Shown piece by piece: positions 1 through 64,000 of a DNA stretch of 64,000 nt. The notes under the pieces are model-generated. The model did no database searches. It saw only the letters and a list, made by a program, of their open reading frames with translations, and was not told where the DNA came from. A program made the position numbers and the translations under genes. The stretch is from IMG/VR virus record IMGVR_UViG_3300011226_000001, positions 128,001 through 192,000 of that record. One strand, written 5' to 3'. Within the stretch, counting starts at the first letter, position 1; the number at the start of each line of letters is the position of its first letter. This DNA comes from a virus (Duplodnaviria; Caudoviricetes).

Positions 1-190
1 GCTGCGTCAGGTCAACAGCGTTCGGAGTCGCAGGGATGATGACGTCCTTCATTTTGAAGTTGTCACCCGGACACTGGAAAGAGATTTGACCCAGCGGTTG
101 GGTTTGGTTCTTCACCAGCATCTGAGGCTCGCTCAGGATGTTGCGCTTAATGATAGCGCGATACTGATCGAGAGAGATAAAATCACTCAT
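1..190 (-). CDS. Hypothetical protein, partial (runs off window start)
   Basis: ATG at 190 preceded by GGAG; open frame MSDFISLDQYRAIIKRNILSEPQMLVKN... to the window edge; overlaps the stop of the upstream gene. Confidence 0.75.
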   Translation of the reverse strand, partial: MSDFISLDQYRAIIKRNILSEPQMLVKNQTQPLGQISFQCPGDNFKMKDVIIPATPNAVDLTQ

Positions 191-878
191 TGGAGTCTCC
201 AGATTGTTTAAGGTTTTGCAGCGACTGGCAGAACGTCTGATACTTACGAGGCGTTAACCGCAGTGCCATACCTAAATTAAAGTCAGAATTGGTTATCTTG
301 CCCACCATCTTAGCAAATCGTTCTTCGTCGTCGAGATACGCCAGCATCCACGGACGGTAATCATTGAACGTCTGCACCAGATAGTTATGGACTTGATCGA
401 CAATGCGACTGCGGCCTTCTACGTACTCAAAAGACCTATCGCAATCAGAATCATCAATCCCGGCAATAAACATAGTAAGACAGATAGCAGTACGGGTACG
501 ATTTTGTGCGCGTCGAATCGTATTGTCCAACTGCTTTTGATCCATCTCCTTGAGTTCCGGGAAGAGGCCACGTTTGTAATAAGCGATCTCCCTGTTAGAG
601 ATTGAACGGTCAGCAGCTTCTTTGCGGTCAAGCGCCATACATCCAGTAGGCGTTTCGCGTGTGCAATACTGACAGGTGGTAATCGGACACTGTCCGCGAA
701 AACGAAACGGTTGAGGCTTGTCTTCCATTTCAGGACAGTGAATGATTGGACGCATGTCCGTCACAACGCGAATAGGAACTGCTTTAGATTTTGCTTTCTT
801 TGTTTTCTTTGCCGCAGCAGGCTTCTTCTCTTTCGACGCCTTAACTTTGACTTCTCGTTCTTTCTTCAACTTCGCCAT
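183..878 (-). CDS. Hypothetical protein with Lys-rich N-terminus and Cys cluster (CPxxxCxYC...C)
   Basis: ORF track 183..893; probable start MAKLKK at 878; CTGTAAATA motif about 37 nt upstream on the same strand. Confidence 0.75.
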   Translation of the reverse strand: MAKLKKEREVKVKASKEKKPAAAKKTKKAKSKAVPIRVVTDMRPIIHCPEMEDKPQPFRFRGQCPITTCQYCTRETPTGCMALDRKEAADRSISNREIAYYKRGLFPELKEMDQKQLDNTIRRAQNRTRTAICLTMFIAGIDDSDCDRSFEYVEGRSRIVDQVHNYLVQTFNDYRPWMLAYLDDEERFAKMVGKITNSDFNLGMALRLTPRKYQTFCQSLQNLKQSGDSNE

Positions 879-924
879 TTCTATATCCCACAAGCCACGT
901 TAACCAAGTAAGGATATTTACAGA

Positions 925-1290
925 TTACTCGGCTACATATGCGGGGAAACCAATGGAGACCGAGTACAGCACGCCGTTTGGAATTTCGTTCACCGACGGG
1001 TCACGATAGGTAAACTTCGGAGCTTGCGTAACAAGCGTCAGACGCTGCATAGCTCCGTCGATAGAGCGCGTTGCACCTTCGGTACGCAGCATCTCAATGT
1101 GCTCTGCGATCTTCGCTTTCAGATCTTGCAGAAGGGTAGTGCCCTGCGCGTCCGAGCGCACACTGATCAGCGTTTCGATTGTAGCATACGTGCGACTGTT
1201 CTCGCCTACCTGACCACGATCGAGGTATACCGGTGCGCCGAATTCGGACACTACATCTTTGACGAGAGCGAGCAGTTGTTCGTGTTCCAT
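925..1290 (-). CDS. Hypothetical protein
   Basis: ORF 925..1341; start MEHEQ at 1290 with GAGG SD, just after the RuvC-like stop. Confidence 0.7.
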   Translation of the reverse strand: MEHEQLLALVKDVVSEFGAPVYLDRGQVGENSRTYATIETLISVRSDAQGTTLLQDLKAKIAEHIEMLRTEGATRSIDGAMQRLTLVTQAPKFTYRDPSVNEIPNGVLYSVSIGFPAYVAE

Positions 1291-1297
1291 GTTTGCC

Positions 1298-1846
1298 TCA
1301 CAGTACAGGTGCAGCCAAGAACTTCGGAACGTACACATCAACGATTCTGTTGAAGCCTACGAAAGGTTTCCGGTTCGTGTGGCGGTAGAAGGTATACATG
1401 CCAATAAGGCTTGCATCAAATTCGTGAATCGCTTTGCGACTCTTTTTGGACGTCAGGTTGTAATGCGCGTAATACTCTTTGAGGTTCATCGTGCGATTGA
1501 ACGCGTTCTTCCACTGACTCGCCGTTATCAGATCGATAGGGCAATTCTTTTTCAGTGCGAACACGGACAGCACACCAAGCATGAGCGAGATTGCTTCAAT
1601 GGTGTTACCGCCTAGACCACGCGATTGGAAACGCTCGAAGCACATCGCATCAAACGGTCCATAGCGCTTCCATATGTCTTCAAGCTCTTTCGTGAACTCT
1701 TTGACAGGCTGGCGCATATCGTAATGAAGATTTTGAATAGGATGTTGAAACATCCGCGTACCGAGTATGTTAATGCGATTGTCCTTAAACTCCTGAACAG
1801 ACAACGCGAAGTTAACCTTTCCCGGGTCGCCTGATAGAATACGCAT
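1298..1846 (-). CDS. ruvC: RuvC-like Holliday junction resolvase
   Basis: N-terminal ILSGDPG, central FERFQ, C-terminal HEFDAS acidic catalytic pattern of the RuvC/RNase H fold. Confidence 0.8.
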   Translation of the reverse strand: MRILSGDPGKVNFALSVQEFKDNRINILGTRMFQHPIQNLHYDMRQPVKEFTKELEDIWKRYGPFDAMCFERFQSRGLGGNTIEAISLMLGVLSVFALKKNCPIDLITASQWKNAFNRTMNLKEYYAHYNLTSKKSRKAIHEFDASLIGMYTFYRHTNRKPFVGFNRIVDVYVPKFLAAPVL

Positions 1847-1945
1847 GTTAGGCTCCGTGATTTAACATACTATAAATAAGTATTTATCAGGCTGAAGGTT
1901 GAAATTTTCTTCTCACTAATTTCAACCACACAGAGGAGAACTTCT

Positions 1946-3055
1946 ATGAGCTGGATTGAACGTGGAAGACCACGAAATACTTATGACCGGCACAAGACCT
2001 ACGAAACGGAGCGCGTCCAACGACGTCTTGATTCCGTCCAGAAGGTAGTGCAGTCAAAAGTCGAACAGGCATTGCAGGTTGATGCTATCGATATCGTTAT
2101 CTTCAAGAAAGCAAAGATGGGTCTGACCTGTAGTTGCAACAAGGTTGAGAACGATATCATGGATGACGTACCGGCCGGAATGAAATCTCTCGGTCGTGAG
2201 TCTGACGCAATGAACGGCGGCGTTAAGATCGGCACAGTATCAAAGGGAATGTTTGGCGGTGGGCGTCAATCAGTTTCTCTCGATGATATTGATGACGGCA
2301 TGAACGCAGTCATGGACGCAGCAGACATTATGGGCGTTGACAGCGGTGAAGAGTTCGACGTCAAATGGGATGGTGGTAACGTTGCGAACTGCGGCATCTG
2401 TTTCCGTCAGGGTGTTGTGCCCGGATTTGTAAGCACAGGCTACATCTACAACATCGCAACGCATCACCACGTTAAAGAGCTGACAGGCTATACGCTCGAT
2501 CAGTCCACCAGCCCTGCAACATTCAGACAAGTTCGCAAAGACGGTTACGCTGATTTTGATCAGCTTATCCCAAAATACTTTACGCAGGCGACTTATTCGG
2601 TACGTCTAAACGAAAGTATGTTACCTGCTTTTCCACGTCCTATGCTGCTAGTTAACGGCGTTGAAGTCGAACTGACAGCGAAGAACCTTGAACCGTGGCG
2701 TGGCAAGCACGTAACGATTCGCGTTAAAGGCGTTGAGGCATTCACGCACTGCACGATGATCTTTGACTTAGGTGTGCCTCCAGTTCGAGGTAACATCAGC
2801 GAAGAAGCAAACGTGTTGAACTACGATCAGGAGCTGACTGTTGGCAACATCACGGTCGTGCTGCCAGCGCGTAGCGGTGCGATTGAACCAGAAGACATTC
2901 TCGTTCTGCCTTTCAAAAACTACGTGCTGAAAGTGATGGAAGCACCGAAGAAACGCACAGCGAAAAACGATCAGTGGGAATGGGTGTGCACCACTCGTCC
3001 TGTACAGCGCAAAGAGATTGCGTACAACATTTTCAAAGGCTTCAAAATTCTCTAG
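1946..3055 (+). CDS. Probable virion protein (head completion/neck-like, CxC and CxxC motifs)
   Basis: 369 aa, AGGAG SD, upstream CTAATTT motif; function is inference only. Confidence 0.5.
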   Translation: MSWIERGRPRNTYDRHKTYETERVQRRLDSVQKVVQSKVEQALQVDAIDIVIFKKAKMGLTCSCNKVENDIMDDVPAGMKSLGRESDAMNGGVKIGTVSKGMFGGGRQSVSLDDIDDGMNAVMDAADIMGVDSGEEFDVKWDGGNVANCGICFRQGVVPGFVSTGYIYNIATHHHVKELTGYTLDQSTSPATFRQVRKDGYADFDQLIPKYFTQATYSVRLNESMLPAFPRPMLLVNGVEVELTAKNLEPWRGKHVTIRVKGVEAFTHCTMIFDLGVPPVRGNISEEANVLNYDQELTVGNITVVLPARSGAIEPEDILVLPFKNYVLKVMEAPKKRTAKNDQWEWVCTTRPVQRKEIAYNIFKGFKIL

Positions 3056-3065
3056 GAGAAAGACA

Positions 3066-3725
3066 ATGGCACGTATCATGATCAGTTTGAACAGCGCAGC
3101 AAACGGCGATATGACAAACAAGGCACAGCCTGCATCAGATATCCCTGACAGTTGGCCAGACCCGAACAAGCTGACGGGTAAGATTCCATTTGACGCTAAT
3201 CAAAGTGAAATAGCGGACGATATGTTCGATCCTGATAAAGCTGTTGAAGGTAATGCAGATCTGCGTAACGGCAACACGAAGCCAGGCGCAGAGGGCAAAG
3301 CGTCACGCCCTGACGAGAACTTCCGTGCTGGTGGGCGCACAACGAATGAAGTCGAATCCACTCACTGCGATAAGCAGAATGCTCTTGGGCAGCCTGTGCG
3401 CTTCACGAAAGACGACATTATGGGTGGTGGAATGTCGTTTAAAGACCTGTTTGGTGACGTATTCGGCGATATCTTTGGCAATCGCCGTGTGCAAAAAGCG
3501 ATTAGCGGTGCTATGGAGCGCGAAAGCACTCGGTCACTGTCAAAAGGTCGTTCGAAGTCTGCGAAAATGCGCTCGCAGATGCTTAAAATGGTCATGCCTG
3601 AGCTATCGCGCGAACAGGGCGAACGTTTAGCGACTGCAATGGCAGAGCACGACGGGGAGACTGTCAAACGCATTCTGACGCAGATAGGAGTGAAGCTAGG
3701 GAAGCGCGTTTCTCAGAAAAAATGA
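3066..3725 (+). CDS. Hypothetical, probable virion protein (MARIMISLNSAA leader)
   Basis: AGGAG SD before ATG 3066, within ORF 3018..3725. Confidence 0.7.
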   Translation: MARIMISLNSAANGDMTNKAQPASDIPDSWPDPNKLTGKIPFDANQSEIADDMFDPDKAVEGNADLRNGNTKPGAEGKASRPDENFRAGGRTTNEVESTHCDKQNALGQPVRFTKDDIMGGGMSFKDLFGDVFGDIFGNRRVQKAISGAMERESTRSLSKGRSKSAKMRSQMLKMVMPELSREQGERLATAMAEHDGETVKRILTQIGVKLGKRVSQKK

Positions 3726-3855
3726 CTCAAAATATCTGGATAAAGATTAACCGATTTTGGGTAGATTTGCGTTTTAAGCGCTCCGTGGGTGGGGGTTCAA
3801 AAAACACGCCCAAATTACACGGAATCGGGGAGATCTTTTTGCGGCTATTTTTTCA

Positions 3856-3980
3856 ATATAGGGCTATTTTGACCACTGTAGACACGCAGATCATAGTGCT
3901 TTTCGAAGATCAGGTCTTTTTTACCGCAGTGTACTATAGCCCTGTATGTTATCGATCAGTTCCAAGCCGTACCAAGCCGT
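3856..3980. repeat. Long imperfect inverted repeat plus tandem CCAAGCCGT repeat in non-coding region
   Basis: ATATAGGGCTAT 3856-3867 pairs with ATAGCCCTGTAT 3936-3947; CACTG 3874-3878 with CAGTG 3927-3931; CCAAGCCGT at 3962 and 3972. Confidence 0.6.
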
Positions 3981-4113
3981 CCTGACCTCGCCATCCAGAG
4001 CGAGCCAAGCGAGGATTGTTGACGGTTAAGAGGTTTGTAAGGGTTGATAAGTTGATTCTGTAAAGAACCTATAGAAAAAGAAGCAAGGATCGAGATATGG
4101 GTATGAAAAGGCA

Positions 4114-5691
4114 ATGAGTCAGCCATTTCTGATTAAAAATCCCTCGTACCAAGAGCTTCAAGCAATTCAATGGGTACGAGATAACATAGTTTTCGCCTGT
4201 CCGTACAACGGACCGGAAGAGAACGAAAAGGAGTTCAGGGAGCAAATCAACCTGTTCTTCTGGCATGTGCTTAACGTGTCTATCTATCGCTCCAAGCGTA
4301 ACAGGGGCGAGCTGTTCGGGGAAACGTTCTGTCCGTTCAGTTATTCGTACGGGCGATCTGTTCTGCCGCTAGTTTTCGGGGATTATCGACTGAAAACAGG
4401 TGCTGTTGCTGCATCGAAACAGAAAAGAGGTTCTAATCAGTTCAATAGGGCCCTTGACTGGTTAATCGAAAACGTGTTTGACGTTAAGCGTAAGAAGCTA
4501 GGCAAGAATGGCCAGCCGGGGAAATGTCGAGAGTATCGTGTTAAGCGATTCCACCTTGAGCAGATGTACCCTGTCGTACCGAGAACGCGATATGATTTGC
4601 TTAATACTGTGCGACTATATAGCCCACTGAAAGCACCTCAGTCTCGTTTCGGGCATACGATAATCGAGCGCATCCACGCGGCAGCGAAGAAGAAATTCAC
4701 GACGCGCAAACACGACCTGAGTCCCATCGACAAAAACTCGGGCCGTGAAGTCAAACGCTATTACAAACAGGTGTTAGATGTTTTAGCACCGAATGAAATC
4801 TTAATCGAACCGATACTTGCTTTCCTTGAGCAAATGTCCTTGCGTAACAACAAGAAAGACCAGAAGAAATTTCAACAGGCGATGTATCTGTTGGATTCTA
4901 TTCTGTCTGGGCCGATTGAGATTGTTGACGAAGACCCTCTGACAATCAGATACTGGCCGGCCTATAAAGTTGCGACTAAAGGTGGGCGACTGTTTGAGAT
5001 TGGCGGTGGTTTTCAAAACATGCCGAGCAAATTGAAACAGGCGTGCTATGTTGTTGGCGTAAACTGGGATATGAAGTCCAGCCAGCTCAACATCATTAAG
5101 AGGGAGTTTGCTGCGTACAACATCCCTTGCGCTCTTGTTGAAAGCCTTAATTCTGTAAATGAACTAGCAGAGATGATTGGTGAAAGTGTCGCAACTACCA
5201 AGAAGTGTTTCTATGGTACTGTGTATACTCTCGGTAAGATTCGACGTTCGGATAAAGGTCAGATATACGCGTCATTACTTGAATCGCATAAAGGTGATCG
5301 TGCGGCGACACACGCTATGCTTGACAAGTGGGACAAGTTGACCGAAGGTCTTGTTGAAGGATTGGTTATCTTACAGCAGCTTTATGAGAAGCGAGCACGA
5401 CGTTCAGGAAACAGAATGTACCTGACGTGTGCTACAGGCACAAAGTTCTCATGGCCGTTGAAAGGACCGTCATCGAAAGACAAACGAACGATGCTCAACC
5501 ATATCATTACAGGATTAGAGAGTTCGTATTTGTTTGAAGTCGTCAGGGATTCATCTCAGGTACGTTCCGTGTATTCTTTCGAACACGATGGTGCGCTGCT
5601 CCAACCGCTGCGCAATCTATCAAGCGACTACGCTAAGTTTGTTCGTAAGAAGTTTTCTGACACGATTGATTTTACTGAGGACAGCGAATGA
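4114..5691 (+). CDS. Divergent minimal family A (PolA/T7-like) polymerase-fold protein
   Basis: GGRLF..FQNMP, motif A-like WDMKSSQLNI, motif B-like KKCFYGTVY, NHIITGLES and motif C-like EHDG, in canonical order; no exonuclease motifs. Confidence 0.6.
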   Translation: MSQPFLIKNPSYQELQAIQWVRDNIVFACPYNGPEENEKEFREQINLFFWHVLNVSIYRSKRNRGELFGETFCPFSYSYGRSVLPLVFGDYRLKTGAVAASKQKRGSNQFNRALDWLIENVFDVKRKKLGKNGQPGKCREYRVKRFHLEQMYPVVPRTRYDLLNTVRLYSPLKAPQSRFGHTIIERIHAAAKKKFTTRKHDLSPIDKNSGREVKRYYKQVLDVLAPNEILIEPILAFLEQMSLRNNKKDQKKFQQAMYLLDSILSGPIEIVDEDPLTIRYWPAYKVATKGGRLFEIGGGFQNMPSKLKQACYVVGVNWDMKSSQLNIIKREFAAYNIPCALVESLNSVNELAEMIGESVATTKKCFYGTVYTLGKIRRSDKGQIYASLLESHKGDRAATHAMLDKWDKLTEGLVEGLVILQQLYEKRARRSGNRMYLTCATGTKFSWPLKGPSSKDKRTMLNHIITGLESSYLFEVVRDSSQVRSVYSFEHDGALLQPLRNLSSDYAKFVRKKFSDTIDFTEDSE

Positions 5692-6191
5692 GTTTGCTTG
5701 AAGTTCTATTTCGGTTGGAGTTTGTTCTGTCCGAAAGTGTTGAACTGCCGCCGAGCCAATGGCCGATTCTGGCTAATAAAAAAGTTGTCAATCGCCTGAT
5801 CGAAACTGCGAGTCTGACGGACATAGAGAGTACCTCTCCTGAGCTTCATCGGAGTTACTTGAAGTGTGTTGCAGGCTTCGACCCTAAAAAGCCGTACTCC
5901 TCAATCAAGCGTCTTGTTGATTCTGGAGACTATACGATCTGCTATGCTCGTGATTATTTGAACGTGCGTTTCCCTAAGAAAGCCCAGAAGTTCACAGAGC
6001 TTCATGACGCAATCTGGAAACGTGTTATCGAAGACGACGAAGACTGGCAGGCGGAATTAGAAGGTCAAGAGTTCACAGCTATGTTCGGTCACGACGAAGA
6101 CATAGCTGACTTTGCTGAATTTGCAGAAGCAAATGACGCCATGGAAGATTGTGATTTTCCTTGGACCCATCTGAAACTCAAACCTGTTTAG
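5688..6191 (+). CDS. Hypothetical protein
   Basis: 167 aa ORF, ATGA overlap with upstream gene, GAGG SD. Confidence 0.75.
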   Translation: MSLLEVLFRLEFVLSESVELPPSQWPILANKKVVNRLIETASLTDIESTSPELHRSYLKCVAGFDPKKPYSSIKRLVDSGDYTICYARDYLNVRFPKKAQKFTELHDAIWKRVIEDDEDWQAELEGQEFTAMFGHDEDIADFAEFAEANDAMEDCDFPWTHLKLKPV

Positions 6192-6202
6192 AGGAATAAC
6201 GA

Positions 6203-6394
6203 ATGACAGCTATCGTCAAACATATCTCCGTGCATCCTAAGTTTCGTTACGCCCGTCGCGTAGGTATCTTTGACGAGCTGGACAAACGTGAAGCCGAGGC
6301 CAAGCGTAAGCAGAATGCGAAGCGTCAGCAAAACAAAATGGTGAGCTATGGGTATAGTTATGCTCAAAGCCCCTTCACTCCTCCTGAGAAATGA
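6203..6394 (+). CDS. Small basic hypothetical protein
   Basis: 63 aa, GAGG SD, fills operon gap. Confidence 0.65.
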   Translation: MTAIVKHISVHPKFRYARRVGIFDELDKREAEAKRKQNAKRQQNKMVSYGYSYAQSPFTPPEK

Positions 6395-6401
6395 GGTTAC
6401 T

Positions 6402-6920
6402 ATGAATAATCTCGCACACAGCATAGTCGAAAGCCTTGCTGGGAAGTCCTGTTCGGTAGAAGCATGTAAGACTAAACACCCTTACATGGATTTACTCCGG
6501 ATGTGCGCCTCACCTTCTATTTTGGTGGACGCACCTCATTTCTTTTTGTCGCATACCGATATACCCGATTTTGATATTGCTTATTTCGGACAAGACGAGT
6601 ACACAGGCATGACCGGTGCAGATGCTCGTCAGGTCAGTACGCTGTCTGAGTTGCAATACGAACTCGATGAAATGAAGAACGCCTCGAAGCCGCGTTTAGT
6701 CATCGCCAATCTTGCGCATCTCGGGCTTGACCGACCTGTCGCCTTGAACATGATTGCCGAATATCTCGAAGACGGTGACATGTGGGATGAACAGGTGCTG
6801 GTGTCTGTCGAGGCAGCAACAACTTGGGTACCAGCCCAAGAAGAGCAGACCCTCGGTCGAATCCGTCGTGGACATACCGCAGAAGTCCATGTCCACTACT
6901 CTGAACCAATTGCAGAATAG
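6402..6920 (+). CDS. Hypothetical protein
   Basis: Start MNNLAH after GAGG SD within ORF 6348..6920. Confidence 0.7.
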   Translation: MNNLAHSIVESLAGKSCSVEACKTKHPYMDLLRMCASPSILVDAPHFFLSHTDIPDFDIAYFGQDEYTGMTGADARQVSTLSELQYELDEMKNASKPRLVIANLAHLGLDRPVALNMIAEYLEDGDMWDEQVLVSVEAATTWVPAQEEQTLGRIRRGHTAEVHVHYSEPIAE

Positions 6921-6926
6921 GCATTT

Positions 6927-7901
6927 ATGAAACATAGTGAAAGAGATTACGTTGTCGTAAGACAGGGTAATAAAAATCATCTTGTTCTGGCTACTGGCAA
7001 AACTGTTGGCATTTTGGCTAATACACTCGGTTCGCCTGATCCAGAAACAATCAAGTTCAGTCCTAAAGCTGGTGACGTTCTCGCTGTCTTGGGCCCAGAC
7101 CCTGAGCCAGGTATGTCAGTATGTGGTGTGACTGTAAGACCGTACGCTTCAATGCCTGTCTATGGCGGTCTGCCTCGTCTTGCTCTTTACGGGCGTGAGG
7201 CCGAAGTCGCTAAAGCGTGTCGCATCGCAGTCAAGAAACTTCCGAAGATTATCGAGAAGTACAATCTGCAAGAAGCGGTTCGTCGCTGCAAGCAAATCAA
7301 CTTCATCCAGCAGTCTGGTTCGAAGACGCACTCGTTCAAATCCAAGTTCCGTAAGGACGAATGGCACGACGAGATCAATGTGTTCGTTGATCGTGACTGC
7401 GTATCGGTTGACGTGTATAACAAACTGATGATTGCTCTTGGCGAATCAGTGTGGACGCACCTGCTGAGTTCTAAACGCAAAGTCCGCTGGATGATGCTGT
7501 TTAAGAAACTGCGTAACGTGCAGCGCCTGAACCTGAGTACGCTGACTGGTCTGCTCGAAGACTTCCAGCGAGCTGGTGACGCTAAAGACGTGAAGAACGT
7601 TGTGTCCGAAGACCTGCTGCCTTTCGTTGACATGATCTTCCGAACGATTGCGCGTCAGAACAGTATCTCGGTCCGTGAGCTGGAACTGATTGCTGCCAAC
7701 GACAGTCAGGCTGTTGCCGAACTGTGGCCCGGTGAGATGCAGATTGCTGAGGGTCGTCCTGACCTTGATAAAGCGATTATGAAAAATCCTACCACGCTGT
7801 TTGCTAACGTGTTCGCTCGTCATATCGACGGCATCGACACAGGCAAGACGTTGCGCAAGGCAATCAAGAACAGCCTGAAAGAGATCAGTGGCGCAGAGTA
7901 A
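6927..7901 (+). CDS. Hypothetical protein
   Basis: 324 aa ORF with phage-typical codon usage. Confidence 0.8.
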   Translation: MKHSERDYVVVRQGNKNHLVLATGKTVGILANTLGSPDPETIKFSPKAGDVLAVLGPDPEPGMSVCGVTVRPYASMPVYGGLPRLALYGREAEVAKACRIAVKKLPKIIEKYNLQEAVRRCKQINFIQQSGSKTHSFKSKFRKDEWHDEINVFVDRDCVSVDVYNKLMIALGESVWTHLLSSKRKVRWMMLFKKLRNVQRLNLSTLTGLLEDFQRAGDAKDVKNVVSEDLLPFVDMIFRTIARQNSISVRELELIAANDSQAVAELWPGEMQIAEGRPDLDKAIMKNPTTLFANVFARHIDGIDTGKTLRKAIKNSLKEISGAE

Positions 7902-8473
7902 TGCACCGCCTTAATCGCGTCAAAGCAGAGCACCTGTTGAAATGTCAAGGGTTAAAACAAGCCCTTGACTATTTCGATCAGACAGCGAACTCTCACCCAC
8001 TCTACACTCGGGACTTCTCGTTAAATGTCGTGTTAACCTCACACGCCATGTTGAACATCGAGACCGGTCCGAAGTTAGAAATAAATCTGCTGCTCGCTTC
8101 CCTCTTTCTCCGTATGCCGACTTCTTCGGACTACGACTTTATGCAGACCGTGAGTGCTGTACGTAGGTTTTTCAAAACACACCGCAACATTGGTAATGAA
8201 GACCGTGTGATCTCTTACATACTCGATCAGGAAACAGAGATGCGTCCTGTAACTGAGATGGGCAACGTGCTGCACGATGCTGAGATCTTAACGTTCCTCA
8301 TTCAACCTCCATCATCAATCATCGACTTCGTTCAACAGAAAACAGGCAGAGATGTTATTAGCTCGCGCCTATTCCTTGAACGCATTGTGGTAGCTCAAAC
8401 GATGTATACACCTCTCGGTCGTGACATGCTCCGAGATTTGTCTGCGTCTATCTTGGTTGATTTGAGGGCATAG
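7901..8473 (+). CDS. Hypothetical protein (possibly degenerate HD-domain fold)
   Basis: 190 aa, TAATG coupling; LHDAEIL resembles the HD C-terminal xDAD motif, but there is no clear HD dyad. Confidence 0.6.
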   Translation: MHRLNRVKAEHLLKCQGLKQALDYFDQTANSHPLYTRDFSLNVVLTSHAMLNIETGPKLEINLLLASLFLRMPTSSDYDFMQTVSAVRRFFKTHRNIGNEDRVISYILDQETEMRPVTEMGNVLHDAEILTFLIQPPSSIIDFVQQKTGRDVISSRLFLERIVVAQTMYTPLGRDMLRDLSASILVDLRA

Positions 8474-8476
8474 TTT

Positions 8477-8821
8477 ATGGACGACGAGGACTTCGATTTT
8501 GAGTTCGGAGCAGACGATGACAGCGGTTACTACATCGACCAGCCCCTGCACATGGTGATGGACGGCGATGATGCAATCGTTGGACACCTCGTCGATTCCG
8601 GTGACAATGTATTAATGTACGGCGCCTACTTTGTTGTTGACGATGAAGAAGACCCAGACGCTGCTACGCTTATCGAGGTTCCAATCTTCAAAGTAGATCC
8701 TCTCGCCGATATCATCGTTGTAATGAACGCGGACGAAATGCGAATGCGCTATACCAGCGAGTTGCTCACTCTCGCCTTCATCAACGATATTCCTCTGGTA
8801 GTTAAAAGCACGAGGCATTAA
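8477..8821 (+). CDS. Acidic hypothetical protein
   Basis: 114 aa, GAGG SD, strongly Asp/Glu-rich. Confidence 0.7.
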   Translation: MDDEDFDFEFGADDDSGYYIDQPLHMVMDGDDAIVGHLVDSGDNVLMYGAYFVVDDEEDPDAATLIEVPIFKVDPLADIIVVMNADEMRMRYTSELLTLAFINDIPLVVKSTRH

Positions 8822-9408
8822 TGATCAAACATATTTTCTTCGACATGGACGACACGGCATTTGATACGCACAACTTCATGTTGTGTTATCTGATGAACTG
8901 GGGAATCTACCCTGGGACAGATACTTACATCACTCCTGAAAACGGCCACCAGCCTTTTGTCGATATGCTGGAAGATGGTCGCTTCATGTTAGAAGCCAAC
9001 ATGCGTGACTACTTCATCCAGACTGTGGCGTTCCTGGTGCGCGAAGGATTCAGCGTCGGCATTTGTACGCATCGTGGCTACCATGCTAAGGGTGAACGCA
9101 ACACACGTAAGGCTCTGGAGAAACACCTGTCGTTGTTCGATCACATCGACGTGCTGGACAGTCGCCAACATCCTGACAAGATTGCTTACCTCAATGAGAA
9201 GTACGGGGAAGGTACTTGGATTCTTGTTGACGACAATCCTGTTACTGCTGTGCGTGACAAGTTCACTCGCGTTGGTGATCAACTGGTACTGCCGCGTAAC
9301 GTGTTGCTGTTTACCAAAGGATGGAACCTGCACATCGATCATCCTCATCGAATTGAATCATTCGACAGACAACATTTCTTGTCAAAGCTGCGTCCAATGC
9401 TGAACTAA
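8821..9408 (+). CDS. HAD-superfamily 5'(3')-nucleotidase-like phosphatase
   Basis: Motif I FFDMDDT, motif II CTHR, motif III K, motif IV LVDDNP. Confidence 0.8.
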   Translation: MIKHIFFDMDDTAFDTHNFMLCYLMNWGIYPGTDTYITPENGHQPFVDMLEDGRFMLEANMRDYFIQTVAFLVREGFSVGICTHRGYHAKGERNTRKALEKHLSLFDHIDVLDSRQHPDKIAYLNEKYGEGTWILVDDNPVTAVRDKFTRVGDQLVLPRNVLLFTKGWNLHIDHPHRIESFDRQHFLSKLRPMLN

Positions 9409-9445
9409 GAATTGTCTGAATATTTCGGAATGTTTCTAATTTATA

Positions 9446-9538
9446 ACAGTACAAAACAGTGCATACGGAGTTTGCGCTGACTGTTTAGTTCGGCCTGTTT
9501 CTTTTGCCGAATTTGGGGATAGGCCGAACTCTTTTTTG
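9446..9538 (+). ncRNA. Putative small RNA (hairpin plus intrinsic terminator)
   Basis: CTAATTT motif at 9436; AAACAGT/ACTGTTT stem 9454-9486; AGTTCGGCCTGT/ATAGGCCGAACT stem 9487-9530 then CTTTTTT; no ORF. Confidence 0.45.
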
Positions 9539-9553
9539 TACAGACTCGGCCCT

Positions 9554-9755
9554 GAGTCACCCTAGGCCAACTAGCGTAACACCGCGTTATCGCTAATGGC
9601 CGAAAGCGGCTGCTCTAGGCTGCGAACTCCGCTACCTGCCGAAACGTTCGCTGCCGCAAAGAGCGTAAGACCGCAAGCGCTACCGTGTCGGTGCAATTGA
9701 AAGACACGGGGAGAAAGCCCTGGCTAGACCGTCATCTGGCGAGGGTGGACTCCAA
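9554..9755 (+). ncRNA. Putative ~200-nt multi-helix structured RNA of unknown class
   Basis: Closing stem GAGTCACCCT/AGGGTGGACTC; inner stems GGCCA/TGGCC, GCGGC/GCCGC, AGCG/CGCT, CCGTGTC/GACACGG, GCTAGA/TCTGGC; GC-rich, no ORF; strand inferred. Confidence 0.55.
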
Positions 9756-9876
9756 TATGTTTTCTCTGAGAGCCTATTGGAGTTTAAGACTTTTCTGACT
9801 TTATTCTTGTGTGACTACTCGCAGTAAACTGTAAACATAATTCAGAAGAACGAGAAATTTTAGCACAGGAGAATAG

Positions 9877-10074
9877 ATGCTTCGTAAACCAAGCTACCGT
9901 GTTGTCGCCGACTTGATTCAGGCTGACGGTACATTCACCACTCACACCGTAGAGAGTGGCATAAAAGATTATGACGTAGTGGAACAGAAACTTGAGTCAA
10001 TCAAGAACAACCCACCGTCCAACTTTAAGCACTTCTTCCGTGTCGTACCACGATGGGAAATGTGCTTTGCCTAA
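9877..10074 (+). CDS. Small hypothetical protein
   Basis: 65 aa, AGGAG SD, CTGTAAACA motif upstream. Confidence 0.75.
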   Translation: MLRKPSYRVVADLIQADGTFTTHTVESGIKDYDVVEQKLESIKNNPPSNFKHFFRVVPRWEMCFA

Positions 10075-10127
10075 TCGACAGCGCCCACTGCCGATGCGTT
10101 ACCATCCAAAACTTATTGTAACACCAT

Positions 10128-10164
10128 AAGGACCCTCCATTTTTGGATGTGGTCCTTTCTTTTT
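10128..10164 (+). terminator. Intrinsic terminator
   Basis: AAGGACC/GGTCCTT stem followed by TCTTTTT. Confidence 0.65.
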
Positions 10165-10173
10165 GTCTGAATA

Positions 10174-10182
10174 CTGTAAATA
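10174..10182 (+). promoter_or_regulatory. CTGTAAATA promoter-like motif (representative copy)
   Basis: Exact copies at 915(-), 10174, 13042, 24881, 26164, 33528, 42737, 47387, 53262, each 7-40 nt upstream of a start codon. Confidence 0.75.
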
Positions 10183-10219
10183 CCTGATGTAACGCATCAA
10201 ACTATAGGGCGAAAGTAAA

Positions 10220-11503
10220 ATGGCGAAAGAAGAAAAGAAAAAGAAGAAAGCGCGTTCCTTCGGTGACGATAAGCCATCGAAAAAGAAAAGCGGATCTTCT
10301 GAGTCAGTTGAGTTGACTACGGTTAACTTTGCTGATCAGTTCCGACCTAAACGTATCGAAGACTACGTTGGTCAAGACCACATCGTTAAGATCATGAAGG
10401 GTTGGCAGAAGTCGAAAACGATTCCGTCAACGATGATCATTACCGGCCACCTCGGTTCTGGTAAGACAACGTTCGCACGTCTGGTGGCGAAGTACATCAA
10501 CTGCGATTCGTTCTCTGCGTGTGGCAAGTGTCGTTCATGTCAGCTTATGGAAACTGGCGGCCACATGGACGTACAAGAATTTGATATGGGTGGCGATGCA
10601 GGTAAAGTAGACGGCTCACAGAAGATTGTTGACTCTGCACCGTTAAGCCCGATGTTCAAACGTCGCGTGTTCATCTTCGATGAATCGCACCTCATGTCCA
10701 GTGCTGCTGAATCCAAGCTGCTCAAGATTACCGAACAGCCACCAGCGCACGTTGTCTTCATCTTCGTAACAACGAACCCAGAGAAGATGAAAGGCACGAT
10801 GATCAGTCGTATGACGCAACTGCCTATCAGACCTATTCCAACTGACGTGATTCATAAGCGTCTGGTTGAGATTGGCGAGAAGCTGGACATCATGCCGAAG
10901 AAAGACAAAGCGCGTGAGAAAGCAGAAGCGGCACTGTATCAGGTTGCAGAATACGCTGGTGGTCAGATGCGTGGTGCAATCACCATGCTGCAAAACATTT
11001 ACTCGTCTGTTAAAGGCGGCGAAGACTTTGATAAGAACCTCGTTGCAGAACTCGCTGCTGCTGATCCAGAAATCGACATGGAAGCGAAAGCAGTTCAGAT
11101 GATTGGTGCTTATCTCAGTATGGACCTGATTGGTGTTATTCAGTTCCTGCGTGAAGCGAACAACCCTCGTGCAATCGTAGCGAAAGCGCGTTGGATCATT
11201 CACGGTGTGCTGGGTCATTACGCCGAAACGAATAAGTGGCAGTCAGCTGGCCTCAAGATGTTTATGAACATGATCAAGAAAGACAAAATCAAAGTCAATC
11301 TGGTCAGTCTGGTGTATCTGCAATCCGCATTAGCAGACGCCGAAGTAGCATTCAACTCTACATCGGTACCTGCGGATATCATGCTGGAAACAGGCATCAC
11401 CAGAACAATGTCTGATATCTACAGTGGCAAGCTGGTGATTGATTTGGGTAATGACGACGAAGACGACGAACCCAAAGAGAAGAAAAAGAAAAAGAAGAAG
11501 TAA
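10220..11503 (+). CDS. dnaX: DNA polymerase III gamma/tau-like clamp loader ATPase
   Basis: FRPKRIEDYVGQ, Walker A GHLGSGKTT, Zn cluster C..CGKCRSC, Walker B FDESH, sensor-2 GQMRGAI. Confidence 0.9.
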   Translation: MAKEEKKKKKARSFGDDKPSKKKSGSSESVELTTVNFADQFRPKRIEDYVGQDHIVKIMKGWQKSKTIPSTMIITGHLGSGKTTFARLVAKYINCDSFSACGKCRSCQLMETGGHMDVQEFDMGGDAGKVDGSQKIVDSAPLSPMFKRRVFIFDESHLMSSAAESKLLKITEQPPAHVVFIFVTTNPEKMKGTMISRMTQLPIRPIPTDVIHKRLVEIGEKLDIMPKKDKAREKAEAALYQVAEYAGGQMRGAITMLQNIYSSVKGGEDFDKNLVAELAAADPEIDMEAKAVQMIGAYLSMDLIGVIQFLREANNPRAIVAKARWIIHGVLGHYAETNKWQSAGLKMFMNMIKKDKIKVNLVSLVYLQSALADAEVAFNSTSVPADIMLETGITRTMSDIYSGKLVIDLGNDDEDDEPKEKKKKKKK

Positions 11504-11513
11504 TAAATAAGTG

Positions 11514-11545
11514 AAAAATGGGTGGCTAAATAGCTGCCCATTTTT
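11514..11545 (+). terminator. Intrinsic terminator
   Basis: AAAAATGGGTGGC...GCTGCCCATTTTT hairpin. Confidence 0.75.
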
Positions 11546-11612
11546 ATTTCAGAAATGTCTGACTCGTTAGTAATTTTAACTACAATCAATCATACAGCTC
11601 TGGAAGACAATA

Positions 11613-12149
11613 ATGGAAATCTTTGTATCACTCTCGAAGATTACAGTTGGGTCTGAGGGCATGGCGAAGATCGACAGTCCATGTACCACACCTGACTTAA
11701 AGAAACTCGCATCGCTTATCTTTGGTCTTGCACGATTTGACCAAGACGTATTCGGTTCAATCACCACACGCAAAGGCACGTTGTCTGCTGTGCGTGAAGG
11801 TGAAGAGGGTGCTATCTGGTTGCTGGGCGATAAACGTCTTACAGACGCCAATGATTTTATGCAGGTCATGAAGCCAATGCCTATGGTTGGTCCTACTGGC
11901 GCTGGTGATTTCTACATGACGTTGAACGTACCACAACGTCCTACTCAATTTTTGATCTGCCCTAAGGGTGGTCACTCCATTTTGTGGTTCGCTAATGACA
12001 AAGCTCTTATCGACCACTACGCAGAACGCGATGCCAAGCCATCTCTCAAGATGATGCTTACAGGCAATCGCGGAAACGCATCCGTGATTCGTTCGTGGTC
12101 TGGCGCGGATATCGAAGACGAAGAAATTCTTCAACTTCAATCCGCATGA
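11613..12149 (+). CDS. Hypothetical, probable head-associated protein (MEIFVSLSK leader)
   Basis: 178 aa; TAATTTT motif upstream; shared N-terminal leader. Confidence 0.75.
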   Translation: MEIFVSLSKITVGSEGMAKIDSPCTTPDLKKLASLIFGLARFDQDVFGSITTRKGTLSAVREGEEGAIWLLGDKRLTDANDFMQVMKPMPMVGPTGAGDFYMTLNVPQRPTQFLICPKGGHSILWFANDKALIDHYAERDAKPSLKMMLTGNRGNASVIRSWSGADIEDEEILQLQSA

Positions 12150-12240
12150 GGAGGTGATCCCCATCTCCTCGCTCACTACTGCGAGGTTAAATAATCGTAG
12201 TAGACCTAACCAGTCGGGTGCATAGCGCGCCATTCTACAC

Positions 12241-12271
12241 AGGGTGGCCTTCGGGTCGCCCTTTTCTTTTT
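12241..12271 (+). terminator. Intrinsic terminator
   Basis: AGGGTGGCC-TTCG-GGTCGCCCT followed by T-tract. Confidence 0.8.
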
Positions 12272-12282
12272 CAGGAGCACGT

Positions 12283-12729
12283 ATGAAAATTCTTATCAGC
12301 CTGAGCACTCGCACGAGTCCTCTCGAAGATACGAAAGTCAGTCTTGAGAACTCGAAAGATGATCTCAAGGGTGCCCAACGCCGTTCGCAGTTAGCTCGTA
12401 AGAAACTTAACGAGAAACAGTCTGACGGTGATACCAAAGGCGTTAAGTCTGCCCGTGCCGAAGTTGATGCTACGCGCACATCGGTCAAGACTCAACAGGA
12501 CATTGTTCGAACCAACCAACAACGTGTATCCCGTGCTGCTGTCGTTGATCGTTTGGTCAAAGAATGGAACCGCCTTGAGAAGTTGAAAGGCACTGAACAA
12601 GACACCGACCAGATTAAGACACAACGTGCTGACCTGTCGAAGAAGATCATCGAAGCACGTAAGGCACTTAGAGCAATCAAACGCCCTAAGTCTACGATCA
12701 AGAAAGTTAAGAAGCCACGGAGATACTGA
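12283..12729 (+). CDS. Basic coiled-coil protein (MKILISLST leader)
   Basis: AGGAG SD before ATG 12283, within ORF 12244..12729. Confidence 0.75.
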   Translation: MKILISLSTRTSPLEDTKVSLENSKDDLKGAQRRSQLARKKLNEKQSDGDTKGVKSARAEVDATRTSVKTQQDIVRTNQQRVSRAAVVDRLVKEWNRLEKLKGTEQDTDQIKTQRADLSKKIIEARKALRAIKRPKSTIKKVKKPRRY

Positions 12730-13007
12730 TGGAATACACCGTCGATCTTTCTAAGCCTTGCGTTCCTTCTTCGGAGTCGGACTACAAGGCGCTGTGTAAA
12801 CTGGATGCGCATATCCGCGATACGGAACGTGACCAACTCGAAGCCTTACCTGCTGTAATCCACTATCTGGATGATCAACTCGTTTGGCCTAGACGCAATC
12901 ACAGGCTACTGTGTCGTCGCATCGGTCTTGAGAATGTTAGCGGTCCTTTCTACGAAGACCACTATCTGGATAACGGCGTTCGTAAAGTGTTCTCAGGGGC
13001 TGCCTAA
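12729..13007 (+). CDS. Hypothetical protein
   Basis: 92 aa, TGATG coupling, followed by terminator-like hairpin 12995-13024. Confidence 0.7.
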   Translation: MEYTVDLSKPCVPSSESDYKALCKLDAHIRDTERDQLEALPAVIHYLDDQLVWPRRNHRLLCRRIGLENVSGPFYEDHYLDNGVRKVFSGAA

Positions 13008-13088
13008 CGGTGGCCCTTCTTTTTGTCTGATGCCTTAAAAACTGTAAATAGCGAGTATCATTTATATACTATACATAGGTCCCTGACT

Positions 13089-13304
13089 ATGGAACGCAAT
13101 ACCGTTATCAATATTTCCGTATCAAAACGTTGGAATGTCATGCGCAATGACCGTGACATTCATCCTGTAACAGGCAAAGAAGAAACTGTGCCGCAGTGCA
13201 TCTTTGTTTCTGATCGTCCACTAACTGATGATCGCCTGAATGAATTACGTGCAAAGTACAACGCACCAGAACTGTGGGTTGAGCCAGCTGGAGTGTTTCA
13301 CTAA
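13089..13304 (+). CDS. Hypothetical protein
   Basis: Start MERNT downstream of CTGTAAATA at 13042. Confidence 0.65.
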   Translation: MERNTVINISVSKRWNVMRNDRDIHPVTGKEETVPQCIFVSDRPLTDDRLNELRAKYNAPELWVEPAGVFH

Positions 13305-13507
13305 TGACTACGCTGATCAAACGCGATCCTATCGCACTGCCTTTGTGGCGTATCATCAAACCTGTTGTGTCGGACACGCGTGACGAATCTATTTCGTATG
13401 ACGTTATCGCCGAGTCATCTACTGAATACACCGCTGATGAGATTGAGGTGTTCGAGCAAACTCATGGCTCTGGTCTGGTGCAGGAAGAAACTGTCGAGTA
13501 TTTCTAA
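13304..13507 (+). CDS. Hypothetical protein
   Basis: 67 aa, TAATG-coupled on both sides, GGAG SD. Confidence 0.7.
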   Translation: MTTLIKRDPIALPLWRIIKPVVSDTRDESISYDVIAESSTEYTADEIEVFEQTHGSGLVQEETVEYF

Positions 13508-15840
13508 TGGCCAAGAAGCAAAAGCAGAAACAGCAACACGGTATCGGCCTGAAAGAGATTCACTTGCGCGACGTTGGTGTGTACAAGGAACTCGACATTG
13601 ATGGCTTGGACAAAGAGGGCTTCGCAACAATCTGCGGAAAGAACCTCGATAGCCCGAACGTTAAGGACAACACGAACGGCGTAGGGAAAAGTATGCTGTT
13701 CGCTGCAATACCTACGCTGCTGTACGAAGCAGATCCTCTTGCAATGAAAAAGAAAGACAAGGGGAACATGCTAGGCAAAGACAGCTCCATCGAGCTTGCA
13801 TGGCAATCACCTCTTGGTGGTGAAGTTCGTATTATTCAGACCAAAACAAAGTATCAGGTATTCTACAACGGTGAGAACCAGAAAGTAGATCGTCAGGATG
13901 TTGCTCGCTCTTGGGTGACAAAGCACTGGCCACTAACGCGTGACGAGTTCTATAGTTATGCGTACATTCAGTCGCAGATTCAGCATCCGTTCCAACGCGC
14001 TACACCTGCTGAACGCCTGACGTACCTGACCTCGCTGTTCAACCTCGATATCTTCGACAACATTCGACAGGCGTTGAAGAAGAAACTGGACTTGGCCAAA
14101 GACGCCGAGACAGAATCGAAGGGTCTTGCTGATATGCTTGACGTTACACAACGTAAGCAGAACGCCCTGTCTATTCACGCAGAAGAAAAGAATACGCTGA
14201 AAGCAATCATCAAGCATTCTGACAAGATGAAAGCGCGGCGTAATGAGTTGTCCGAGCAATTGATTGAACTCGGTACTCAACGTTCTACTGCGAAGAAGTA
14301 CGAAAAGCTCAAGCACCAACTCGACACGTTGGGAATTGAGACAGACGACCTTAAAGGTGAACTGAACAATCTGCGCGGTCTGTTGCAAGAACATGATCGC
14401 TACGATGCCTTTGTCGAAGCTCTGGACGAGTATCAGTCTGAACTGTCCGAAGTCAAAAAGAAAATCAAAGCGCTTGGTGATGTTGCTGATCTCGACAACA
14501 AAAAGCTACGCAAAGAACATGGACGCTTAGTTAAAGAGGAAGAAAGCCTCGAAGCGTTATTGGAGAAAGTCGATGAACAGCAGGAAGAGTACGACGACTG
14601 GCGAGAAGCAGTGGACAAGCTCAGTAAAAAGCTGTCTAAGCTCAAAGCTCCTAAACGAACTCAGGAAGAGGCACAGGATTCCCGAGCAGAAGCCAAAGCA
14701 ATAGTTCAGGCGTATCGCGCGTTTGAAGAACACGATCACGACGGCAACTCTTGTCCTACGTGCGGTCAGGGTGTTAACCTGAAAGCTATGGCTCGCGCTG
14801 CAACGAAAGCTCAGGCAATCATTGACGAGTGCATTGAAGCAATCGAATATCACAAGCTGAATGCAGAACTCACCGAGTTGCAAGACAACAAAGTGAAGAA
14901 GCCTAAGCATAAGCGCAAAGACCTTGAGCGTAAACTCAAAGCTGTCGGTGCTGCTCTGGACGATATCGAAGAACAATTCGAGACAGCGAAGAAGTATGAG
15001 AAGCTGGTGGCCAGACGTGATGCGCTCAAGAAACCAAAAGCAGTGAAGCAGCCTAAGAAAGCTCGTAAGACAATCAAGAACCGCATCAAGGACCTTGAGA
15101 TTCTGAAAGACATTCGTGCTGCACTCAAAGCTGTTGGTGAGCCGGAAGATCCATTCTACATTCTCGATGGCCGATATAAAAAGGTAAGCGCCGAAGTTGA
15201 AAAGCTGATTACCGATATCGAGAAGAAAGAACGCAAAGCGCAGAACATCCAGATGCGTATTCAGGAGCATGAGCACTACGAGGAAACTCTCAAAGAGCTT
15301 CGTGGTAAACTCGCAGACCTGCAACCGCTGATTGATAAGCGCAAGGTGTTCGAAGTCTTGTACAAGGCATACAGCAACAACGCACTCAAACTGAAAGCTG
15401 TTGAAGGTCGTATCAAACAGATTGAGGCGAAGTTGAACGAATACTCCAGTCTGGTATTCCCTGAGCCTATGCGTTTCGATTTGTTCACGACTAAGCAAGG
15501 TGTTGGCGCTACCGTTACGCGTGTGTCTTCTAAGAAGACAACCGACATTGCAATCATGAGTGGTGCAGAGACTAACTGCTTCCGCCTGTTGTTTGCTGTA
15601 GCGATCATGCCATTCATCCCTGCTAATCGCCGCACGAACTTTATCATTCTCGACGAGCCTGATAACAGTTGCAGCCCAGCAGTCAGTGAGCATATCATCA
15701 ATAACTTCCTGCCAATACTCAAACAGATTATCCCGAACATCTACTGGATAACTCCGAATGACGTTGAGCACTTCTCTAACAATCAGTGGACTGTGACCAA
15801 GAAACAGGGCAGGTCCGCACTCACGCGTAAGGTGATGTAA
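13507..15840 (+). CDS. sbcC: SbcC/Rad50 (gp46-like) SMC ATPase
   Basis: Walker A NGVGKS, long coiled coil with CPTCGQ zinc hook, signature MSGAE, Walker B ILDEP. Confidence 0.9.
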   Translation: MAKKQKQKQQHGIGLKEIHLRDVGVYKELDIDGLDKEGFATICGKNLDSPNVKDNTNGVGKSMLFAAIPTLLYEADPLAMKKKDKGNMLGKDSSIELAWQSPLGGEVRIIQTKTKYQVFYNGENQKVDRQDVARSWVTKHWPLTRDEFYSYAYIQSQIQHPFQRATPAERLTYLTSLFNLDIFDNIRQALKKKLDLAKDAETESKGLADMLDVTQRKQNALSIHAEEKNTLKAIIKHSDKMKARRNELSEQLIELGTQRSTAKKYEKLKHQLDTLGIETDDLKGELNNLRGLLQEHDRYDAFVEALDEYQSELSEVKKKIKALGDVADLDNKKLRKEHGRLVKEEESLEALLEKVDEQQEEYDDWREAVDKLSKKLSKLKAPKRTQEEAQDSRAEAKAIVQAYRAFEEHDHDGNSCPTCGQGVNLKAMARAATKAQAIIDECIEAIEYHKLNAELTELQDNKVKKPKHKRKDLERKLKAVGAALDDIEEQFETAKKYEKLVARRDALKKPKAVKQPKKARKTIKNRIKDLEILKDIRAALKAVGEPEDPFYILDGRYKKVSAEVEKLITDIEKKERKAQNIQMRIQEHEHYEETLKELRGKLADLQPLIDKRKVFEVLYKAYSNNALKLKAVEGRIKQIEAKLNEYSSLVFPEPMRFDLFTTKQGVGATVTRVSSKKTTDIAIMSGAETNCFRLLFAVAIMPFIPANRRTNFIILDEPDNSCSPAVSEHIINNFLPILKQIIPNIYWITPNDVEHFSNNQWTVTKKQGRSALTRKVM

Positions 15841-16160
15841 TGATCTTCGGTCAGCTTGATACTAAGCACGAGAATGGCAGTGTGCCTCTCGACCCTGCGT
15901 ATATAAATCGCAACCCAGGCATCTTTGCCAAATACGAAGTTGTTGCTAATCACAACTGCATGGAGGAGCAAGAGGAGTTCTACTTCAAAACTCCTCTGCA
16001 TCGCATATTCGGTCTTTATCCTAAAGTGCGTAAGGTGATGCGACCTTCGCTGCGTGTGTACATGAAAGACCACCAGCTGATCTGTCATCCTACGTTAGCG
16101 ACAAATATCGAACGTACTCTGCGTGAGTACACTGCTAATGCGTTGAACACGGTGGAGTGA
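15840..16160 (+). CDS. Hypothetical protein
   Basis: 106 aa, translationally coupled. Confidence 0.7.
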   Translation: MIFGQLDTKHENGSVPLDPAYINRNPGIFAKYEVVANHNCMEEQEEFYFKTPLHRIFGLYPKVRKVMRPSLRVYMKDHQLICHPTLATNIERTLREYTANALNTVE

Positions 16161-16876
16161 CAATGCCTGTAATCGCGGTAACACGCCAAAGCCCAGAGCA
16201 AGTTCTGGGCTGGCTCAAGAAGAAGGGTCATGCAGACCGAGTGACATTCGTTCCTCAGGGCGGCACCATTGACCCTTCAAAGAAATATCGTAAGTACCTG
16301 TTTATTGTAGGTACGAAAGAGTATTCGCGCAATGCAGTAGCGATTCGTGACATGCCTAACCATATCTTCTATGTGTTTGGTCATTCTGAAACGCTGCGTC
16401 GTTACGGACTTGACGTTGATCTCAAACTCGACGAAATGGTTCCGCAGAAAGGTAAGCTCGCACCTGTCGGTCAGTATCTTGATGACCTCAAGAAACGTGC
16501 AATCGACGGTAGCCTGTTCTATCGACTGATGACCTACATCTACACGTTGCCGTCGAAGACTCACCAGAAGCCTTTGACGGCAACCATCTGTCGTTGGATC
16601 TATCACGGTGGTCGCAAGAACATAGAACGCGAGATCGACGCGCTGCCTATCAAGCTGACTGCTATTCAAAAGCACACGCTGATGAAGATCTTAGCCAAGC
16701 CTGTTGCAGAACGTTTGTGTCAGGCTTTCCTCGATCTGAACAGCGGTGCGTGTGAGACAGTCGGTGAAGCGGTTGTCAAACACAACGTGCAGGTATTCGA
16801 AATCGGTTACATTCGTGGTAACGTAGAGAAGACCTCGAACATCACCGATACTTATCTCGCTAATCAGGGAGTTTAG
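16157..16876 (+). CDS. Hypothetical protein
   Basis: 239 aa ORF in operon. Confidence 0.75.
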   Translation: MTMPVIAVTRQSPEQVLGWLKKKGHADRVTFVPQGGTIDPSKKYRKYLFIVGTKEYSRNAVAIRDMPNHIFYVFGHSETLRRYGLDVDLKLDEMVPQKGKLAPVGQYLDDLKKRAIDGSLFYRLMTYIYTLPSKTHQKPLTATICRWIYHGGRKNIEREIDALPIKLTAIQKHTLMKILAKPVAERLCQAFLDLNSGACETVGEAVVKHNVQVFEIGYIRGNVEKTSNITDTYLANQGV

Positions 16877-16877
16877 T

Positions 16878-17192
16878 ATGTCTCGTAATATTCACGACGT
16901 AGCGCGTCATGGAACATTGATGGTTAAGATCGATGACAGTGTGCCTGACGTTTGGAATAAGTTGGCAGGGTTCGATGTTGGTCTCATTGGCGGTATCGAT
17001 CAGTATGACCTAACTCCCGATCAGATGACCAAGATTGCTACGGTTGCTGAAAGCATGAGCGGTTACTCTGATGAAGATCTTGAGTCTATGGCACGTATTG
17101 GACGCAGGGCACAGCTTGCTCTTGATGCTCGTCGTTCTCGTGTAACCTCTGCTCAGGTGGAGGAAGCATGTCAGCCGATTACGAAGCGTTAG
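16878..17192 (+). CDS. Hypothetical protein
   Basis: 104 aa, GGAG SD. Confidence 0.7.
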   Translation: MSRNIHDVARHGTLMVKIDDSVPDVWNKLAGFDVGLIGGIDQYDLTPDQMTKIATVAESMSGYSDEDLESMARIGRRAQLALDARRSRVTSAQVEEACQPITKR

Positions 17193-17509
17193 TGCTGGTG
17201 TCGATACTTGCGTCATTTGCGATGCGACCTGTTGTTCTCGGTATCAAACTAACCGAAGTAAAACGCGCATGGTACATCGTGGGCGTAGCATTGTTCCTGC
17301 TTGTGTTTTGCAATGAAGCTATGGAGATGACCAAGTGGCATGTGTTCACCTACGTCATGTCGTTTGTGATCATTGCCGCTGTCTATGATGGTGCGTATGC
17401 TGGTGGACTCAATCGCTACGTCAGAGGTCATGTGTTGCAGTACGCATATCTCGCGCATATAGGTATTCTTTCTGCTTTAATCGCTTGGTCAACACGTTGG
17501 GTATTCTAA
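17168..17509 (+). CDS. Small multi-pass membrane protein
   Basis: 113 aa with about 4 hydrophobic segments; GGAGG SD. Confidence 0.7.
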   Translation: MSADYEALVLVSILASFAMRPVVLGIKLTEVKRAWYIVGVALFLLVFCNEAMEMTKWHVFTYVMSFVIIAAVYDGAYAGGLNRYVRGHVLQYAYLAHIGILSALIAWSTRWVF

Positions 17510-17527
17510 GGGGCTTCGGCCCCTTTT
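17508..17527 (+). terminator. Intrinsic terminator
   Basis: AAGGGGC-TTCG-GCCCCTTTT. Confidence 0.85.
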
Positions 17528-17540
17528 GTCGATCTTGCAT

Positions 17541-17548
17541 CTAATTTT
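17541..17548 (+). promoter_or_regulatory. (C/A/G)TAATTT late-promoter-like motif (representative copy)
   Basis: Copies at 1916, 9436, 11570, 17541, 18482, 27318, 28191, 31802, 56129, 58578, mostly upstream of virion/lysis genes and often right after a terminator. Confidence 0.65.
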
Positions 17549-17594
17549 ACCTAAATTCGGAGTACCTTAAATTTGTTTACCTAGAGGTAATCAT

Positions 17595-18479
17595 ATGCAG
17601 TACATAGCTGCTCTATTTGGACTTGCGAGTCCTGTGGCAACAATGCCAAACGTTCTTTTCTTCGATGATAAGGACGGTGTCACCAAAGCTCAAATGCGTG
17701 ACATGACATTTGCGAAAGCCAACGCACACAAAGCGCGAGCAATTCTTGGTACGGGTAGTCAACTCAATCCTATTGCTGGACAATATGGAAATAAATACTT
17801 CCCTACTTTCGCAAAGTACGCGGCAGATGCGAACTGGTCACCTGCTACGTATGACCCTATAACTCAGGAGAACACTGTAGGATTTTCACTGCATAATTCC
17901 GATGCTGTGTCTACTGATTATCAGAGCTATGCAGCGACACGCGCACCGTATCAATCCTCTTATACAATAACGAAGGGTACTATAATTGTTAACTGTCCGT
18001 TCGACGTACAATTACACTTTCCAAAATGTGCTGCTTACGCAACAGACACGTGGGGTGATCAATTTGGAAGATTTCCTAGTACCATTCATCTTCTGTCCTA
18101 CAATGGCGCAATCGTTGATAAACCTGCATCCAATTCTGATCAGTTTATCACTGGCTATGACCATCCAAGTATAGTTCCAACAGATGTGTATACAACCTCC
18201 ACTGTTAATTTTCGATATGCAATGGCGCTGAAACAGATAATCGTTGCAACAGACAAAGGAAACTATGCCGACATATATTTGCCGTATAGGGACAACGGCC
18301 TTTTCTGGGGATCAAGGTCAGCACCGGACGAAACGGTCAATCTCACGTTTGGCCTGTTCTACTGGAAAGCATTCAACACTCTGGTAATGTTGGATTCGAG
18401 GGACTACGATGTTGCGTCGAACCTCATTCCGGGAACCAGACCTAATATGCGATTCAAACAATCGAACTTAGTCATCTAA
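17595..18479 (+). CDS. Paralog family member 1 (LNPI-x-G ... PGxRP), probable virion surface protein
   Basis: ARAILGTGSQLNPIAGQYGNKY and SNLIPGTRP motifs shared with three other ORFs. Confidence 0.7.
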   Translation: MQYIAALFGLASPVATMPNVLFFDDKDGVTKAQMRDMTFAKANAHKARAILGTGSQLNPIAGQYGNKYFPTFAKYAADANWSPATYDPITQENTVGFSLHNSDAVSTDYQSYAATRAPYQSSYTITKGTIIVNCPFDVQLHFPKCAAYATDTWGDQFGRFPSTIHLLSYNGAIVDKPASNSDQFITGYDHPSIVPTDVYTTSTVNFRYAMALKQIIVATDKGNYADIYLPYRDNGLFWGSRSAPDETVNLTFGLFYWKAFNTLVMLDSRDYDVASNLIPGTRPNMRFKQSNLVI

Positions 18480-18515
18480 CGCTAATTTTAGTCTGTCTAA
18501 AAGAGGACTTTATCT

Positions 18516-19088
18516 ATGGACGCATTGACGTTTAGAAAGAAAGCTATTGCGGAAGTTATTGATCGCGAAGGTGGCGAGAAGTATACAAACCGCGCTGCTG
18601 ACCGTGGCGGTCCTACTCGTTGGGGCGTCACTGAAAAGAATGCTCGTGCCTATGGCTACAAGGGTGCGATGCAAGACCTGCCTTATGAGATTGCGTATGC
18701 GATCTACAGCGCTAATTTCTGGGACTTCTGCAAATGCGATCAGCTTGCGAAGTATAGTCAGGAACTGGCACTGTGGGTATTCGACTACGCAGTAAACTCA
18801 GGGCCACCAGCAGCAATCGCAGAGTTGCAAGACCAATTGAACATCTTAAACAGCCGAGGCAGACTCTATCCTGATTTTGCTCCTGCTGCGAATATTGGTC
18901 CGAAGACTCTTGCTGCTCTGGATGCGTACTGCAAAGTGCGTGATATCAAAGTTCTGGCGTATGCCTATAACGGCTGTCGTATTGCGAAGTTGAAAAACAT
19001 CGCTAAGGCAGACGAAACTCAGGAAGATAACATTTATGGTTGGTACCAGCGTGTTATCACAATCACTAAACAAGTTGGAGTAAACTAA
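18516..19088 (+). CDS. Glycoside hydrolase family 108 endolysin
   Basis: REGG..YTNRAADRGGPTRWGVT, FDYAVNSG, C-terminal PG-binding-like GWYQR. Confidence 0.88.
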   Translation: MDALTFRKKAIAEVIDREGGEKYTNRAADRGGPTRWGVTEKNARAYGYKGAMQDLPYEIAYAIYSANFWDFCKCDQLAKYSQELALWVFDYAVNSGPPAAIAELQDQLNILNSRGRLYPDFAPAANIGPKTLAALDAYCKVRDIKVLAYAYNGCRIAKLKNIAKADETQEDNIYGWYQRVITITKQVGVN

Positions 19089-19090
19089 TC

Positions 19091-19426
19091 ATGTCTCTTA
19101 TCAAACTGAACCTGAACGACGTTGTTAAATCCGAGTCTGCATCTCCTGCGCTGAACGCCTTCTTCAAGGGTCTGGACAAGAAAGCTCTATTCGAGATCAT
19201 CGACGATGGTATGCCGTCTGACCTCGAAGGTCCGAACGACATTCTGGATCTGCGTTTCATCAGCGCTACCGGCGACACCGCTCGTTTCGGCATCATCACC
19301 AAAGATGAAGACGAAGGTTTCAACGTGACTGGTCTCGACATTCGTTTCGAAGGTGAGTTCGACGACGAAGGCGATATCCAACCTACTCTGGCTGCTGCTA
19401 AGAAAGCTCTCGCCCGTCTGCGTTAA
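19091..19426 (+). CDS. Acidic hypothetical protein (…KSESAS leader)
   Basis: 111 aa, GGAG SD, strong codon bias. Confidence 0.75.
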   Translation: MSLIKLNLNDVVKSESASPALNAFFKGLDKKALFEIIDDGMPSDLEGPNDILDLRFISATGDTARFGIITKDEDEGFNVTGLDIRFEGEFDDEGDIQPTLAAAKKALARLR

Positions 19427-20031
19427 TGGAAATCTACGTCTCCCTATCTAAGGCGACGCAAATCACAGCCCAGGCACTGCAAAGTGTCGTGGGCTTTCGT
19501 GTATTAGATCACAAACTTTTACGCGAAGAAGATGGTTTCGCCTTCTACGCGTTCGTCACTTTTATGCGAGATGACTCTGGTGATTATGAGCTTAATATCG
19601 CCAAGTTGATTCGTAAAGGATTGACAACGCATAGCTTCAAGCTCAATAGCCTCACTACAATCGGTGACGGCTATCAGACGATCTATGAAGCCGCAAACGC
19701 TATGGAGCGATTGAATGTGAACGGTAAGTTCCTGTCTCAGTCCTCCCCTCCACCAATTCAAAGCGTTGTGTTTCAGCTAAGTGATTTCCGCATTCCATTG
19801 ACACCTGACTTGCAGATTAAAGTCGATGCGTGGTGTGAAGCACAGGCTATCTGTCCTCTGCGGTATGCAGTTGTGAATCCGAGAACTGAGTCGATCGAGG
19901 TCTCTTTCAAAGACGCTTCGGCACACAACTCAGATATCATTGAGCAGATGCTACGCAACTCCCTGTACCAAGCGCTGGGTGATTACTCGGCCGGTAAAAA
20001 CTTCGATCTCCCAGGCAGAGCCCTGGTCTAA
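19426..20031 (+). CDS. Hypothetical protein (MEIYVSLSK leader)
   Basis: 201 aa, TAATG coupling. Confidence 0.75.
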   Translation: MEIYVSLSKATQITAQALQSVVGFRVLDHKLLREEDGFAFYAFVTFMRDDSGDYELNIAKLIRKGLTTHSFKLNSLTTIGDGYQTIYEAANAMERLNVNGKFLSQSSPPPIQSVVFQLSDFRIPLTPDLQIKVDAWCEAQAICPLRYAVVNPRTESIEVSFKDASAHNSDIIEQMLRNSLYQALGDYSAGKNFDLPGRALV

Positions 20032-20041
20032 GGGAAATAGA

Positions 20042-21007
20042 ATGGCACTCATTCGTATTAATATCGCGGACACGTTGTTGTCCGAATCTGCTGCAAAGAA
20101 ACCTGCGTACCACATCGTACAATCTTCTAGCGGTCCTATGATCGTTATTGATTCGAAGCACAAGCCTGTTGTCACAAAGGCCGTCACTTCTCTCGCTTCC
20201 GCGAAGAAGCTTGGTCTGTCTGCGGCTAAACTTAGCCAAGCCACCGAGAAACTTAAACTCAAGTTGAAGTCTACGCGTGATGCAGGTAAGAAAGGGCCGC
20301 TACGTGACAAGATCAAAGCAAACAATGCTACGATCAAGAAGGACGTTGCTGCGGCCAAAAAGCTGGCTAAAGATGCACTGTCCTCCTTAGCTAAAGCTGG
20401 CTTGAAGGTCTTAGATCCCACAGTGCGTCCTACGTACATCACATCTACCCAGCCTGACTATACTATTGGTAAAATCGGTAAAGCTAAAACGAATAGCTTC
20501 TGGGTAAAAGCGAGCGGTACGCATCGTGCACCTTCTCTGCTCAAGCCTCGATACGCGACTGGTGAGAAGTTCGATAAGATTGGTGCTTCTCCTGCTGCGA
20601 AGAAATTGAAGCCGGGTACTGCACCTAATGCGAAAGCTAAGCCTAAGCCTAAGAACGAGAATAGCTTGTGGCGTCACTATGACAAATCAAGCGGACCGAA
20701 AGGCGAACAGTATAAAACTGAGGGTCAGCTTCGTGATGCTGCTCGTCAGTCGTTGCAGGCGCAGTCTCGTCAGTGGGATAAAGACACCCGCATGTCCAAG
20801 CGTATGCTGAAAGAGTTGAATGGCGGTAAAGCTATCACTTCTGCTGCTGGCTGGACCGGTACTGTCGAAAAAGGTAAAGGTGTATTCACCAATAAGAAGG
20901 GCCAGAAGCTGGTGGTTAAGAAATCCGATATGGCTAGATTCGGTTTAACTCCTGATTCTTTCAAACGCGCTTTGGGTGAGTCCAACATCACAGACACTAA
21001 CTGGTAA
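20042..21007 (+). CDS. Lys/Ala-rich probable internal head protein
   Basis: Start MALIRINIADTLLSESAA; paralog of next gene. Confidence 0.75.
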   Translation: MALIRINIADTLLSESAAKKPAYHIVQSSSGPMIVIDSKHKPVVTKAVTSLASAKKLGLSAAKLSQATEKLKLKLKSTRDAGKKGPLRDKIKANNATIKKDVAAAKKLAKDALSSLAKAGLKVLDPTVRPTYITSTQPDYTIGKIGKAKTNSFWVKASGTHRAPSLLKPRYATGEKFDKIGASPAAKKLKPGTAPNAKAKPKPKNENSLWRHYDKSSGPKGEQYKTEGQLRDAARQSLQAQSRQWDKDTRMSKRMLKELNGGKAITSAAGWTGTVEKGKGVFTNKKGQKLVVKKSDMARFGLTPDSFKRALGESNITDTNW

Positions 21008-21044
21008 ATCGCTGCATCTGCGTGGCGGTTAAGGAATAAAACAA

Positions 21045-21956
21045 ATGGCTCTTATTAGAATCAATATTGCAGATTCTTTAGTATCTGAGTCTGCTCGTGT
21101 TAAGGTAGTAAGCTATAAGGTAGCTAAAGTCGGCGGCAAAACTACGCTCGTAGTTGTGTCTGAGCGAAAAGCTGAATTGCAGGCTGTTGTCGGTCTGTTG
21201 AAGAAAGCGAAAACTGCCGCTGTGTCTGGTATGTCTTCACGTATCAAAGCTGCGACCGCTTTTACCAAAGCACAACAAACTCCTAAAGGCCCGCGTAAGA
21301 CTGCGTTGCGCGAAACCTATAAGACCGAGAAAGCTAAATCGTCTGCGGATATCAAGCAGGCTAAGAAGTTGATCAAAGAAGCGAATGCCCACGCGAAGAA
21401 ACACGGTTTCGGTGGACTGAACCTTCCGCTGTCTGCATCTGATATCGTAATGTCAGGTCCGGGTCTGGCCAAGGCTCTGAAAACTGTTCGCGGTATCAAG
21501 CTGACTGAGTTCGGTATTACTGGCAAGCGCGGTACATTCAAGCCTGTATTCATGAAGGCTGAAAAGTTGACCGCAGGCAAAGCCAGCACGCCTGCAACTC
21601 GCAAGGCCAAAGCAGACGCGAAAGCTCCATCTGCTAAAAAGCGTGCCGCGAAGAAACCCGTGGAAATGAACCCGATCGCACTGACTGCAAAAGTCAATAA
21701 GTCTCTGCCGAAGATGCTTAAAACTGTAGGTATCACTTTTGACCAGAACAAGAAATCAGGTTCTGTTAAATACGATACCAAAGATCTCAAAGGCAAGGCC
21801 ATAGGCAAGAACAACATTGTTATGACTGAGCTGCGTATGCACCTTGAGGATAAAAATATCCCAGTGCAGAAAACGGCAAATGGCTTTGAAGTCCCTGGCG
21901 TTATTAAGTTCACTCAGGGTGAGAAGGGTGTTACGTTCAAACGTCTGGGTAAGTAA
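21045..21956 (+). CDS. Lys/Ala-rich probable internal head protein
   Basis: Start MALIRINIADSLVSESAR; AAGGA SD. Confidence 0.8.
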   Translation: MALIRINIADSLVSESARVKVVSYKVAKVGGKTTLVVVSERKAELQAVVGLLKKAKTAAVSGMSSRIKAATAFTKAQQTPKGPRKTALRETYKTEKAKSSADIKQAKKLIKEANAHAKKHGFGGLNLPLSASDIVMSGPGLAKALKTVRGIKLTEFGITGKRGTFKPVFMKAEKLTAGKASTPATRKAKADAKAPSAKKRAAKKPVEMNPIALTAKVNKSLPKMLKTVGITFDQNKKSGSVKYDTKDLKGKAIGKNNIVMTELRMHLEDKNIPVQKTANGFEVPGVIKFTQGEKGVTFKRLGK

Positions 21957-22466
21957 TTGCAGATCTTCGTCAGCCTAAGTGCGCCTACAATCTACTATCG
22001 CGGTCTTGCAGAAGACTGGTCAGATGAACATGCTAAGAAGCAACACATGACTTGGGTAACACCAGATCGTGCGTATGCTGAGAAGTATGCGGAAGGTGGG
22101 CGCCTCTACAAGTTTCATGCGGACCCAGGTCGCTATGCCAGCCTGAAATTCCGTTCTCTGTGGACGGAAGTACGGTTCGCTGAGATTTATAGACGAGTGA
22201 AACAGCTAATCATGGAAGCCTTTCAGTTGCATCTGGTTGGCAAAGATGAAGCGATAACACTCGTCGGTCGTCTGGACGCTCTGAACAAACACATACCTGC
22301 TAATCAACACAAGCGAGTGTACATGTGGTGGGACGAGTACACAGAGATCAGTAAAATCCTAAAACTGGCTGGCTATGATTCTATCAAAGGCAATGAGGGT
22401 GAGCACCATGACGTGCCTACTTTCGGTATCTTTGATCATACGCGAGTCAGGATGATTAAGGAGTAA
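21957..22466 (+). CDS. ADP-ribosyltransferase-like protein (MQIFVSLSA leader, TTG start)
   Basis: YYRG, WVTPDRAYAEKYA, GRLY, GYDSI..E pattern resembles ART-fold domains. Confidence 0.5.
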   Translation: MQIFVSLSAPTIYYRGLAEDWSDEHAKKQHMTWVTPDRAYAEKYAEGGRLYKFHADPGRYASLKFRSLWTEVRFAEIYRRVKQLIMEAFQLHLVGKDEAITLVGRLDALNKHIPANQHKRVYMWWDEYTEISKILKLAGYDSIKGNEGEHHDVPTFGIFDHTRVRMIKE

Positions 22467-22468
22467 TC

Positions 22469-22606
22469 ATGTTCAAGACAAAGCGTTTGTTGCTCGTCAG
22501 TCGCCGTACGGTGCCGATGATCAACTTTGGCATGGGCAAGATTATTGAAGAAGTATGGTTCGACCCAAAGAAGAACCGTAACGTGATCAAGACAATTATA
22601 GTCTGA
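22469..22606 (+). CDS. 45-aa hypothetical protein (below ORF-track cutoff)
   Basis: AAGGAG SD, MFKTKRLLLVSRRTVPMINFGMGK..., followed by terminator 22614-22645. Confidence 0.6.
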   Translation: MFKTKRLLLVSRRTVPMINFGMGKIIEEVWFDPKKNRNVIKTIIV

Positions 22607-22671
22607 CACTATCAAGGGCTTGCATCGAGAGGTGTAGGCCCTTTTGTACTTACCTGATAAAGGAGCCTACT

Positions 22672-23490
22672 GTGCAGTATCTGTCTAAGGTTGTTGTCGA
22701 TCCCAATAAACTCCCATCAGTTTTGTTCTACGACAACAAGGATAACATCTCTCTGGCACAACCCATTGAGGATGTTATTGTTAACGCTCGTTCGTGTTTG
22801 GGTAGCGGCCTACAACTGAATCCCATACGTGGTCAAAATGGCGCTAGGTACTATCATACGTTCCTGAGATACACACTAGGAGGTACTGCGAGAGTTACAT
22901 CTTTGTTGGCAGCAGCCAGAACTATTGCGTCAAAGAGTTTGTATACGTCTGACGGTACTGCAACAACGTTCCCTTCTGTAGGTATTGATGGGGATGGGAA
23001 CGCAGATACTCCTTATACGTTGAACAACATAATCTTGAATCCGAAAGGCGTAACGGGATTCCGTATGCCTAACCTGACGTTTAAAGCAGGTGCTGATAAT
23101 CGCTTCGGTGTTTACTACTATGTGTCTGACTCGACTTCCGAGATAGTTCAACCTACGTCTACATCTGCAGGTACAAACAACATCTACATATATCAGGGTC
23201 TGACAAAGGAAACTAAATTCATTCAGTTTCCTCTGCGTACATATGTTCAGGCCGTTCACTTCTACATAGACTATTTCTACGGAACTGGTCTTGTGTATAC
23301 GGACGTGACTCCTGGTACAAACGATGTTGTTAATCTGGACTGGGCTATTGGACTAATGACCGCCGGTAATATGTGTATCAGATATACGAAAGATAGAGAT
23401 TATACGATTGCCTCAAACTTAGTTCCAGGCAATCGTCCTAGAGTCACATTTAATACTCCTGAAGAATATGTGACTCAGCTAGATCTATAA
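22672..23490 (+). CDS. Paralog family member 2
   Basis: ARSCLGSGLQLNPIRGQNGARY ... SNLVPGNRP; AAGGAG SD, GTG start. Confidence 0.75.
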   Translation: MQYLSKVVVDPNKLPSVLFYDNKDNISLAQPIEDVIVNARSCLGSGLQLNPIRGQNGARYYHTFLRYTLGGTARVTSLLAAARTIASKSLYTSDGTATTFPSVGIDGDGNADTPYTLNNIILNPKGVTGFRMPNLTFKAGADNRFGVYYYVSDSTSEIVQPTSTSAGTNNIYIYQGLTKETKFIQFPLRTYVQAVHFYIDYFYGTGLVYTDVTPGTNDVVNLDWAIGLMTAGNMCIRYTKDRDYTIASNLVPGNRPRVTFNTPEEYVTQLDL

Positions 23491-23550
23491 ACCAATGTGG
23501 ACTCACCCTGGGGACTTTAAGGTCCATTCAACTCTATAAGGAAACGTGTT

Positions 23551-23916
23551 ATGTGGAAATATGAACAGTCAACAGGTCGCCTGTCTGACAAGAACGATAA
23601 AGTAGTTGCTACTGGTTATGCAGGGAAAGGCGAGCATAAGAACAAGCCTGCTTCTCAAAATATCGTAGGCACTGGTCCTCTACCTCAAGGCCGTTACACA
23701 ATCAACGCACCTCGCACAAGTCAGAAGACTGGGCCTTATGCTATGGACCTGACTCCTGCAAAAGAGAACGTGATGTTCGGTCGCTCTGCATTCCAGATGC
23801 ACGGCGATAGCATCAAAGCACCGGGTACTGCATCAAGCGGTTGCATCATCATGCCTCGCAACATTCGTGAACTAGTTTGGAACTCTGGTGACCATGAACT
23901 TGAAGTAGTGGTATAA
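23551..23916 (+). CDS. DUF2778/Tlde1-like L,D-transpeptidase-fold protein
   Basis: GYAG.G..KN.P, GPLPQGRY, GRSAFQMHGD, ASSGCII (His...Cys catalytic pair). Confidence 0.8.
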   Translation: MWKYEQSTGRLSDKNDKVVATGYAGKGEHKNKPASQNIVGTGPLPQGRYTINAPRTSQKTGPYAMDLTPAKENVMFGRSAFQMHGDSIKAPGTASSGCIIMPRNIRELVWNSGDHELEVVV

Positions 23917-23956
23917 CAGTAGGCGGTGCACAAAGATGTGCCACTAGGAGATTGCT

Positions 23957-24886
23957 ATGCAACTTATTTTGAAGCCAACACTGGTACTTAAAGATCATGA
24001 GATTGCTTTCTTTGATACATCGAAAGAAGCCTTCGTATCTAACAGTACGCTTACCGGAATGCTTAGACTCAATCTAAGAAACGCCAGAGCGTTCATGGGC
24101 CAAGATTCATTTCTTAATCCTATACGAGGCAAGCACGCCAATGGTAACTATTACCTGGCGTGTCTGCGTTACTTGTTCTATGGTTACAGTAATAGCCAAG
24201 ACAAGAGATACTTTTACCAGCACTTCATTGCGGCGACCCAGACTACAGCAAACAAGACTCGTGGCCCATGGACGTCCTATGCTGCGACTGATGGTACTGT
24301 GGTGACGTCCGCATATAGATACAATAACGGTTACAACGCGATGGTCCCGTTCCCTACTGATTTCTCTCAGCGTGGTCTAACGGTTACTATGTCTTGGCCG
24401 CAAGCGAACTTCTATAACTCGCTGTCTGTTAGTGTGAGTCTGACTTACCTGCAACTGTACTCTTATCTGATTCGACCGCCGACCTATAATAGCATGACGC
24501 TAGCCTATGCGTACAACTCGCAGACGCCTATGACAATTAGAGAGGGCCGCACCTCAGACTATCTGACGCCTACAGCCACTGTGTCAATAACTCCTGATGC
24601 AGAGTACATCAATGCCTTAGGAGAAACAGATTTCCGTTCGGCACAGACAGGTTATGTGTCTGCGCGTGAGTCACGCAATGATGGCCTGCATTATCTAAAA
24701 GATGCTAGCGGCACCTACATTGCTGATTTACCTACAGAGACTGTGGATATAGATTTGGGCCTGATATACCTAGATGATAACAATCTGATGAAGCTGAACA
24801 AGAGTGATTGGTCTGCACTTGCTCCTGTTGTACCTGGCTCACGACCACAGTTGAATCTGCAACTTAACAGGACGATTGATCTGTAA
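23957..24886 (+). CDS. Paralog family member 3
   Basis: ARAFMGQDSFLNPIRGKHANGNY ... VVPGSRP. Confidence 0.75.
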   Translation: MQLILKPTLVLKDHEIAFFDTSKEAFVSNSTLTGMLRLNLRNARAFMGQDSFLNPIRGKHANGNYYLACLRYLFYGYSNSQDKRYFYQHFIAATQTTANKTRGPWTSYAATDGTVVTSAYRYNNGYNAMVPFPTDFSQRGLTVTMSWPQANFYNSLSVSVSLTYLQLYSYLIRPPTYNSMTLAYAYNSQTPMTIREGRTSDYLTPTATVSITPDAEYINALGETDFRSAQTGYVSARESRNDGLHYLKDASGTYIADLPTETVDIDLGLIYLDDNNLMKLNKSDWSALAPVVPGSRPQLNLQLNRTIDL

Positions 24887-24895
24887 ATAGCGTGA

Positions 24896-25402
24896 ATGGA
24901 AAAGATATCCTTTACTGGCCATCGCCCACAGTCGCTCGGTGGATTCGGCCCTGAGGCAAAACACCGCCTGTATAAATTCGCGCATCGTAAAATGCTCACA
25001 ATCGACTGTGATGCAATCATCTATGTTGGTTGTGCTCTGGGTTTTGACATGGCCATTGCTACTGCTGCAATCGAGCAGGGCCATAAAGTTGTTTCCTGTC
25101 TACCTTATCCTGGATTCAATTCACGCTGGCCTATTAGTAGCGTGTTTGAACTTGACGGCCTTCTTAATAAAAGTCATGAAGTAAGAATAGTCACATCAAA
25201 AGAAGATTGGCTGCACATGGACGGTCAGGCGGGATTCGCGTTGAACAAACGCAATCACTATATGGTCGATGAAACTGATCGACTCATATCATTATGCTGC
25301 GGTGCTCCATCAGGTACGCAGAACTGTATCGACTATGCGCTCAGGCAAAACAAGCCTGTGACATACTGGTGGAAGGACTGGCTGCGATTTAACAGGAAGT
25401 AG
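24896..25402 (+). CDS. SLOG-family (YspA/DUF1273-like) protein
   Basis: ISFTGHRP, GCALGFD, KRNHYMVD, SGTQNCIDYA. Confidence 0.85.
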   Translation: MEKISFTGHRPQSLGGFGPEAKHRLYKFAHRKMLTIDCDAIIYVGCALGFDMAIATAAIEQGHKVVSCLPYPGFNSRWPISSVFELDGLLNKSHEVRIVTSKEDWLHMDGQAGFALNKRNHYMVDETDRLISLCCGAPSGTQNCIDYALRQNKPVTYWWKDWLRFNRK

Positions 25403-25405
25403 CCT

Positions 25406-26161
25406 ATGCAATATCATGTTTCCAATTACGGTGTGTTCAGCCTACAGTGCGCTCAGGTGTACGCATTCGACCAGAACACATCACTACAAGCAGCTTCTGC
25501 TGTTAGTGCTGTATATAAAGCGCTGTTCACATTAGGCCTTAACGGTCAAGCTAATACTGTATCGGGTGTGCTGTCCGGTAAGCGATACGCATCTAACCTC
25601 AAGTGGGCATATAGTGCGATGCCGACAACTGATGACCAGTTTCATATAGGCACTACGGTCAGTTCTGGCTGTTCTCGTGGTGACTCTGCAAACAATCTTG
25701 ACTGGTCTGCGAACAACACTGTGTTCATCTCAGACAGTACAGGCAACAAGTCTTGGTCATATGGCACATGCTATGTGACCACTGGCCTTCATTCACCCGC
25801 GCTGACCGCTACTGTACTGCTGCGAAATGAAGTAGGTACAGGCTACAACGTTACTCGTACAGGACGTGTTAGTTTCAACTCATACCTTGTCAACACTGCT
25901 GCGCAATTTAAATACATTCGTGGTACATCAACAACCGTCGATGCCAGTTCGTATAGTTATTCCATCATCAACGGTTCCTCTGATATGCGTATGTTCGCTG
26001 ATACTACTGAGGAAGATGTTGTTGTGCCTGTCGATAAATACGAGTGCATTCAGAACGGCAAGCTGTTCCGCTTCAAGCCCGAAGAACTCAACTTCGGTCA
26101 ACTCGTACCCGGCACACGACCTAAGGTTCAGACCTTCTTGACCGCCAAGTTTGACCTTTGA
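25406..26161 (+). CDS. Paralog family member 4 (most divergent)
   Basis: LGLNGQANTVSGVLSGKRY ... LVPGTRP. Confidence 0.7.
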   Translation: MQYHVSNYGVFSLQCAQVYAFDQNTSLQAASAVSAVYKALFTLGLNGQANTVSGVLSGKRYASNLKWAYSAMPTTDDQFHIGTTVSSGCSRGDSANNLDWSANNTVFISDSTGNKSWSYGTCYVTTGLHSPALTATVLLRNEVGTGYNVTRTGRVSFNSYLVNTAAQFKYIRGTSTTVDASSYSYSIINGSSDMRMFADTTEEDVVVPVDKYECIQNGKLFRFKPEELNFGQLVPGTRPKVQTFLTAKFDL

Positions 26162-26201
26162 TTCTGTAAATAGCAGTCAAAGAAACCTGTGGACTGTAGT
26201 G

Positions 26202-27275
26202 ATGAAAAAGAAAAAAGTATCTGAGATCTTAGAAGCGATTACGACCTCTGACTGGCACTTCGAAGGTCTGTCGAATCACTTCCCTACTGATCACGTTGAT
26301 CGCCAGCTTGAAACAATTGACCGCATCTATCAGTATGCAGTTGAGCACGGGATTCGTCACGTTATCGTTCCAGGCGATATCACCGATAAGTTTAAGATGG
26401 AGGACGAGACTAAGCGCAAGCTGCTCCAGTTCTTCCTCAAGTACGAGGGTGTTGTTGAAACGTGGTACTGTGGTGGCAACCACGACTGGGCAGACATGAC
26501 CTCCACCAGCATGGACTTGATTAAGACGTTCTGTGAATGGGACTTCCTCAAGTCGCTGCACATCTACCTAAGACCTGAGCAGGTAGAGATTGATGGTGTT
26601 GTCGTTAACTTCCTGCCTCACCCTGCAAAGGAAAGCATTAAGCATAAGAAGCCGTGTCTGAACTTCTGTCACGTAGAAGCTATCGGTGCGCTCGGTGATA
26701 ATGGGCGACCGCTTAAAGCGAAGAAAGATATCAAAGTTGATCCACGCGATTACACCATCAGTGGGCACATCCACCTGTATCAGGTACTTGAGGCAAAGCG
26801 CTTCACGTACTGTGGTTCACCGTACCAAAAAACGTTTGGGGAAGCACTGCCGAAAGGGTTCCTTCACATTCGTGCGTTCTACAAGAAGGGCGAGCTGATT
26901 GTCCAACAGAAGTTTATCGACAGCAAACCCGGATTCCGGTTAGAGACAGTTGCAATAGAGAATCAGAAAGACTGGTCACGTCTGGTAGTAAACCCTGCGA
27001 TTAGATACCGTGTTATTGTTAAAGATACCGTTTCTATTCCGGCAGATATCCGTACTCGCGTCCCGAATATTTCTCAAATAAATTCCACGAATAAACGTGT
27101 GGATCTCGATAATATAGATACAGTCGATGTTAGCGAGTTAGCGCTCGCGGATATTGATCCACGCGATGGCCTTAAGGAATACCTCAAGGCTTCGGGAATT
27201 AAAAAGTCCTTGCGGGTTAGCGCTCGGAAGGAACTTAACGCGGTGTTATCTGAAATAGGGTATACTGCTATGTAA
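26202..27275 (+). CDS. sbcD: SbcD/Mre11 (gp47-like) metallophosphoesterase nuclease
   Basis: TSDWH, PGDITD, GNHD, SGHIH, YCGSPYQ..FGE. Confidence 0.88.
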   Translation: MKKKKVSEILEAITTSDWHFEGLSNHFPTDHVDRQLETIDRIYQYAVEHGIRHVIVPGDITDKFKMEDETKRKLLQFFLKYEGVVETWYCGGNHDWADMTSTSMDLIKTFCEWDFLKSLHIYLRPEQVEIDGVVVNFLPHPAKESIKHKKPCLNFCHVEAIGALGDNGRPLKAKKDIKVDPRDYTISGHIHLYQVLEAKRFTYCGSPYQKTFGEALPKGFLHIRAFYKKGELIVQQKFIDSKPGFRLETVAIENQKDWSRLVVNPAIRYRVIVKDTVSIPADIRTRVPNISQINSTNKRVDLDNIDTVDVSELALADIDPRDGLKEYLKASGIKKSLRVSARKELNAVLSEIGYTAM

Positions 27276-27391
27276 AAAGATTTAGGAAATTTCCTGATAA
27301 AAGTTTCAGGGATTATACTAATTTTTACATGCTGATTTCAAAACTTAATGTCCACAGGACGAAAGTTCAATTGTAACTTGAGGATATAACC

Positions 27392-28063
27392 ATGGCCGTA
27401 AAACGCAAACTGACCTCCCCGACCGACCCAGTTAAAGGCGGTTCTAAAGCTAAGAAAGCTGGTACCAAGAAAGCATCTGGTGCCAAGAAAGCTACCACCA
27501 AAAAAGCTAAAGCGCCTAAGGCTGCCAAAGCTAAAGCTCCTAAAACTGCAAAGGCTAAAAAGCCTGCTGCAAAGAAAACCGCTTCTGAGAAGAAGTTCGA
27601 CAACGAGCGTTCTACTCACCTGCGTAAGCAGGCTAAGAAAGCGAAAGGCAAAAGCATCGAGCAACGTCTGAAAGAGCGTCTGGCTAAATACCAGGCCGGT
27701 CTGAAAACCACCGCTAAATCTCAGGCGCAGGTTCGTAAGCTGCTGCTGAAACGTCAGACCATCGCTCTGAGCAACCTGAAAGCGAAACAGAAAGCTGGCT
27801 ACAGCAACCTGATCGCGAAACAGAAAGCTCGTCTGGCCGCGCGTAAAGCACGTAAGCCGATGATCAAAAACGGTAAGCTGGTAACTCCGAAGGTTCAGCC
27901 GAAAGCTGTTACCCTGAAGAAGCCTAAGCTGAAACCACTGCCGCGCCTGAAAAAGGGTAAAGAGACTACCCAGAAGCAGGTTCATCACACCGGCACCGCA
28001 GCACAGAAAGCCGGCGCGAAGAAAGCAGCTAAGACCAAGAAAACTGGTAAAGTAAGCGTTTAA
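27392..28063 (+). CDS. Histone H1-like Lys/Ala-rich DNA-binding protein
   Basis: 223 aa with KKA/KAPK repeats, GAGG SD, extreme codon bias, own promoter motif and terminator. Confidence 0.8.
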   Translation: MAVKRKLTSPTDPVKGGSKAKKAGTKKASGAKKATTKKAKAPKAAKAKAPKTAKAKKPAAKKTASEKKFDNERSTHLRKQAKKAKGKSIEQRLKERLAKYQAGLKTTAKSQAQVRKLLLKRQTIALSNLKAKQKAGYSNLIAKQKARLAARKARKPMIKNGKLVTPKVQPKAVTLKKPKLKPLPRLKKGKETTQKQVHHTGTAAQKAGAKKAAKTKKTGKVSV

Positions 28064-28093
28064 TCGACCTGGTCGGTAAGACAATTACGAAAC

Positions 28094-28123
28094 AAAAAGG
28101 GGTGGCTTCGGCTGCCCCTTTTT
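28094..28123 (+). terminator. Intrinsic (bidirectional) terminator
   Basis: AAAAAGGGGTGGC-TTCG-GCTGCCCCTTTTT; same stem at 56081. Confidence 0.85.
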
Positions 28124-28229
28124 GTATTCTAGCGTCCTAAATTTGTAAAGTCAGTACGCACACTATATCGAACAAAACACGCCTTAGTCGCTAATTTTCA
28201 CTCGATATGATTACTAGACCCAGTAGAGG

Positions 28230-29519
28230 ATGATCATGGCTAAGACTGCCAAAAACAATGAAGTTAGCAGTATCAGCGCATCTGTTGACTATAGCTCTGG
28301 GAACATGGCTGCCCTGCGTGGTGCACGTACAGCGAAAGAGTTCCGTAACGTACTCGACCGTGTAGTTGCAACTGCACAAAGCGTCACTATCCCTAAGCAC
28401 CTTCTGTCTGTCAGCGCTAAAGCTATTGAGCTGTCCGATATCGAAGGCGGTATCAAAGGCAAGCAGACAAAGACGATTGACTTGAATCAGGTTATCGACC
28501 TGTCTAAGATTGATATCACCGATGTACGCAACAAAGCGCAGTACAACAATCAGGTGAGTCAACTCAGTCAGGCAATCGGCGAACTGTCCGTTGCGTATCA
28601 GATTCTCAGCAGCAAAACTTTCAGCGCGTTCAAAGACCAAAGCGCAGCCGCTAAGTCTCTGTTGAGCGTTATCGCACAAGCGAAAGACCAGCAGAACAAA
28701 CTGGTTAAACTTATGAGCATCGACGTTAAGAACGGCGCTCCTAAAGAACACACCAAGCTGGCCGCAACCATCGCTAACTACCTGTCGAAGATTCTGAATA
28801 AAGAAGACTATTCGAAGATTCGTACTCGTACTTTCATCGCGTCCGGCACTGACCCGATTTGCTTCCAGACCTATGTGTTCATCGACAACTTCGTGAACTC
28901 AGACGGTATGCACTACCCGAACTATGCTCTTGTACTGTCTACCACGATCGCGGTCGCAAGCGGTATCAGCGAAAACTTCCTGACGTCACTCGTTGACGAG
29001 AAAGTCCCTGGCTCATTCCCTATGGGTCGTCAGATTGCTACTGCTCCAGAGATGAAGCGTACCATCAACCACCTGATGGCTCTCGACGGATTCTTGAACT
29101 ACAGTGAGCGTAAGCCAATCAACCGTTCTACGCAGAACCTGCGTGACACGACGATGCTGGGTAATGCGCAGCACACCATTCGCGGTCGTAAGAAAGAAAT
29201 CTTCGACAACGTGCGTGTGCAGAACGACAGCCTGTATGTTCGCCTCGTTCCGGGTCTTAGCCCGACTGAGAAGAAAGAAGCTGTTACGGAAATTCTGGGC
29301 ATGGCATCTACCGCACTTCGCGCTGGCCGCGGCGGTAAGAACAGCATCGTGCATCAGATGGTGAATGGCCGTAATGGCCGTGAGTTCGTTAAAGTCTCAC
29401 TGACTGGTAGCGGCGGCACTGCTAAAGGCGTCCTGACTCTGCGTAAGATCGACGAGATTGCAGACGTTATGGGTCTGAACCCGCAACAGAAACGCCTGCT
29501 GAAACAGTCTGTTAAGTAA
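28230..29519 (+). CDS. Probable virion protein
   Basis: 429 aa, CTAATTT upstream, SSISAS and LSVSAK motifs near the N-terminus. Confidence 0.7.
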   Translation: MIMAKTAKNNEVSSISASVDYSSGNMAALRGARTAKEFRNVLDRVVATAQSVTIPKHLLSVSAKAIELSDIEGGIKGKQTKTIDLNQVIDLSKIDITDVRNKAQYNNQVSQLSQAIGELSVAYQILSSKTFSAFKDQSAAAKSLLSVIAQAKDQQNKLVKLMSIDVKNGAPKEHTKLAATIANYLSKILNKEDYSKIRTRTFIASGTDPICFQTYVFIDNFVNSDGMHYPNYALVLSTTIAVASGISENFLTSLVDEKVPGSFPMGRQIATAPEMKRTINHLMALDGFLNYSERKPINRSTQNLRDTTMLGNAQHTIRGRKKEIFDNVRVQNDSLYVRLVPGLSPTEKKEAVTEILGMASTALRAGRGGKNSIVHQMVNGRNGREFVKVSLTGSGGTAKGVLTLRKIDEIADVMGLNPQQKRLLKQSVK

Positions 29520-30625
29520 TGGCGTTAACGCACTTCAAGGTAGATCGCACATTCAAGGAGAACACGTATAGCGGGCAGTATCGTCCGAATCAAATGCGTA
29601 ACGCTTCTCCGTATGTGCTCGATACTATCGTTCGTCAAGTTCTCGGTTATTTGATTGAAGCGCAGATGCCTTTCACCAAGGCTCTGAACTTCACTCTGGT
29701 GAACGTGTTTAGCACTGACAACAATATGTCGATGGGTTACTCGAATCGTCCTGATGATTCAGTGATCATGATTGACAGTGGCATTGCTTTCACGTTCTGC
29801 CTGAAATCTCGCGCTAACCGTATTCTCCCTCAGCCTATGACTCAGCTTGGCCGTGGGCGCTACTGGCGACTGTGGGGAACTGAGAACAATAACGAATACA
29901 TCACTATCGGTCTTCCTCGTTCAGTTATCTTCGGACTGAACGGTAACGGTGTTGAGATGCTGAACGTTGTGTACAACACTATTGGTGCTGTCACTCGCAA
30001 CTACGTCCAGCTTGTATCAAGTTCTAACCTTGGGCCTTCGCAGAGCGCTCGCGATCTTGCATCGCAGGCGAACCTTGTGAAAGACCTGTCTGTGTCGAAC
30101 CTGATGCGTACAGTGCCTTACGATGAATGGCACTTCAACATCAACATCTGGAAAGACTACTCGGAGATGCTTATCCCCGACGTGATGCGTAAAGACTTTC
30201 CTCTTTACTTCTGTATCTTCATCCTGCCCGGCCTGTACTTGCCAAATGTAGGTAAGTTCGGCACGGAGTTCATCGAGAAGACTGTGGTTGATTTCGTTGC
30301 GAGAGGCTTGACGAAGATTGCTGCTTCGCTGGCGTCGCCTATCATCGATCAGAGTCCTGAGTTGCTTGCTGCACTCTACTTGCTGTTAACTCCGACGCAG
30401 GACACAAGCGACATGGAAGCAAGCAACGTTGAGCGAACCAACTTCGTGCGTAGCTATTTCTATAACCTGAGTCAGAACATGCAGAACGTTCCTGAGTATC
30501 AGGCTAAGGTAGTACGCACAGCGAACTCGAACCACGTTGCAATGGCACGAGCGCTTATTGAAGGTGGGTATAACGACCAGCTACGCAATCTGATTGAGTA
30601 TCTGGGACTCACTAAGGCAGACTGA
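29519..30625 (+). CDS. Hypothetical (probable virion) protein
   Basis: 368 aa, TAATG coupling in late-type operon. Confidence 0.7.
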   Translation: MALTHFKVDRTFKENTYSGQYRPNQMRNASPYVLDTIVRQVLGYLIEAQMPFTKALNFTLVNVFSTDNNMSMGYSNRPDDSVIMIDSGIAFTFCLKSRANRILPQPMTQLGRGRYWRLWGTENNNEYITIGLPRSVIFGLNGNGVEMLNVVYNTIGAVTRNYVQLVSSSNLGPSQSARDLASQANLVKDLSVSNLMRTVPYDEWHFNINIWKDYSEMLIPDVMRKDFPLYFCIFILPGLYLPNVGKFGTEFIEKTVVDFVARGLTKIAASLASPIIDQSPELLAALYLLLTPTQDTSDMEASNVERTNFVRSYFYNLSQNMQNVPEYQAKVVRTANSNHVAMARALIEGGYNDQLRNLIEYLGLTKAD

Positions 30626-30626
30626 T

Positions 30627-31790
30627 ATGCGCACAACAGAAGGTAACGTACTGGTCCTTGAAGAAAGTTTCTTCGATGATCTAGACCAGCCTGTTTATCC
30701 TCTATCGGATGACATGGGACCTGTCGTAAGTCTCATTGATCCAGAAGACAAATCAGTGCTGGCTCAAGTAGTCGCAACGCCCGGTGAAGTGCCGGGCTAC
30801 TGGACTGCTGATGTTGCAATTCCAAACATGGGGCTGGTGGACGATAAACGTCTGACCGTCAAATGGCGCTATGAGTCCGAAGAAGGAATCATGCAGTCGA
30901 GTCAGGAACTCACCGTTGAGCCACTGACTGAAAACCGTGTGACAGATATCGTGACGCTGTTTGGTGACAACGAAACGTTTGAGATGACGTTGCCGTTTCA
31001 CTTTGACACGCGTGGTGATAAGCTGAGATTCCAGCTCGCACTCAACAACCAAATCGTTGCATCTGATATCGACTCCGGCGATGCGGGTGTGAAGATGATT
31101 GTGAACCGCGCCAAGACCTGTGTGTTTCAAGTGCCTGTGTGGGTTGCGACTCGCCGCCTTGAGCCTATCAGCTTAATCGCACACTACACCTCTGCGACAC
31201 GCAAGACAACTAAGATGCTGACGTATAAGCTGTGGGCAATTACGCCTCAGATTCTTATTGCAGCGTCAATGGTTGAAGACCACATCAACAAAGCTCGCGC
31301 TATGGATGTTATCCCGCAGCTTGAGTACACCCAAGCAGATATCATGAACTATCTGTTCCGTGGTCTGGCGTTGTTCAACACTATCGGCCCGCGTGTTACT
31401 GGATTTAACGGCACGAACATGCAGGGTACTATCCTGAACGGTTGGGTTATCTGTAGCTGCTACTATGCGCTTGCTGCTCAACTACAGGCAGAAGGACAGT
31501 TAGCATTTGACTTCACAGGTCAGGTAGTTAACTTGAACATGGACCGAACACCTTCGATAGAAGCTGCATTAGGCAGACTCGAAACGGAGATTCAAGGTCC
31601 TGTTACGAACTTGAAGAACAAACTGTCTAAGGCCGGAATCAACGACGGTGATGGTTCTCAGGGTTCTGGTGCGATTGACGGTGCTCGCGCACTTGGCAAG
31701 CTCGGCATCACAAACAGCCCAACAACCAAATGGGCTACTGTTGGTAACCGCAGTATCTGGGTCAATGCGCGGTATCGCGTGACAGGCTAA
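30627..31790 (+). CDS. Probable virion protein (neck/adaptor-like C-terminal half)
   Basis: Start MRTTEG; operon context; function is weak inference. Confidence 0.55.
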   Translation: MRTTEGNVLVLEESFFDDLDQPVYPLSDDMGPVVSLIDPEDKSVLAQVVATPGEVPGYWTADVAIPNMGLVDDKRLTVKWRYESEEGIMQSSQELTVEPLTENRVTDIVTLFGDNETFEMTLPFHFDTRGDKLRFQLALNNQIVASDIDSGDAGVKMIVNRAKTCVFQVPVWVATRRLEPISLIAHYTSATRKTTKMLTYKLWAITPQILIAASMVEDHINKARAMDVIPQLEYTQADIMNYLFRGLALFNTIGPRVTGFNGTNMQGTILNGWVICSCYYALAAQLQAEGQLAFDFTGQVVNLNMDRTPSIEAALGRLETEIQGPVTNLKNKLSKAGINDGDGSQGSGAIDGARALGKLGITNSPTTKWATVGNRSIWVNARYRVTG

Positions 31791-31830
31791 CCCTAAGTTT
31801 ACTAATTTCAATTGTCGAAACATTCAGGAG

Positions 31831-32637
31831 ATGACAATGAAGGCTTTCATCAAACAGATTGACGCGCTTAACGATTCCCAAAGCGTGGCCATCGTGCAAG
31901 TGACTCACAACGTCGGTGAAAACATCGCTGACAACTTCGGCGCTATCGTAAGCGCTTCCTGCAATCGTGAATACATGCCTGTTGAAGGTGCGTCATCCAT
32001 GATCGAGCAGGGTAAAACCACCAGCTTCGTTCGTACCATTCTGAATCGTATGCAGGACGTTATCCCTGTGTCTCAGATGGGTGACGAGTTCCAGGCGCTG
32101 TCCAAGAACATGTACATGGACAAGTCAGAGCGCATGTGGGCGATTCGTCGCAGCGAAAGCGGTGAAGACGTGCTGGTGCGCGAAAGCAGCGCGAACGACA
32201 ACGTTGAACTGATCGATATGATTCGTTCCGTGTCTGGTGCTTCTGCTGTTTCTCTGTCAACCTCTATGCCTACTCTGGCACAGGCGATTGCGCGTAACGA
32301 TCTGATTCTGGCCGGCGCTGTTGGCGGTGACATGGTTAGCTTCGTGTCTAACTCAGGTGCTCTGAAAGTCGGCTTCGTTGCTGCGAACGTAACTGACGAC
32401 AACACCTTCCTCGTTGTTGACGAGCAGGGTAATGAAGAACAGATTAGCTCCATGAGCATGGTAGCTGTGCTGTCCGGTAACGAGCTGGACGAGCGCCAGT
32501 TCCCTGAGATCGATAGCGTGTCTGCTGCCGCTGGTGTTGACGTACCGAAGCTGCTGGACTACTACGCTAAAGTATTCCGCTACAGCCCGGAATACTACGG
32601 TAAGATTGCATCGATCATCAAAGGTCATAGCTTCTAA
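31831..32637 (+). CDS. Probable abundant virion protein with internal S-x-S motifs
   Basis: 268 aa, own CTAATTT motif and terminator 32647-32674; RSVSG, VSLST, DSVSA. Confidence 0.7.
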   Translation: MTMKAFIKQIDALNDSQSVAIVQVTHNVGENIADNFGAIVSASCNREYMPVEGASSMIEQGKTTSFVRTILNRMQDVIPVSQMGDEFQALSKNMYMDKSERMWAIRRSESGEDVLVRESSANDNVELIDMIRSVSGASAVSLSTSMPTLAQAIARNDLILAGAVGGDMVSFVSNSGALKVGFVAANVTDDNTFLVVDEQGNEEQISSMSMVAVLSGNELDERQFPEIDSVSAAAGVDVPKLLDYYAKVFRYSPEYYGKIASIIKGHSF

Positions 32638-32696
32638 TCAAACCCTAAAGGGAGCCTCGCGGGGTTCCCTTTTTCATTTCTATCGAGGATTTTCAC

Positions 32697-33524
32697 ATGG
32701 CGGCCATAAGCTTGGATGACATTGGCTCTTTCGCACAATCTGCTGCTAAAAAGAAAAGCAAGGCGAAAGTTAAAGCTAAGACCACCGTCAAGAAAGCTAA
32801 GACAGTTAGCAAAGGCGTTAAGGTCAAAAAGAAAAAGAAGTCTGATCCCTCTAATGATATGCTGCCTCAGAACACCGATGCTGGTGACTTCTATGCCGAC
32901 ATTGCAGCAACACAAAAGGCAATCAAATCTCTTCCTGCTCCTGACGCTGAACCTGTGAAGAAGCCGAAGAAGAAAAAGAAAGAGAATGCTGTAGACACGA
33001 TCAAAAAGAAAAAGAAGAAAGATAAAAAGAGCCTGAGCAATGATATCGTTGCGCTTGAAGGGCAGTTCATCGAAGCAATGGCTGATGTGCCTGACGTCAT
33101 CAAGCAAGAGAATGAACAGATCGCTGAATACATGACGATGTTCAAACAGTGTCAGGACATGGCTCGTCTGTGTGAGAAGAACTACAAAGAGAAATTGCAG
33201 AGCCGTGATATCTATGCGCTGATGCAACTCTATAACCAGATGCGTGAAATCATTGCAGACCTTCGCGCATTGCGTGACGTTGGCCAGCTCGGTGAGATTC
33301 TCAACGAAGAAGTGCTTGGTCCTTTCGCTGAATCGTCCGGTACTATTCTGGTTAGTGTGTTCCACCAAGTGAACGCATGGAACAAAAAGAACTTGCCTAT
33401 CGAACTCGTTAACGCAGCGCAGAATGCAGTTCAGGCTATTATCAGACGCGCAGCAAAAGACGTAGAACAGTCCTATCAAGCGAGTCTAACAAAGACCGTG
33501 CAGATATTCAGTGCGAGCGCCTAA
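32697..33524 (+). CDS. Hypothetical protein, poly-Lys N-terminal half and helical C-terminal half
   Basis: 275 aa, GAGG SD. Confidence 0.75.
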   Translation: MAAISLDDIGSFAQSAAKKKSKAKVKAKTTVKKAKTVSKGVKVKKKKKSDPSNDMLPQNTDAGDFYADIAATQKAIKSLPAPDAEPVKKPKKKKKENAVDTIKKKKKKDKKSLSNDIVALEGQFIEAMADVPDVIKQENEQIAEYMTMFKQCQDMARLCEKNYKEKLQSRDIYALMQLYNQMREIIADLRALRDVGQLGEILNEEVLGPFAESSGTILVSVFHQVNAWNKKNLPIELVNAAQNAVQAIIRRAAKDVEQSYQASLTKTVQIFSASA

Positions 33525-33558
33525 AGTCTGTAAATATAACTGTATTTAGGAGAATAAT

Positions 33559-33924
33559 ATGGCATACAGACCTAAGGGTGGTATTGCTGCAAGGCAGATG
33601 GGAGGTCGAGGTCGTAGCATGTCTACTTCTCAACGTCTTGCAGGTGTTACTGGTTTCGAACGTGCTCGCGTAGGCACTCATGTTCGAATGGATCGATCTG
33701 ATTGGACTCGTCTTAAAATGAGTATCATTGACGAGCGCGGTCAGTTCTGTGAACGCTGCGGCACACCTACTGCCCAGCTTATTCTTAACCACAAAGTTGG
33801 ACATGCCAAAGGCGGTTCGAACATGAAGCACAACCTTGAACTGCTGTGCTACAATTGTGACAACAACCAGATAGGTAGTGATAACCGCCGTGGCTCAAGA
33901 CTGCTTCATGGAGGTAGACGGTGA
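33559..33924 (+). CDS. Small HNH endonuclease
   Basis: CERCG, NHKVGHAKGGSN..NLELLCYNC. Confidence 0.8.
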   Translation: MAYRPKGGIAARQMGGRGRSMSTSQRLAGVTGFERARVGTHVRMDRSDWTRLKMSIIDERGQFCERCGTPTAQLILNHKVGHAKGGSNMKHNLELLCYNCDNNQIGSDNRRGSRLLHGGRR

Positions 33925-34703
33925 GTCGTTTGAAAAAATATGGCTCAGACGTTGGGCTGGACTTACGCAACTTTCCTGATTGCGTCAGCCCTGAGTATAT
34001 CGAAGCGTGGGGAGCATTCATCTCTACGCAGACTGCGGTTGATCTGTTTCACTCACTGCCGCAACCTCTAGGTATGCAACGCGTAGTAGAGGGCTTCCTG
34101 TCTTCTCTCGCAAAGACCAGCACTCAGTTTCTGCTGCGTCCTGTTCCGCCTATCACGAAGCATTCTATCGAGCAGGCTAAGACCTTGCTACAGCTTCAAC
34201 AGCGTGACCTGAAACAGTGGCTGCAACGTATTGAGTTCAGCAGCAAGTTTCGTCTGGCGGAAGTGTACAGTCGAACTGATAGCGACTACAACCGTGTTGC
34301 TAACTGCATCAACACCACGATCGATATCTATCTGGTGTATGTGCCGCAGACGACTCGTGGTGGCATACCCAAGATTGGTGAGCTACTGCATAAGCAGGTT
34401 CCTTACTGGTTTTCGAACAAAGAACCAAAGGCTTTGTTCAAAACTGATAATTTGACGAAGAAACTGGCAAAGTCTCCTCTGCCTGTTGTGCCGGACACTT
34501 ATCCTTCAATTCAACAAGCAATGCTGTCGCCTCGGTCTTGGCATCCTTGGAGTATTGAACAGGGTGTGGACTGTATGCGTGTTAAGGGCAATGCAATCGC
34601 ACTGCACCTGCAATCACGTAGACTGTGTTGTTTCTTGTCCTCGTACAAACGTCATGCTGTGGAGAAGAAGCTCAACTCTTTGGTCAAGAGCATTTTTATT
34701 TAG
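33921..34703 (+). CDS. Hypothetical protein
   Basis: 260 aa, GGAGG SD, GTGA overlap. Confidence 0.75.
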   Translation: MSRLKKYGSDVGLDLRNFPDCVSPEYIEAWGAFISTQTAVDLFHSLPQPLGMQRVVEGFLSSLAKTSTQFLLRPVPPITKHSIEQAKTLLQLQQRDLKQWLQRIEFSSKFRLAEVYSRTDSDYNRVANCINTTIDIYLVYVPQTTRGGIPKIGELLHKQVPYWFSNKEPKALFKTDNLTKKLAKSPLPVVPDTYPSIQQAMLSPRSWHPWSIEQGVDCMRVKGNAIALHLQSRRLCCFLSSYKRHAVEKKLNSLVKSIFI

Positions 34704-34713
34704 GAGAAGAACC

Positions 34714-35208
34714 GTGATTGACGTAAACTCGCGGCTTCATATTCTGCTTTCCGGTATTGCGACAAGCGATAAGCGCTACGCAAATGCGGCTGGTGAGATC
34801 ATGAAGTCTGTCTCTGAGGCGCGAGAGCCTATTCAACTGCCTCAATCAGTTCTCGAACTGTTGGGCCGTTCTAACGTGCCGGATATCACTCCGTTTGATC
34901 AGGCTGATCTGCTCTTGATTATGGATGCGCTTGCGAAAGCATTGCTGTCCATTCAGAGCGTCCCTGATACAACGCCGGTTGATGACGGCAAGTACCGCGC
35001 TTATCTGTCCGAGTATCGCCTGCAATATCAGACAATGACAAACGATCAACTCATGTCTGTGTTTACGCGCGATAAGTTCGAAGGGCTTAACCCTCTTCGA
35101 GCCTATGCTCTGGCAGTAGTGCTGTCTGATCTTGCTGCTGATCGTCGCTTGCCTGTTCCAAGCGTGTGGCAATCAGTAATCGACAACTATACCAAACTGG
35201 GTGAATGA
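34714..35208 (+). CDS. Hypothetical protein
   Basis: GTG start after AGGAG within ORF 34486..35208. Confidence 0.7.
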   Translation: MIDVNSRLHILLSGIATSDKRYANAAGEIMKSVSEAREPIQLPQSVLELLGRSNVPDITPFDQADLLLIMDALAKALLSIQSVPDTTPVDDGKYRAYLSEYRLQYQTMTNDQLMSVFTRDKFEGLNPLRAYALAVVLSDLAADRRLPVPSVWQSVIDNYTKLGE

Positions 35209-38200
35209 TGAATCAGATGATTAGTGTGTCAGCAACAGCGACTCAGCAAATCGCCGATACGTTTAATCAGGCGCTTGCTATTCGTCCGTTGCCGCCCGAG
35301 TTTGATGCGAAAACATCGAAGATGTACGCTACAGGGAAGTCTCGTCGTAACTACGAAGCCCTCGCAGTGTTTACCGCATCAACCGTGGCACGTATCTATG
35401 CGGCTTTCGACCTGATTAACTACATCGTTGTGAACGGTGCAGAGTTCGAAGACATGCTGGAAGTAGCACCTGAAGATTTCCAGAAGCGTGTTAAGAACAA
35501 CATCGACGCGTCTACGCTGAAAATCAATATGCTGCTCAACGGTGATAAACTGAGCCGTGAGATTAAGACTGCTCTGGCCGAGCACCTGTCTTCTTCCTCT
35601 GGTGCTATCATCGAAAACAGTACGCGCTTCCCTGGCGGTAAAGATATCATCATGTCTGGTACTCCGTGCCCGACTAGCCCGCTGGCCTCGAACGGTAACT
35701 TCAACGTTCTGAACAATCAGGGTAGCGACCGTCCTCGCGTTGATAACGATGCGAACTTCGAAAGCGCTAACCTGCGCACGTACAGCGCTGACATTGCTCA
35801 ACAGGCAATTCGTGTTGCGAAGACTATCTACAAAGATATCTTCGGCGTTGACCGTACTAACGGTAATGCGTTCGACACCAAGATGGTACGCATCCCTCTC
35901 GATAAAGACTGGTCTGTGTATAACGCTGCTCTGCGTTCTATTCACCCTTCAATGCACAACATTGATATCGACCTGTTCCGCAATCTGGAGAAGCCTGTAG
36001 TCGATGGTCTGGGTGACTTCATGACTATCGGTATTCGTTCAATCCCCGGCAAGGCCATGATTGATCGTAAGATTCAGGCGATGAAGATCAGCCCTGACAC
36101 TCCTGTTGATTTTAACGAAGTGGCACTCGCTACCGATGTTCGCGTTGAAGGTGGCCTGATCGTTAACTTCGAGAAAGAGATGGTTGAGTACATCTCTCAG
36201 GGTGCTGACACGCAGACCATGTGTCTGTATCGTTGGTTCCAGGGTTGGGCGAGCTACTACTTCCGTGTTGCTGGTTCTACTCGTACTGGTATCACTCGTG
36301 CTGCACGTATCCCGCGCTATGTAACGTCTGCTACTTCTCTGCCTGAATTGAAGAAGCTGCGTGAAAAGTTCGGTTACGCCGTGAACGATGTGGTCGCAGA
36401 CGAGAATGGTATGACCATCATGCCGAACGGCACCATGGCTGTGCTGCCGCGTCGTGAAGACATTGACCTTGAAATGGTTAAGACCTACGAAACCTCCTTG
36501 AACGGTGTGCTTGAAGATCTGTTCGAGAAAGGCATTCCGCTGTCCACCGAACACGACACGCTGCGTACCAACATGTTCGCTATCCAGAATAAGAATCTGG
36601 ACTTCGACCGTGACATTCAGGCGAAAGCTAAGTCTCTGTCTCGTTTTAGTGACGTGTGTATCGGTATTGACCCTGACTTCTCACTGATTGTAAACACCTC
36701 GAACGGCGGAGGGCTGGCAGTTAACGAAACGCGTACTGTCGGTATGAAAGCACCGAACTCGCTGGACGTTGCTGATGCTTTAGGCTACGACTTCGCAGAG
36801 CCGGGTGAAGCACCAAACTTCCGTTCTGTGTCGAACGTGATTGGTAACATCTATCACAATCAGGCATCTGGCGGTATGGCGCTGTATCGTCCTTCGTATG
36901 ACACGATGATCGAAGCTGCTAAGGTTGAATCAGGAAGTGGTAAGTTGGTTGAGAGTGTGAGTGAATCCACAATCAAGTTCAACTCTCCCGAAGGTTCTAA
37001 TCTGCCTGAGCTGCTGAACATCATTGCGCAGACGTGTCAGACCTACGAGTTCATGCTCAAGAACAAACAAGTTCCTGACCTGAAAACGCTGGTGGAGAAC
37101 GCGCGTAAAGCAATCGGCATGGACGCAGAGAACGCTTCCCTGTCTGAAAGCCCGATGGACAAAGACCTGTACGAGAATCTGATTGCTAACGACTTCTCTG
37201 TACCAGAGTTGGCTAGCGAGCGTCCTGCAATGACCATGCTTCGCATCATGATTCGTGTGCTGAACGATGCTGCCGGTCTGCGTGGTTCTAACCTAATCGC
37301 CACCAGCCTGAGCGAGATGGGAAGCATTCAGGCTGCAACCGAATCTCTGCCGTCGCACACTCACTACTTCGTGATGGGTGAGAAGTCAAAGCTGTCTGAC
37401 ATGGCACGACTCAACAACTACTTCGGTGGTGCGCTGTATCGTGAAATGGCACAGTCTCTGGTACGCGCTGATCGTAAGAAGCTGTTTAGCTCTCTGATCG
37501 AAAGCGAGCAGGCGCCTGGCTCTGGCCGTCTGCAACAAATCATTCTGCCGTTCGCTACGATGTACAGCGACGTGATTCCTAAGTCCCTTGAGATTTTCGA
37601 ATCGGCTGAGACTGAGATCGAACGCCTGAAACCTGATAGCGGTATCACGATTGACGATATCCGTATTCCGGGTCTGAAAGACGGTGCAGCGTTACTGCCG
37701 CATCAGGTCGAAGCGCATAAAACACTGCGTCGTCGTCCGCGCTTTGCGACAATCTTTATCGCGCCTGGTGGTGGTAAGACGATTATCGGTCTGACTGATA
37801 TCGCAGCGACTATCAAGGAGCTTGACGATTTAGGTGAAGAGAACATTCGTCCTCTGATCATCTGTCCGTCTAACCTCGTAGCGAACTGGTGTGATGACCT
37901 CCACAAAATCGTTAACGGTTGGAACGCAGTGCCTATTACTGCTGACACCGTGAACACGTGGGGTGAAGAACGTATGTACGATGTGATCTCTCAGTCGCCT
38001 CGTAACACAATCTTCATCGTCGGCCTGAGCTATCTGCAAACAGGTACGTTCAACGTTGATATCGGCGGTGTGCGTGTTCGTGTGCGTGGTGCTGTAGAGT
38101 TCGTTAACCGCTTCAAGTTCAGCTACGTGCTGCTTGATGAATCACACAAAGTTAAGAACTTCTCTGGTGGTCAATCTGGTTCTCAGGTTCACTTCAACAC

Positions 38201-41057
38201 CAAAGCGGTCTTCACTGCTCCGTCTGTTCGCTATGCACGTATCGCTACCGGTACGCTGGTAACTGACCGTGTGCGTGATATCGTTGGTCAGGCTGCACTG
38301 ATGACGCCTGCGATGTTCGGTGACTCACTGGATGTTGCGTATGACGGCGCGAAAGACGATATCGAAATGATTCGTCGTGCGCACTCACGTATGGCAAACC
38401 ATACAGCGTTCATCTCGTTCAAGCGTAAGCATTGGGCGTTCATGCTGCCGAACCCGATTGATACCTTCATTCAGGTTGAGATCGATGACCCGTCAGTTCC
38501 TAACTCTGCTCTGCACCAAGAAGTGTACAACGCAATGTACGCAGAAGTGTTGGAGAAGTTGGATGAAGCTGCTAAAGCTGCGAAGCGTAAAGCTGGTGGC
38601 AGTAGCGACGACGATGACGACGAAGCTGGTGGCGGTGATGGTGATAGCGCTTCTGATATCGACGAAGACGAGATTGAAGAAGGTGATGACCTGGGCGCAC
38701 TGCTGGCCGGTAACGCTGACCTGAACATGTACTTCCAGCGTATGGAGATGATGCTGACTGACCCAATGGGCGATGACGTTGCGCGTATGACGTTTGAAGC
38801 TGCTGGCGTTACGCACTTCACCTCTGCTAAGGTACTGACCATTATCGACCGTATCAAGAAGCACTTCGAAGTGCAGCCTGAACGTGACCCGATGGTGGGG
38901 GAACAACAAATCTTCGAATGGAAGCCAGGCGTAGAGCCGCGCGAACTGGACATTGCTGTCTATAACGGTCAGAAGTATTTGGCACGTAAGCAGTCCGAAG
39001 AGTTCAAGCGTCAAGTGCTGCCTCCTTCAATGACTCCGCCGCCGGATGATCCAGACTACTGGAAACCGGAAGTGCAGGGCAAACTGATTGTCTTCACACG
39101 TTACGTTCGTGCCGCTAACGCCATCTATAATGCACTGCCAGCTAACTATAAGAAAGTGGCTGTTGTGTATCACGGTGAAGTTGGTAAGCTGGGTCAGAAC
39201 AAAGACGCTAACCTCGACGCATTCAAAACTGACAACAACGTTCAGATTCTGATTGCGAACGAACAGGCAATCTCCGAAGGCCACAACATGCAGATGGGTA
39301 GCCGTATTATCCGCTGCGATACTCCGTGGTCACCAGGTACTTACGATCAGTCTACTGCGCGTATCTTCCGTCCTGACGTTGCTGCTGCGAAGTTGGACGA
39401 GAACGGTAAGCCGGGCGACATGGCTCGTGAAGTTGTGTTCATCGACTGGGTTATGACGAACAAGACCTTAGAAGTTGGTAAGGTTGCTCGTCTGATGTGG
39501 AAGACTCTGGAGAAGACGCGCTTCGACGAGAAAGGCAACCAGCGCTACGAAGCACTCGACCAGTACAAACTGGACCCGATCAAAATGAGCGCGAAGCTGC
39601 TGATCGATAACAACACGATGGATGACTTTGCGCCGTACTTCCTTGCGAAGCGCGACCTGAACGAAATCGAGTCACAAGAGTTCCAAGAGATGCGTAAGAC
39701 AACGATTGCCGCAATGCAAGCGCTACCCGCTACTCCGGCTCTGACTGACTTCCGTGTTATGGAGCAGACGCCTCTAGTTGCCAACCAGAAGATCCCTGAT
39801 CGTAATGGCTGGGGCACTGAGCGTATTCTGGACTGGGCACGTAACCGTAACTTCACCAGCGGCGAAGGGCTGAAAGATTCTCTGAATCGTGCACCTGTCG
39901 TGACTGAGTTCGGTAACGGTGTTGTTGTGTCTGTGACTGTTCGTATGGTTGATGGTAAGCTGCGTGGCGATAGCCCAATCAGCACCGTTCGTGTTCGTCT
40001 GGCTGGCAGTGGTGAGACTGTTGCGATTCCTGCGACGAAAGTTCACATCGCTACTAAGGTAGACAAGAACGACCTGAAACGTTTCTTCGAACAGCGTAAG
40101 CCTTGGGCGAACGAGAAAGATCGCAAACGTGCTAACGCCGAAGCGAACCGTGTTGAAGTTGAAGACACCGTTCTCGACGAAACGCAGACTGCCGACACGA
40201 AAGAGACAGAGAAGAAGGTGGAAGCACAAGCGCGTAAAGCTGCTCGTGTTGCCAAGCGTGTTGCGAACAAGGAAGAAGGTAAGCCAATCAACGAAGGTGT
40301 TGAAGAAGCTGCCAAGAAAGTTCGTCGCCGTAAGCCGTCTGATCTGAAAGTGTTGGACAACACTACTCGTCGTGCTAAGCCAGGAACCATCACTGCGGTA
40401 GACGATATGGGTGGCGCTGATATGGCGCTGGAGCTGACGCCTACAGTGTACAACGGATTCGTTGCTCTGTATGCTGACGCGACTGACCCTGATGCGAAAG
40501 CCCTGAAAAGTTTCGACTTCACTGAGTTCGGTGATTACGTCTACTACGACTGTGCGTACTACGATGACTTCGTTGCAATGCTCGACTTCATCGAAGGGAA
40601 ACGACTGTCATTCGACCGCATGTCCGAGAAGCGTCTGGAGTTCATTCAGGACAGCTTCGACGAGACACACGCTCGCATGGGCTTCAACTACAAACTGGCC
40701 GTTAAGTTGCAGTCGCAGTTGCAGCAGTTCTTCCTCGTGCGTCACAAGTCTGCCACTGACAAGAAACACGTCAAGGCATATCCAATGGTGATGGAAGATC
40801 GTCTGCGTATTATGTTTGACCTGAAAACTAACCCGCAGATGAAACGCTTCGTCGGAACGAAAGTGCCTAACACTCGTAAGTTCGGTACGTTCGACCTGTC
40901 ACCGGGTATGTGGATCGGCTTCGTGAAAAACGCTGCTGGTGCGAAAGCTCGAATCAACAAGATTGTGAAAGCTGGCTACACCATCACGAACATCAAGAAA
41001 GCGATTCAGGGTATCGACAAGTTGAAACTGACCGCGTCGAAAAACAAATCAGTCTAA
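35205..41057 (+). CDS. Giant SNF2/SWI2-family ATPase (1950 aa)
   Basis: LLPHQ, APGGGKT, PLIICP, LLDESH, ATGT, LIVFT, EGHNMQ, PWSP..YDQ..ARIFR. Confidence 0.85.
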   Translation: MMNQMISVSATATQQIADTFNQALAIRPLPPEFDAKTSKMYATGKSRRNYEALAVFTASTVARIYAAFDLINYIVVNGAEFEDMLEVAPEDFQKRVKNNIDASTLKINMLLNGDKLSREIKTALAEHLSSSSGAIIENSTRFPGGKDIIMSGTPCPTSPLASNGNFNVLNNQGSDRPRVDNDANFESANLRTYSADIAQQAIRVAKTIYKDIFGVDRTNGNAFDTKMVRIPLDKDWSVYNAALRSIHPSMHNIDIDLFRNLEKPVVDGLGDFMTIGIRSIPGKAMIDRKIQAMKISPDTPVDFNEVALATDVRVEGGLIVNFEKEMVEYISQGADTQTMCLYRWFQGWASYYFRVAGSTRTGITRAARIPRYVTSATSLPELKKLREKFGYAVNDVVADENGMTIMPNGTMAVLPRREDIDLEMVKTYETSLNGVLEDLFEKGIPLSTEHDTLRTNMFAIQNKNLDFDRDIQAKAKSLSRFSDVCIGIDPDFSLIVNTSNGGGLAVNETRTVGMKAPNSLDVADALGYDFAEPGEAPNFRSVSNVIGNIYHNQASGGMALYRPSYDTMIEAAKVESGSGKLVESVSESTIKFNSPEGSNLPELLNIIAQTCQTYEFMLKNKQVPDLKTLVENARKAIGMDAENASLSESPMDKDLYENLIANDFSVPELASERPAMTMLRIMIRVLNDAAGLRGSNLIATSLSEMGSIQAATESLPSHTHYFVMGEKSKLSDMARLNNYFGGALYREMAQSLVRADRKKLFSSLIESEQAPGSGRLQQIILPFATMYSDVIPKSLEIFESAETEIERLKPDSGITIDDIRIPGLKDGAALLPHQVEAHKTLRRRPRFATIFIAPGGGKTIIGLTDIAATIKELDDLGEENIRPLIICPSNLVANWCDDLHKIVNGWNAVPITADTVNTWGEERMYDVISQSPRNTIFIVGLSYLQTGTFNVDIGGVRVRVRGAVEFVNRFKFSYVLLDESHKVKNFSGGQSGSQVHFNTKAVFTAPSVRYARIATGTLVTDRVRDIVGQAALMTPAMFGDSLDVAYDGAKDDIEMIRRAHSRMANHTAFISFKRKHWAFMLPNPIDTFIQVEIDDPSVPNSALHQEVYNAMYAEVLEKLDEAAKAAKRKAGGSSDDDDDEAGGGDGDSASDIDEDEIEEGDDLGALLAGNADLNMYFQRMEMMLTDPMGDDVARMTFEAAGVTHFTSAKVLTIIDRIKKHFEVQPERDPMVGEQQIFEWKPGVEPRELDIAVYNGQKYLARKQSEEFKRQVLPPSMTPPPDDPDYWKPEVQGKLIVFTRYVRAANAIYNALPANYKKVAVVYHGEVGKLGQNKDANLDAFKTDNNVQILIANEQAISEGHNMQMGSRIIRCDTPWSPGTYDQSTARIFRPDVAAAKLDENGKPGDMAREVVFIDWVMTNKTLEVGKVARLMWKTLEKTRFDEKGNQRYEALDQYKLDPIKMSAKLLIDNNTMDDFAPYFLAKRDLNEIESQEFQEMRKTTIAAMQALPATPALTDFRVMEQTPLVANQKIPDRNGWGTERILDWARNRNFTSGEGLKDSLNRAPVVTEFGNGVVVSVTVRMVDGKLRGDSPISTVRVRLAGSGETVAIPATKVHIATKVDKNDLKRFFEQRKPWANEKDRKRANAEANRVEVEDTVLDETQTADTKETEKKVEAQARKAARVAKRVANKEEGKPINEGVEEAAKKVRRRKPSDLKVLDNTTRRAKPGTITAVDDMGGADMALELTPTVYNGFVALYADATDPDAKALKSFDFTEFGDYVYYDCAYYDDFVAMLDFIEGKRLSFDRMSEKRLEFIQDSFDETHARMGFNYKLAVKLQSQLQQFFLVRHKSATDKKHVKAYPMVMEDRLRIMFDLKTNPQMKRFVGTKVPNTRKFGTFDLSPGMWIGFVKNAAGAKARINKIVKAGYTITNIKKAIQGIDKLKLTASKNKSV

Positions 41058-41063
41058 AAGGTA

Positions 41064-41084
41064 AGGGGCTTCGGCCCCTCCTTT
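41064..41084 (+). terminator. Intrinsic terminator
   Basis: AGGGGC-TTCG-GCCCCT CCTTT. Confidence 0.7.
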
Positions 41085-41099
41085 GTTAGAGGATTCACT

Positions 41100-41657
41100 A
41101 TGCTGAATAAATTCTACCAGAAACTCCAGGTCATCATGACTATGCTCGGTCTGTATGACGGAGCTTGCGATGGCGTCTGGGGCCCTAAGTGTATTGAGGC
41201 GAAACGTAAGTGGGAGATGATGGACGAGTTCGAGCCAGCTACTCCTTCAAACGGTCTGCCGTTCAACGGTCGCGGTAAGCTGCCGAAAGGTATGAACTGG
41301 GGTTATAAGACTCTGGACATTATCTGGGACCAGTGGGATCAAGAGAAAGCTGATGCTATCCTGAAAGAGAAGGGTGCGCTGCTGACTACTGATCTGGTTC
41401 ATGCACACGCTGTGGGCGAAGTGGCAGAAGCGCGTAAGGCTGCCGAAGCCGAGCCTGTTGCTACTGTAAACACAGTGTCACAGGAACCAATTGCTGCGTC
41501 TGTACTCAACACTACTCCAGTTCAGGAAGCACAGCCTGAGCCAGAAGTAGAGGACGTCGAGGAAGAGGAAGAAGACGACGCAGACGCGGACGAAATCACG
41601 GAAGAGAACACTTCACCTACTCCAGTTAAGCAGAACAACTGGACCAAGAAACGATAA
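41100..41657 (+). CDS. Protein with N-terminal peptidoglycan-binding-like domain and acidic tail
   Basis: LQ..M..LGLY.GACDGVWGPK matches the PG_binding_1 DGxxG motif. Confidence 0.6.
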   Translation: MLNKFYQKLQVIMTMLGLYDGACDGVWGPKCIEAKRKWEMMDEFEPATPSNGLPFNGRGKLPKGMNWGYKTLDIIWDQWDQEKADAILKEKGALLTTDLVHAHAVGEVAEARKAAEAEPVATVNTVSQEPIAASVLNTTPVQEAQPEPEVEDVEEEEEDDADADEITEENTSPTPVKQNNWTKKR

Positions 41658-41666
41658 GGAACTGCA

Positions 41667-42689
41667 ATGCACGAAATCACTCTCCCATCTGGCGCGATAG
41701 TGTCAGTGTCTGCTGCGAATAAAAAGCAGATCGCCAACGCCGAGATTCTCTTCGGTAAGAACGCGAAACTTATCGTTAAGAAGATTGACGAGCTGGTCAA
41801 GATTAAAGAGCTGGACACCGCAAAGCTGTCTGCCGTGCTTGACCTGCTGAACGACGCCGACGCTACTACGGCCTTCGCCAAGAAAGCTGCTGGTAAGTCT
41901 CTGGTCACTGCGATGAAGAACCTGTATAAGGCTAAGACGCTGGTGGCTACTATCAATGGTCTTCGCGCAATCAAGATGAAGCCTGTCGCTATCCAGCAGA
42001 ACGCTCCTGCTAAGACGACTCGCCCTGTTCGCTCAAACACTGTTGATGCTAACGGTAAGATTGAGCGCAACAAGTGGTATGTTGTCGATCACACGCGTCA
42101 CGCGAACGATATCATCATTAAAGGCCCGTTCAAAACCGAAGCGGAAGCCGAGAAGAATGTTGAGACAGGCAAAAATAAGCGCGTCATCATTCAGGAAGCG
42201 ATGACAGGCCAGAACTGTCTGGACGAAGGTCTGACGTGGACGCAGAACCCTGATCAGAAACAGACTGGCGGCACACCTGGAGCTAAGACAGTTGCTCGTA
42301 ATCAGGTCCGCTCTGAGTCCTATGACAATCTCTACAATGCGCTCATGCGTGGTGGCGACGGCGAGAATGTCAAAGCCCTGTTCAAGCTGATGAAGCTCCC
42401 AGCTCCTAATAAGAGTGTGACTGCTTCTGTTGCCAACATGGGTGGCGATGAAGATTGTATCTTCGTCATGAATGGGACTAAGAAGATTGGCATTGTTCTC
42501 GGTCCGTCAGGCGGGATGGTTGGTGAGATTAAGCAAGCTCGTGGACGTGGCGCATTCACTGTTGCGAAATACAATCCAACTGCTGGTGCTCCGAGCGATC
42601 TGCCTAAATCTGCATTCAAACAGCTGGGCAACTTTACTCTCTACAGCGATGCTTATGCAGCGTTCTACGACGCCGTTAAAGCTCTGTAA
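41667..42689 (+). CDS. Probable internal head protein (…IVSVSAA leader)
   Basis: 340 aa, AAGGA SD, followed by terminator 42699-42723. Confidence 0.7.
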   Translation: MHEITLPSGAIVSVSAANKKQIANAEILFGKNAKLIVKKIDELVKIKELDTAKLSAVLDLLNDADATTAFAKKAAGKSLVTAMKNLYKAKTLVATINGLRAIKMKPVAIQQNAPAKTTRPVRSNTVDANGKIERNKWYVVDHTRHANDIIIKGPFKTEAEAEKNVETGKNKRVIIQEAMTGQNCLDEGLTWTQNPDQKQTGGTPGAKTVARNQVRSESYDNLYNALMRGGDGENVKALFKLMKLPAPNKSVTASVANMGGDEDCIFVMNGTKKIGIVLGPSGGMVGEIKQARGRGAFTVAKYNPTAGAPSDLPKSAFKQLGNFTLYSDAYAAFYDAVKAL

Positions 42690-42784
42690 ATTTAATCCAA
42701 AAGGGTGGCTTCGGCCGCCCTTTCTCGTTTCTAAATCTGTAAATAACAGCCATCAATTTGTGTTATACACTCTGATAGGACTAG

Positions 42785-44653
42785 ATGGTGAAAATCAAGC
42801 ATATAGATTTTGACTTCGATCCACCTGAACAGTTTGCCGACCAGCAGACATACGACGGTGTTCGAATACTAAAAGGCGTAAGTAAAAGCGCTAAAGGCGG
42901 TAAAGCACTACTCGTCCTCGATCACATGCCAACCGAAGACTTGCGTAACGGCAAGATATTCAGTAGCACAGAAGGTGAGTTGTTCCTGAATCAGATGCAG
43001 TATCTCGAAGATACGTTTCCGACCAAGACGACTCTCGACGACTGGAACTTCCTTGTTGTCTCGTACAACATGTTCAAGACGTATGACAAGGGCGAGCAGT
43101 TCAAAGAAGACGCAGACCAAGCGTTTGCGGATCGTATTCGTGATTTGATTGTTGAGTACAAGCCAGACTACGTTCTAACATTTGGTAAGGCGCCATTCAA
43201 AGCGCTTAACGCCGACAAGATTCAGTTCTCGAAAGATCACTACGAGCACTGGTATGGTGTGGAGATTCCGACGAAGCTCAAGCACGATGGTAAGAAGCAC
43301 AGCTTTATCCATCTGCCGAACGTCAGCTATCACACCGTATTGAACCCGATGCACATCGCTGGTTCATCGTATACTCTCGGTTACATGGCACGTTGGATGT
43401 TGCCGTGGTTGAACAAAGGGATGCGCTATAAGATCGACGAAGTTACGTGTGGTAAGAAGCGTAACTGGGACCTCGTGTATGTAACGAAGGTCAAGCAACT
43501 TGAGAAAATCTTGAAGCGTATGAAGCGCGCGAAGAAGGTTGCAGTCGATACCGAAACCGAGAACCTGAATCGTATTAAGAATAAAATCTTGACGGTGCAG
43601 CTATCGGATGACGGTAAGAAAGCGTATGTCATTCCAATCTATCACCGCGACAGTCCGTTCAGCCCGAAAGAGTTGCGTAAGGTACGCGAGTTGTTCAAAG
43701 ATTATTTCGAGGACAACGAGAACAAGTATCAGATCTACACCAACGCGAAGTTCGACCTGAACGTAATGCGCTCTAACTTCGGCATTCGTAGTTATGCGGC
43801 AAACGTTTGGGATATTCAGGCGGGTGAGTTCGCGTTCGATGAAAACGCCAAGTCGTTGTTGAACGTGACAGGCAGTGGTTATTACAACTTGGCGAACCTG
43901 ACAATGCAGTTCGGCTGTCAGGTGTACCATGAAGTGTCGTTCGGTAAAGAGATGCGAGCAACGATTGCAGACGTTGACCTCGATGAATCAGTGCAGGAGT
44001 ATGCTGGCCTCGACGTTATCGTACCGTTCCGCATTGCAGAGAAGCAGATGCTTCGAGCGAACGATATCAAGTATGGTAAGTATGACTCTATGGTGAGTGA
44101 GCAAATCTCTGACCAGATTCATGCGTTCTCGATTCTTGAGACAACAGGTGCTGGCGCTGATATCGACTACCTGTTTAAGCTCAACCTTCCGAACTCTCCG
44201 ATTAACGAGGAGATTCGAAACGTAGAGCGCGAGTTCATGAACAGCCCAGAAGTTAAGGCTGCGAACAAGGTTATTTGCAAAGACGACAATGTTCCTAAGA
44301 TGGGTCTTATGGGCAAAGTCGAAGTGACCAAGTTCGATATGTCGAAAGCAGAGCATAAACAGATTCTGTTCTTTGACGTGATGAAACTCAAGCCACTGAA
44401 AGAGAGCGAGCAATTACGTGAGAACGGTAAGAAGTCGGGCAAACTCGACAAGGACTTCCAGGAGGCGTATAAGGATGTGCCTCTTGTTGCGTTATATACC
44501 AAACTCGGAAAAGCGTACAAGCTCAAGAACGCCTACGTTAACAGCTTGCTCAAGCTCTGGGGAGAATCAGAAGACTTCAAACACGACCGTTCGATTCGAC
44601 CGACGTATGGCTACCTCGGAGTTGTAACTGGACGTACAAGCGCTAGTGATCCT
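42785..44653 (+). CDS. polA: Family A DNA polymerase, exon 1 (UDG-like N-terminal domain, 3'-5' exonuclease, thumb)
   Basis: ExoI VAVDTET, ExoII NAKFDL, ExoIII YAGLD; ends TGRTSASDP; continues in frame with NLQQVPSR at 45875. Confidence 0.9.
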
Positions 44654-45874
44654 AGATTGGGCTTCATGTAGGAAACTGCATGTCGAAAGCTACCTAAACG
44701 GGGAAGAGCCTTACGCAGCGAATGTGTAAGGAGAACCTACCGTGCTAAATGTCGGAAACGACTAAAAGCCTAACGACTATCCCGCGAGGGAGTAGAGTGA
44801 CAAGCAAATGGTCACGCGAAATGGTAGCGTCCTAAGTTCTCATTTGAGTCTGATATGCAAGCGCGTCAGACGAGAGAATAAGTCTATTCAGAATATTTTC
44901 AGAAATACTTCATTTGGGACTTGTTGACGATAATTAAAATGCGTCACTGACAGCAAGTTCCTTTGAGGCGTATATGAAAAAAGTAAAAACGACCGTGAAG
45001 AAGGGCCGTGCTATTGCACTCGTTGCAGAGCAACATCTTTTGCCTAAATATCTGAAACACTATATTGAGGCTTGGGCGGCGAAATTTCTCCATGATCATC
45101 CAAACGTAAGCACTGCTTATTCGCTAACTGACTTCAAGTGTTGGAAGTCCTATAGAGAAAACATCTTTGTCCATAAGACGGGTGTGTTCTTAATCGTCAA
45201 CGACGAAGGCGAAGTGCGCATGACTGTTGGACGCAAACATCCAAAAGGCTATTTGTCTTTATGGCTGCGTGGTCCTTTGGCGCATAGAGTAGTAGCAACT
45301 GTCTGGAAGAAAAACAAACATCCTGATACAAGACCAATTGTAAACCATCTTGACGGAATCAAGACAAATAACTGTATTGATAACCTTGAGTGGTGCAGCA
45401 ACTCGCGTAACATTCTTCATGCCAGAGAGATGGGTTTAAATGTTTATAACAAACCTACATCTGGTCTAAAGATTGGTGGCCAAAAGAAAGGGACTTCAAA
45501 ATACTTTGGAACCTTTTACGATAAAGCCAAATGTATGTGGGTTGCTCAAGTCAGACACAACAATATTGTGCATGGCCGCCGTCGTTTTCGAAAAGAAGAT
45601 GATGCAGCACTTCACTATAACAATGTGTGTGATATTCTTGGTATAACTGAAAAGCCGCGTAATGACTTTCCGAAGCAGAAGATTCGTCGAGTCAGAATAG
45701 GTAAAGCTGTTATACGAATGATTGGTAAAGATGAACATTTGTTTTTCGTTTCTGAATAGCGGACTTGATATAGTCTCTTCCACATCGGTAAACGGTGTGG
45801 TGGTGTGTAAGACGAGGGATGTTGGTACTCGCATCATCAGAACGTGTGTTGCGAACACGTTTTAAGACCACAAA
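44654..45874 (+). mobile_element. Group I intron (IA2-like) in polA carrying a homing endonuclease in P8
   Basis: 5' exon ends in T; IGS AGATTGGG; P2 CATGTAG/CTGCATG; P3 GCTACC/GGTAGC; P7 GACTA(44775)/TAGTC(45771); P7.1 and P7.2 hairpins; P8 GTCC/GGAC; P9 CCACATCG/CGGTGTGG. Confidence 0.9.
44974..45759 (+). CDS. Intron-encoded HNH homing endonuclease with C-terminal AP2 domain
   Basis: AHRVVA..VNHLDGIKTNN..NLEW; SKYFG...WVAQ...EDDAALHYN; AT-rich. Confidence 0.88.
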   Translation: MKKVKTTVKKGRAIALVAEQHLLPKYLKHYIEAWAAKFLHDHPNVSTAYSLTDFKCWKSYRENIFVHKTGVFLIVNDEGEVRMTVGRKHPKGYLSLWLRGPLAHRVVATVWKKNKHPDTRPIVNHLDGIKTNNCIDNLEWCSNSRNILHAREMGLNVYNKPTSGLKIGGQKKGTSKYFGTFYDKAKCMWVAQVRHNNIVHGRRRFRKEDDAALHYNNVCDILGITEKPRNDFPKQKIRRVRIGKAVIRMIGKDEHLFFVSE

Positions 45875-47176
45875 AATCTCCAGCAGGTGCCCTCACGTAG
45901 TGAGATGGGTAAACTGATCAAACGTATTCTGATTGCGCGTAAGAATCGCCTGCTTATCAAGGTCGACTACTCAGCGCACGAAGTTCGTGGTTGGTCAATC
46001 ATCTCCGGTGACCAGGGTGTTGCAGACGTATTCGAACAGGGTCGTGCGTTGCGTCATCGCTATCGTACTGTACCAGACCCGTGGATCTGGCATCGCGTCG
46101 AAGCAGAAGGTGACGTTCACAAAATCAACGCCGCATACTTCTTCGGCATTCCAAACGTAATGGATGTAACCAAGTCCGTGCGTAACGCGGTTAAGACAGT
46201 TATCTTCGGTTTGATTTATCAGCAGGGCGATAAAGGTCTTGCGAAGTCTACAGGCCGTGAAGTGTCTGAGATTGCAGAAATCAAAGCCAAGTTCCTTAAA
46301 CGATTCCCTGTTGGCTTAAAATGGTTCGACAAGATTAAGAAGTTTGCACATGAGAACTTCTTTGTTGAATCGCCTGTTGGTCGTCGTCGTCATCTTTGGG
46401 GCTTGATGCTGCCTGAGTCGCACAAAGAAGCGAACATGGTACATGCTGCGTGTGATCGTCGTGCAGTAAACAGTCCAGTACAGGGCTTCGGTTCTGACTT
46501 GATGATGTCCGCGATTCGTATTCTGGATCGCATGAAGTACGATTACTGGAAAGCGAACGGCGAGTACCCTGACTTTGATATGAACGTATCGGTACACGAC
46601 TCCTTAACCGTTGACTGTGATTACAAGTGGATCTTCCTTGCACTTGATATGATCGAACGCGCTATGACAAGCGCTGTGGTTGAGAAAGTACAGAAGCGTC
46701 ATCCGGGGTTTGAGTTCACGTCCGTGCCTGAGATCGACTTTGAAATTGGTGCGTCTGAAAAAGACGTTGGCGGTTGGGACTTCTCTTATGTTGGTCTGCG
46801 TAAACTTATCCAGAAGGGTCTGGAGATTAAACGCGACGAGCTTAACGAACCTGACCTCGACGTTGAGAAGACAACTGACTCCATCATGGAAGATCAGTAT
46901 CACCTCATGTCTGATTGGATGAAGAAACAACTGTGGGCGAATGGCATTAAGATTCGCAGCATGGATAAAGTTAATCCTCTCACCAACAAAGACAAGAAGA
47001 ACGTCGAAGAATGGCTCAAAGAACTTCCGAAGAACGTTAAGAAGTTCGAAGCATACGAAGCAGAGGAAGCGAAGAAGAAAGCCGCTGCCGCTGCTGGTGG
47101 TGCAAAAGGCCAGAAGAAAATCAAAATCAGCAAGTCCATGCTTAAAATGGCACTTAAGGGGATTGCGAAGAAATGA
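45875..47176 (+). CDS. polA: Family A DNA polymerase, exon 2 (palm/fingers)
   Basis: NLQQVP, motif A DYSAHEVR, motif B RNAVKTVIFGLIY, NSPVQG, motif C VHDS; spliced product about 1056 aa. Confidence 0.9.
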   Translation, partial: NLQQVPSRSEMGKLIKRILIARKNRLLIKVDYSAHEVRGWSIISGDQGVADVFEQGRALRHRYRTVPDPWIWHRVEAEGDVHKINAAYFFGIPNVMDVTKSVRNAVKTVIFGLIYQQGDKGLAKSTGREVSEIAEIKAKFLKRFPVGLKWFDKIKKFAHENFFVESPVGRRRHLWGLMLPESHKEANMVHAACDRRAVNSPVQGFGSDLMMSAIRILDRMKYDYWKANGEYPDFDMNVSVHDSLTVDCDYKWIFLALDMIERAMTSAVVEKVQKRHPGFEFTSVPEIDFEIGASEKDVGGWDFSYVGLRKLIQKGLEIKRDELNEPDLDVEKTTDSIMEDQYHLMSDWMKKQLWANGIKIRSMDKVNPLTNKDKKNVEEWLKELPKNVKKFEAYEAEEAKKKAAAAAGGAKGQKKIKISKSMLKMALKGIAKK

Positions 47177-47466
47177 TGACGGCAGAAGATGTATGTTCGT
47201 TCCTGAACAAGCATCTGGTAGAACGTCCGGCATTCATGGGTGCTGCCTTGCGTACTGCTTGGCAGCTTAACCCAGGCGATGTACCTGATGATATCTACGT
47301 TCACCAGATCGCACCTGACTGTTACAGCGCTGACTTTGTTGGCGTTCTGAATGGCCTGATTGCAGCGTCCGGCAAGCGCCTGAATGCTGTAAATATACAG
47401 GGCACACTACAATTTGTTTTAGAGGATAGAGATGAAGACTTGTCGATTACCGAAGAACCCCGCTAA
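47173..47466 (+). CDS. Hypothetical protein
   Basis: 97 aa, ATGA overlap. Confidence 0.6.
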   Translation: MMTAEDVCSFLNKHLVERPAFMGAALRTAWQLNPGDVPDDIYVHQIAPDCYSADFVGVLNGLIAASGKRLNAVNIQGTLQFVLEDRDEDLSITEEPR

Positions 47467-48610
47467 GAAATGCAGCTTAACGCTGAACGGTACCTTCCTG
47501 TCAGATATTCTTAAACGTGTCGATAGCGTGACGCGTTTCTCTGAGTCGGACGACAAGCTGACGCACATTCATCTGCTGGTCACCTATAAGTCTGACGTGT
47601 TCGTTCTCGGTCGTACTCCTGATACGTTCGTTGCCTATCTGGTTCCGGGTGCGACTGCCGACGCCGATACGGTTATGAACATCGACCCTATTCAGTTGAC
47701 CGGCCTGATCAGTAAGCGTAAAGAACTGAACGTTGAGTTCGACGGTAAGACGTTGAACATTAGCGAACAGAAAGGCAAGTACAAAGCAGAAGTGAAACTG
47801 CGTCCAGTATCGGCCGAGCAGATTCCGATGGTTGAGCAGGGTCTGCATCACCACATCGAAGGCGGGCATGAGATGACGCGTGAAGTAATCGACGCGATGA
47901 CTCAGGGCGTTAAGCTGACTCGTCTGAAAGATACTATCACAGGTCAAACAGTGATGTGTCGTGTTATCTGTGACGGTGAAAGCCTGAGCCTCGTTAGCCC
48001 TGGTCACTGGACTTCATCTCGTTATCGTGCTGCACTGAAAAAGAAAGTGAAGCCGTTCCGTTTCAGTATGACAGGCGAGATGTTCGACCTCGTGTATCGC
48101 TTCTGTGGTGAAGAGAAGGTAACGTTCCACGTTGACAGCAGTTCATTCGCCGCCGAAGCTGAATCGTTTGTTCTGACGCTGCCTCCGATTCAGGCAAGCG
48201 ACGAAGACTATCGCTACATGGACAACATGATCGCACAGCTTGGCAAGCCGCTGATTGGTTGTGTGATCAAGGGTGACCTGTCTGCGCCGTTCGCTAACAT
48301 CTCGACATTGATCGAGAAGAAGGGTAACACGAACGCGAAGCTCCTCGTTAAGAAGCAAGAGTTTAAACTCAAGTTCGGTAACGATAGCGGTAGCGTACAG
48401 GACAGCTTGAAGCTGGCGAAGCCTGTTGAGAAAGAGTTTAGTACCTCGCTCGACATGCGTATCATCCGCGAGTTGCTGCGTAACATCGGTCGTGAAGAAC
48501 GTCACAACATGGGCTTCCACGGTAGCAGCATCAATGCCCTGAACGCGTTCAGCCTGAACTATAAGTTCGACACGCACACGCTGTTGTACTTCGGGTATCT
48601 GCCAGCATGA
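47432..48610 (+). CDS. dnaN: Probable sliding clamp (DNA polymerase III beta-like)
   Basis: About 390 aa with three-part alpha/beta pattern; N-terminus LSDILKRV..V...L.HIHL recalls DnaN; next to polA, with dnaX in the window. Confidence 0.55.
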   Translation: MKTCRLPKNPAKKCSLTLNGTFLSDILKRVDSVTRFSESDDKLTHIHLLVTYKSDVFVLGRTPDTFVAYLVPGATADADTVMNIDPIQLTGLISKRKELNVEFDGKTLNISEQKGKYKAEVKLRPVSAEQIPMVEQGLHHHIEGGHEMTREVIDAMTQGVKLTRLKDTITGQTVMCRVICDGESLSLVSPGHWTSSRYRAALKKKVKPFRFSMTGEMFDLVYRFCGEEKVTFHVDSSSFAAEAESFVLTLPPIQASDEDYRYMDNMIAQLGKPLIGCVIKGDLSAPFANISTLIEKKGNTNAKLLVKKQEFKLKFGNDSGSVQDSLKLAKPVEKEFSTSLDMRIIRELLRNIGREERHNMGFHGSSINALNAFSLNYKFDTHTLLYFGYLPA

Positions 48611-49053
48611 CAGTAAGATGGGCTAAAGTAGCCATCAAGAAAAACGTCCTCTCTGGGGACGTTTGTTCACTCATACACGATGTTCTGTATGAAATACCTA
48701 ATGCCCCGCGTGGGCGTCGTCGTTTCTGTCTGATCTATAAAGCTGTGTACGGTGATACGCTGGACATTGATAGCGTTGCGCCTATTGAACATAGCTATCA
48801 CTTCAAGCAATCGTATCTGCGCCTTGCTGATACAGTTGTAGGTTCGTTGCTCGAAGTGTCTGCGAAGTGGTGTACGTTCAACGATGTGACTGTTGGTTAT
48901 ATGCCTCCGCTCGAAAAACTACACAACTTCACCTGCCCTATCGAAGGTCCTTCTGGGGGTCTGCTAATTTATCGGGACGAGCATGGTAGCTTCTTCGCTA
49001 TGCCGAACAAGACTCCTGAGAGTCCGATTCTCGTAACTGACAAAGGTGATTAA
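48607..49053 (+). CDS. Hypothetical protein
   Basis: 148 aa, ATGA overlap. Confidence 0.7.
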   Translation: MTVRWAKVAIKKNVLSGDVCSLIHDVLYEIPNAPRGRRRFCLIYKAVYGDTLDIDSVAPIEHSYHFKQSYLRLADTVVGSLLEVSAKWCTFNDVTVGYMPPLEKLHNFTCPIEGPSGGLLIYRDEHGSFFAMPNKTPESPILVTDKGD

Positions 49054-49598
49054 TGGACGACCTAAAGCGCATTCGAATAAAGGTCAAGAATGACAAGCGC
49101 TATAAGAAGCTGAGGGATATCTACAAAACGAATGATATCTTTCAGCAACCTCTCGCCGAACTGCAAGACGAAGCGCGTAAACTGTTTAAGATGCGTAAGG
49201 TCAGAACGCTCAACATCTCTGATCCGCAAGCACTGAACAAAGTTGCCGAGTCGATAATTCAAGATCAATCGTACCGAAGCCGTATGACTGAGATCATGAC
49301 GCATATCCACACAGCCTCAAAACTGTTAAATGATATGTTAGAACGATTTCAGGACTATGCTTCGGTCACGTATGCAAAAGATCTGAAAGCCGTCGGCGCT
49401 GCGAAAGAACGTGAGCGTTGTGTCAGAAACATTATGGCCGAATACTACCGATACGCTGATCAGCTTGAACTACTCAAGGAAGAGTTGGACCTGTATATCA
49501 AGGACATTGATAAGTGTGGCTTCGCGTACCGAGCACTTGTCGATACGATGAACATCATCAATCAGCGTGAGTACGGTCTCCCGAACTCAAGGAAATAG
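49053..49598 (+). CDS. Helical/coiled-coil hypothetical protein
   Basis: 181 aa, TAATG coupling, directly upstream of helicase. Confidence 0.75.
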   Translation: MDDLKRIRIKVKNDKRYKKLRDIYKTNDIFQQPLAELQDEARKLFKMRKVRTLNISDPQALNKVAESIIQDQSYRSRMTEIMTHIHTASKLLNDMLERFQDYASVTYAKDLKAVGAAKERERCVRNIMAEYYRYADQLELLKEELDLYIKDIDKCGFAYRALVDTMNIINQREYGLPNSRK

Positions 49599-49600
49599 AT

Positions 49601-51202
49601 GTGACTGCCAAAGTATTGGTCGATAGCCGTCTGCACATTCCAGTTAAAGTTGTGGACGCAGACAACATCATCAAGAAGATGACTCACTACGAGTTCGACA
49701 ACGCCGCTTGTAAGAACTGTGAGTTTCGTTCTATACGACCGTCCGAAGAATGCCGTTCGTGTTCTAAAGGCGGTCTGCTCGATATTACCGTGCTGGCGAA
49801 ATACTCTGAGATTAAGGGTAAGCGTTACGTGTCTATCCCGTATGGTGAGATGCACCGTTTCGAGAGGACAGCAGGGTTGAGCCTGAAAGAAGTGAAGTTC
49901 GTGAATGGAACGAGTCGCGTACCTTACGACTACAAAGTGAAATTCACGGGCAAGCTGCGTGAATATCAGAAAGAACCGTTCGAGAAGATGTTCGGTGAAC
50001 TGTGTGGTGTGTTTAAAGCACCGCCTCGTTCTGGTAAGACGGTTATCGGTACTGCTGGTGCATGTCACTCTGGTTTCCGTACAGTCATTATGGCTGACCA
50101 GAAAGACTTCCTCGATGGTTTCTTAGAGACTATCGAAGCGATGACGAATCTTCCTGAGCTGGAAGAGAAGCACGGCAAGAAGCTGTATGGATTCCCGAAG
50201 ACTCTGGATGACTATAAGAACTTCCAGATTATCCTTGTGACCTATCAGTCTCTGATCTCTGACAGTAAGAACTCGAAGAAGCGACTCAAGTTGCTGAACG
50301 AGAACTACGGAACGCTGTTCGTCGATGAATGTCACGCAGGTAACGCAAGCTGTTATAGCCGCGTACTGGCCAGCCTGAAAATGAAGTATCGCTTCGGTCT
50401 GACTGCGACACCAAAGCGTAAAGATGGACGACATTACCTTATTGAATCTATCTTCGGGCCTGTGATTGCCGAAGCGTTCGTTGAGGAGCTTGTGCCTAAA
50501 GTAACGTTGCATAAGACTTCTAACCGAGTGCAGTCGAAAGCGAACTACAACAACAAAAGTGGTTGGGTGCGATTCTGTAAGTTCCTTGCGAATCATCCAG
50601 ACCGCAACGACAAGATCTTTGAATGGATTATCAAAGACCTTGATGCCGGTCGAAGTATCGCAATCCCAATCATGTTCACTGATCAAGCACGTCGTCTGGT
50701 GCAGCGTATCAATGAGCATTACATGGAAGAAGTTGCTGCTGTGTTCCTTGGTGGTGCGAAAGAAGCGAAGAAGCGTAAGCCGATTATTGATGCAGCGCGT
50801 GAAGGTAAGATACGCTGCGTTGTTGGTATGCGCAAGCTGATGCAGCGCGGTCTGAACGTTCCGAAGTGGGACACGCTGTACTACATCATGCCGATGAATA
50901 ACGAACCGAACTGGAAACAGGAATCGTGTCGTATTCTGACGCCGATGGAAAACAAGCGGACGCCTGTGATTCGTATGTTCATCGATCCAAAGATGGAGCG
51001 TTCGATGCAGTGTGCTCGCTCCGTTCTCAAGATGTGCTGGAAGTTTGGTTACGCGAAAGCGAAGCGTACACCGAAGAAGCTGCGTGATTGGATGGGCGTT
51101 GTGTCGAGAAGTGAAGCGCTTGATAGCGAGTTGCCTGATTACTTCGAACCAGAAGCGCGTGTGAAAGGCCAGCCGTCTAACTTAGGCATGAGGCGATTCT
51201 GA
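49601..51202 (+). CDS. uvsW: UvsW/XPB-like superfamily 2 helicase
   Basis: LREYQ, APPRSGKT, FVDECH, GLTATPKRKDG, RGLNVP; N-terminal CxxC..CxxC. Confidence 0.85.
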   Translation: MTAKVLVDSRLHIPVKVVDADNIIKKMTHYEFDNAACKNCEFRSIRPSEECRSCSKGGLLDITVLAKYSEIKGKRYVSIPYGEMHRFERTAGLSLKEVKFVNGTSRVPYDYKVKFTGKLREYQKEPFEKMFGELCGVFKAPPRSGKTVIGTAGACHSGFRTVIMADQKDFLDGFLETIEAMTNLPELEEKHGKKLYGFPKTLDDYKNFQIILVTYQSLISDSKNSKKRLKLLNENYGTLFVDECHAGNASCYSRVLASLKMKYRFGLTATPKRKDGRHYLIESIFGPVIAEAFVEELVPKVTLHKTSNRVQSKANYNNKSGWVRFCKFLANHPDRNDKIFEWIIKDLDAGRSIAIPIMFTDQARRLVQRINEHYMEEVAAVFLGGAKEAKKRKPIIDAAREGKIRCVVGMRKLMQRGLNVPKWDTLYYIMPMNNEPNWKQESCRILTPMENKRTPVIRMFIDPKMERSMQCARSVLKMCWKFGYAKAKRTPKKLRDWMGVVSRSEALDSELPDYFEPEARVKGQPSNLGMRRF

Positions 51203-51684
51203 TGAATCTTCATGAAGTAGAACCTAAACCGCAGAGTGGCTTCGAAACTATACTGCGTCGTGCCCTCAAGGAGGAGGGCATTATCCTCGTTAACCAATCT
51301 GCTCTTGGTGCTGCTACAGCAACACTTGACGTGACAGTTAACGTTTCTATCGAGGGTGCAGCCACCAGCCTGATTGATGCTACTTACGAGAAGCTGAAAG
51401 TTGTTGGGCTGAAAGATGTGCTCAAAACTTTTGGTAACTGCTTGATGCTCGTGTCTTGCGATAAAGTTGAAGTTATCGAAGCACCGTTCGGTTGCCCGCC
51501 TTCGTACATATTCAAAGACTGCGTGTTCTGTGTTGGTCAGCGCCCAGAGGCAGACATGCAGACAACCTATCTGGCTATGCAGGGTATCTATTCCGACCTG
51601 CCGCCGTACAGCAAACTCACCTCTGACCAGAAGAAGATGATTAGCAATCACATTGCTATGCTGGCAGACTACCTGAGGAAATAA
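51202..51684 (+). CDS. Hypothetical protein
   Basis: 160 aa, coupled. Confidence 0.7.
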   Translation: MNLHEVEPKPQSGFETILRRALKEEGIILVNQSALGAATATLDVTVNVSIEGAATSLIDATYEKLKVVGLKDVLKTFGNCLMLVSCDKVEVIEAPFGCPPSYIFKDCVFCVGQRPEADMQTTYLAMQGIYSDLPPYSKLTSDQKKMISNHIAMLADYLRK

Positions 51685-51686
51685 TC

Positions 51687-52175
51687 ATGTTTGATCCTGT
51701 TCAGACAGTTGTTGTTAATACTCTCCGTGCTAACGCGAAAATCATCATGGACGGTCAGTATGACGTAAATGGCGGTGAGACCTTCCGTGTTTCGTTCGTT
51801 ATTAAGGCACCAGCTCCAGGCAATCAAGCAGACATTGATCTGTCTGCTGTGTTTGAGTCCTTCCCTGATGGATTTGCTGTTCAGCGTATCGCAGATCTCA
51901 GTCACACTATGGTGCGTCTGCCTGTAAGCATTGGCGGCCACAAAGAAGAATGCCGGGGTACATTCCTGTTGACTGTTACCAAAGCAAACTGGCAGCAAGG
52001 TGATAACGGTGTTAGCGGCAAGGAAGGTCGTTACGTCGAAGACGACAACGTGGTTGAAGATGAAAACGATCTCGGCCTTTCTGATATCATTGACCGCTAC
52101 AACAGGCTGCCTGAACTCAAAAAGAAACAGTTCACGGCTGCTGCGCGTTTGTTGCTTAAGGGTCTCGCTCTGTAA
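51687..52175 (+). CDS. Hypothetical protein
   Basis: 162 aa, GAGG SD. Confidence 0.7.
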   Translation: MFDPVQTVVVNTLRANAKIIMDGQYDVNGGETFRVSFVIKAPAPGNQADIDLSAVFESFPDGFAVQRIADLSHTMVRLPVSIGGHKEECRGTFLLTVTKANWQQGDNGVSGKEGRYVEDDNVVEDENDLGLSDIIDRYNRLPELKKKQFTAAARLLLKGLAL

Positions 52176-52214
52176 TTTATAGACTGTCTCTTTGTCAGAC
52201 TATAAGGAGTTTAA

Positions 52215-52538
52215 ATGAAAGAGCGTTTACCGCACACTCTCGACATGGACATGTTGAGAAGTGAAGCATCCCGTCTGTCGATGAACGTTAAGCAATGGCA
52301 CCCAGGCGACGAAGAACCTACGAGTGAGGTACTGACCCTCACTCTGGACTTCTCCAACTTCGTGCATAGTGTGTCTGTCATGTCCAACCTGTTAATGGTG
52401 ATGCGTGATAAACTCGAATGCACGAACGTCTGGCTTGTGTCTCATGCGTGTGTACCGCACCCTGAGCATAAAGACCATACGCGCATTAACGTGACAGTCT
52501 TCCCACGCAACATTAAGGAATCATGCAATGCGTCTTGA
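52215..52538 (+). CDS. Hypothetical protein
   Basis: 107 aa, AAGGAG SD. Confidence 0.7.
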   Translation: MKERLPHTLDMDMLRSEASRLSMNVKQWHPGDEEPTSEVLTLTLDFSNFVHSVSVMSNLLMVMRDKLECTNVWLVSHACVPHPEHKDHTRINVTVFPRNIKESCNAS

Positions 52539-52899
52539 TCAACTGCAACGCTACATGAAAGAGCACGGCATTCCACATGCTGTTGCTCTGCACATGGGAC
52601 TCAAGCACCTCGACTGGATTTCCAAAGACACCGACATGCAAGCCGAACACTGGCAAAAGCATACGCTGTCGTGGGAAGTTCCTGAAGGTCCGTTTGATCT
52701 CGATAGCTGGGCAATCAGTATTGCTGATGCCCTCAAGCTCGAAGAAGCGTTTACTATCTACGAGCCAACACTGGCACCGGAAGCTAAAGGACTTATCCTG
52801 TTCTACGGCTTCCGTTTCCACGAAGATAAGACTGTGGCATCTGGCTGGCGTATCGTGTTCCAATACACTTACGTCGATCCAGAAATGCCGTTGATGTAA
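52528..52899 (+). CDS. Hypothetical protein
   Basis: 123 aa, AAGGA SD. Confidence 0.7.
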   Translation: MRLDQLQRYMKEHGIPHAVALHMGLKHLDWISKDTDMQAEHWQKHTLSWEVPEGPFDLDSWAISIADALKLEEAFTIYEPTLAPEAKGLILFYGFRFHEDKTVASGWRIVFQYTYVDPEMPLM

Positions 52900-52915
52900 T
52901 AACAAGGAGAGCACC

Positions 52916-53275
52916 ATGGAATTTAGAACCGAGTATGATCTCACGCTGTCTACGTATGCCGGACAACTGTTGGTGAAAGCGCTTGTTGCTTATCATGAAA
53001 AGATGTGCGAGCCTACTCTTAACCCCAGCAAAATTCCTACTGTGTTTGAAGTTCCTGGTGTTCTTCGTATTGACAATCTGGTTAATATCGAAAGCCATAC
53101 ATACTCGTCTGTGGCTAATCCTGCATATAGCCCTTTCAGTGGTCCTAAACGTGAAGATCATTTCCTGAGTCACGCATTCAGATATGACCCACGTGATCGC
53201 GCTCGTAGCGAAAAGACGTGCCTGAATGTCAAATTCGTCGTGTGGCAACGCGCTCCAGAATCTGTAAATACCTGA
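52916..53275 (+). CDS. Hypothetical protein
   Basis: 119 aa, AAGGAG SD. Confidence 0.7.
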   Translation: MEFRTEYDLTLSTYAGQLLVKALVAYHEKMCEPTLNPSKIPTVFEVPGVLRIDNLVNIESHTYSSVANPAYSPFSGPKREDHFLSHAFRYDPRDRARSEKTCLNVKFVVWQRAPESVNT

Positions 53276-53295
53276 CATGAACAACGGAGGGTATT

Positions 53296-53916
53296 GTGTT
53301 AACATTCGATTTTGAACCTGCTGTGGCAAAGCAAATGCAAACGCTGGGTGTAGACCCCCAGCTTCTGTTTGGCAAGCGCGAGAACTTTGATGTGGTAGAG
53401 GCAGCGCAAGACTACAAACCTCTGTCGCCATACTTCAAGGGTCGTGTTGTATCGAAGACCAAACAGCTTACTCACCTTGCGAAGATGATTCAGAATCCGT
53501 TTGAGTCTGATCCTCGTATCACGGTGATTAGCAGTTTCCCGAATGACTACCGAGCGAAAATGGCAGCGTTGAATATCTTCAATGCCGCAGTAGAAGACAG
53601 CGCAGAAACAGCGCTCAAGCCTCGCTGGGTAACGCTGTATGGTGATCGCTTCGACTATGAACAACTCAAAAGCAAGCGACCGTCATTGTTAGTGTTGACC
53701 AACGTAACTATGGACAGCACAAGCTATAAGATTGAACGACTGCGTGATATCCTTGAGATGTTCCCGAAGATACCTCGCATCGTAGTGACAGGCGGCGGGC
53801 CCGACCCGCTTGAACTTTTTACGAAACGTATTCACCTGCAAGCGCACACCGGTATTTCAATCGGTCCTGCGCATGTAGTTTCCAATGTTCTCGAACTGAT
53901 GACTTCTTCTCTTTAA
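53296..53916 (+). CDS. Hypothetical protein, possibly degenerate DnaC/IstB-like P-loop fold
   Basis: GGAGG SD, CTGTAAATA upstream; SLLVL…LRDILE…PRIVVT resembles the DnaC C-terminal half, but no Walker A. Confidence 0.55.
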   Translation: MLTFDFEPAVAKQMQTLGVDPQLLFGKRENFDVVEAAQDYKPLSPYFKGRVVSKTKQLTHLAKMIQNPFESDPRITVISSFPNDYRAKMAALNIFNAAVEDSAETALKPRWVTLYGDRFDYEQLKSKRPSLLVLTNVTMDSTSYKIERLRDILEMFPKIPRIVVTGGGPDPLELFTKRIHLQAHTGISIGPAHVVSNVLELMTSSL

Positions 53917-53925
53917 GGAAAAATA

Positions 53926-54120
53926 ATGTTACTGAATGAACTGAATGCGCTGCTGGCTAAACACCGTGACGAACTTAAACTGCCTAGCTTCCGCGCTGAG
54001 GTGTCTTCGTCTGGTAATAACCTGCAATGGTTGCACAAGAACTTGAAGCGCAATCCTCAGTGCCCACAGCGCATTGCAGAACTGGTAGCTAAACCAATCT
54101 CGGAGCTGACGCGCCCATGA
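53926..54120 (+). CDS. Small hypothetical protein
   Basis: 64 aa, AAGGA SD. Confidence 0.7.
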   Translation: MLLNELNALLAKHRDELKLPSFRAEVSSSGNNLQWLHKNLKRNPQCPQRIAELVAKPISELTRP

Positions 54121-54989
54121 CAAATACTCAGTTGATGGTTATCCCTCAACACCCCGCGCTGTTAGGTACTGCTGTTAGTCTCGCCGATGAACTGGAGTTT
54201 CAAACTCTTGAGTCTGAGGGCGGTGAGACACTTGAGGAAATCCTCGAAGAAGTATCAGCCCTCGAACTGCGCTACAGTGCAGACTGCGAACGTGTGACAA
54301 AGATTATTGATAAGCTGAATGCCAAAAACAAACCTCTTATCATGGAAGTCGAGCGTCTTAATGCGGAACTGCAAGCGCTGCTGATTAATATGGCCGAGTC
54401 TGATGACCTCGAAGACCAAGCCAATGCAGAAGACTTGAAAAAGATTCTGGAAGACAACTTCGATCAGGAAGACACTGACCACGAAACGCGTGACAACGAA
54501 TCCGATGCCGATACACAGGCAGAACACGAACGCTGGTCACGTTCGGAACTTATTCGTAAGTGTAAGGCTGTCTACAAAGCAATCGCGCGTATGACGCATC
54601 CAGACCGGTGCCGCCATATGTCGAAACAGGAACAACAGCGCCGTCAAGAATTGTTCCTGAAGGCTAAAGATGCCGTATCTCGTTTGGATTATGAAGGATT
54701 GGATGCAATTCATATTGAACTTGCTTCGAAATCTCATGATCCACTTAATTTAGTGCAACGTCTGTTACGTGCGCGTGAACGTCGTCAGATTCTCTATCAC
54801 AAGATTGAGGCACTCCGACAGTCCGATGAATGGAAGCTGTTTTCTATCGCATTCCATCACGGTGAAGGAGTTGCTGACGCGCAGTATCGCTACAATCTCG
54901 AACAGACACTGGAGGGCCTGCGTCACATGATTGCCCACGCGAAAGGTCAATCAGCGACCGACTCAAATTCTAATAACCACTGGGTTTAG
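54117..54989 (+). CDS. J-domain (DnaJ-like) coiled-coil protein
   Basis: KAVYKAIARMTHPDR…ELFLKAKDA: helix-HPD-helix signature. Confidence 0.75.
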   Translation: MTNTQLMVIPQHPALLGTAVSLADELEFQTLESEGGETLEEILEEVSALELRYSADCERVTKIIDKLNAKNKPLIMEVERLNAELQALLINMAESDDLEDQANAEDLKKILEDNFDQEDTDHETRDNESDADTQAEHERWSRSELIRKCKAVYKAIARMTHPDRCRHMSKQEQQRRQELFLKAKDAVSRLDYEGLDAIHIELASKSHDPLNLVQRLLRARERRQILYHKIEALRQSDEWKLFSIAFHHGEGVADAQYRYNLEQTLEGLRHMIAHAKGQSATDSNSNNHWV

Positions 54990-54991
54990 TC

Positions 54992-56077
54992 ATGACTACA
55001 CTTGTTGTTTATCATCAAGGATGTGCTGATGGTAGTTTTGCCGCTGCTATTACAGCACTTGCGTATCCCAATGATACGCTCCACTTCTTCCCTGCTGTCT
55101 ACGCACAAGACCAAGGGGATATAGTTACTGCTGACGGAGTTCTCATGGAGGATATTCCTGGACTCGAAGGCGGTAAAGATGCGCTGTATAAACGCGTTAT
55201 TGTAGTTGACTTCTCTTTCACTGAAAAGCAGATGGCTATCTTCACGCATCGCTATGGCGGTAACTTCAAGGTGCTCGACCACCATGATTGCCGCAGCCAC
55301 GAGAAGTATGCCGAAGAGTGCGCGGCCATCGAAGCCTACGACGATAAAGGTGTGCGTAAGCAAGTAAGTCCTTTGCAACTTACTTTCGCTGCTGGTGGCA
55401 GTGGTGCGCTGCTTGCGTACATGGCTCATGTATCTGAGTTCCAACAGCACCAGTACGCTTGCACTGATAACCTCATTCGTTGTGCGCAACTGGTATCAGA
55501 CCGTGACCTGTGGATTCGCACAAACAAACGTGCGTTCGCGTTCTACGAAGGTTATTCGAAAGACGTGTTCTCGGAAGTAGAGAAGTGTGGTCATATCTAC
55601 ACTGAAATGCCGCCGACCGTTCGTAAAGCCTACAAGATTATCCTTGCTGGCAATATCGAACAAATCATCGAACAAGGTTTCAAGAATATCGAAATCCGTG
55701 ACGAAAAGATTCGTCAGATGATTGAGGAGAACAGCTTCTTCTCAGAGCCTAACTCGTTGATTGATGTGAAACACGCTGTGGTGCCTTGTGACAAAGGCAT
55801 CGCATCTGAAACAGGTACCTACGTCTACGAAAACTATGCACACTTCCAGACAGTGCTGCTGGTACGTAAAGGTCATCGTGACCCAGACCGTGTTTACGTT
55901 AGCTGTCGCTCTCAGGGATATCCTGAAGGTCATAAGGGTAGCGCTCGTTATATTGCGCGTACTCGTGGTGGCGATGGCCATGTCAGTGCTGCCGGTTTCA
56001 ATATGCCGCTTACGGAGTTTAATGAACTCTATCCTGGCCTGAAACTCGACTTCGATTCAGTAGGTTGTGATTGTTAA
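54992..56077 (+). CDS. DHH/DHHA1 phosphoesterase
   Basis: VVYH..CADG, VVDFS, LDHH, DRDLW, GGDGHVSAAGF. Confidence 0.85.
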   Translation: MTTLVVYHQGCADGSFAAAITALAYPNDTLHFFPAVYAQDQGDIVTADGVLMEDIPGLEGGKDALYKRVIVVDFSFTEKQMAIFTHRYGGNFKVLDHHDCRSHEKYAEECAAIEAYDDKGVRKQVSPLQLTFAAGGSGALLAYMAHVSEFQQHQYACTDNLIRCAQLVSDRDLWIRTNKRAFAFYEGYSKDVFSEVEKCGHIYTEMPPTVRKAYKIILAGNIEQIIEQGFKNIEIRDEKIRQMIEENSFFSEPNSLIDVKHAVVPCDKGIASETGTYVYENYAHFQTVLLVRKGHRDPDRVYVSCRSQGYPEGHKGSARYIARTRGGDGHVSAAGFNMPLTEFNELYPGLKLDFDSVGCDC

Positions 56078-56080
56078 AAC

Positions 56081-56107
56081 AAAGGGGTGGCTTCGGCTGC
56101 CCCTTTT
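56081..56107 (+). terminator. Intrinsic terminator
   Basis: AAAGGGGTGGC-TTCG-GCTGCCCCTTTT. Confidence 0.85.
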
Positions 56108-56161
56108 GCATTTCTTGTCGCTTATACGATAATTTCAGACAGTCATATAAGGAGACAAATC

Positions 56162-57838
56162 ATGCCCGTTAACTCAACGCATTCCTCTGCTGGTGTTTAT
56201 ACTGGTGTACGGGATCTCTCCGTTGGTGCAACGTCTTTATCTACGGCAGTAGTAGGCATTGTTGGTCAGGCTCGTCGCGGTCCTGTAAACCAGCGTGTTG
56301 ATGTGCGTAATAAAGATGATTTGAAAAACATCTTCGGTGCAAAAGATCCTAAGTATGGCCTCGGCCTGTATCTCGCGCTGCCTGTTGCGAAACAGACTAA
56401 CCAGCTCAAGTTCGTCCGTATCACTAAGAACGCAAAATACGCGGTCGGTGTGGTTACTGTTGATGACGCGACTGCTGTTCAGCCTGTAGTGCGTATTACC
56501 CCTTACACTGATGAAGATGGTAACATCGTCGGTGTTGATTCTCCTGATCAGCTGGGATTCCTGCCTACTGATCCGTTGAACGATAACATCATCGGTTACG
56601 TTATTCTGGAAAACCCAGGCGACTGGAACAACCAGATGGCGTTGCAGATTCGTCCGGCCTGTCCTAAGGGTCTTGACCCATTCGACGACCGTAAGTCATA
56701 TAACACGAAACTGTTTTATATCGACGAGTACGAGAACTATCAGAACGGCAGCAGCCCGGTAAACTCTTACCAGTGCAGCCTGTACGATTATGCGGATGAG
56801 TTCGACCGCCAATATCGTATTGACTATGCGATGGAGAACGAAAGCTCAAACTTCCGCTTCATTCGCAACCCGTACTTCACTACCGATATCGACTTCTTCA
56901 CCACTGACTTCATCTTCTTCCAAGGTGGTGCTGATGGTGACACCTGTACTTCTGATGACTTTGCGAAAGCATATCAGGAATACTTCGGTGACCCAGAAGA
57001 AGTTCGCGTGACGCTGCTGATTAGTCCTACTCAGGATTACATCATCCACCGTGGCATGAAAGCCGCTGCTGCTGCGCACGTTAACTGTTTCGTTATCTGT
57101 GGTGTCCCGTCGTCTGAACAGTCTGTGTCTAAAGCGATTCGCTATCGCCGTCAGACGCTGAACGTTAACGACACCAACATGGCTCTGTATACGCCTGATA
57201 TCAAGATCTTCGACGAAGACACTGGCCGCTATCTGTGGACTGCGTGTGTAGGTCAGATCTGTGCTGTGTTCGCGTACACGGATAACAACCGTGGTAGCTG
57301 GTTCGCACCTGCTGGTATCACCGCTTCTGCGCCTCTCGACTTCTTGGAAATTGCTCAGAAGTACGATCAGGACGACCGTGATGCGATGACGCGTGAACAA
57401 GTGAACTACATTCGCAAACTGCCTAGCATCATGGGTGGTGGTTACGCTGTGTGGGAAGCGAGCACCCAGTACAATCAGAACTCTGCTTTCCAGCAGATTC
57501 AGATTCAGCGTATGGTGGGCTACGTGCTTGAAGTCTGTCAGCGCACCTGCCGAGTTGGCCTGTTTGACCCGAACGATAGCATCCTGCGTGGCTATCTGAA
57601 AGGCATCGTCGAGAAGTTCCTCGAAGAAATCAAACTGGCGCGTGGTCTGCGTAGCGGTAGCTCCGGCTCTCAGGGTTATCAGGTTGTTTGTGACGAGAAC
57701 AACAACACCAACCAGACAATCGCTAATGGCGATCTGATTCTGGATATCGTGTTGGACCCGACGCGTACTACGAAGCGTCTGATCTATCGTTTCAACATCA
57801 ACCCGACAGGCAGTACCTCCACAACTCTGAGTCAGTAA
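56162..57838 (+). CDS. Contractile tail sheath protein
   Basis: AGVYT..RDLS, GIVGQARRGP, WFAPAG, LFDPND, VVCDENNN; AAGGAG SD before ATG 56162. Confidence 0.88.
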   Translation: MPVNSTHSSAGVYTGVRDLSVGATSLSTAVVGIVGQARRGPVNQRVDVRNKDDLKNIFGAKDPKYGLGLYLALPVAKQTNQLKFVRITKNAKYAVGVVTVDDATAVQPVVRITPYTDEDGNIVGVDSPDQLGFLPTDPLNDNIIGYVILENPGDWNNQMALQIRPACPKGLDPFDDRKSYNTKLFYIDEYENYQNGSSPVNSYQCSLYDYADEFDRQYRIDYAMENESSNFRFIRNPYFTTDIDFFTTDFIFFQGGADGDTCTSDDFAKAYQEYFGDPEEVRVTLLISPTQDYIIHRGMKAAAAAHVNCFVICGVPSSEQSVSKAIRYRRQTLNVNDTNMALYTPDIKIFDEDTGRYLWTACVGQICAVFAYTDNNRGSWFAPAGITASAPLDFLEIAQKYDQDDRDAMTREQVNYIRKLPSIMGGGYAVWEASTQYNQNSAFQQIQIQRMVGYVLEVCQRTCRVGLFDPNDSILRGYLKGIVEKFLEEIKLARGLRSGSSGSQGYQVVCDENNNTNQTIANGDLILDIVLDPTRTTKRLIYRFNINPTGSTSTTLSQ

Positions 57839-57843
57839 TCAAT

Positions 57844-57870
57844 GGGGAGGGCTTCGGTCCTCCTCTTTTT
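57844..57870 (+). terminator. Intrinsic terminator
   Basis: GGGGAGGGC-TTCG-GTCCTCCTC TTTTT. Confidence 0.75.
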
Positions 57871-57885
57871 GTATTGTGAGGTTCT

Positions 57886-58581
57886 ATGCTTACTTTGACC
57901 ATTCAAGGTAACTTGGAATACTGCTTCTCGCTGCGTAATAAACAACTGCGCTTCTTAGTCGCAATGGACAATCCGCCTCTGCGCGGTACGCTTCAGATTG
58001 AGAATGCAGCGGGTGCGGTGCTCAAGACACTTGATATGCCGACTACTGGTACCAGCGCGTACTTCGACTTCACTCTGCCTTTCGATACAGGCGAGCATGA
58101 CATTGTTGCTAAGGCATATAACGTCAGCACAACGCTTAACGCAACGTCGAACAAGGTACGTGTGTCTGTGCCATTCAGCGGTGAGTACGGTCCTCGTTTC
58201 GGCGTACATGATAAAGTGTTGTCGATTCAAGACTACAACGACACCTTCTTCCGTTCTCTGACTACTGCTCTAGGTGAGTCGAGTCCTCAGCTAATCACTT
58301 GTCCTCCAAACGAATCTACTTCTGACAACAACCGCTTCTTCTACGTAGCGTGGCCTAAGCGTTTGCTCTATGGATATTTCCAAGAGACAGTGCAAGGCTT
58401 CTCCGGTTCGTGGGATGGCGCTATGGAGTTTAACGACTTCAATTTCCAGGGTGCAGCAGAAGTTAGTCTAGGTGGCTTTGATTATGTTGTCTATCGCAAT
58501 GACTTCCCGTTCGATAGTCTCGACTACGTGTTCCGTATTAAATACGGCTCGACCAGTCCTAAGTCAGGCGACCCTGTATAA
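57886..58581 (+). CDS. Virion protein: Ig-like domain plus C-terminal domain shared with the 1336-aa protein
   Basis: FFYVAWPK…VQGFSGSWDGA…YRNDFPFD near-identical to the C-terminus of 59894..63904. Confidence 0.75.
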   Translation: MLTLTIQGNLEYCFSLRNKQLRFLVAMDNPPLRGTLQIENAAGAVLKTLDMPTTGTSAYFDFTLPFDTGEHDIVAKAYNVSTTLNATSNKVRVSVPFSGEYGPRFGVHDKVLSIQDYNDTFFRSLTTALGESSPQLITCPPNESTSDNNRFFYVAWPKRLLYGYFQETVQGFSGSWDGAMEFNDFNFQGAAEVSLGGFDYVVYRNDFPFDSLDYVFRIKYGSTSPKSGDPV

Positions 58582-58615
58582 TTTTAATCACCGCTTCTGG
58601 TAAACGGAGAACACA

Positions 58616-59254
58616 ATGGAACTGAAACTTGAACAGTTCATCAGTAACGTTGAGTTGCTTACGAATATCCACCAGCAGAACAAAAACCCAATCATGTTCC
58701 GTCTCCCCAAAGATGGTTCGCAGTTAGGTCTGTTGTTCTACTGCTCGTATGCAGTTCCGCGTTTTGTAGTCCTTCCGGTCAATGCGATCTGGATTGACTA
58801 TGACCCTGAGTCGCCTACTTTCCGCACAGCGTTCAAGCGCACGACGAAAGATCAGGCTGACCCGTACAAAGACGTTTGGACTGCGCTGTACTTCTATGAC
58901 GATGCTATGGAAGAACAAGCGTATGACCCGAACGATCTGCAAATCATCAACCGTGCGCTGCCTCCTCTGGCAACTGCAATCACTCGCGGTATAGGTTATC
59001 TGTCTTATCCAGAAGCTGAGTCACGCGCTGTGATGGAAGGCGATGAAACGCTGACGAACAACCGTGATCCAAAAGACCACACTCACGCTGAGAAGCCTGC
59101 TACTATGATCTCTATCAACGGTAGCTTCGGTGAAGAACATGTGCCTATCAAAGACCAGCTGGTTCCTGCTGTGAATCAGGTAATGGTGCTTGAAGATAAT
59201 ACGCTTCAATGGCGTAAGGTGCGTGAATCTGAACTCGGCCAACCTGCTGATTAA
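58616..59254 (+). CDS. Tail-fibre-associated protein
   Basis: LPVNAIWID, ATAITRGIGYL, NRDPKDHTH; paralogous to the next two genes. Confidence 0.65.
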   Translation: MELKLEQFISNVELLTNIHQQNKNPIMFRLPKDGSQLGLLFYCSYAVPRFVVLPVNAIWIDYDPESPTFRTAFKRTTKDQADPYKDVWTALYFYDDAMEEQAYDPNDLQIINRALPPLATAITRGIGYLSYPEAESRAVMEGDETLTNNRDPKDHTHAEKPATMISINGSFGEEHVPIKDQLVPAVNQVMVLEDNTLQWRKVRESELGQPAD

Positions 59255-59264
59255 CGGAGCGGTT

Positions 59265-59897
59265 ATGACTACACTGAATGAAATCGCTGCTGCTCTGTTG
59301 GCTGTTACGGGATTCATGGACGACACGTCGAAAGACCAAATCGTTCGTCAGATTAACCCGACACTCAACATCAGTTGTACGTTCATCACTGCATCAGCAG
59401 AACCTGTTGGTGTTGTATTACCGATGAACGTCGTGTGGCTTTGCATGGAAGTGAACAGCGTGTTCTATCGCAAGTTCCTTGCACGTAAGTCTAAAACTCC
59501 TGCTGGTGGTTATCAGAATACGTGGGAAGAAGTGAAGAACTTCAACTCGCTCTGGGCGCCTCAGTATTACGATCCGTCTGATATCAGTGGTGGTGACGAT
59601 ATTCCTAACGCGTCTGTTGACACGTATGGTATCGCGCGCCTGACTACTGAGCCTGCTACTGTCGGTCGTCCTACGTTCGTGTCTGTATCTGACCCACGTA
59701 ACACTGACAAGCGTACACCGCTGCCTCACGATGAAATGCACGCCGAGAAGCCTTTGGTCGAAGTGAAGACTGTGCAGGACAAAGTGAATATGGACGCAGA
59801 CGTAGGCGACAATGGTTCTACCTTCATTGCCGACACGTCAGTGAAAGCGTCTTACGGCCATCTGATTGCGACCGACATTCTGGAGAATAATGAATGA
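59265..59897 (+). CDS. Tail-fibre-associated protein
   Basis: GGAG SD; LPMNVVWL, ASVDTYGIARL, DPRNTDKRTPLPH. Confidence 0.65.
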   Translation: MTTLNEIAAALLAVTGFMDDTSKDQIVRQINPTLNISCTFITASAEPVGVVLPMNVVWLCMEVNSVFYRKFLARKSKTPAGGYQNTWEEVKNFNSLWAPQYYDPSDISGGDDIPNASVDTYGIARLTTEPATVGRPTFVSVSDPRNTDKRTPLPHDEMHAEKPLVEVKTVQDKVNMDADVGDNGSTFIADTSVKASYGHLIATDILENNE

Positions 59898-62800
59898 GCG
59901 TAACCACGATCGACGGCTTTGCTAAACAGTATATCGCTCTGGCTCGTACTCGCGGTCTGACGCCACGTAACCCAATCACTTTCTTGTTCCGCCCTAATGC
60001 GAACGATCAGACGGAAGTGCATCAGGTTGTTGTGTCTCTGACTGAGCCATCGTTTTCTGAAAAGCCGTACAACCTGATTTGGATTGACGCAAACACTGGT
60101 AGCCCTCAGTATCAGTATGTGCTGCGTCGTACCTCTGCTGTATCTGACGGCAACCACCGTGGTTCATGGGTAACCGTGAATGACTACGCGCAGTTGTTTG
60201 CACAGAAGCAGTTCTTCCGTCGCGTTGTAGAAAACGCATCTGATCTGGGTATCGAAGTAGGTGATCTGGAAATCGCACACGCGACCACCAGCCGTCTGGG
60301 TAGCATCGTTACTAAGACCGAACCTACTGACCCTACGATGCCAATCGCAGTGTCAAGCTCTGACCCACGCATGAGCGATGCGCGTTATCCGACTAATCAC
60401 GATCACCCTGATTATGCGCGTACCATGATTCGCCTGAACTCCACGGCATTCGTTGAAGTCGCAAGCTCTAACGAACCGCAGCCTGGGTATGTTCTGGCGA
60501 TTGTCGATCAAGACCCTGTTAACCCGAACAAGTATATTGGCAAGTGGGTGAAAGCTACTGCTGATAACGTCGAGTGGGAATCTCCTCACTTGCTTAACTT
60601 GCGTATCAGCCTGCCGGGCAATGCAAGCTACATGTCGGACAACAGTAGCGTCAAGCTGAACATCGACGCTGAATGGTCTAACAGCATTGAGCACAACCCT
60701 ACTGGCATTGAGTGGTCCATCGAAGAGAACGTTATCGGTGTGACTATCGCGCAAGACGGTACTGTGACTGCGCCTGACCTAGCTGCTGACGTTGTGCTAA
60801 AAGTCACTGCACGTAAGCGCGACCCTGTTTATGGCAACTGGGTGTCTGCTACCTACGACCTGCTGATTAAGAACGCATTCATCCCTGACGACGAGCTGGT
60901 GTCTATCTCTATCGTTGGTGCTGACTCGCTGTTCTATAAGCAGAAAGAGACCTACACCGTGACTGCTCGCTACAAGTCTGGTGCTGTTGCAACTGTCATG
61001 CCGTCGAACTTCACGGTAGATAAGACGGAAGCTATGTCTCTTGTTGGTCTGCAAGGCACTGCGAAGAAAGTCTCTACAGATACAGTGGCCAAACTGACTG
61101 CGACCTATCAGTACAACGGCCTGACCTTTAGCGCGACGAAGAACGTCACTGTTAAGGCTCAGATGATCACGCTGCTCGAAGTGATGGGTTCTGCTACCAT
61201 CGCATCTCAGGCAAGTGCTGCCTACACGTTTAAAATCACGTGGTCTAACGGCGACACTGAAATGATTACGCCGAACTCTTTCACTGCTGCACCTACTACG
61301 TACACCACTATCAGTGGCAACGTGGTGACTGCGAAGAAAGAGACAACTCAGGACCGCACTGTTGTCCTGACTGCGACGTACATCACTGCTGATCAGACAG
61401 TCTCTGGCAACAAGACCGTTACTATCCTGAAAGAAGACGTTGCGATAACGCTGACCTCTCTTGCTATTCAGGGTGCTAACACAATCCGCAGTGAAGAAAG
61501 CGCGAACTATACGTTCCTTGCTACGTACTCTGACGATCACACCAAACTGGTAGACCCGACTACGTTCACCGCAGACCGTCTCGATATCGTTACTATCGTG
61601 AACAAGACTGTCAACGCAGGTAAAGTGTCTTCTGACATTCCTGTGAAACTGTCTGCCTCGTACACGGAGGACGGCATCACGAAGACTGCAACTCTTGATA
61701 TTCTTATCATGAATGTTGTGCCTGTAGTTGACCTGTCGAGCATCAAGATCGTCGGTCCGTCGTCTGTTCAAGAGAAGACCACTACGCCTTATACCGTACT
61801 GGCCACTTACTCTGACGGACACACTGCAACGATTAGTCCGAACGAGTTCCGTTTGCAGGCTACTTCGCAGTACGCTACGTTCAGCAACTCTGAGTTGGTT
61901 GTTGGCGCTGTACCTATCGCTAACACCAGCGTAACGCTGTACGCGTCGTACACTGAAAACGGTATCACGAAGACTGCAACTCTGCCTGTGTCTATTGTTG
62001 GCAACCCACCTACTGTGACCTCTCTGGAGATTCGTGGTCAAGACTCGATGAACGAGAACACCACTACGACGTTCACTGCGTGGGAAATTCTCTCTGACGG
62101 TACTGATCGTCAGGTAGCTTCACCGACGTGGTCTGTGATTCAGGGTAGCGCTGTTGCAAGCATCGCGCAAACTGGTGTGCTGTCTGCTGGTGAAGTAACT
62201 CAGGACACGACTGTTCTGATTCGTGCGACTTACGATGGGCGTAACGCTCAGAAGTCTGTACTGGTCAAGAACATCATCGTTATCACTCTGCTGTCCGTTC
62301 AGCCGCTGGCCCCATCGCCTGTGTTTGACTTCGGTACTGCTGTTGGTGTGACGCGTGACCTGCACAGCACCCTGACGTTCTCTGACTCTACTACTCGTGA
62401 GGGTACTAGCGGTGAACTGTCCTACACGCTGTCAACTGCTGCTCAAGAATACTTTGAGATTGTTGCTGGAGGCACGACCGGCTGGCGCATTCGCACCAAG
62501 AAAGCACTCAGCGGTTTCTTCGGCACTCTGACGTTCCAACTCAACGTAGTTGCAACTGTCGGTACTGTATCGAAGACAGGCAACGTCCAGTTCACTGTTG
62601 TCGGTCCTACTGACGATGTGAGCACCGTTGAAATCATCGGTCCAGACTCTATCACTGAGGGTACTGTATCTGGTGATTACCTCGTTCGTGTTACTCGCCT
62701 GTCTGGCGCAACGAATGAGTATGCTTCTCTGCCAACGTGGTCACTACCTCAAGGCGCTGCGTATGCAACTATGTCTGTCGGTTCTACTTCAACTCGCGTG

Positions 62801-63904
62801 AAGCTGACCGTACCTGCTAACTCGATTAGCCAGAACCAGACTGCTACGCTTCGTGCCGCTAACGTGACTGTTGACGGTAAGACGTATGCACCTGAGAAAG
62901 TGATTCAGCTTATCAATCAGGCAGCAACGATCACTAAGCGCGAGCTGATTGGTCCTACTGCTGTGAACAAAGGTGAGACTGGTACGTACATTCTTCGCCT
63001 GACGTTCTCTGATAACACGACTGTCGATCTGACGCCTGTTATTACGCGTAGCTCTGGTTCTACTACAGGCTTCACGTTCCCGGGCAACAACACGATTGTC
63101 GGTAACACGGTAAGCACGACGCAGACAGCAATCATCACTGGTACTGCATCGTATAACAGTCAATCGCAGACTGCGAACCTGACTGTGACGAACACGCCAG
63201 CCCCACCGACGCCTGACTCTGTGACTATCACTGGTCCTGCTTCAATCATCGGCGGTGTGACTACTGCGTACACTGCGACTGCTACGCTGTCTGACGGCAC
63301 TACGCCTGATGTGACTGCTGATAGCGGTACAACGTGGTCGGTAGCTGTGAAGTCCGGCACTGCAACAGGCCTGAGCGTTGCTGGTGGCTCGTTGAAGTCT
63401 AACGCTGTTACTGCTGACGCTGTAGTGACCATCACCGTTAGTTACGTTAAGAACGGTAAGACGGTTACTGCGACGAAAGACGTTACGCTCAAGCCGCAAC
63501 AGTCCTCTGACTTGGGTGCTCGCTTCGGCTATCACTCTAAGATCAAGTCCACCAGCGGTTATGATGCGCAGTTCGTACAGGGTCTGCAAACCGCTCTGAC
63601 TACGACTGGTCAGCAACTCCTGAACTGTCCGGGAAATACCAGTACAAGTTCGAACAACGTGTTCTTCTACGTTGCGTGGCCGAAGTCTCTGGGCTATGGT
63701 TACTTCGTCGAATCTGTGCAGGGCTTTGCTGGTTCATGGGATGGTGCGTTGGAGTTCGATGACTTCAACTTTGCTGGTCCTGCCGAAGTAACTATCAACG
63801 GTGTTGATTACGTTATCTATCGTAACGACTTCCCGTTTGATGGTCTGGCGTATACGTTCAAACTGACCTACGGTTCATCTAATCCAGGTTCAGGTATCGC
63901 GTAA
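59894..63904 (+). CDS. Large fibre/adhesin-like virion protein with tandem Ig-like repeats
   Basis: 1336 aa; Thr/Val-rich ~90-aa repeats (I.G..S…YT..ATYSDG…SYTE.GITKTATL); fibre-type N-terminus. Confidence 0.8.
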   Translation: MSVTTIDGFAKQYIALARTRGLTPRNPITFLFRPNANDQTEVHQVVVSLTEPSFSEKPYNLIWIDANTGSPQYQYVLRRTSAVSDGNHRGSWVTVNDYAQLFAQKQFFRRVVENASDLGIEVGDLEIAHATTSRLGSIVTKTEPTDPTMPIAVSSSDPRMSDARYPTNHDHPDYARTMIRLNSTAFVEVASSNEPQPGYVLAIVDQDPVNPNKYIGKWVKATADNVEWESPHLLNLRISLPGNASYMSDNSSVKLNIDAEWSNSIEHNPTGIEWSIEENVIGVTIAQDGTVTAPDLAADVVLKVTARKRDPVYGNWVSATYDLLIKNAFIPDDELVSISIVGADSLFYKQKETYTVTARYKSGAVATVMPSNFTVDKTEAMSLVGLQGTAKKVSTDTVAKLTATYQYNGLTFSATKNVTVKAQMITLLEVMGSATIASQASAAYTFKITWSNGDTEMITPNSFTAAPTTYTTISGNVVTAKKETTQDRTVVLTATYITADQTVSGNKTVTILKEDVAITLTSLAIQGANTIRSEESANYTFLATYSDDHTKLVDPTTFTADRLDIVTIVNKTVNAGKVSSDIPVKLSASYTEDGITKTATLDILIMNVVPVVDLSSIKIVGPSSVQEKTTTPYTVLATYSDGHTATISPNEFRLQATSQYATFSNSELVVGAVPIANTSVTLYASYTENGITKTATLPVSIVGNPPTVTSLEIRGQDSMNENTTTTFTAWEILSDGTDRQVASPTWSVIQGSAVASIAQTGVLSAGEVTQDTTVLIRATYDGRNAQKSVLVKNIIVITLLSVQPLAPSPVFDFGTAVGVTRDLHSTLTFSDSTTREGTSGELSYTLSTAAQEYFEIVAGGTTGWRIRTKKALSGFFGTLTFQLNVVATVGTVSKTGNVQFTVVGPTDDVSTVEIIGPDSITEGTVSGDYLVRVTRLSGATNEYASLPTWSLPQGAAYATMSVGSTSTRVKLTVPANSISQNQTATLRAANVTVDGKTYAPEKVIQLINQAATITKRELIGPTAVNKGETGTYILRLTFSDNTTVDLTPVITRSSGSTTGFTFPGNNTIVGNTVSTTQTAIITGTASYNSQSQTANLTVTNTPAPPTPDSVTITGPASIIGGVTTAYTATATLSDGTTPDVTADSGTTWSVAVKSGTATGLSVAGGSLKSNAVTADAVVTITVSYVKNGKTVTATKDVTLKPQQSSDLGARFGYHSKIKSTSGYDAQFVQGLQTALTTTGQQLLNCPGNTSTSSNNVFFYVAWPKSLGYGYFVESVQGFAGSWDGALEFDDFNFAGPAEVTINGVDYVIYRNDFPFDGLAYTFKLTYGSSNPGSGIA

Positions 63905-63914
63905 GGAGAATAAG

Positions 63915-64000
63915 ATGCCGGTTAACATGACTTCGTTCCTGTTGCCAGCATCCGCAGCACTCCCATACCTCCTTGAAGACAAATATCTTCGAGGGGGTAT
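63915..64000 (+). CDS. Probable tail/fibre protein, partial
   Basis: AAGGAG SD, MPVNMTSFLLPASAALPYLLEDKYLRGG, open to window end. Confidence 0.65.
   Translation, partial: MPVNMTSFLLPASAALPYLLEDKYLRGG

Follow-up and report, generated by a model that had tools for sequence, protein, structure and literature searches.

Among described RNAs, the closest to the candidate examined here are the phage-carried GOLLD (RF01998) and ROOL (RF03087) RNAs. Like the candidate, they have covariation-supported multihelix folds that include a pseudoknot, contain many invariant loop and junction nucleotides, and are orphans with no known associated protein. The candidate differed from both in showing no sequence or structure match to them, in its length (~250 to 350 nt versus >500 nt for GOLLD and ROOL), and in its occurrence in one clade of Enterobacterales jumbo phages at a single syntenic position. 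The phi29 pRNA (RF00044), the comparison behind the multimer suggested in the initial annotation, is likewise phage encoded and structured and is at most a few hundred nucleotides long. Unlike the pRNA, the candidate had no Rfam match, was not close to a genome end or to packaging genes, and had no self-complementary loop pair conserved across the family; in these myoviruses, packaging is presumably by a terminase, as in tailed phages generally. The omega-RNAs of TnpB/IscB share with the candidate a multihelix fold of ~200 nt with a pseudoknot. This assignment was rejected: the TnpB zinc ribbon (PF07282) was absent from the 268-kb genome (the control was detected in 8 of 14 genomes), and no TnpB/IscB-type domain, transposon end, or adjacent nuclease gene was found among the neighboring genes.

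Pseudoknot riboswitches (preQ1, SAM-II, and fluoride) with terminator/antiterminator platforms consist of a pseudoknot followed by a switching strand. The candidate resembled these classes in having an H-type pseudoknot and then a strand that chooses between mutually exclusive helices, with the later-forming helix being the more stable. It differed from them in having no family match, no canonical U tract, and no sequestered start site, as well as in having a promoter motif that separates the RNA from the gene that follows and a large extra 5′ portion. The T-box leader (RF00230) is also long and multidomain, its competing 3′ helices being preceded by a pseudoknot, and AGGGUGGAC in the candidate resembles the T-box core AGGGUGGNACC. 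However, conservation did not extend to the UGG of AGGGUGGAC (UGAA in Alexandra, CUAA in Y3, and fully paired in JA33), which was positioned on the 3′ strand of a helix rather than in a 5′ bulge. With the UGG unconserved and no RF00230 match, membership in the T-box leaders was rejected; no aminoacyl-tRNA-related gene was found downstream.

The candidate noncoding RNA locus was a gene-free gap upstream of the clamp-loader gene of a giant Erwinia/Dickeya phage, within the window (the whole 64-kb stretch of DNA analyzed here), and the RNA gene was present once in the genome. The initial annotation, made from the sequence of this window, had described a GC-rich, ORF-free region and proposed that it encodes a novel phage noncoding RNA, and these points agreed with the analysis. 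The G+C content of the RNA stretch was 57 to 60%, compared with 49% genome-wide, and its longest ORF was 41 amino acids (aa). The plus strand folded at −104 kcal/mol (z = −4.45), as good a fold being found in none of 200 shuffled sequences, which indicated structure beyond chance on this strand only; the minus strand of the same stretch gave z = −2.06. The Rfam scan that had been proposed as a check (Rfam 15, 4227 models) returned no match at gathering score in the window, no match within 9543-9800 even at E ≤ 10, and no match at E ≤ 0.5 in the corresponding region of six further lineages. ARAGORN detected no tRNA or tmRNA genes in the window. A published prediction of structured RNAs from IMG/VR (PMC10690425) gives 8495 candidates, including DNAVirus_X motifs.

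An alignment of 20 homologues spanning seven genera of jumbo phages revealed a conserved plus-strand RNA, and a homologue was found in 44 phage records at 72 to 98% identity; the family was narrow, with about 55 genomes. A covariance model trained exclusively on Alexandravirus, Sasquatchvirus, and Snuvirus sequences matched Yoloswag, SNUABM5, JA33, fHe-Yen9-02, and two metagenomic contigs over the full length (E = 2e-13 to 1.4e-5), and the window matched model R1 over the full length with 150.9 bits (E = 2e-39). The family, termed here the Alexandravirus-to-Salmondvirus pre-clamp-loader RNA, was recognized by GUAAGAC, the pseudoknot, GGGGAG, hairpin P5, the ACUCCAA/UUGGAGU hairpin, and the pre-clamp-loader position, all of which were found in the window. 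Searches of 151 bacterial genomes and of PaBG and Lu11 did not detect the RNA, and blastn with the Yen9-02 and JA33 versions recovered those phages and their close kin and nothing further. Clamp-loader relatives in IMG/VR led only to already known genomes. Scans of metagenome and genome contigs for the pattern GTAAG..GGGGAG..ACTCCAA (at least 120 matches each) yielded no true homologue among the matches listed; the homologue call also required the 3′ strand, and these scans carry no information on distribution.

In the 20-sequence alignment of the 3′ core, 87.5 to 93.1% of cells were paired and 24 to 25 pairs were double-changed, which was matched in 0 of 500 shuffles, while slid controls paired at 28 to 50%; these counts lean toward structure, the sequences being related and the alignment fitted to the model. 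Alternations of G-U with G-C and of G-U with A-U (GU:9 GC:5; CG:8 UG:6) fit a plus-strand RNA only, and insertions and deletions were restricted to loops. The covariation sought by the initial annotation was strong and strand specific across seven genera. Some records carry short annotated ORFs across the corresponding region (Yoloswag gp204, SNUABM5_00214, and fHe-Yen9-02 106c), as would be the case if small unannotated proteins, or a DNA-level element, occupied the locus and there were no RNA. These ORFs, however, differ in strand and frame among lineages, the longest ORF in the window's RNA stretch is the 41-aa one noted above, and compensatory changes, plus-strand G-U alternations, and loop-confined indels fit an RNA, leaving this reading a negligible probability. 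From sequence comparison, the region is very probably a genuine plus-strand gene for a noncoding RNA with a complex fold. The core is 9543-9785 (+), and the whole unit probably extends from about 9449 to about 9795 (~250 to 350 nt).

The predicted fold supported by the comparison comprises, in order, P1, P2/P2a, the long arm P3, an H-type pseudoknot, GGGGAG, P5, and P6. The 3′ features were as follows.

9677..9709, plus strand: H-type pseudoknot, formed by S1 and S2 (S2 is P4)
9677-81/9690-94, plus strand: S1, GCGCU/GGUGC, with 3 of 5 pairs double-changed and 84% paired
9683-89/9703-09, plus strand: S2, CCGUGUC/GACACGG, with 6 of 7 pairs double-changed and 92.8% of cells paired
9708..9713, plus strand: GGGGAG, near-invariant (GGGGGA in Y3)
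9717..9746, plus strand: P5 hairpin, with invariant apical GACCGUCAUC and loop CCGUCA at 9729-34
9747..9785, plus strand: P6, which forms the 3′ hairpin, GGACUCCAAUA/UAUUGGAGUUU with an additional distal stem
9786..9800, plus strand: U-rich tail 3′ of P6, AAGACUUUUCUGAC

The pseudoknot topology was shared by lineages with different sequences, S2 being CCCUC/GAGGG in Yoloswag, CCCGC/GCGGG in JA33, and CCCAC/GUGGG in a 110-kb metagenomic contig (meta110k). Double changes were found in 8 of 11 P5 pairs (94.3% of cells paired). Of the 17 pairs of P6 (strands ACUCCAAUA/UAUUGGAGU; 95.2% paired), 7 were double-changed, and the core ACUCCAA/UUGGAGU was invariant.

The 5′ half of the core contained the following.

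9543..9558, plus strand: P1 hairpin, GACUC/GAGUC, with GGCC in the loop
9565..9601, plus strand: P2 (GGCCA/UGGCC), enclosing hairpin P2a (9573-80/9586-94)
9606..9674, plus strand: P3, a long arm made up of P3a, P3b, P3c, and P3d
9606-09/9671-74, plus strand: P3a, GCGG/CCGC
9612-16/9660-64, plus strand: P3b, with double changes in 3 of 5 pairs
9618-20/9653-55, plus strand: P3c
9622-27/9646-51, plus strand: P3d

Across this half, 91% of cells were paired and nine pairs had double changes, including six of the nine pairs of P3c and P3d. P1 was paired in 13 of 13 sequences and, because its sequence never varies, carried no covariation information; it was absent as such in Yoloswag-like lineages. 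The P2a loop was ACCGC, inside the invariant GUAACACCGCGU, and the outer P2a stem changed from AGCG/CGCU to CAGUG/CACUG in Y3 and to CAGCG/CGCUG in SNUABM7. The apical loop of P3 contained the invariant GCUACCU (9631-37), and its 3′ strand contained GUAAGAC (9665-71), which was found family-wide. Pairing of GCGG with the first ACCGC, as a loop pseudoknot, was not separated from P3a by column counts; P3a was favored as the probable pairing on the basis of SNUABM7/25, in which it is GCGAGG/CCUCGC (6 bp versus 3 bp).

The motifs named in the initial annotation were all located where it had placed them: CACCCT (9558-63), AGGGTG (9742-47), GCGG (9606-09), GAGTC (9554), GACTC (9543 and 9748), ACTCCAATA/TATTGGAGT (9749-57/9775-83), and two look-alike stretches (9573-95 and 9662-82). 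The alternative GAGUC/GACUC pairings that it proposed use invariant bases. Its closing stem, CACCCU/AGGGUG, was not conserved, being absent in phB78, SNUABM22, and Y3, and was discarded; AGGGU pairs locally with GCCCU (9717-21) in the covarying P5. It had also read the look-alike stretches as a duplicated hairpin module exposing ACCGC twice. The first stretch was indeed a hairpin with ACCGC in its loop (P2a), but the second was not: its AGAGC pairs with GCUCU (9612-16) in P3b, and its ACCGC closes P3 with GCGG and is not exposed. The idea of a duplicated module with exposed ACCGC, on which the suggested protein decoy and kissing-loop multimer had been based, therefore fails for the second module. 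The pseudoknot and the probable upstream extension to about 9449 were features absent from that description.

A switch had been among the suggested functions, and a two-state helix was recovered, although in a form other than that proposed. CUCC (9750-53), part of the invariant ACUCC (9749-53), pairs with either GGAG (9710-13) or GGAGU (9779-83). The former pairing, between GGAG (strand X) and CUCC, makes up helix P5a, and the 5′ strand of P6 (strand Y) is common to P5a and P6. GGAG/CUCC paired in all 20 sequences and hardly varied; given this invariance, the evidence for P5a in the window's own lineage consists of four pairs and analogy with three distant relatives. In those relatives, JA33, meta110k, and the Yersinia phage fHe-Yen9-02, P5a was lengthened by 6 to 7 covarying pairs (it was nearly continuous in Y3), and both alternative helices extended and covaried. 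Strands X, Y, and Z were UAUGCC, GGCAUA, and UAUGCC in fHe-Yen9-02; UUUAUC, GGGUAAA, and UUUACCC in JA33; and UUUUUCC, GGGGAAA, and UUUC in meta110k. Because three lineages covaried for both helices, the RNA was concluded to have two states. In state 1, GGAG would be stacked on the pseudoknot and paired with CUCC (P5a), with P6 shortened and UUGGAGU single stranded; in state 2, ACUCC and GGAGU would complete P6 and leave GGGGAG free, with P5 also lost in the JA33 and Yen9-02 lineages. The full P6 was more stable than the P5a state by 5 to 9 kcal/mol in nine of nine lineages tested. State 1 could form first during transcription, and state 2 would be the thermodynamic ground state.

Two mutually exclusive helices sharing one evolutionarily kept strand, behind a putative sensor pseudoknot, correspond to the layout of a riboswitch expression platform, and the RNA could accordingly be read as a cis-acting leader, either a riboswitch or an attenuator that depends on a protein or an RNA. 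Transcription from the upstream host-type promoter would end at P6 in state 2; in state 1, with P5a as antiterminator, it would continue past P6 into a 65-aa ORF and replication genes. Seven of seven genera kept the location upstream of the clamp loader, a U-rich tail followed P6 in Alexandravirus-like phages, and fHe-Yen9-02 had no terminator between P6 and the ORF, all of which are consistent with a leader. However, an output element, either a terminator or a sequestered downstream ribosome-binding site, was not found. The tail at 9786-9800 is at best a weak, noncanonical terminator tract, no terminator was called in the window, and no U tract followed P6 in Yoloswag, SNUABM5, Yen9-02, or JA33. 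JA33 had a separate strong terminator ~60 nt beyond P6 and kept the RNA without the 65-aa ORF. Neither GGAG nor UUGGAGU had a start codon at ribosome-binding distance. The downstream genes also had their own promoter-like motif just past P6:

9827..9837, plus strand: WCTGTAAAYA promoter-like motif, outside the RNA, serving the downstream 65-aa ORF

This motif occurred 18 times in the window (8.0 ± 3.1 expected), mostly upstream of plus-strand genes. With a phage-type promoter motif separating P6 from the next ORF, the JA33 arrangement, and the presence of the gene in a single copy, the RNA was taken to be its own unit; a leader was judged unlikely.

Upstream of the core, the following features were identified.

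9412..9446, plus strand: promoter-like stretch, TTGTCT (9412-17), 17 nt, and TCTAAT (9435-40), read from sequence and alignment
9449..9541, plus strand: possible 5′ domain D1, comprising hairpins A and B and a tentative closing helix, P0
9457-63/9473-79, plus strand: hairpin A, with the invariant loop A-N-GGAGU
9489-9502/9515-28, plus strand: hairpin B, long and terminator-like, followed by U6 at 9532-37
9449-56/9534-41, plus strand: P0, tentative closing helix, GUACAAAA/UUUUGUAC

CTAATT(T/A)A was kept ahead of the RNA in six of seven lineages, with GATAAT at that place in fHe-Yen9-02. The 9412-9446 stretch did not recur elsewhere in the window and failed the sigma-70 scan rule; we infer only that it might be a promoter. 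Hairpins A and B were paired in 95.2% of cells, with nine double-changed pairs (0 of 500 shuffles). P0 was invariant among Alexandravirus-like phages, in which its duplex (−6.9 to −8.5 kcal/mol) exceeded 96 to 98.6% of shuffles, and was weak in Yoloswag and Yen9-02. The 9449-9541 region may be a 5′ domain of the RNA, although the evidence for P0 is modest.

A single 350-nt transcript is made uncertain by hairpin B and U6, which lie upstream of the core but downstream of the putative promoter and resemble a strong terminator. They could instead mark two genes, a ~90-nt small RNA (hairpin A, ended by B at 9538) and a ~250-nt RNA starting near 9540, in which case the state of the large RNA would be set by pairing of its ACUCC with the GGAGU loop of the small RNA. 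The 14-bp hairpin B and U6 together are shaped like a strong intrinsic terminator, A and B covary, the GGAGU loop and the ACUCC to which it is complementary are both invariant, and JA33 and its relatives keep the core without recognizable A and B hairpins. No promoter was recognizable between B and 9543, however, and the flanks of A and B were complementary in Alexandravirus-like phages, less clearly in other lineages, as would be expected of a single closed domain within a longer RNA. Two genes thus seem possible, if on balance not probable.

Candidate partners were sought in the genome and neighborhood. The genome contained no reverse transcriptase (PF00078), leaving no basis for a retron, diversity-generating retroelement, or group II intron RNA, and no Ro60 TROVE domain (PF05731) or RtcB (PF01139), as would be sought for a Y RNA-like molecule; T4 Rnl1 was also absent. 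Complements of the invariant loops (GCUACCUG, ACACCGCG, GACCGUCAUC, and ACUCCAAUA) were about as frequent in the genome as expected by chance and were not enriched at gene starts, and a simple seed-pairing small RNA model was therefore unsupported. The 65-aa neighbor protein had a confident predicted structure (pLDDT 89.9) that matched nothing in the PDB at E ≤ 0.001; its best small-protein likenesses, an entry from a type I-C CRISPR-Cas3 study and the UDG inhibitor p56, were both weak.

The invariant GGAG (three times) and ACUCC (once) raised the question of a sponge or mimic for a reader of Shine-Dalgarno-like GGA/GGAG, such as RsmA/CsrA or the 30S subunit. GGAG is the usual ribosome-binding motif of the phage (97 of 310 ORF leaders), and the hairpin A loop shows A-N-GGA, with N variable, which matches the CsrA-type consensus. 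CsrB/RsmB-type RNAs have many GGA motifs, mostly in hairpin loops; here, in contrast, there were 5 GGA in 347 nt, compared with 5.6 expected by shuffling, and only the A-N-GGA of hairpin A was in a hairpin loop. As the CsrB, RsmY, and RsmZ families of Rfam gave no match either, a sponge is highly unlikely.

The surroundings were a replication module, with the clamp loader adjoining and SbcCD downstream. This setting and the invariant G-run GGGGAG would suit a replication-origin transcript, that is, a structured primer or R-loop RNA like ColE1 RNA II or the T4 origin transcripts. The cumulative GC-skew minimum was located 13 kb upstream, too far away to support an origin at this locus. No iterons, antisense partner, or AT-rich unwinding block beyond ordinary promoter DNA were evident, and the retention of invariant loops and a pseudoknot across seven genera speaks instead for a folded RNA product; an origin transcript accordingly has a slim chance of being correct.

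A stand-alone early switching RNA or ribonucleoprotein with a two-state 3′ module was given an even chance, its mode of working being proposed from the conserved elements. The invariant loops (ACCGC, GCUACCU, CCGUCA, and the GGAGU of hairpin A) and the pseudoknot would bind a protein or small ligand. Binding of this partner would set which state is held and hence which strand is exposed, either GGAG (Shine-Dalgarno-like) or ACUCC (anti-Shine-Dalgarno-like). More tentatively, the RNA may represent a new functional class, a jumbo-phage-specific sensing RNA or ribonucleoprotein in which a ligand or protein on the pseudoknot flips the 3′ module and thereby times when the replication module is expressed or active, or counters host defense, without the usual terminator or ribosome-binding-site outputs.

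Jumbo phages carry many unexplained noncoding stretches, and the fold of this one is unusually well supported: a pseudoknot and a bistable helix with compensatory changes over seven genera, fixed beside replication genes and with no Rfam relative. If a ligand or protein is sensed, the RNA would represent a new class of regulatory RNA, carried by phages under development for use against fire blight and soft rot; as a ribonucleoprotein component or a decoy, it would point to an unknown phage-host interaction.

The source phage was a jumbo phage of 268,224 bp with direct terminal repeats, of which the window is a part, and its nearest published relative, Erwinia phage pEa_SNUABM_17 (Alexandravirus), was 98% identical to it in this region. 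Cumulative GC skew reached its minimum at genome position 124,296, which precedes the window by 3.7 kb and lies 13 kb upstream of the putative RNA; this point probably marks a gene-orientation switch or replication landmark. The RNA was located in a gene-free gap of 468 nt (9409-9876), and all genes flanking this gap were on the + strand.

Features of the gap and its surroundings (window positions)
8821-9408, + strand: HAD-type hydrolase of 195 aa, upstream neighbor, N-terminal motif DMDDT
9457-79, + strand: hairpin A, loop A-N-GGAGU, invariant except for N
9489-9528, + strand: hairpin B, 14-bp stem followed by U6
9677-81 and 9690-94, + strand: helix S1, GCGCU/GGUGC
9683-89 and 9703-09, + strand: helix S2 (also P4), CCGUGUC/GACACGG
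9877-10074, + strand: conserved ORF of 65 aa, directly downstream of the RNA
Between the 65-aa ORF and the clamp-loader gene: terminator
Downstream of that terminator, + strand: clamp-loader gene (PF13177, E 6e-26)

The initial annotation had described a G+C-rich, ORF-free RNA at 9543 to 9783 that resembled neither tRNA nor tmRNA. All motifs named there were present at their positions, the stretch was 57 to 60% G+C (genome, 49%), and its longest ORF was 41 aa. The + strand folded at -104 kcal/mol (z = -4.45; none of 200 dinucleotide shuffles did as well), and the - strand reached only z = -2.06. Neither the gathering score nor a cutoff of E ≤ 10 yielded an Rfam family, and no tRNA or tmRNA was predicted by ARAGORN. 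No description of this RNA was found in the literature searched, and none of the public records carried an RNA annotation at this locus. An IMG/VR screen for candidate structured RNAs yielded motifs of 29 to 151 nt (PMC10690425), some of which may be unnamed pieces of this RNA.

The whole gap was present in 44 phage records at 72 to 98% identity (blastn), belonging to Alexandravirus (including Dickeya phage AD1), Sasquatchvirus (Y3), and Snuvirus (SNUABM7). More distant relatives were reached through the clamp-loader gene, and the gaps ahead of it were then read; diverged versions were found in Yoloswag, pEa_SNUABM_5 (Rivsvirus), Yersinia phage fHe-Yen9-02 (Yen9-02), and the Dickeya JA11/JA33 group (Salmondvirus), and a pattern scan of IMG/VR yielded two more, on metagenomic contigs 110 kb and 71 kb long. 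A covariance model of the 3' core (window 9661-9789), built only from 14 Alexandravirus-, Y3-, and SNUABM7-like sequences, recovered every Yoloswag-like version at full length (E 2e-13 to 1.4e-5), a result that tests homology independently. The model found one copy in the source genome and no match in a sample of 151 genomes from the bacterial order to which a Vibrio genome belongs. PaBG and Lu11 had no gap at the clamp-loader locus, and whole-genome searches with the model gave no match in PaBG and one hairpin-sized hit in Lu11 (E 0.157). Three short "hypothetical protein" genes lie atop the homologous RNA and, because they differ in frame and strand, are probably misannotations.

Annotated genes overlapping the homologous RNA (positions within each locus)
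2303-2467: Yoloswag gp204 (locus L026)
2237-2362, - strand: SNUABM5_00214 (locus L027)
2773-2979: fHe-Yen9-02 106c (locus L028)

Alignment of homologs revealed covariation in the 3' core. An author-written structure that included the pseudoknot was counted on a 20-sequence model alignment; as the sequences are related and the alignment was fitted to the model, the counts are biased in favor of the structure. Standard pairs occupied 87.5 to 93.1% of cells, 24 to 25 of 40 pairs were changed on both sides, and none of 500 column shuffles reached any summary measure. Sliding the partners by 1 to 3 columns lowered pairing to 28 to 50%. A plain MAFFT alignment gave the same picture (94.3% of cells paired, 14 double-change pairs, 0 of 500 shuffles). 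Double changes affected 6 of 7 pairs in S2, 3 of 5 in S1, 8 of 11 in P5, and 7 of 17 in P6; in Y3, S1 replaced G-C with A-U and C-G with U-A, and one S1 position held nine G-U versus eleven G-C pairs. Interleaved as they are, S1 and S2 are predicted to form a classical H-type pseudoknot. Its topology was kept, with other sequences, in Yoloswag (S1, GGCGCG/CGCGCC; S2, CCCUC/GAGGG), JA33 (S2, CCCGC/GCGGG), the 110-kb contig (S2, CCCAC/GUGGG), and Yen9-02 (S2, CCACCUC/GAGGCGG). In all lineages GUAAG(AC) preceded S2, and the invariant single-stranded block GGGGAG followed it directly (GGGGGA in Y3). A second such block, GACCGUCAUC, was apical in P5; the CCG(U/A)CA loop was also found in JA33 and the 110-kb contig and, on a different hairpin, in Yoloswag and SNUABM5. 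Several pairs alternated between G-U and G-C or A-U (for example, GU:9 GC:5; GU:8 AU:5; CG:8 UG:6), which read from the opposite strand would give C-A mismatches; this and the fold energies assign the RNA to the + strand. The locus is very probably a real RNA gene.

The 5' half was judged on a MAFFT alignment of the Alexandravirus-like group. P1 (GACUC/GAGUC) was paired in all sequences and never varied, and double changes were found in 3 of 5 pairs of P3b and 6 of 9 pairs of P3c/d. The outer stem of P2a, AGCG/CGCU, became CAGUG/CACUG in Y3 and CAGCG/CGCUG in SNUABM7. Invariant single-stranded blocks were apical in P2a (GUAACACCGCGU) and in P3 (GCUACCU, also in Yoloswag, SNUABM5, and Yen9-02). 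In Y3-like phage pEp_SNUABM_52 (positions ~470-490 of its locus, homologous to 9577-9586), a 10-nt tandem duplication of GUAACACCGC was a natural insertion in the otherwise invariant P2a block. Five arms radiating from a closing stem CACCCU/AGGGUG, as first drawn, gave way to a predicted row of hairpins plus a pseudoknot: the closing stem cannot form in phB78, SNUABM22, or Y3, all of which lack ACCCU, and AGGGU is part of P5. The hairpin of the second repeated module required AGCG at 9662-65, already taken by covarying P3b, and failed in SNUABM7/25. The complementarity noted between ACCGC and GCGG (9606-09) was borne out for the second module, whose ACCGC closes P3 with GCGG and is not an exposed hairpin loop there; in SNUABM7/25 this helix is GCGAGG/CCUCGC, a two-base insertion being matched by a change opposite.

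The 130 nt ahead of 9543 were as conserved as the core itself. In hairpins A and B, 95.2% of cells were paired, with 9 double-change pairs (0 of 500 shuffles as good), and both hairpins were found again in Yoloswag, SNUABM5, and Yen9-02, where their stems differed in sequence. Ahead of hairpin A stood TTGTCT-17-TCTAAT, a putative promoter, and a family-wide CTAATT(T/A)A. Since hairpin B resembles a strong terminator, A and B would form a separate sRNA of ~90 nt, that is, two RNAs; however, A and B lie between the invariant GUACAAAA (9449-56) and UUUUGUAC (9534-41), and minimum free energy folds of most lineages close the two hairpins into a three-way junction. The GUACAAAA/UUUUGUAC duplex beat 96 to 98.6% of shuffles in Alexandravirus-like phages and was weak in Yoloswag and Yen9-02; the unit may be one RNA of ~350 nt including A and B, or two RNAs. 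Sequence 3' of P6 was a U-rich, noncanonical tail in the window's lineage, and other lineages lacked a U tract; JA33 had a separate strong terminator 60 nt beyond the RNA. Downstream of the JA33 RNA (locus positions 3300-3375), a perfect Shine-Dalgarno-like UAAGGAGG was buried in a strong terminator stem (GGAAGAACCG/CGGUUCUUCC plus U9), with no start codon following. In the window, TTGTCTGAAT recurred just after terminators (9412, 10163).

The upstream hydrolase matched PHROG 16292 and, to a lesser degree, the "polynucleotide kinase" PHROG (E 1e-13), with no Pfam or PDB sequence match; because of the kinase-named match, it may be a 3'-phosphatase or nucleotidase. The 65-aa product gave a confident AlphaFold model (pLDDT 89.9; beta-beta-alpha-(alpha)-beta), with no significant PDB fold match and no Pfam, PHROG, or NCBIfam family. 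Its ORF adjoined the RNA in six genera (unannotated in Yoloswag) and was missing from JA33 and PaBG; since JA33 carries the RNA without it, the RNA is independent of this ORF. A promoter-like motif, WCTGTAAAYA, separates P6 from the 65-aa ORF, so that the RNA appears to be its own unit. The motif had 18 matches in the window (≤1 mismatch; 8.0 ± 3.1 expected) and probably serves as promoter for a class of phage-directed transcription.

WCTGTAAAYA in front of + strand genes: 9828, 10173, 13041, 24880, 26163, 33527, 41463, 42736, 47386, 53261

With this motif lying between P6 and the next ORF, a cis-acting attenuator or riboswitch for the replication genes, though the RNA sits ahead of the clamp-loader gene, was judged unlikely.

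Other identities were compared with the gene content and motifs of the phage. The source genome encoded no TnpB zinc-ribbon domain, reverse transcriptase, Ro60, or RtcB, and omega-RNA, retron, DGR, group II intron, and Y-RNA readings were ruled out because their partner proteins were missing. A search for T4 Rnl1 found no match in the source genome, but none in any control genome either. Lack of GGA enrichment argued against a CsrB-like sponge, and an origin transcript or sponge is more doubtful still than a cis-acting element. A simple seed-pairing sRNA was argued against, as complements of the invariant loops were not enriched at gene starts. The window's AGGGUGGAC resembles a T-box core, but the likeness is not kept in relatives.

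A switch had been proposed initially, and two exclusive helices maintained by compensatory change were found in the family, through a different pairing. The invariant CUCC (9750-53) can pair with GGAG (9710-13) just after the pseudoknot, forming helix P5a, or with GGAGU (9779-83) in the 3' strand of P6. In the window's lineage P5a has no more than 4 pairs, all invariant and so without covariation signal, across a purine-rich internal loop; in Y3 the P5a/P5 helix is nearly continuous. In three distant lineages both P5a and P6 extend into variable sequence, where they covary, and the entire P5 and full P6 are mutually exclusive.

Upstream, shared, and downstream strands of the alternative helices
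Yen9-02: GGAG-UAUGCC, GGCAUA-CUCC, GGAG-UAUGCC
JA33: GGAG-UUUAUC, GGGUAAA-CUCC, GGAG-UUUACCC
110-kb contig: GGAG-UUUUUCC, GGGGAAA-CUCC, GGAG-UUUC

Such a pair of exclusive helices, both kept by compensatory change, is the mark of an RNA switch. When the two states were forced one at a time, the one with full P6 was favored by 5 to 9 kcal/mol in all nine lineages tested; P5a would be able to form before the last strand of P6 is made.

Comparative analysis showed a conserved, + strand RNA with a predicted pseudoknot and two predicted alternative 3' conformations. The chance that it is a stand-alone switching RNA or RNP was judged about even. It would be transcribed early and on its own, its invariant loops and pseudoknot would bind a partner, and binding would lock either of the two states, thereby determining whether a Shine-Dalgarno-like (GGGGAG or UUGGAGU) or an anti-Shine-Dalgarno-like (ACUCC) strand is exposed. 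The commonest ribosome-binding motif of the phage was GGAG (97 of 310 ORF leaders). A two-state switch, predicted from compensatory change, is the best-supported mechanistic statement for this RNA and is stronger for the family than for the window alone.

Follow-up and report, generated by a model that had tools for sequence, protein, structure and literature searches.

A group IA2 intron ending in adenosine in the polA gene of a tailed phage

The polA gene and its intron

The window analysed, a stretch of 64,000 nucleotides from IMG/VR record IMGVR_UViG_3300011226_000001 (Caudoviricetes), contains a family-A DNA polymerase gene (polA) composed of two exons interrupted by one intron (table 1). 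Exon 1 matches Pfam DNA_pol_A_exo1 (E 9e-17) and positions 34-128 of DNA_pol_A, and is collinear with intronless homologues; exon 2 matches positions 132-361 of DNA_pol_A (E 1e-37). Within the DPNLQ motif, the insertion point separates the codon for P from that for N. DNA polymerases of families other than polA were not found in the genome. About 40 Alexandravirus polA genes lack the intron, and no mention of an intron in Alexandravirus polA was found in the literature searched.

Table 1. Features of the interrupted polA gene (window positions)
Feature	Position	Strand	Details
polA exon 1	42785..44653	+	3'-5' exonuclease domain and N-terminal part of polymerase domain; ends ...TSASDP
P1	44651..44661	+	C44651-G44661, C44652-G44660, U44653.G44659
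Group IA2 intron, td-like	44654..45874	+	1221 nt; last nucleotide A45874 (omega-A)
P2, P3 5' strand, J3/4	44662..44762 (part)	+	P2 44662-44689 with GAAA loop; P3 5' strand 44690-94
P4, P5, P6	44662..44762 (part)	+	P4 44698-703/44737-43; P5 44709-14/44726-31; P6 44751-62
P7 5' strand GACUA	44775..44779	+	G44775-C45775 is the guanosine-binding pair
P7.1, linker, P7.2, P3 3' strand	44781..44828	+	P7.1 44781-90; P7.2 44797-815; P3 3' strand 44823-27
P8 and loop	44829..45764	+	GUCC 44829-32 with GGAC 45761-64; loop 928 nt
HNH homing-endonuclease ORF (predicted)	44974..45759	+	261 aa, inside P8 loop
J8/7 (UUGAUA) and P7 3' strand UAGUC	45765..45775	+	
J7/9 (UCUU), P9, P9.1, P9.2	45776..45863	+	P9 45780-800; P9.1 45802-05/45832-35 and 45813-16/45828-31; P9.2 45839-63
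3' tail AAGACCACAAA	45864..45874	+	ends in omega-A
polA exon 2	45875..47176	+	begins NLQQVPSRSE; first 5 nt (AAUCU) form P10

The intron core has blastn similarity to td-type introns, and the features of a group I core are present (P3-P9 helices, P3/P7 pseudoknot and P4-P6 domain). Every helix from P1 to P10 pairs. Compensatory changes relative to L043, an ORF-less intron of 323 nt in IMGVR_UViG_3300024308_000188, are found in P5, P7.1, P7.2, P8 (U-A here, G-C in L043), P9 and P9.2. All pairs of the P2-P6 segment (44662..44762) are standard, and the Rfam alignment of L043 yields the same helices. The R and S elements (AACGACUA and GAUAUAGUC) are identical to those of about 30 relatives; P7, formed by GACTA (44775-79) with TAGTC (45771-75), is identical in about 30 relatives that end in G, and its guanosine-binding pair is intact, as the initial annotation had pointed out. 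That annotation had also described perfect pairing of the guide AGATTGGG (44654-44661) with the ligated exons, and this pairing is recovered in full: three pairs in P1, the U44653.G44659 wobble of the 5' splice site among them, and five of five in P10 (44654-44658 with AAUCU at 45875-45879), contiguous with P1.

The IA2 subgroup is marked by P7.1 and P7.2 between P7 and P3', a GUA-containing linker and P9.1/P9.2 extensions (PMC3428280). All are found here, the linker joining P7.1 to P7.2 being AGUAGA. P9.2 carries the family loop motif UUGCGA, and the P9-P9.2 architecture is common to about 20 distinct relatives. The Rfam scan gave no group I match, either in the whole 64-kb window at gathering threshold or in the intron at E<=10, which we attribute to the long 928-nt P8 insert and not to an absent fold. 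The ORF-less L043 matches RF00028 over the full model length with 30.6 bits (E 6.8e-6; gathering threshold 50 bits); P7.1/P7.2 of IA2 introns are an insertion relative to this model.

The ORF inside the P8 loop matches PHROG 59, HNH endonuclease (E 1e-23), and Pfam HNH_3 below the cut-off (E 2e-4; 21.4 bits against a cut-off of 24.8 bits). Its translation contains the motif VNHLDG...NN...NLEW...N..H, and the product is predicted to be an I-HmuI-like HNH homing endonuclease. It is 41% identical to the intron ORF of Pseudomonas phage CRC2, and 75 synonymous and 46 non-synonymous codon differences separate it from the ORF of the cultured Erwinia phage pEa_SNUABM_40.

The splice junction and the terminal adenosine

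A terminal guanosine (omega-G) is near-universal among group I introns. Intronless Alexandravirus homologues read TSASDPNLQQVPSRSE across the splice point; pEa_SNUABM_1 and Dickeya AD1 have ...SASDP NLQQVPSRSE, and the homologue sequence also reads SASDPNLQQVPSRSE. When all in-frame, stop-free splice-site pairs in 44625-44671 x 45835-45911 were enumerated, the homologue sequence was restored only by 44653/45875 and the one-base shift 44654/45876 (CCT/AAT or CCTA/AT, the slash marking the junction). The final intron base is A45874, or A45875 under the shift, and in neither case G. The initial annotation had placed the end of the intron at this A and had ligation at A45874 restore SDPNLQQ; its coordinates are correct, and the intronless phages agree.

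The closest upstream G is 45866, and downstream Gs lie at 45883, 45886, 45887 and 45889. Splicing after a cryptic G (45866, 45883 or 45886) would leave the polymerase slightly longer or shorter through an insertion or deletion; in the extreme form, splicing at G45866 would be followed by slippage of -1 on the A-run. In-frame options of this kind exist, such as 44659/45884, which gives SASDPRLQVPSR, or 44654/45867, which gives DPNHKNLQQ, but every G-terminated pair brings an insertion, deletion or substitution into the conserved DPNLQQ motif or its flanking residues, and several need a 5' splice site within the guide or not after U. P10 complementarity is lacking for all of them, since 45875-79 is the only partner of the guide AGAUU, and the canonical junction is the one used in the omega-G sister whose guide is identical. 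We judge these junctions and the A-run slip implausible and consider this explanation very unlikely.

The initial annotation had also raised the possibility that the A-run contains a sequence error, in which case position 45874 would really be G. The homopolymer context (A5) would invite such an error, but an identical 3' end, ...GACCACAAA/AATCTCC, is present in three independent assemblies: the IMG/VR record analysed here, pEa_SNUABM_40 (MZ443780) and IMGVR 3300031370_000001, for which it is seen also in the source metagenome contig. Moreover, a G-to-A call differs from a homopolymer-length error. On the evidence of the assemblies, a sequence error is therefore excluded with near certainty.

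These two other genomes carry the same A end. Three sister introns that share this polA codon and the IA2 core end in G: L043, its insert-bearing relative L044/L047 (3300033997_000243) and the intron that Pseudomonas phage CRC2 (OR687458, Schitoviridae) has in polA. Their 3' ends read ...AAUAAAG or ...CACAUGG, and a second IA2 intron in the same genome as the polA intron, located in thyA, also ends in G. The omega-A is thus a derived loss. L043, which has no ORF, is identical to the intron described here in its guide (AGAUUGGG), P1-P4, P7, J8/7 and the P10 exon context (CCU/AAUCUCCAG). Since L043 shares guide and exon context and obeys both rules, with U at -1 and G at omega, it fixes the homologous splice sites here. 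The CRC2 intron bears a homologous HNH ORF in P6, whereas here the ORF is in P8. As far as we found, the sister introns are unannotated in their records and undescribed. A P9.2-tail pattern scan of viral and metagenome contigs returned only duplicates of known loci and no intermediate tail variants.

Ribozyme core, selection and a possible route of splicing

In comparison with the omega-G relatives, the guanosine-binding P7 pair, J6/7, J8/7, P1 and P10 are unchanged, and the loss of omega-G is uncompensated in the core. Two candidates for compensation were rejected: the A (not U) in J6/7 UAAAAG occurs in several omega-G relatives, and a stronger P10 is contradicted by the omega-G sister, whose guide and exon bases do not differ from those here. 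A P9.0 between TT (45778-79) and AA (45872-73) had been proposed in the initial annotation. The pairing (UU:AA) is possible, but it amounts to no more than 2 bp, and the alignment with L043 shows no conservation of it; it was rejected as a supported element and is retained here as a putative one. In the tail, ACCA(C) at 45867-71 is able to pair with UGGU at 45801-04, and the resulting ACCA/UGGU helix, which is isoenergetic with the family P9.1a pairing, can be hypothesised to position the 3' splice site. Neither P9.0 nor the tail helix shows covariation.

Gene and ribozyme are both under continued selection. In comparisons between the three omega-A phages, dN/dS is 0.06-0.10 for either exon, at a dS of 0.5-0.8. 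Four of the ten codons from the 3' splice site to the first ATG (45905) differ, all synonymously, which indicates that the junction is translated. The ribozyme has one difference in 207 positions of its 5' part and three in 115 of its 3' part, whereas identity is 80% for the ORF and 87-89% across the exons. This near-total identity, loops included, exceeds that of usual purifying selection and may partly reflect recent horizontal spread or exchange of the HEG cassette, in which case the argument for long persistence is weaker.

These data also bear on the possibility that splicing is no longer completed and that the polymerase consists of two assembling polypeptides, one ending ...DPRLGFM at a stop and the other started internally in exon 2, as in other insertion-split phage polymerases. 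The unspliced exon 1 frame does reach a stop six codons into the intron, the GenBank record of pEa_SNUABM_40 lists the split polA region as three separate CDSs encoding hypothetical proteins, and loss of omega-G is expected to cripple the second step. However, the split would remove the invariant NLQ motif, and the NLQQVPSRSE codons ahead of the first ATG show the synonymous changes alone; the other two genomes have GTA in place of GTG45887 and hence lack this start codon. A ribozyme far more conserved than its surroundings would moreover be pointless without splicing. We therefore regard two polypeptides as quite improbable.

Judging from the sequence comparisons, the locus probably holds a mobile td-like IA2 intron with an HNH gene in its P8 loop, which would have G-ending introns of this site as its ancestors and still be excised precisely between A45874 and A45875. 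The earlier proposal of an omega-A ribozyme in a presumably essential gene is supported by the junction fixed by homologues, the sister with the same guide, the single polymerase of the genome and the purifying selection on the exons. The simplest origin would be deletion of the G from an ...AAAG/AAU... end, which would give exactly the present A5 run. The first step of splicing is most likely canonical, with exogenous G attacking after U44653 of the P1 U.G pair. In the second, the 3' splice site would be placed by the perfect 5-bp P10, contiguous with P1, and the 2-bp P9.0, perhaps aided by the lineage-specific helix UGGU 45801-04/ACCA 45867-70, whose end is 3-4 nt short of it. In the unchanged G pocket the terminal A would fit poorly, so that exon ligation may be slower or chaperone-dependent. 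Against this account, mutants of the Tetrahymena intron, reportedly those of Price and Cech in 1988 and of Been and Perrotta in 1991, lead one to predict that an omega-A intron is strongly impaired in exon ligation.

A more specific form of excision at A45874 is that the RNA alone cannot ligate and depends on a protein, whether a host RNA chaperone, a phage factor or the intron HNH protein. The unchanged G pocket, which as RNA alone should bind A poorly, speaks for such a helper. A Coxiella intron without omega-G, by contrast, is described as self-splicing in the title of Raghavan et al. 2007; no protein emerged as a candidate for the helper, and HNH endonucleases are not known maturases. Dependence on a helper is possible, though we hold it somewhat unlikely.

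Relation to known introns and implications

During exon ligation, omega-G replaces the exogenous G in the P7 pocket, and for this reason it counts as an invariable requirement of group I catalysis. To our knowledge, natural exceptions are very few and occur in awkward systems (among them an obligate intracellular pathogen and coral mitochondria). One is a Coxiella burnetii 23S rRNA intron without the canonical omega-G, which we take to be Cbu.L1917. The title of Raghavan et al. 2007 (J Bacteriol 189:6572), as it appears in the reference list of PMC5423948, refers to two self-splicing Coxiella introns, one of them without omega-G. Like the polA intron as we read it, this is a group I intron of the bacterial world without omega-G, and by that title it self-splices; it differs in lying in rRNA and not in a protein gene, and PMC10136302 assigns the two 23S introns of Coxiella to IB2 and IA3, not IA2.

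Another exception is the hexacoral ND5-717 intron, which has an omega-A and perfectly ligated exons in vivo (PMC6545197, PMC8146996). It shares with the polA intron the omega-A, the place in an essential protein gene as an obligatory intron, and a large P8 insertion. In contrast, it is mitochondrial, of another subgroup, fixed and non-mobile, carries host genes and not a HEG, and can be giant and back-spliced. Introns of the IA2 subgroup that carry HNH or GIY-YIG endonucleases have been described from phage DNA polymerase genes and from td/nrd genes (T4 td, SPO1 gene 31, PhiI/W31 and Pf-WMP3 I-PfoP3I; PMC3428280, PMC3984707). They share P7.1/P7.2, insertion in a highly conserved family-A polymerase motif, a peripheral loop that holds a homing endonuclease and the td-like core, but they end in G, and their DNA polymerase insertion sites are three others (PMC3428280). 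Given that published precedents exist, the omega-A is less surprising, and with the Coxiella and hexacoral mitochondrial introns accepted as members, omega-G is near-universal for group I introns without strictly defining them.

For annotation, the finding is a warning: a program that accepts only introns with a terminal G would set the polA junction in the wrong place, and the split gene is listed as three hypothetical proteins. For the study of splicing, this intron has four advantages, namely the best-understood class of phage ribozyme (IA2), an unchanged core, G-ending sisters with the same guide at the same site, and a cultured carrier with a laboratory host, Erwinia phage pEa_SNUABM_40; exon ligation without omega-G is therefore directly testable. 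It is unlikely, in our estimate, that a td-type IA2 ribozyme with an ordinary G pocket ligates its exons efficiently without protein despite omega-A. If it does, omega-G would be dispensable in the second step where the 3' splice site is held by P10, P9.0 and the tail helix, and there might even be an advantage to omega-A, for instance through less 3'-splice-site hydrolysis and intron circularisation or through throttled polymerase expression. The natural omega-A/omega-G pair with the same guide would then be a ready-made system for dissection.

Structure of the interrupted polA gene

The virus record holding the window is a complete genome of 268 kb with terminal repeats, and its closest GenBank relatives are Alexandravirus jumbo phages of Erwinia and Dickeya. 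Its family-A DNA polymerase gene (polA) is divided into two ORFs separated by a homing endonuclease gene (HEG); the genome has no other detectable DNA polymerase family. The gene is uninterrupted in about 40 related phages; the same 1.2-kb insert occurs in one GenBank phage, pEa_SNUABM_40, where it is annotated as three hypothetical proteins. Including IMGVR 3300031370_000001, three different phage genomes that seem to be complete, among them that of an isolated phage, carry the intron, which ends in A (omega-A) and not in G (omega-G).

From its sequence, the insert (44654-45874) is assigned to the group I introns, subgroup IA2. Phage family-A polymerase genes with IA2 introns and HNH endonucleases are well known (SPO1, PhiI/W31, phiL7 and Pf-WMP3; PMC3428280, PMC3984707). 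The IA2 signature, P7.1 and P7.2 with a GUA-containing linker (PMC3428280), is present, and every helix (P1, P2, P3, P4, P5, P6, P7, P7.1, P7.2, P8, P9, P9.1, P9.2 and P10) can be drawn with standard pairs alone. By blastn, the core is similar to td-type phage introns. The Rfam search of the window gave no match to the intron, because its P8 loop is 928 nt long; an ORF-less 323-nt intron at the same site in a 214-kb uncultured phage contig (IMGVR_UViG_3300024308_000188, L043) matches RF00028 across the full model (30.6 bits, E 7e-6). Compensatory changes between the two introns are found in P5, P7.1, P7.2, P8, P9 and P9.2. Within the P8 loop, GGACTTGTTGA at 44917-44927 resembles the true P8'/J8/7 GGACTTGATA at 45761-70. 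This may be a scar left by ORF insertion, an alternative pairing or chance.

The thyA gene of the same genome has a second IA2 intron, with U at -1 (...AUGCGU/UCGUUAC..., also given as AUGCGU/UCGUUACAUUAAGCGCC; slashes mark junctions) and a canonical omega-G (...CACCAAG/UCAAACGAU, in longer form GGUGAACACCAAG/UCAAACGAU). Its match to RF00028 is weak (18 bits).

Coordinates of the polA and thyA intron features
Feature	Position	Strand	Remarks
polA first ORF	42785-44671		3'-5' exonuclease domain and beginning of polymerase domain
HNH endonuclease ORF	44974-45759		261 aa; between both polA ORFs
polA second ORF	45887-47176		remainder of polymerase domain
P1			CCU/GGG, with U44653.G44659
P7	44775-79 and 45771-75		GACUA and UAGUC
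P8	44829-32 and 45761-64		GUCC and GGAC; ORF in P8 loop
P10	44654-58 and 45875-79		AGAUU and AAUCU; 5/5 pairs, contiguous with P1
thyA IA2 intron	L040:1438-2646 (thyA locus; about G000:C1:20199-21407, outside the window)	minus	own endonuclease-type ORF

The splice junction and the terminal A

The initial annotation had placed the junction after A45874, with perfect guide-exon pairing and no good junction at the nearby Gs, and each of these points holds, the pairing in P1 and P10 included. Intronless homologues (pEa_SNUABM_1 and Dickeya AD1) read ...GRTSASDPNLQQVPSRSEMGK at the site, and the window encodes TSASDP through T44653 and NLQQVPSRSE from A45875. When all in-frame, stop-free splice-site pairs around both intron ends were enumerated, only 44653/45875 and its one-base shift, 44654/45876, restored the conserved sequence, and the last intron base is A in both. 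Every G-ending junction in this enumeration inserts, deletes or substitutes residues in the conserved DPNLQQ or its neighbours. In addition, L043 shares the guide sequence, P1 and the first exon-2 bases with the window and keeps both canonical rules, U at -1 and G at omega, which fixes the homologous splice sites in the window.

A sequence error within the A-run had been considered as the alternative. The window, the cultured pEa_SNUABM_40 and IMGVR 3300031370_000001, all three assembled independently, share the same 3' end, ...UUAAGACCACAAA/AAUCUCC, and such an error is therefore excluded. Comparison with homologous introns, which had been suggested as a check, identified three related introns at exactly the same codon that terminate in G: L043 and the intron of IMGVR_UViG_3300033997_000243 (L044/L047), both ending ...UUAAGAAAGAAUAAAG/AAUCUCCAGCAA, and that of Pseudomonas phage CRC2, ending ...GAACACAUGG/AACCUACAG. 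Removal of the G from AAAG/AAU of L043 gives exactly the five-A run of the window. Judged by eye, the GAAYA...G tail of some 20 further distinct family members from viral contigs also seems to end in G. Taken together, these comparisons indicate that omega-A is real and derived.

Two of the relatives have features of their own. In the 319-kb IMGVR_UViG_3300033997_000243 (L044:9700-10499 and L047), an L043-type intron carries an extra ORF-bearing insert after P5. The insert opens with a GUGAUAUAGUCU-like piece of its own and is possibly a nested or duplicated element. The CRC2 intron (Schitoviridae, N4-like; OR687458, L004:2490-3315) is a related IA2 intron, unannotated in its record. Its homologous HNH ORF (41% amino acid identity) lies in the P6 loop but that of the window in P8, so within one ribozyme lineage the same endonuclease family has used more than one loop.

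Homing and probable retention of splicing

On either side of the insertion site, about a dozen codons differ synonymously from the intronless homologues; some of these are serine switches from TCT to AGC/AGT. Relative to intronless Alexandraviruses, positions 44636-44653 are heavily recoded (ACT TCT GCG TCT GAC CCG to ACA AGC GCT AGT GAT CCT), as are 45875-45883 (AAC TTG CAA to AAT CTC CAG). Recoding of this kind typically marks a co-conversion tract carried in by homing, and the tract here comes from a distant donor. The recoding also creates the P10 complementarity, and it probably shields the site from the endonuclease.

Both polA exons have dN/dS of 0.06-0.10 at dS 0.5-0.8 in comparisons among the three omega-A phages. 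From the 3' splice site to the first ATG there are ten codons; four of them vary among these phages, all synonymously (CAG/CAA, GTG/GTA, CCC/CCG, TCA/TCG/TCT), and GTG 45887 is GTA in both other genomes. The pattern implies that these codons are translated in the NLQQ frame. As they have no start codon of their own, their translation would require splicing. When the window is compared with pEa_SNUABM_40, the ribozyme differs at 1/207 positions (5' part) and 3/115 (3' part), with the enclosed ORF 80% and the exons 87-89% identical. The introns of pEa_SNUABM_40 and IMGVR 3300031370_000001, including the HEG, are almost identical (about 16 differences in 800 nt), and the genomes that carry them differ by about 10%; this points to recent homing, and hence to an intron still moving. 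The window HEG (44904-45753 compared) is 17-20% different from both, beside an almost identical ribozyme, suggesting HEG-cassette exchange or very unequal constraint. The extreme ribozyme identity may thus partly reflect recent spread or cassette exchange, besides long purifying selection.

Probable splicing with a terminal A

The guanosine-binding pair G44775-C45775, described as intact in the initial annotation, is indeed unchanged, and the rest of P7, J8/7, the R element, P1 and P10 are also the same as in the omega-G relatives. The sole J6/7 difference, A for U, was considered as compensation, but several omega-G introns have A too. The core thus has no compensating change. Near the 3' splice site, the window differs from its omega-G sister in J7/9, P9 and the tail. 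The tail ACCA(C) at 45867-71 can pair with UGGU at 45801-04, equalling in stability the family P9.1a pairing with which it competes. Hypothetically, this helix and UU 45778-79:AA 45872-73, neither with covariation support, could form an extended P9.0-like clamp that flanks P9, reaches the splice site and holds the A.

Ordinary two-step group I splicing is the most likely mechanism. The data show the anatomy and the evolutionary constraint, and from these we infer the chemistry. Exogenous G would attack after U44653; the 5' exon, which P10 would align with help from P9.0 and perhaps also from the tail helix, would then attack the phosphate 3' of A45874. Tetrahymena mutagenesis, reportedly by Price and Cech in 1988 and Been and Perrotta in 1991, is the basis for expecting omega-A to be strongly deleterious. 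As A would fit the unchanged G pocket poorly, we propose that the second step is slow or chaperone-assisted.

There are two published precedents for the loss of omega-G: the hexacoral ND5-717 intron, which has omega-A and whose exons are perfectly ligated in vivo (PMC8146996, PMC6545197), and, according to the title of Raghavan et al. (2007), one of two self-splicing introns in Coxiella 23S rRNA, which lacks omega-G. In the literature, we found no description of an A-ending intron from a phage DNA polymerase gene or from subgroup IA2. As far as we found, the novelty is therefore this setting, and interest in the case is raised by its natural omega-G sisters and a cultured carrier phage.
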